54,177 nt of DNA, taken from positions 25,186,703 to 25,240,879 of the forward strand of contig NC_068999.1 of the NCBI RefSeq assembly GCF_001194135.2. Reading direction: 5' to 3'. The translations under genes were made by a program, and so were the position numbers. This DNA comes from Octopus bimaculoides. Lineage: Eukaryota. Positions 1 through 54,177 of the stretch are shown here, piece by piece (the first letter of the stretch is position 1; every line of letters begins with the position of its first letter). The notes beneath the pieces are model-generated. The model saw only the letters and a program-made list of their open reading frames with translations. It ran no database searches and was not told the DNA's origin.

Positions 1-6
1 AAAGAA

Positions 7-329
7 ATGGAAAAACTTTCAAAATACAAAGACCTGGAAATAGAGATAACTCGAATGTGGAATCTAAAAACAGAAACAATTCCTATCATAGTAGGTGCCT
101 TAGGTATAATAAAAAAATATTCAGACAAATACATAACAAAAACACCAGGACTTACAAATATATATAACATACAGAAAATTGCACTACTGGGTACTGCACA
201 CATTCTACGCAAAACACTTTCAATACAGTAAACATAAGAGCACCACAGCAAACCACAGCACATACCCAAGGCGCACAGAGCTGCGCTCGGTAGTGAAGTG
301 AAAGCACGTTATAAAAATAAAACTACTGA
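7..329 (+). mobile_element. 3' end of an RLE-type non-LTR retrotransposon (R4/Dong-like)
   Basis: ORF 7-231 (EKLSKYKDLEIEITRMW...PIIVGALG...QKIALLGTAHILRKTL) matches the C-terminal part of the restriction-like endonuclease of R2/R4-type elements. A short 3' UTR follows and runs into (TAA)n at about 330. Confidence 0.8.
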
Positions 330-345
330 ATAATAATAATAATAA

Positions 346-1678
346 CTAGAAAAGCACTCGCAGAGCGCAGACCTCCGCCAAGCATCTCATTTCCACCTCA
401 TATCCCACCGCTCTTGTCGCCATTATAACCACCGATACTATTTTATCCTCCTCCCATACTTATCTCGACCATCATCATCATCAACACTGTCTCTGCTTTC
501 ACCACAATCACCGTCAAAACTACGATCACTACAATCAGTTTCTTCACACAGTTGAAAGTCCATTATCCGATACTCATGGGACCGAGATTGTTGCAGATTA
601 TTGATTTTTCTAATTTCGGAGTTCTTTATTTTAAAAAAAAATTGCATCTACAAAACGGAAGTTTGAGGATAGAAACCAGGTCTAAACACAATAGCTTATA
701 GGCATACTCTGAATGTAGTTCTATAAAGATATTTAATACTTTTTTTATACTTAAAATCATCAGAAATGTTAAGATATCAGCCTCTATCCATGTTGTCATG
801 CTTTGATTAATAGGTTACAGCATAGATTATATTACTTAGATAAGTTTCGGCCGAAGATGACTCAGGCCATGTCTAATTTAATAGCACCACCTGGAAGAGA
901 TACACAGTCAGCTCTAGGGAACCGTAGCCCATTCATGCAGAGGGTTATTGGTTTCAGAAACATATCTGTGTGTGGGTGGTTTATCTGGTATTTGTTGGGG
1001 GTAATCATCTAAGAATCGTTTGAATGCCGTGAAGTCACTTTCCTCCTTTATGTGTGTCTGGCACGATGTTGAAGAGAGCAGGGTTAATTGAGGTGAAATA
1101 GTTCTGTATAGTACGACACAAACATTTCTGTCGTGGACGGATGGCACGGGGGCCAAGCCTGGGACAAATTTTAAAGATGGGCAATGTTGATGGAATATTT
1201 TCCACATCATACAGATGATATAAAGCTCACAGCGGCGGTGGAGGGAGCAAAGCCTGAGCTTTTTCAGTCGATCCCAATAGTCAAGACTTGTCATGTCATC
1301 CTCCGCAGACCTCCGCTAAGCAGTTCATTTTAAGATAGATACGCGAGTAAAATTACTAATAGTGAAACGAAAATAAACTTTGGAATCAGTAACGCCACCA
1401 TAGGTTACGTGGAAACGATGAACGTGTTTTCAAGGGAGATAATCAACGAATGTAACAATACTTCATGTAAAGTAGCTATAACAAATGAAAAGTCCTTCAA
1501 GAATCCATAAAAGTTCCCGGATCACAACCCAAAATTTCATCATCTGTTTCTTGTATCATTACCAACTTTTTCTGCAAGTTTTATCAAATATTGTTCACAA
1601 CTTTTTGAGTTATTTTGCACACAGACAGACAGACAAACCAATACCGATGAAAACATAACCTTCTTCCTTGGCGGAGGT
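346..1678. mobile_element. Helentron/DINE-like non-autonomous element (possibly two nested copies)
   Basis: Perfect 12-bp subterminal inverted repeat ACCTCCGCCAAG (371-382) / CTTGGCGGAGGT (1667-1678); (CAGA)n microsatellite at about 1620-1635; both ends embedded in (TAA)n. A second 5'-like motif GCAGACCTCCGCTAAGCA is at 1305-1322. Family assignment is inference. Confidence 0.55.
800..1294 (-). mobile_element. CR1/L2-like LINE 3' fragment
   Basis: ORF 914-1294(-) DYWDRLKKLRLCSLHRRCELYIICMMWKI resembles the Y.ERLK.L.L.SL.RRR motif C-terminal to CR1/L2-group RT; decayed. Confidence 0.62.
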
Positions 1679-1688
1679 AATAATAATA

Positions 1689-1732
<44 letters not shown>

Positions 1733-1748
1733 AATAATAATAATAATG

Positions 1749-1782
<34 letters not shown>

Positions 1783-2613
1783 NNNNNNNNNNNNNNNNNN
1801 NNNNNNNNNNNNNNNNNNNNNNNNNNNNNNNNNNNNNNNNNNNNNNNNNNNNNNNNNNNNNNNNNNNNNNNNNNNNNNNNNNNNNNNNNNNNNNNNNNNN
1901 NNNNNNNNNNNNNNNNNNNNNNNNNNNNNNNNNNNNNNNNNNNNNNNNNNNNNNNNNNNNNNNNNNNNNNNNNNNNNNNNNNNNNNNNNNNNNNNNNNNN
2001 NNNNNNNNNNNNNNNNNNNNNNNNNNNNNNNNNNNNNNNNNNNNNNNNNNNNNNNNNNNNNNNNNNNNNNNNNNNNNNNNNNNNNNNNNNNNNNNNNNNN
2101 NNNNNNNNNNNNNNNNNNNNNNNNNNNNNNNNNNNNNNNNNNNNNNNNNNNNNNNNNNNNNNNNNNNNNNNNNNNNNNNNNNNNNNNNNNNNNNNNNNNN
2201 NNNNNNNNNNNNNNNNNNNNNNNNNNNNNNNNNNNNNNNNNNNNNNNNNNNNNNNNNNNNNNNNNNNNNNNNNNNNNNNNNNNNNNNNNNNNNNNNNNNN
2301 NNNNNNNNNNNNNNNNNNNNNNNNNNNNNNNNNNNNNNNNNNNNNNNNNNNNNNNNNNNNNNNNNNNNNNNNNNNNNNNNNNNNNNNNNNNNNNNNNNNN
2401 NNNNNNNNNNNNNNNNNNNNNNNNNNNNNNNNNNNNNNNNNNNNNNNNNNNNNNNNNNNNNNNNNNNNNNNNNNNNNNNNNNNNNNNNNNNNNNNNNNNN
2501 NNNNNNNNNNNNNNNNNNNNNNNNNNNNNNNNNNNNNNNNNNNNNNNNNNNNNNNNNNNNNNNNNNNNNNNNNNNNNNNNNNNNNNNNNNNNNNNNNNNN
2601 NNNNNNNNNNNNN

Positions 2614-2645
<32 letters not shown>

Positions 2646-2720
2646 CTTTTCTACTATAGGTACAAAGCCTGGTATTTGAGGGAGAGGGCTAGTCGATTAC
2701 ATCAACCCCAGTACTTGAAG

Positions 2721-2775
<55 letters not shown>
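1679..2775. repeat. (TAA)n/(TGA)n microsatellite spanning assembly gap 1783-2613
   Basis: Trinucleotide runs directly visible on both sides of the N run. Confidence 0.95.
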
Positions 2776-2776
<1 letters not shown>

Positions 2777-3479
2777 TCTTTATTGACCACAAAAATGGTG
2801 CAAGAATACATTCACGACAATACAAAAGGAGTAGGATTTATATAAACAAGTGTGAACAATAAAAGCAATAACAAGAAAGTTTGAAAAAATATTCCGCAAT
2901 AGAGGAAGAATGACCCAGGGGCAACCAATGAACCCCACATGACCCATATCACTCTGGTCACTAAGACTACCATGGGAAGTGCTCATCGTTCCCGATACTT
3001 TTCAGCTTACAGGCAAATCCACTCACTTGGGACATACTCTCTACATTCATCGACCTATTTATAAATTTACTGGGAAGCAGCACATCACTCTCCACACTCA
3101 CTTTCCCTCGTAAGTGGAACTAGAAAAAGTCGATGACGCTTGACCGAAAAGGAAAATGTCTGTCTCCAATCTTTTCAATCGTGTCTACCACGCAACTTCT
3201 TTTGCCAGGGCCATCAGACAAAGGAAAACTGCTGGCCCTTTCTGGCCAAAGGAAGCTGGCAGGGAAACCTTTACAAAGGAGTCGGATTGATTTTAAGTTA
3301 AGGGTTAAGTTGATTTCACTGATCCCAGCACTTCGTTGGTGCTTTATTTTATCAATCTCGAAAGGATGAAAAGCAAAGTTGCCCTCTGTTGAAACTAAGA
3401 ATATAGAGAGTCGCAACTAAAAGCCGCAAAAATGATAGACACGAGGTCAGAAATTTAGGCGAAGTGGTTTGTCTATAAA

Positions 3480-4680
3480 ATAGACCACAGCGATCGTGGA
3501 GTACCAGAAAGGGATAAAATTAAAGGTACATAAATGAAGGAAGTCCTCAGTAAAGAATATCTCCTTAGAATTAAAATTTTTTTAATCCAAATTGATTTTT
3601 AAATCCAGGAAATAACATACTAACAATCAACTCGAGGGCAGCATCACTAATAAGTTATGCTCAATCATTGGATTGAGTAGAGAAAGGATAAATTTAAAAA
3701 TTACGACATTAAGACGAGAAAGCGACTCACACTGTACAGTAGCCTGAATCTCCAACCAGATGTGAGCCTTTATACCGGAAAGGAGAGATTTATGAATATT
3801 GAAGTGATTGTTCGTCTACAGTAATCAAACCGGAGACATTCTCTGAGGAGTAATCAAACCGGGGACATTCTCTGAGGAGGAAGTTATTCCTAAGTCCGTG
3901 TAAGAGATCTGTTTTTAACGGAGCTGGTAGAGTTCACAGAGAAAAATAAAACAGGAAATGTGAAAAATAAGTCAAATTTTGAAAGAAAAAATACCATTCT
4001 CTGCTTACAATAAAGAATGACAAAAACAATTGGGGGATTAATTTTAGCAGCACAGAAGCCGTCTGTAAGATTAAAATGGATCAAGAGAGTGATAAATAAG
4101 CGGAACCGTTCACCTTTATGTAGAATGTGTAACAAAACATTCAGTTATAGCTCAGTATGCTCAGAGTTCATTCAAAGTTTGTAAAATTGTGCAGAGAGGA
4201 TAAGACTGTTGCAATAATTCAGTGGAATTCTTTGCAAGATGTTCGGTTTTGTATATACAGAAAAGACCCAGTTTGTCGGCGCAGAAAAAAGCTCTTGAAA
4301 ACGATTAAATGAGTTTGCTTTGGAGTGCACCTTCACTAAGCCAAAGTAGATAACAGACCAACAAATTGGATATTATGAACGTCGATATGAAGAAAGTATC
4401 TTGTAATTGATTCAGCATACCCACTTGATAGCAGAGTTAAGTAAATAGAAAAAGGAAAAGTAATATATTACACAAACCTGAAGTAAAAATGTTCTCAAAT
4501 GCTAGAATATAAATGTTGATAAGGTCATGCGTCCACTAATTATCTATAAGAACATGGGAAACAGACGATAAATACCAGAGTCAAACTTGGGAAAGTTAGA
4601 ATTTAATAGGAGAGCAGGTGCAGAAAACTTATTTACTTGAAACAGCACGACGTGTCTTGAAAGTCCTCAATACAAAATAA
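3480..4680 (+). mobile_element. Decayed RLE-type (R4/Dong-like) LINE, 3' portion
   Basis: Broken frames give SPLCRMC (zinc knuckle, about 4100), ...LLW...NRP..DI....IDSAYPLDSRV (PD-(D/E)xK-like, about 4310-4440) and a terminal LLETARRVLKVL-like stretch; many stops and frameshifts. Confidence 0.7.
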
Positions 4681-4695
4681 GGATAGATAAGAACA

Positions 4696-5082
4696 TTGTT
4701 GTTGTTGGCACTCCGTCGCTTACGACGTTGAGGGTTCCAGTTGATCCGATCAACGGAACAGCCTGCTCGTGAAATTAACGTGCAAGTGGCTGAGCACTCC
4801 ACAGACACGTGTACCCTTAACGTAGTTCTCGGGGATATTCAGCGTGACATAGTGTGACAAGGCTGACCCTTTGAATTACAAGTACAATAGAAACAGGAAG
4901 AAAGAGTGAGAGAAAGTTGTGGTGAAAGAGTACGGCAGGGTTCGTCACCATCCCCTGCCGGAGCCTTGTGGAACTTTAGGTGTTTTTGCTCAATAAACAC
5001 TCACAACGCCCGGTCTGGGAATCGAAACCGCGATACTATGACCACGAGTCCGCTGCCCTAACCACTGGGCCATTGCGCCTCC
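4696..5082 (-). mobile_element. Full-length tRNA-derived SINE (family C)
   Basis: Minus-strand head GGAGGCGCAATGGCCCAGTGGTTAGG with A box and B box GGTTTCGATTCCC; (CAA)n tail; 12-bp TSD TAGATAAGAACA at 4684-4695 and 5083-5094. Confidence 0.88.
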
Positions 5083-5215
5083 TAGATAAGAACACAGAAG
5101 GGCCCTAATAGCAGAAAGAATAAAAATACTTCTTATGCAAGACCACTAGTTGTGGTCTGGTGCGCAGTGTTATTAAACCGGTTACAATGCCAACATCATG
5201 GGAAAACAGCAAATA

Positions 5216-6550
5216 CAGGGTGTCCCAAAAAGATGTACTCACTTTTTGACAGACGATTACTAATGTATTGTTTTTTTTATATTTCGGACGCAACTAACCC
5301 TTCACAATGGCAAATGCACAACTAACGTTTGAGGAAAAATAAATTATATTAAAGTGTTACTGGAAGCACGAAAATGTCACGGAAGTGCAAAGACAATTTA
5401 ACAGACAGTTTCAGAAGACACCACCAACACGACGCACTATTGCTCGCATCAGAGATAAATTTGAAGCATACGGAACTGTGCAGAACGTTAATAAGCAACG
5501 CTCTGGAAGACCACGAACATCCACCAGCCCCAATAGACACAACCAATTAATGGAAACCCTTTCCCGATCCCCAAAGAAATCCGTAAGACAATTGAGTCGT
5601 GAGATAGTAATCCCAAAATCGAGTGTTCATCGGATGTTGAAACGAGCTCATTGGAAAAGTTACGTTCCAACATTAAATCAAGCCCTCAATGAAGACGATC
5701 CTGATCGGAGAGTTCAATTTTGCGAATGGTGTCTGAACAAATTCGCAGAGGATGCAACGTTTCCAGAGAAAATCTTATGGAGCGATGAAGCCACCTTCAA
5801 GTTAAATGGTTCAGTCAACCGACATAATTGCACATATTGGGCCCGTGAAAATCCACATTTTACTATGGAACAGCATCTGAACCTACCAGGCGTTACAGTG
5901 TGGTGTGGAATGTCAACATTGGGTATCGTTGGACCATTTTTTTTTTACCAAACTGTCAGTGGCCCAGTTTACTTAAACTTATTGATGGAAAATGTTGGTC
6001 CACGAATTGAAGAAATGTTTGGGGACGAAGAGATTTACTTCCAGCAAGATGGAGCTCCTCCTCACTACCATCGTGATGTACGGGCTTACCTCGATGCAAC
6101 AAATCCAAACAAATGGATTGGGAGGAGAGGTAGCGTTGAATTTCCTGCACGTTCCCAGACCTCACGCCAATGGATTTTTTTTTTATGGGAAAGATAAGGT
6201 TTACGCTGCAAAACCAGTGACAGTTGATGATTTGAAAAATGAAATTCGAATACAATGTCTTGCAATTCCAAATGAAATGTTTGGCAATGTTGTCGAATCC
6301 ATTGTTGGACGTTATCAGCTTTGTTTAGAAAATGAAGGAAGGCAGTTTGAACATTTGCGAATACGCAGGAATGAGAGAGAACATTAAATAATTCTTAATG
6401 ACAATAAATAATCGTTTCTACAACAATTTATTTTCCTGAAATTAATTTAACTTTTTAGGATTGTATGTATATCAATAAATATCTACTTGAACACAAAATG
6501 CATGAGTACTGGGAAGTCAAAGAGTGGGTACATCTTTTTGGGACACCCTG
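5216..6550 (+). mobile_element. Tc1/mariner DD41D (rosa-type) transposon, full length, inactivated
   Basis: 35-bp TIRs CAGGGTGTCCCAAAAAGATGTAC(T/C)CACT(T/C)TTTGAC with 2 mismatches; TA on both sides. Transposase starts at ATG 5307 with a premature TAA at 5340 and carries WSDEATF and QQDGAPPH motifs. After repairing the frameshift near 6155, SPDLTPMD places 41 residues between the second and third Asp. Confidence 0.92.
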
Positions 6551-6559
6551 TATAATATT

Positions 6560-6760
6560 TTACAGGAGCACAAGGCAAGATGTATTATGGGGAGAGAATA
6601 GTGCTTGGCTGGTATTTATTCTATCGACTTCAGAAGGATGAAATGCAAAATTCACCTCGATGGGATTTAAACTCAGACCGTAAAGAGCCGGAACAAATAC
6701 CACCAAGCATTTTCTCTAACGATTTTAATGACAACCAAACCTATCTCCTAACAATAATAA
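6560..6760 (-). mobile_element. Degenerate SINE (family A)
   Basis: Diverged reverse-complement match to the GACTTTGCCTTTCATCC..TCGATAAA.TAAGTACCAG core seen in intact copies at 41152 and 42298. Confidence 0.55.
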
Positions 6761-7322
6761 TTTGAACAAGTGTGCGATGTCCTAAGTTTATTTCTCTCTT
6801 TCGTTCTTGAAGACAACACAAGTAGTATCTAACCCTCTCTCTTTTGAGATGTAAGAGATTTCACTCCATGTTTCGGTGAATCCCGCTTCTTGGGGAGACA
6901 TAAAGAAAGCTATTGTATCTTCATTTTTTTATTACATTGGTAGATTACCTTCTTTCTCTCTTATACTCGTGTAAACAACACCCATACTATGCAGTGTTTC
7001 TTTTATCTTCTTATTCCAACAAACTGTTAGTGCAAAAGACGAAACCAGTCCTTCAATCAAATTTCCATCATGAAGAAATAGATATTTTCAACCAATGGGG
7101 GCTCGTGTATAGGCACTGCGGAACTGCAGCACTCCCTATTCGATATTATCGATAACATTCAATATAATGAGTCCTTTTTTCTTTAATTCTTTCTTTATAC
7201 TTGTGCATTATATAATCCTTAAGCTTAATGTCAGTAGTCATCCCCTAGTTTATGAAAAAAGTACAAAAACCTTGTATAGAACTGTGCGCTCCACAGTTCC
7301 AGCAACGCGGTGTTTGGCTGTC

Positions 7323-7336
7323 GTGCGCATGCGCAC
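7323..7336. promoter_or_regulatory. Perfect NRF1-type palindrome GTGCGCATGCGCAC
   Basis: Exact TGCGCATGCGCA consensus in a locally CpG-richer patch (about 7100-7430). Function not shown. Confidence 0.3.
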
Positions 7337-7789
7337 ATGTCCGAGATAAGAAGCTTCATGTTAGGGAGAGGAAGCGTTATCGTTCATGCAGTGCCGGTGA
7401 AAGATAGTGTTTCTTTTTGACTCCGCGTGTGTTGTGCTTAAAAACGTGTTTATATTCTTGAATGTGATAAAGTGTAGAATTAGATTATTATCCTGTTTCC
7501 AGCTTCAATGTTGCTGCCAGGATTTGAAAAATGGGGCAGATTTTGTTATCTAGGGGGGATTTTTGAAAACCAAGGGGTAATCCGCGGCGATGTTCAGTGA
7601 ACAAATTAGACACACTACCCAGCAGTAGCTAAAATGCGAACTGATCAAGTTTATGTATAAATATTCTTTTTATATGTTTGTTTCCTCTTACACAATATTA
7701 AAACAACGGCTAAAAATTTTCTGAAGCAGCACCCCAAATAATTTTATCTACGAACCGCCACTGCTTTCAACTAACATTTTTGTGCCTGT

Positions 7790-8180
7790 GTGTGTGTGTG
7801 TNNNNNNNNNNNNNNNNNNNNNNNNNNNNNNNNNNNNNNNNNNNNNNNNNNNNNNNNNNNNNNNNNNNNNNNNNNNNNNNNNNNNNNNNNNNNNNNNNNN
7901 NNNNNNNNNNNNNNNNNNNNNNNNNNNNNNNNNNNNNNNNNNNNNNNNNNNNNNNNNNNNNNNNNNNNNNNNNNNNNNNNNNNNNNNNNNNNNNNNNNNN
8001 NNNNNNNNNNNNNNNNNNNNNNNNNNNNNNNNNNNNNNNNNNNNNNNNNNNNNNNNNNNNNNNNNNNNNNNNNNNNNNNNNNNNNNNNNNNNNNNNNNNN
8101 NNNNNNNNNNNNNNNNNNNNNNNNNNNNNNNNNNNNNNNNNNNNNNNNNNNNNNNNNNNNNNNNNNNNNNNNNNNNNNNN

Positions 8181-8248
<68 letters not shown>
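7790..8248. repeat. (GT)n/(CA)n microsatellite flanking gap 7802-8180
   Basis: Directly visible. Confidence 0.95.
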
Positions 8249-8251
<3 letters not shown>

Positions 8252-8759
8252 TTGCAGTATTTTCTTTTGCTTCTTCACAAGAACAATTGTATTTCTTCTT
8301 AATTTATTGTTTTAAATCATCTGAAAATAATTAAGCTTGGTTCGCCAACATATCTCGTAAGTCATTGATGAAATATAACAGAAATAGGCCAACAAAATCC
8401 CTTAGAGGTTATGTTGTTGGGGACAAGATTTCATACTGGAATAACGCCTAACAGTGAAAACTAGTTTTGAAGAAACAACAAGGAAAATTCTCTTGAGATT
8501 CTTCAAAGGGGTTCACGCCAAGATTGTATTTTATAAAATGAAAAGTCGTTTTAGCATTTTTTTTAGAATTCAGTGACTATCATTGTCAACATAAAAGAAA
8601 TATGCAAAGAGACACGCATGCATCAAGAATTGAATTTAGATAAAGTTATGCATACATACATGCAGACAAACAGACAAACAGATAGATATAATCACACATA
8701 CACACACACTCACACACATATATAATTGTATGCATGTATATATATATTTAAATACGTAC

Positions 8760-8945
8760 CAGATACCATTGATCAATAAAATATGGGTCTGTAAATATGG
8801 GTCGGCTCCAATTCATAGCTTGTGCTTGTAGGTGATGTGCATCGTAACCAGAGAAGTTACTCATGGAAGATAATTCTTGATCGGCAGATGTAGCTGATCC
8901 CTTTTTATGGCGAAGCAGTTGTTTAAGTTGTAAAATGTATTTCAC
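8760..8945 (-). CDS. Proprotein convertase (PC1/PC2/furin family) coding exon 3: end of prodomain, spacer, start of catalytic domain
   Basis: Acceptor tttaactag|GTG and donor CTG|gtacgt; 186 nt, phase 0-0. Encodes VKYILQLKQLLRHKKG...FTDPYFIDQWYL, matching the V.W..QQ...R.KR and F.DP.F..QWYL motifs at the conserved intron positions of the family. Confidence 0.9.
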
Positions 8946-9947
8946 CTAGTTAAACATGAAAATACTTTTATAAGTTTGAAATTAAATTATCAAATAAAAC
9001 CAATAAACTTAAGAGAAGCGGGTTGTAGGTGCAAAAATGAAAGGTCATATCTTCGAGTATTCAACCCAATAGAGCTCCTCACTTCACTCTAGTAGAAGTT
9101 TTGAGAGGATTTCGCCGAAGCACTACAAAATAACGAAAAGAAAAAACACTTGTTACTTAAACAGTGACCTCTTCCCCCACTGCTTAGTAGCAAGCAATAC
9201 AACTAGAAAAGAATTTTCCAATTATGCCGAGTCATTGAGAATGGGGTGTTTTAGCACTGCCGCAATATTGCAGAAATTGCAGAATGATAGAATTCTGTAG
9301 CAGTAACAGAAACTCATTTAAAGAACTGATAATTTGAAACCAATTCCAAGATTTTCACTATTTGCTTATGTCTAAAATTAAAGGCTGTTTACTGACTGGA
9401 TCCTCGATACCAATGTTTCCACCGGTTTTGACAGTTGGGGAACTTTTCTATGTCTGCACTTTATGCTTAGATTGCGATCGCAATACTCCATGAAACAATT
9501 GGATGAATTATTGACTCTGCTGGACTTCCTAAGCCGCAGTACTTAATTTGGAAAGCAGAGCGGAAGCAGTAAATATTTTGTGAAATACAAAAATTTACAA
9601 TCTATAAACTCATAAAGAATGAAGGGCAAAGTTGACCACAACAGAATTTGCAATGAGAATGTAAAGAGAGAAAAACATGTCACTTACAATTTCAGGTCCT
9701 AAAGTTAGGGGGAGCGAGCACATAAAAAAAGGAATTTCAGTAATAATGTCATTATGTATGAAACTTACAACTACTGATATAGGTATTACGTGAAAAAGAT
9801 GAAACTCAAGGTTTGTTTGGGTTGTTCAGATGCCGGCGGCCACCAACACATCACAGGAGATTGAGCAGACAGTTCAAAAACGCTGGAGCTTGGCCAAATA
9901 AAGTAATGATTCCAGAAAGTTCTTCCAAGGCCATGCGATTAACAAAA

Positions 9948-9951
<4 letters not shown>

Positions 9952-10014
<63 letters not shown>
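9952..10014. repeat. (GA)n microsatellite in convertase intron
   Basis: Directly visible. Confidence 0.95.
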
Positions 10015-10016
<2 letters not shown>

Positions 10017-11015
10017 CGACTTTTATCGCTCAAGTGAACTAAAGAATTAATAGGAACTGTTGAAAAAGCACCAATTTTGAAAAATGTGCCCGTGGAGACG
10101 GTCGCTCCCCCTATTAACAACGTTACTGACGCCGCTAAGCAATTTGTCCGACGTGATCACTATTGTGCTAGCTCACCGCCCAAGCATTTTAAATAATATA
10201 TGACACTCACTTATTATAATTATTTATTTTCCAAAAAAATTAAGTAAGACTTGTGATTTATAGTGGACACATCTACTAAACTAAACCATAAGAGGTGAGT
10301 AATAAAAGAGTGGGTTTCACTATTTGCAATGTTTTCAACATCGTAATTAACTACTGTGGGAATACATACAGTGAATAGAGAAAGTATTAGGACTTTGATG
10401 GAGCAAGCAAGAGAAATTACTTCGATATTTTCTGGTTAGTTGAGCTTCGTCTACAAAAGTATAACCAAGAATAGTAATGGCTATTCTTTGGATATACTTC
10501 ACTGTTTTCTCACAGCGGACAAAACAGCCTAGCTGAGTCTACATTCTGACTGGTCTCCATTATTTTTTCGGCCAAATATTATTAACTAACCCTTAACATT
10601 TTTTCCAAATCGCTGCTTTACTGTCGTTATTTGTGATGTTGAAAACATTAGAAATAATCAAACCCACCTTTTAATTACTTAAATATGGGTCAGCGTCCCT
10701 TTATAATTAAATTATATAATGTGTGTTGACACGTTATATGTTCAACAGAGCGTTTGAAAGCTGATAACAGGAACTGATTTTATTTATTTATTCGACTAGG
10801 GCTTTAGATACACTTTGTAACAGACTTAACTGGATGTTGTCTGATGATATTATTTACATATTCACACAGCACGAAATATTTCTGTGGGAGTACATTAACA
10901 AACGAAAGATGTAAACATTTTAAATGGGAACATTTTATTTAAACATTTGAGAGCTTGGTTACTTTAATTACCATAACAGACATAATAGACATTCAAACTA
11001 CGCCATTCAATTTAC

Positions 11016-11117
11016 CCTGTCATCTTGCTTAAGTCTCTCAAGGAATTTGTGAGCTTTCCTTTTCGACGAAACGGGAATATCTGGATGAACCAATCTATAA
11101 ACGTTCAAGTAATCGTG
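11016..11117 (-). CDS. Proprotein convertase coding exon 2 (mid prodomain); absent from ORF track
   Basis: Acceptor atttctatttcag|CAC and donor AGG|gtaaat; 102 nt, phase 0-0. Encodes HDYLNVYRLVHPDIPVSSKRKAHKFLERLKQDDR, comparable to PCSK1 [31 protein letters not shown]. In frame with both neighbouring exons. Confidence 0.88.
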
Positions 11118-12050
11118 CTGAAATAGAAATTAAATATAAGTGTTTTAAAATTTAGTCAACGATAATTTGGTTAGAATAAATATCGTGGTAAATATGTGAA
11201 ATCATTACTATTCAACATACAAACTATATAATTACATATTGATTTTTTAAAGTTAGTATGACTACTTCACGTATTACATTATATAACACAATTTTTGTCC
11301 TTGGGTAACAACTGTTATTTCCTATTTGCTTACCCCCAGAAAGTATGAAAAACGGCTAATATTTCCTTCAAACTTTGCCTTTGTTGCATTTATTCAAACC
11401 CCAAAGAATCCCTCTCAACACATGGCCGTGATGCTCTCCCACTATTCTTGCTTATGATCAGAGACAAGTAAATCTATACCACAGTATAGAGCAGAATATT
11501 TGCTATAATGATATTTCTACTTCAGCAACTCAGCGTTGAATCTGTCTGAAATGTGATGGAAAACAGGTCTGTTTCAAACATTGATATCCAGATCACAAAA
11601 GTAAATTTTGAAGGAAATAATAATCATTTCGTTTGAGTTCTAGATAGGAGCAAATAGAAAATAACGCTTACTGACCAAAACAACAAAAACATTATTACAC
11701 AGTGTAATAAACTGAGAAAATAAGTTATCGCATAAGCAAGACAACAAAAGAACTTCTGTTTAGTTGTTTCATTTGCGCGAATTAACAACCAAATTTCAAT
11801 CAATTGACAACCTACAATCTTATTCTAAAAACGAAAGGACTCGTTGAGCAATATAGGCCAAGGTGTGCAATTCTTTTAAGATCACAGTTGTCTTGAGGAT
11901 AAACAACAACAATGTAAAATGTTTTAGCAGAACTAAAGATATATTTCAAGTTTTGAAATTAGATATACAACATTCTGTGACTCAAGATAACGATGATGGT
12001 TCAAGAAATGTAAAATATAATTAAATCAAAATTCTTCAGAAAATATTGAC

Positions 12051-12239
12051 CTTTGAGCCCAGATGGAAGCCATATTGTTTTGCCAAATCAGTTACGTTTT
12101 GTTTTGTTGAAATCAGTTCGAGAGCAAAGCTGTTGCTGTAGATAAATGAAGCCGGGTCACCATCTTGCGAAAATGAAAGATGAAGGTTGATGCTTATCAA
12201 TAGACATGTTAACAAACTCAGAAACCAGTCAGCAGCCAT
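12051..12239 (-). CDS. Proprotein convertase coding exon 1: signal peptide and start of S8 prodomain
   Basis: MAADWFLSLLTCLLISINLHLSFS is a hydrophobic leader; YSNSFALEL...DLAKQYGFHLGSK matches the furin/PC Y.N.WAV.....A...GF..LG motif. Donor AAG|gtcaat. An upstream acceptor ttttttctcgatag| at 12259 leaves 19 nt of 5' UTR and implies a further non-coding exon at higher coordinates. Confidence 0.88.
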
Positions 12240-12488
12240 TTTATCACTTATGCTGGACCTATCGAGAAAAAAATAACATATATACAGAAACAGTCACGAA
12301 AATTTGGGCTTCCCCACTCCCCCACAAAAAAACAATCATATCTAAAAATGATATACTCTTTTTGTTTTTGTTTATTAAATAAAAAAAAGGTTTCTGAAGA
12401 CTGTAAATTATGTAGATATTCATATGGAGGCAGTCTGACAGCAAAAACATATTAATTATTTAGACATTCCAATATTTTCTGGGTTTTG

Positions 12489-12705
12489 AAGGCGGCTAGC
12501 TGGCAGAATTGTTAGCATGCCACGCAAAATACTTAACAGCACTTCGTCCGTTTTCGCATTCTGAGATCAAATTCCATCGAGGTCGATTTGTTTTTATCCT
12601 TTTGGAGTCGATAAAATAAATATCAGCCGAGCACTGGAGCCGATGTAATCAAATTACCCCTCCCCGAAATTGCTGGCCTTGTGCGAAAACTTGAAATCAA
12701 TATTT
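12489..12705 (+). mobile_element. tRNA-derived SINE (family A)
   Basis: Head AAGGCGGCTAGCTGGCAGAATTGTTAGCA plus the conserved core. Confidence 0.8.
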
Positions 12706-13308
12706 TGTGAGTCTTGTGAATGAGTAAGAAACTGGGACAGAGACAGACAAAAGAACCTTGATAATTTCGGTTTACTGGAATCCACAGATCAATAATTAAA
12801 AAATTATTGTAATAAAGAGATAATTTAAATGTTGCTAGTTTTGAAGATTGTTTTTTAAATATCTTTGTAAAGATATTTAAAACGATACACCTTTAAAATG
12901 TCCCTCACACTAACATGCGTGCGTTTGTGAGTGTGTGTGGGAGGATGAGCGCGTGTGTATGCGTTTGTGTGTGTGTATGCGTTTGTGCGTGTGTATGCGT
13001 TTCACAGCATCCTTCTTTCCCTAGAAAGTCGAATATTTGGTTAAACTTAAGTTTGGATGTTTCCTAATGTGTTCCCTTTTTAAACCTTATTCCTCAAACA
13101 GCATTTCATGCTCGTCTTTTCTACCCCATTACAGAATTGCAGTTATTATATTCCTTTCGAAATATTCCTTATATTCCTTTCGAGGACAGCTTTATGTCTA
13201 GGGGAAATTTACACTGCATTCTTTTTTATCACCAATTCCGATAACAAACCGTCAGTGGTTTGAGGAATTTTTGAAACGGTCCGTTAATGATCATGCAGCT
13301 ATTCGTCC

Positions 13309-14990
13309 TTGCTCACAGTATATACACAAAGATGCCACTATCAGTCGCTGATCTTGCGACGAGCTAAAGTTACTGGTTTTAAATCTCTGAAAGAGATTCA
13401 CATAGTAACAGTACTAAACAGTAAAGGTTGTTACCACTTTTACGTAACTGTTCCATGCAGAACAAGTGTTACTATATTCTAACTCCAGGAAAACATCTTT
13501 CCCTGCTGGCTATCGACGAACGAATAGTTGTCATCTATAAATGTCCAGTACTGAGGATAAGAAGGAACCCTGGAACCGGTCAACTGTTTCTGCTTGGCTG
13601 GAGTGGTTCGCTCCCTTGCTCACAATAAAACAGACACAGGTCGATAGCCAGCGGGACAAAATGTCTTTCTGGGGTTAAAATATAGTAACACTTGTTCTGC
13701 AAGTGATAGCCTTTACCGTTTAGTACTGTTACTATGTGTATTTCTTTCAGAGATTTAAAACCAGCTACTTCAGCTTGTTGCAAGATCACCGACTGATAGC
13801 CGCTTCTTTGTTTATATTGGGTCATTCCATAAATAATGCGGTTTTTCTCCATCCTTTTTTTATATTTTTCAAAATTAAGATAAACAAAGTTCTTTTTTAA
13901 TCTAAAATATACTCTCCTTCATTTTGTACAATGCTCTTCCATCTATCTGGTAGACTTACAAAGCCCCGCTTCCAAAATTCCCTTATCTGTGACGAAAAGT
14001 ACTCCTCCAGTACTGTTCTCACCTCGTTTCCAGAATTCATATTTTTTCCATCCAAATGATTTTGAAGGATGCGGAATAAATGATAATTAGATGGGCAATG
14101 TCCGGCGAATATGGTGAGCGGAGCATCATTTCCCATTCAAACTGCTCCAGCCTTTGGAATGTCATCCTCGTTGTATGTGACCGAGCATTATCCTGATGGA
14201 AGAACACCTTTCGTCTTGAAACCAAAGACGGTCGTTTTTCTTCTAACGCTGACAAATTGCTCAAGCTGCTCGCAGTAGATCTCCTTAGATATCGTTTGGT
14301 TTGGGTTTAAAAGTTCAAAGTGGACTAAACTTTTCGTATCCCACCAAACAGATAACACTATATGTGGATGAAGACCTTCTTTAGCCTGGTGTGCCGACGT
14401 TTTTCCTTTCCCTACCCACTGTCTTCGGCTCTTGACATTTTAATAGAGAACCCATTTCTCGTCGCCGGTCACTATTCGGTCGAAAAAATGTTCATTCGTG
14501 AGACGAGATAGCAAAGAAGATCACACGTTCACTGCTACTTCCTTAACAGTTATGATGGGATTTTGCTCCACCAGGTTTTGCAGGGCCTCCTCGTCGTGCT
14601 CTACAGATCTTCCAGGATGAGACTCGTCTTCTAGGCTTTAGTTTCCGGCTCGGAACTTCTGAAACCACCGTTGACATTGGCTTACGCTTACTGTCCGATC
14701 CCCATATACTGCATTAATATTCCTCGCACTTTCCGTAGCGTTGTTGCCTTTATTGAACTCATAAAGCAAAATATGCTCCTTTGTCACTTCCATTATAGCT
14801 TTGAAGGAATAACTGTTAAAATCTAGCTGCACTCTTCAAAACTTGCACTAAGAATAAGCACAAAGTAAACTTACTACCTGCTTTTATAGCAAGTTGATGC
14901 AGGGAGATTATCCTGCCCACTCCAACTTTTAGCTCATGCTATTGAAAAAAACCACATTATTTATGGGATGACCCAATATATTGTGAGCAA
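13309..14990. repeat. Foldback / long inverted repeat interrupted by a mariner
   Basis: Left arm 13309-13517 matches the reverse complement of 13640-13816 plus 14979-14990; 122-nt spacer. The ORF track shows the same peptide (QNKCYYILTP...LAID) on both strands. An extra partial arm lies at about 14990-15030. Confidence 0.85.
13817..14976 (-). mobile_element. Mariner (DD34D-type) transposon, decayed
   Basis: About 30-bp TIRs TTGGGTCAT(T/C)CCATAAATAATG(C/T)GGTTTTT with flanking TA. Fragments EFNKGNNATESARNI...WFQKF, HQDNARSH and PYSPDIA are in broken frames. Confidence 0.9.
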
Positions 14991-15385
14991 AATATAGTAA
15001 CAATTGTTCTGCATGGAACAGCCACGTAAAAGGGATAACAGCCCTTATATGTTCATTGTTTCTCATTCAGAAACAAGGCCAGTAATTTTAAGGGTAGCAT
15101 GTTAGTCGATGAGATTGCCTTCAGTACTTGGCTAATATTTCATTTTATCGAAGCCGAAAAGATAAAAGGCAATATTGACCTCGGCACAATATACTTATCA
15201 TAACTCTTTACTTTCTACACAAAGGCATTTTTTATGCTTACGCATCACCTGATCGCTCTAGCCTATGAACTTATCATGCAACTAGCTTTGTTTATAATAA
15301 AATACATTACAACCAAGACAGCATTACTCGGAGCCTTCACCCTCCTAAGTACACTTTCAAAGGTCAGATAAAACCACGTCCTAAA

Positions 15386-15602
15386 TATCGGTTTCAAATT
15401 TTGGCACAAGGCAAGCAATTTAAGCGGGGAGCTAAGTCGATTACATTGACCCCAGTGCTCAACTGATACTTATTTCATCGACCCCGAAAGGACGAAAGGT
15501 AAAGTCGACTCCGGCGATATTTGAACCCTGAACATAAAGACGGGCGAAATGCCGCCAGGCTTTGTGCCCGGCGTGCTAACGATTCTGCTAGCTTACCACC
15601 TT
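15386..15602 (-). mobile_element. tRNA-derived SINE (family A)
   Basis: Reverse-complement copy of the same family as 12489-12705. Confidence 0.8.
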
Positions 15603-15909
15603 TCACATCCTAGATATTACCTGCCCTCATATTCATCATCTCTCCACGGATTCAAACCATGTTACTAAAATCAACCATGTCACTACCAGCTTGATGAGGG
15701 CACATTTATGGGTCACTTGACTTGCTAGGAAAAAAACAGTTAAATCTCCCTCAATCTATACCTTATCGTCTTGGAAAAAAAAGAGAAGATTGAACAGAAT
15801 AAGCTTAGATATAGAAAACAAGATGGCCATGGATGAAATGGCACAGATGGCTTCGACGAAGCAAAAACCACCCTGACCATGTTAAATACAATCGACAAGA
15901 ACAATGTGA

Positions 15910-15912
15910 AAA

Positions 15913-15952
<40 letters not shown>

Positions 15953-15981
15953 AAACAAAGAAAGAAAGAAAGAAAGAAAGA
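15910..15981. repeat. (GAAA)n microsatellite
   Basis: Directly visible. Confidence 0.9.
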
Positions 15982-18033
15982 AATGGAAGTGTGCGATAGA
16001 AAATGAAATGAGATGGTATGGAAGGACAGAATGGACTTTGGTCTCCTGTAAAAGTACGAATGGATGAATGAGAAATAGAAACCAAATACAAAGAGAAGGA
16101 AGCGGTGGAAAGAGGGGATAGAGTGCAATGATTAGCAGTAGATGTAGGGGTAACGAATAGAGAGAGGGAGGGAGGGAGAGAGACAAAGAGAGACAGAAAC
16201 AGAGAACGAGACAGAGAGAGAATATATTAGGAGGCGTGTGCAACATATAGTTAAATGAGAAGTAATCTAGCATCATCAAGCGTCTGAAATTAGTTGGTTC
16301 AAAGAGTCGGAAGTTGATACTTGACTGCCGTGGGAACCGGATATGAAGTAAATATATTCTATAACTAATGTTGAAATATTTACCAAAAAATAATTAGAAA
16401 TTAAAATAAGCACTCAGAATTTTTCCCGCTTCCTTTTATTTTGCAAGTTTCCAAGAGGAACAAGAAATTATATAAGAATGTATAATTTAATTCCCACCTC
16501 AATCGATAACTTACTCCTAAAGCTATGATTCCCTACAGCTTGTTTGCACATGTTTATTTCCTAAATAAGCAGTACATTTCAGTGTGCATGTTCTTTGGCC
16601 ATTAACAAGTGCTACAGTTTTTAAAGATTAATTAAATATTGAGAGAGAGTTGGTTTAACTGACAAATCCTTCACTTCATACATAGATAACTGTGCCCATG
16701 TGCAATTGATGTGTGTAGGAAATTTGTGTTTGTGTAGACCTGCAGAATACGAATGGATCGGCAGAATCGGTGGAGTACTGGACAAAATGCTTTGCATTAT
16801 GTGGTTCTGTCACTCTTCACACTTTACAATAGTTCCTTCACCTCTCCATCTCAAAGAAAAAAAATGTGACCTTGGTCTTGTGCCTATGCAGAAAATCAAT
16901 ATTTCAGGTGTTTAAATACATTTGTTCCTGGATTTAAAGAATTTTTCAGAATTTATCAGAATGATTTTATCCTACGATCAGGACGGTGCCCATCACTGAG
17001 CAGTATTCAACACAGTCTATTTTCATATTGAACGTCATATATCAACGTGACTGACCACTTCAACTGTTCTACCCCGATCTAATACATCATGCAAATTCTG
17101 CAATGCTTTATACATAGGCAACGCTTTTTCCGTAAATTCCTTGATATTTGTAGCAACGTCTATGGAGTCCTCAAACCCTTCACAAGTCGTTTTAATTCAC
17201 CAAGCCACACAATTGACCACGCATCGATCTGGAATGTTCTCTTACACCATGGTCGACTCACTCTTGCAGACGCAAGGAAAATCATGTCTTTACCCTGGGA
17301 ACATCTACTCCGCAAAAGTACGCCTCAACTTCCACTATGCCTCACTTCAAGTGTCTTCTTCCTCTTTTCATTCCATTAAGAATATTCTGTAACTATATCT
17401 TGTATATGTTTACGGTTGGGTATATGTATAAGTGTGTGTAGGAGGACACACTTGGGTTTGCGTATATATTTGTATATATGTATATGTGCGTGTGTAAATG
17501 AGGACATATATGTATGTGTTTGCGTAAATACTATGCAAATGTATGAGTGGAATTATTTTTCTTCTGGTATGGCTGTATGGATATATGTGTATGACAGTAG
17601 AAAAACTCTTTTACTTTTGCTGAATGAATGTTTTGTTCATCTATAATTAAGAGTATTCTAAAACTGCTTATGTATGCATAAATAGTTCTCGTTTGTGTGG
17701 CTGCTATGCAACATATACACTTAATAATTCATAACGTATGCCAGCTGGGTCTATCATTAATAGACTGAATACGTAGCACGATTCTCGACTAACCTGATGT
17801 TCCATTCGTTTTGATAATATTCGAATAGTTGTCTTTATGTTTAGATCACTTTTACTGAATTAACGGTAAAATCTAAGATGAGAATTTGAAATTGCCATAA
17901 GCAATGAGTGCATTGAAGTTCCTACTTTGAAGGAAATTAGAGTTTTGTACTTCTTTGAAATTAATAAATGTTTCTCCTGAAAAAAGTCTGAAGACATCTA
18001 GAATGCAGATAAATGTTACAGAATCGAAAGAGA

Positions 18034-18073
<40 letters not shown>

Positions 18074-19884
18074 NNNNNNNNNNNNNNNNNNNNNNNNNNN
18101 NNNNNNNNNNNNNNNNNNNNNNNNNNNNNNNNNNNNNNNNNNNNNNNNNNNNNNNNNNNNNNNNNNNNNNNNNNNNNNNNNNNNNNNNNNNNNNNACACA
18201 TACACACACAAATAACATCTGACGGTAATCAACAGAATTAGCTGTAGTTGCACTATCCTTTTCTTTTTTTTTTTTTTGCATACATAGGTCATGTGAAAAA
18301 TTTCAGTGTAAAGGAAGGAAAAACACTTTTTCTAAATAGCGTAGGTAGGCAAATACCAAGTTACCAAAAAAAAAAAAAAAACAAGTACGATCAGTAATGG
18401 CTAACGATTTGATGGTATAGTATAATTTATAGTGAAAAAATATCAGCTGCTATAAGGCAAAGAATTTTATCGAATATCTCAAAGTTCTAGGAGGAAGTGT
18501 TGATAAAGAAAACCCTCCCACGGTAAGGCCTCTGGAATGTAGTTAAATTTATCAACGTCAGAATGTTAAGTTGCATAAACGGGGTTGGGGAAGAAAAACT
18601 AACGATATTGATGTCAGTAAAATTAATTGGAGTGGGGCAGTGTTAGATTCCTAGCAAGTATATCTCAAGAAATAGTATATTCTTACATTCAATCTCTGCT
18701 AAATGGTACTGTCAGTTACAATATATCTCGTTATATCTTAACATCACAATATTTTTTTTCAGTAGTATTATTTATCTTCAGGTGATGCAACTAAGAATGT
18801 ATATGGAATATATAAACTGGTTCATATAAGCTAGATATCATTTATCAGGTTGTTCAGGGTACATATGCTAGACATCATTTTCCCAGATTCAGCTGGCATT
18901 CTTTCTTGTTCTCGGTCAAGGCACTAGTTTCACTTTTTAACTGACAGCGGTTGAGAGTCGGATTTCATGTTTCAAGTATCGGGTATTTTAGGTCTAGTTT
19001 GTTAGCTTTTCGCAAGTTTTTTTTTTCTTTTTTCCTCAGTAAGAAACTCTTTGATGCTAATCACAAATTTCGCTTCCAAATTAATTTCTACAAAATATTT
19101 TTTATTTGGGGTATCAGGGGAAAAGAATTTTCTACCACTACAAAAATTTTTGCTTTTGTTGTTCACATAAAAATATAAATTATTAATTGCCTTCGATTTG
19201 AGTAAAGTAATACTGTATTGGAGTACCATCAAACAAATTCATTTTAGGACACAAATATGCTGTTATATAGTTTGTTATATAATATGTAGCTATGTAGTTT
19301 TCATTTTTTTAAATTGGTACCGTAATCATTTAATTGATACCGTGATCTGAGTTTATAACTTGTCTTCAATTTCTACTTGGAGCTTCTTTTAGGCTATTCA
19401 TCTTAGAAAAATGGTAAAAGTCCACATTCTCAATTCCACTTACGACTTACAGAGTTCATTCTTCTGCTAATGCATGTTATATATAATAGTAGTCATACAA
19501 CTAAGGGTGTATGGTTTCCAAATTTTCCCTTTCATTTCTTCTCGGTTAAAATATGATATTTTAAGTGAATTTCATACATATATAAAATCAAGAGTAAGTT
19601 TATGGCGTATTTTTTTCCTTTTTTATTGTCCGTGGGAAAGAAGCATAATCAGCAGAGAATAAGAGAACAATCGCTCGCGAGTTCAAATGTGAAAGAATGG
19701 AATATTTTTTCTGGGCTATCAAGCCAATTAATATAAGATGAGAGAATCAAAACTGTTGTGGCACCAGAATTGAGAACCTTTGCTGTGGATTGTCATGCAG
19801 CAATAACACTTGCTTTAACATGAGAATTGCTGGTTTCCGTTTGTTGGCCAGCATTTTACTGTAGTCTACAGTGGTGATTGGAGA

Positions 19885-20700
19885 TTCCTTTTCCAGATAA
19901 TGTTCCAAAGTGGGCCCTTTTGCTTCCCCGGAAAGGTATCAATTTTTCTGCGGACGGTTGAGTCTCGAATTTTTGGGGTTTTTTTTACATTTTTTTATCT
20001 TTTTCACCAGCATTTCAGGTTGTTTATAATCCATGCTCTACCTTTCAGATTCTGGATCAAAATGGACTCAGGTTTCATATCCTCTCGCTATTCTCTCTCA
20101 AAAAAACTTTGCCTTCATCGTGTAAACGTTAACAGATTTCCACACGATTACGATTATGCGCTTCGGTAAGCTCTCTTGGCACCCATCTTGCACAGACTTT
20201 ACAGAAGCGAAGCTTGTCGTGGATGATTTCGTACGTAGAACCATGACTAACTTGAAGAGAACATGCCACCTCATCAATGGTCACTCGTCGGTCCGCCAGA
20301 ACCATCTTTCGAGTCTATTGAATCTTCATGTGAGTGGTGGTGGTTGATTGTCGTCCTTCTCCCTCTTCATGCTTCACGCTTTCCAGTTGTTTTTAAACAT
20401 CTTGATCCCCTCATCCACACCTCTGCGTGGCAGAGCGCAGTCCCTGTATTGTACTAAAAGTGTGCGATGAATTTCAACCCATGACACATTTTCAGATCGG
20501 AGAAATCAGATCTCTTATTTCTGTTCTTCCTTGGTGTACACTGCCAACAGAGCGGCCATGTTTACTTTCACACAAGAGAGAAAACTGCAGCGATCAAGGT
20601 CAAACTTCGGTCATGTAAACAGAAGATTACCACCTTTTAGCACGCGAGCGCTGAAGTCGGTGCGGCCAACCTAAAAAGATTTTGGCGAAGATACAAATAA
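19885..20700 (-). mobile_element. Mariner transposase 5' half, truncated and decayed
   Basis: Minus strand gives MAALLAVYTKEEQ..., DRRVTIDEVA...LQVSHGSTYEIIHDKLRFCKVCARWVPREL and a HFDPESK-like motif; 3' half and paired TIR not found. Confidence 0.8.
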
Positions 20701-21112
20701 TTTTTAACTTCCCTTTGTGTTTACTGTTATGTATTTAGAATGTTACTAAGATATGTTTACTAGAAACGCAGCGATCCGTTTACCTTGCGGTCTGTAGAGG
20801 AGTTTCTGCGCAATCGCTCAACCTACTATAATTAAGAGCTATATCACCGCCAAATGGCACTCTACAATCTAAAATTTCAAGAACATATTGAATTAAGGTT
20901 TTCCCGAATATATGCCTACGAAAATAGATTGAATTACTGAAGCTCAAATACCAGTCGAACATGTCAACTCGGTTCATAGAAACGAGTGGACCAACACGTA
21001 GAGACGCTATTATAGGGAAACTACTCAAAAACTTCTAAAAAGGTAAGCATTTCAGAAAGACCAACACAAATACATCAAATGATGATATTTACCAAACCTC
21101 TATTTACAAGAT

Positions 21113-21280
21113 AGGCGCAGGCGTGGCTGCGTAATAAGGTGTTTGCTTTCCAACGACATGGCTCTGGGTTCAGTGTCACTGCGTAGCACCTTGGGTAAGT
21201 GTCTTCTACTAAAGTCACAGGCCGATAAAAACCCTTGTGAATGGGTATGGTAGACTGAAACTGAAAGAAACCCGTCATGT
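21113..21280 (+). mobile_element. tRNA-derived SINE (family B), 5' half
   Basis: Head AGGCGCAGGCGTGGCTG...GGGTTCAGTGTCACTGCG; ends at the internal (TA)n tract. Confidence 0.8.
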
Positions 21281-21299
21281 ATATATATATATATATATA

Positions 21300-21480
21300 T
21301 TAGTTGAAATTTATTGAAAAACAAGAAGACAGGTGTATAAACAACAAGCAGGTGTATCAGTTTGACGCTCAGGGAAGTGAGAAAGTCTTTTACGTTTCGA
21401 GCCTACGCTCTTCAACAGAAAGGAATAAAAGAAAATAAACAGAGAGAGAATTTTTAAAGACTTGTAGATTTAGCGGTCAG
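21300..21480 (-). mobile_element. Penelope-like element terminal fragment
   Basis: Carries a hammerhead-like motif followed by CCCTGAGCGTC, shared with 43090-43330. Minimal hammerheads are an established feature of Penelope-like termini. Confidence 0.65.
21387..21422 (-). ncRNA. Minimal type I hammerhead ribozyme motif (variant core)
   Basis: CUUU-CUGUUGA-A-GAGC(GUAG)GCUC-GAA-AC-GU-A-AAAG: 4-bp stem I, 4-bp stem II, palindromic ACGU stem III, GUA cleavage triplet; core A6 replaced by U. Confidence 0.65.
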
Positions 21481-21492
21481 ATAGACAGAAAC

Positions 21493-21530
<38 letters not shown>

Positions 21531-23299
21531 GTATAATTATAATTGTGCGCGCGCGCGTGTATGCAAAGATTGGTAGAGTAAAATCCCAGTTGTTTCCTCT
21601 TGAAGCATATCTTCTTATTCCATTATCACAATCTAATATACTTTATTCTGTTGCTGTATACGTACGAAGTACATATTGAAGTTGAAAATTCTGGAAATAT
21701 TTGCAGATTTATTGAATAACAAAACAGGAATTTCTCTGCCTGAAGAATTTCTAATAGGAAATTCCTTACATGTCTATCCAACATGTATAACTCCATAATT
21801 CCTATTACAGAGTTATGCATATATTAATAAAAGGGCTATTAATATTTTTTTGGCGAGTAGTAATATGCATCACAAAAGACAAAATTGAAATAAAGGAAAT
21901 AATGCAAACGGCACTATTCAATCCACGCAATTGAGTGTGGTTTGAGATTAACCAATTATATACGCATATTGATATAACACACGATCTCAAGAGTAACAGA
22001 ATACAGTAGCACATTAGAAGTGCAATCAATCAAGATAAACATAGACAATATGCGCGTGTGTGAGCATGTATGCAACATATATATGTTTATGTGTATGTAT
22101 AGATATCATCACTATCACCACCATCGACATCACTAACCGCCTTACCAGGTTACGCACCCGACTGCAGCACTTAAGTTTTCCAAACATTATTATACAAAGA
22201 CTTTAATATACACATTTGATTCTGATGAAAAATAATATCGATATTAGAGGAGACTCGGTAGCCTCACAGCTGAACTCATTTTATATTCTAAGCATATCAT
22301 ATGCACACTTACCAAGATATCTACAATACCTCTTTCTAAGACATCATCTGATCTATACAAACCACATGGTAAACAATCTATCAATTTTTCTCTGATTACA
22401 AACCAATCATCATCACGTCGCAAGTTTGTAAAAACACGTTCACAAATTTCAAAACTGTTCAGTGTAACCAGTTTCACCAAGAAATAGAATAAACACTTCC
22501 TGAATTCAACAATGCTGTCATCACCAATACATCGCAGTACATACATTCATTCAAATAATTGCCGCATTCAAAAGCCTATGACACAGGCCACAAAAAATGT
22601 ACAGTCCCAACAAGTTATACAACCGAAATGGTTAATTTGACGAAAACTATGGGCAACAAAGAAAATAAAGAATAGAAAGACCGAAAGCTGGTACACATCT
22701 GTTTCTAAATAAACAGCAAGACAAACAGTAAGACACTATTTAGAGTAATTAGTATTATGATAAACAACAATGGCATTTACATCATATCCTATGACATAAC
22801 TTCGAATAATGCGTCAATACTCAACACCAAGTAAACAGTCTCAACAAGCAATTCTCAAAAGTTATCACTACTACCAGGTATTGTCCTCTATCATCCAGTT
22901 GAATGTTAAAAATCGCCATATCAGTCATTCTTGTTCTGTCCTTATATATTTACTGTATTCTAAAACTAACTTTTGAATCTTATTTATTCATATAACTTTT
23001 GGTTTTTCTTTTCCTCCCATTCATTTTGCCGTCTGTACACGTCTCTATAAAATATACTTTTACTGAGTGTGCAAAGCATTTAATCATCTATCTTAGATAA
23101 CATGTATTACATTTATTTTACTATTCCTGCAACTTCATCATTGGTTGTGTCTTCTATCCAGGACATTCTGTAATGTTTTCTGTATGGCTACGCGTTAAAG
23201 GTGTCTGATCTCTTTTATAATACTTTTAGTAACTTCTACACATCAGTTCCATATAACAGAGTGGATAACAAAGAAAATAATAAAATGACAAGAACAAAA

Positions 23300-24860
23300 A
23301 TATGCATAAGCCATCACGACCTTCACACCACAAGCCATCACAAGTTATCAAAAGCCATCATTATCTTTTGATTCCTTTCCACTAAAGGAATTGGGAAATC
23401 TAAAGTTTCAAAAGTCTCATGTGCTGACAAAATCACAAACATAAACATTAAGCACCAAGTAACTGGAGGAAACATTGCACTCACAAATATCTACAATCAC
23501 TCGTATAAGCATTGCCAAATCCCTTTAATCTCAAAACGGCAAAAATCATCATTCTAAAACCTAACAACAATCCAACTGAAGAAGCATCTTATAAACACTC
23601 TTAATATTCTTCGGAAGTTACACCTTTGACATCCCTAAACGAAATATTATCTTCTCCAAAACACAATTTGGTTTCAGGCTGCTGCACTCCTCAACCACAG
23701 CAATACAAATTGAATCCAAGAAAAATAAATAAAGGAATAAATAAATAAATATAAATAAATAAATAAATGAATAAATAAATAAATAAATATCTACACATTT
23801 TAACCCATTTGACATCAGTAAACCAACCAATTCTATTCCCTTTCATCCACTAATACACAAACTTCGCAACATCCTCTTACGAAATAAAACAAAATTCTTC
23901 TTAACAAACTACCGCCAGGTCACTATTGTACAAATCGTCGCACTAGAATTCATAAATTCTCAAATGAAGTTGCCACAAAGATAGGTTCTGTTTCCAAATC
24001 TTTTAAGCCAATGCTTGTATGGTTTTCCTATTCAATCTTTAAAACATATACAGAGTCCAATACAGATGATACTACATTCAGATCTTTCACTGTTCTTAAA
24101 GTTTTCATTAATCCCAACAATAGGCTTAAAGTAGCACCAACCAAATCCATTGTATTCCTCCTTACCAACAACACCTGATAACTTGAAATACAATCAATAT
24201 TAACACTCAGTAAGGCGGTGAGCTGGCAGAATCGTTAGCACGCCGGGCAAAATGCTTAGCGGCACTTCGTCCATCTTTACGGCCTAAATTCAAAATTCCG
24301 CCGAGGTTGACTTTGCTTTTCATCCTTTGGGGTCGATAAAATAAGTACTAATGGAGTACTGGAGAGTCGTTGTAATCGAGTTACTCCCTCCCCGAAATTT
24401 CTGGTCTTGTGCCAAAACTTCAAACCAATATTAACACTGTGCATAAATATGCAGAGATTATGCCTGTTTTGTCTCTGTCTCTGTCTTTCCGCAGCTAATA
24501 ATCTAAAATATTAGGCAAACAGATAACACGCATCATCAAGTTATACATTTACAGCTCTCAAACACTAAATGCATAACGAAATAAATTGGTAAAACTGATG
24601 AACAACCTGAACATGAAAAGTATAGTCTGTTACTGCAGTCTAATCCAGTCCCCACAGTTCTTGTCCCTGCATGAAAAGGCACCTTCAAAAACTCAAACAT
24701 ATATACAAACACCCCATAACATTTCTACAGACTCTATCTCCCCTTCTCAACCCAGACAAATACAAAAGAAAATATAAATACTCAGAAAAAGTTGAGGAGT
24801 CATTAGCTTCAAGAACTTTGCTGGAATACATACGATCAATGTTAAATACTCAGAAACAGT
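23300..24860 (+). mobile_element. Jockey/I-like LINE reverse transcriptase remnant
   Basis: Broken frames give ILKPNNNPTEEASYK (about 23550), QFGFR-like (about 23665), IDISK (about 23810) and YTDDT (about 24060). Interrupted by a (TAAA)n tract and a SINE. Confidence 0.65.
24208..24425 (+). mobile_element. tRNA-derived SINE (family A) with TSD
   Basis: 13-bp direct repeat CAATATTAACACT at 24195-24207 and 24426-24438. Confidence 0.88.
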
Positions 24861-53443: not shown

Positions 53444-54122
53444 TATACACATCTATATACATTTATATATATATACATATATAGGTACAACATGCGATTA
53501 CTTAAAAAATTAATAGCGTAATCGCGCTGAGTAATTTCAAAGTAAAGACAAAGAGCACAACACATCTCTCGCCGACCAAATAGGGACTCTCTCGGAAAAG
53601 AAGGTACAAAACAGCATCTTCTCATCGGTGATAAAAAAAATTACGCAACCGATCAATGCGAAATCTACATTATGCAATTTTTTCTTAGAAGAGACCCTGT
53701 TTATCTTACTGTACACAAATGAATTAACTGACACTCAAATCATTATGAAGTGCAAACACAAATATAGAAAATTTTACAAGAAATAGAAGGAAAATGTATT
53801 TAATACAGAACTTTGAATTGGTTTATTAACATTAGGGGATATCTTATTCATGCAACCTTCTGTAAACAAGTGTGCATTTATATACCTAAGTATTTCTGTA
53901 GCGATGTATGAATATGCTTGTGTAACTGCGTATACTGTTTTATCTTTTAACTATATAGTAATTTTCAAGTTTTAATTTGAACTTAGTATATGTTATCGAT
54001 TATCTTATTAATAAAGTATGTATACGTATGTGCGGATGTATGTGTGTATGTATGCATACATAAATATGTGTGCGTGCATGCATAGACATATACGTGTGAT
54101 GTATTATATGTGTATATATATA

Positions 54123-54177
<55 letters not shown>
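53270..54177. repeat. (TA)n/(TACA)n compound microsatellites (53270-53480, 54010-54177)
   Basis: Directly visible. Confidence 0.9.

Follow-up and report, generated by a model that had tools for sequence, protein, structure and literature searches.

How does a convertase of the kexin/furin type mature if the genome encodes lysine at the residue after which its prodomain should be cut? The question is raised by a site in Octopus bimaculoides, on the minus strand of the window, as we call the whole stretch of 54,177 nucleotides that was analyzed. The original prediction read this activation site as R-H-K-K, and proposed that a single A-to-I edit of the adenosine at 8902 would make it R-H-K-R and could act as an RNA-level switch for enzyme maturation. 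The site is made up as follows, an arrow marking a scissile bond.

8912-8910 (CGC), 8909-8907 (CAT), 8906-8904 (AAA), 8903-8901 (AAG) and 8900-8898 (GGA), minus strand: codons of the site
8901..8912, minus strand: primary prodomain cleavage motif, with P4-P1 as R109-H110-K111-K112 and the scissile bond before G113
8902, minus strand: adenosine proposed for editing, the middle base of AAG (P1), preceded by A and followed by G on the transcript strand

A direct reading of the minus strand reproduced both the codons and the coordinate exactly: 8912-8898 is CGC CAT AAA AAG GGA, which translates as R-H-K-K↓G, and the wider reading is ...CAA CTG CTT CGC CAT AAA AAG GGA TCA GCT.... Set against the autocleavage motif R-X-K/R-R, the site has Arg at P4 and Lys at P2, with Lys at P1. 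A-to-I conversion at 8902 would turn the P1 codon into AGG, which is Arg.

The identity of the site as the primary activation point of a kexin/furin-family zymogen was confirmed, as the motif ends an S8 pro-domain scoring above the Pfam cut-off (PF16470, 30.5 bits against 25.5, E = 5.9e-7). Residues 38-111 match profile positions 2-78 of 79, which places K112, the P1 residue, at the final position of the profile. The best matches among solved structures are those of the PC1/3 prodomain (1kn6, 9fid/9fic). The 15 residues VKYILQLKQLLRHKK align without a gap to ...VIWAEQQYEKERSKR of PC1/3, and likewise to the corresponding stretch of furin, VQWLEQQVAKRRTKR. By its prodomain, the position of its motif and its nearest relatives, the gene is a PC1/3-like ('PC3-like endoprotease') kexin-like convertase.

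The site belongs to the last of three 5' coding exons, whose features are listed here with a slash at each exon border.

12051..12239, minus strand: coding exon 1, 63 codons, with the ATG, the signal peptide MAADWFLSLLTCLLISINLHLSFS and the prodomain start IYSNSFALELISTKQNVTDLAKQYGFHLGSK; donor AAG/gtcaat
11016..11117, minus strand: coding exon 2, 34 codons, phase 0, HDYLNVYRLVHPDIPVSSKRKAHKFLERLKQDDR; acceptor cag/, donor /gtaaat
11087-11085, minus strand: His74 in exon 2, aligned with the pH-sensor His72 of PC1/3
11072-11058, minus strand: secondary cleavage site V-S-S-K-R↓K (KR83) in exon 2
8760..8945, minus strand: coding exon 3, 62 codons, phase 0, reading VKYILQLKQLLRHKK↓GSATS, a 37-residue spacer and DPYFIDQWYL
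8760..8789, minus strand: DPYFIDQWYL, the conserved start of the catalytic (S8) domain, identical in Argonauta

Exon 1 was found by a motif scan and reads from the ATG through the signal peptide and IYSNSFALELIS to ...GFHLGSK/gtcaat. Exon 2 was found by tblastn with convertase N-termini that served as probes only. Exon 3 begins at 8945 after the acceptor ttaactag/GTG and ends at 8760 with a strong donor, CTG/gtacgt. All three exons are in phase 0, and their joined product is 159 residues long. Its signal peptide, read directly from the sequence, covers approximately residues 1-24, with a hydrophobic core and small residues at -3 and -1. The roles of the pH-sensor His72 and of the secondary cleavage site in PC1/3 have been described (PMC12405487). 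Directly before the ATG exon, the minus strand at 12240-12262 (ttttttctcgatag/GTCCAGCATAAGTGATAAA) resembles a splice acceptor, and there may be a non-coding first exon upstream.

The 159-residue product is 100% identical to UniRef100_A0A0L8GVG1 of Octopus bimaculoides, a 162-residue entry named 'Peptidase S8 pro-domain domain-containing protein' that consists of exons 1-3 plus a three-codon read-through of the exon-3 donor (VRI, then a stop). The public gene model stops early, at exon 3. The gene is thus already in UniProt as an unnamed prodomain fragment, and what is new is the P1-Lys site. Exon 3 by itself gave zero matches in a word-index protein search with a sparse index, and a two-sequence alignment used as the query retrieved the identical octopus protein.

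Downstream of exon 3, tblastn with human furin and with a complete molluscan relative as queries, together with a listing of all stop-free segments, found no catalytic exon in 1-8759, two assembly gaps included, and of the octopus catalytic domain the window holds the first 10 residues only. Two of the seven assembly gaps (N runs) in the window lie inside intron 3, where small features are possible, and (GT)n/(CA)n, (TA)n, homopolymer runs or other short simple repeats border several of the seven.

1783-2613: N run
7802-8180: N run
18074-18195: N run
42596-43071: N run
44237-44321: N run
45580-45772: N run
51333-51723: N run

How unusual is lysine at P1? Among 117 aligned sequences, P1 is Arg in 114 and Lys in one, the octopus protein alone; the two other rows without Arg are a one-column misalignment (KKRRR↓D) and an aberrant metagenomic sequence. 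P4 is Arg in 114 of the 117, and P2 is Lys in 105 and Arg in nine. The claim that a P1 lysine is exceptional thus held, at 1 of 117 homologues, and the observation goes beyond chance. An exhaustive HMMER scan of 1.84 billion cluster representatives returned seven matches, by far the best being the 'PC3-like endoprotease variant B' of Argonauta hians (E = 1e-37, 55% identity). The remaining matches have R-x-K-R throughout, as do the named gastropod and bivalve proteins that were compared (Physella, Patella, Biomphalaria, Ostrea, Haliotis, Mizuhopecten, Pecten and Ylistrum).

The spacer between the cleavage site and DP.F..QWYL was also compared. It is 37 residues long in octopus and 27-43 in most molluscan and invertebrate relatives retrieved, with shorter forms of 18-19 residues in three scallop proteins and Capitella and of 12 in a vertebrate PC1/3. 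The idea that a long spacer is an oddity of the octopus protein was dropped, as it is common to most molluscan and other invertebrate relatives retrieved. Toward the end of the spacer, R145 (8804-8802, minus strand) lies 4-5 residues before TDPYF and is kept in Argonauta (QKNR↓N), and an Arg near this position recurs in other molluscan relatives. A second N-terminal trimming of the long spacer may take place at R145.

The Argonauta hians orthologue, protein P0001 at locus L001, is 55% identical over 159 residues, and the locus has the same three exons in the same phases, with introns of similar size.

L001 10001-10216: Argonauta counterpart of exon 1, by orthology to octopus exon 1
L001 13618-13800: Argonauta counterpart of exon 3, the same exon as octopus exon 3

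At the activation site, Argonauta reads CGG ACA CGA AGA GGC, or R-T-R-R↓G, with AGA as the P1 codon. Since Arg is found in Argonauta and in all other molluscs retrieved, the octopus lysine is derived; a lysine conserved in non-editing molluscs, which would have told against the original prediction, was not encountered. The fourth Argonauta exon lies 18.5 kb downstream of exon 3, so the octopus window would end before the catalytic domain. Further on, the Argonauta locus carries the Asp (DDGID), His (SHGTH) and Ser (GTSAAAPLAAG) motifs, followed by a P domain. Its annotation splits this one convertase gene into two models (L001 10001-67422 and 69120-77422), of which the first (P0001, 438 residues) ends in translated intron and the second holds the catalytic Ser exon (L001 69284-69463) and the P domain. 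The Argonauta catalytic His motif is HGTHCAG, against HGTRCAG in the family consensus.

Between octopus and Argonauta, the Nei-Gojobori dN/dS is 0.24 over 154 aligned codons, with dS saturated at ~1.5; under the same saturation it is 0.12 over the 80 codons of the prodomain core and 0.41 in the spacer. DPYFIDQWYL differs by five synonymous changes and no nonsynonymous change, and exon 3 outside its two motifs is poorly conserved. These ratios indicate that purifying selection has acted on the gene over most of the interval since octopus and Argonauta diverged. On the evidence of its exons and this constraint, the convertase gene is real, spliced and constrained, and the window holds its 5' part, from the signal peptide through prodomain and spacer to the catalytic start.

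What, then, would allow such a zymogen to mature? The explanation that we favor, with confidence somewhat better than even, is that the octopus protein is a genomic P1-Lys variant of an otherwise ordinary PC1/3-like zymogen that cleaves itself in cis after K112. In the octopus lineage, the genomic P1 Arg would have become Lys (AGR to AAG), giving R-H-K-K↓G. The zymogen would still release its prodomain by cutting itself intramolecularly as usual, with Lys112 now preceding the bond and the reaction probably slowed. The cis reaction would tolerate a poorer P1, lysine being the most conservative stand-in for arginine, and RNA editing would be unnecessary for maturation.

Several findings count in favor of this cis cleavage: canonical splice sites in three phase-0 exons; the retention of the P4 Arg, the P2 Lys, His74 and KR83; the family assignment, the Argonauta orthology and the dN/dS constraint; and the double-stranded RNA that was not found around 8902, together with editing levels that are typically a few percent. 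Counted against it is the P1 Arg of 114 of 117 relatives. Human PC1/3, when assayed on a peptide library, showed no cleavage other than after KR and RR (PMC9070308), and lysine at P1 should therefore cost activity, despite the constraint on the gene. We infer that the intramolecular reaction tolerates lysine.

An unlikely alternative, which is the idea of the original prediction, is that ADAR edits A8902 in a useful fraction of transcripts, so that AAG is read as AGG and the ancestral R-H-K-R is restored. Octopus bimaculoides is a coleoid, and the lysine is derived, with Arg in Argonauta and every other mollusc retrieved. ADAR disfavors G on the 5' side of its target and favors G on the 3' side; the neighbors of 8902 (A-A-G) are permissive in that the disfavored 5' G is avoided, a weak criterion that a large share of adenosines would satisfy. 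With lysine derived and Arg in the relatives, 8902 fits the definition that PMC6881472 gives of a potential restorative editing site, one at which an A-to-G change recreates the ancestral residue. Compared with synonymous sites, restorative sites in coleoids are more frequently edited and reach higher editing levels (PMC6881472, PMC8382921), and the harm-permitting model predicts just such a loss of a conserved Arg from a gene under constraint. Low levels of restorative editing nevertheless argue against a useful edited fraction: the median for coleoid restorative sites is < 2.5%, and in squid only 13% of restorative sites exceed 20% editing (PMC6881472).

The predicted RNA structure also argues against editing. 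The duplex that was to be sought by folding the exon with its flanking introns did not appear, and a duplex scan did no better than shuffled sequence. An inverted-repeat search detected no inverted repeat over 8892-8915 within 8181-11000, and a local fold of 301 nt gave z = -0.1. When the 61 nt around 8902 were paired with any 120-nt stretch of the 12.4 kb pre-mRNA, the best duplex reached -36.3 kcal/mol, against -37.1 +/- 3.0 kcal/mol for shuffled targets. The adenosine is predicted to be unpaired both when the spliced CDS is folded (pairing probability 0.11; whole-CDS z = +1.4) and when exon 3 +/- 400 nt is folded. By these predictions, which cover the gap-free sequence of the pre-mRNA inside the window, there is no double-stranded RNA at 8902. 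A complementary partner in the 12.4 kb pre-mRNA and an inverted repeat thus both appear to be absent, and the folds leave 8902 unpaired. In addition, the poor conservation of exon 3 outside its motifs is unlike the surroundings of strongly conserved editing sites. A weak further argument is that convertase, S8 or endoprotease names were not found among the listed rows of Table S5 of PMC9989829, the high-confidence O. bimaculoides recoding table, most of whose rows there read 'hypothetical protein'.

Conserved elements do occur in the introns. As editing-complementary sequence for exon 3 they were tried and rejected, with duplex z = -0.36 and +0.70 against shuffles. In intron 2, an 84-bp element at 10706-10789 (minus strand), corresponding to L001 12005-12079, is 82% identical between octopus and Argonauta despite saturated synonymous sites. 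In octopus, this element pairs with exon 2 over ~41 bp in six short helices (-30.3 kcal/mol, z = -3.5 against shuffles), and the equivalent duplex in Argonauta is unexceptional at z = -0.7; the element may act in splicing or supply sequence complementary to exon 2. Conservation with Argonauta also extends ~170 bp past the exon-2 donor (10848-11015, minus strand; 74% over 303 bp including the exon) and 44 bp past the exon-1 donor (12007-12050, minus strand).

The window also contains mobile sequence. Within intron 3, on the strand opposite to the gene, a 270-residue open reading frame at 5385-6197 (plus strand) with Tc1/mariner-type helix-turn-helix transposase domains is a transposon remnant, for which only DUF4817 scores above the cut-off and HTH_32 and HTH_Tnp_Tc3_2 fall below it. 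A Mos1-type mariner transposase at 35224-36245 (plus strand) is split over two overlapping frames (HTH_48, E = 4e-14; Transposase_1, E = 9e-31); this frameshifted copy lies ~23 kb upstream of the convertase start. A 126-residue frame at 914-1294 (minus strand; ...YWDRLKKLRLCSLHRRCELYIICMMWKIF...) has zero Pfam matches and resembles the C-terminal tail of a non-LTR retrotransposon reverse transcriptase. Window positions 893-834 match L001 76044-75985 at 88%, and related repeats therefore occur in Argonauta.

Similarly unlikely, in our view, is that the gene is losing or changing its function in Octopus, the catalytic part having decayed or the product acting solely as a prodomain-like protein, so that P1 is no longer constrained. 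The one O. bimaculoides protein retrieved is the 162-residue fragment, which covers the prodomain and continues past the exon-3 donor, no octopus orthologue of the catalytic domain appears among the top matches listed for the Argonauta protein, and the 8.7 kb downstream of exon 3 hold no catalytic exon. However, this last absence is expected from the Argonauta locus, whose next exon is 18.5 kb downstream. The three exons, their splice sites, the start codon and the signal peptide are moreover all intact, the dN/dS of the prodomain core is 0.12, and the first motif of the catalytic domain has changed only synonymously. An old pseudogene was rejected on dN/dS, and a recent loss may have taken place in Octopus.

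Slightly less likely, the K112 bond may be bypassed, either by a cut in trans by another convertase or a different protease or by use of V-S-S-K-R83 or Arg145. The secondary site has a canonical K-R pair in both octopods, and Arg145, 4 residues before TDPYF, is common to octopus and Argonauta and has similar Arg residues in other molluscs. In the convertases that have been studied, by contrast, the first cut is intramolecular, falls at the C-terminal motif and is required for exit from the ER. Arg145 is furthermore followed in octopus by Pro, which is unfavorable as P1'.

We regard it as improbable, more so than a bypass, that the lysine is not fixed, and that it stems from a mistake in assembly or base calling or represents one of two alleles, A and G, in the sequenced animal. 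The window comes from a draft scaffold interrupted by seven N gaps, 8902 falls within a run of five A's, and a single octopus sequence stands behind the P1 Lys. However, P2 differs from Argonauta as well (AAA against CGA), the whole exon is consistently diverged, and one-base substitution errors are uncommon in deep short-read assemblies. Least probable by our estimate is the strong form of the original prediction, a regulatory switch in which editing of A8902, dependent on tissue or state, gates zymogen maturation in neurons, the canonical R-H-K-R site being encoded by edited transcripts alone.

We therefore return to cis cleavage after Lys112 and place the octopus protein among known systems. 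With PC1/3 (PCSK1, neuroendocrine convertase 1) and the invertebrate 'PC3-like endoprotease' it has in common the signal peptide and the S8 pro-domain, a His aligned with His72, a basic secondary site, and a multibasic motif at the end of the prodomain followed by DP.F..QWYL; its nearest proteins are molluscan PC1/PC3-like enzymes. In contrast to PC1/3, its P1 is a Lys, unique among 117 sequences, its secondary site is K-R only, without a P4 Arg, and its spacer is approximately three times longer than that of vertebrate PC1/3 (37 against 12 residues). In this comparison, the octopus protein is represented by its prodomain and first catalytic residues alone. The Argonauta orthologue has an identical FTDPYFIDQWYL and the same G-S after the cut; it differs in reading R-T-R-R (CGG ACA CGA AGA) where octopus reads R-H-K-K (CGC CAT AAA AAG).

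Some subtilase zymogens, SKI-1/S1P and PCSK9, have a prodomain that is cut after a residue other than Arg. These fall in the pyrolysin-like and proteinase-K-like branches, whose pockets differ, whereas the octopus protein is kexin-like by its prodomain and its QWYL motif. Restorative, 'harm-permitting' recoding (Jiang and Zhang 2019, PMC6881472; Shoshan et al. 2021, PMC8382921) resembles the octopus case in its coleoid host, in affecting a conserved residue, in the genomic A where the ancestral state needs a G, and in the K-to-R class of the change. In contrast to that system, octopus 8902 has no predicted double-stranded structure and is a 'potential site' only.

Arginine at P1 of the self-activation site is among the most constant features of kexin/furin-type convertases. 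If rescue at the RNA level were true, the gene would be a clear case of editing that controls a protease which itself controls many neuropeptides, and if the switch were true, ADAR activity would be a gate on the maturation of a neuropeptide-processing protease. If instead the intramolecular cleavage of the prodomain tolerates lysine, the octopus site would bear on how convertase zymogens and their inhibitors are understood.
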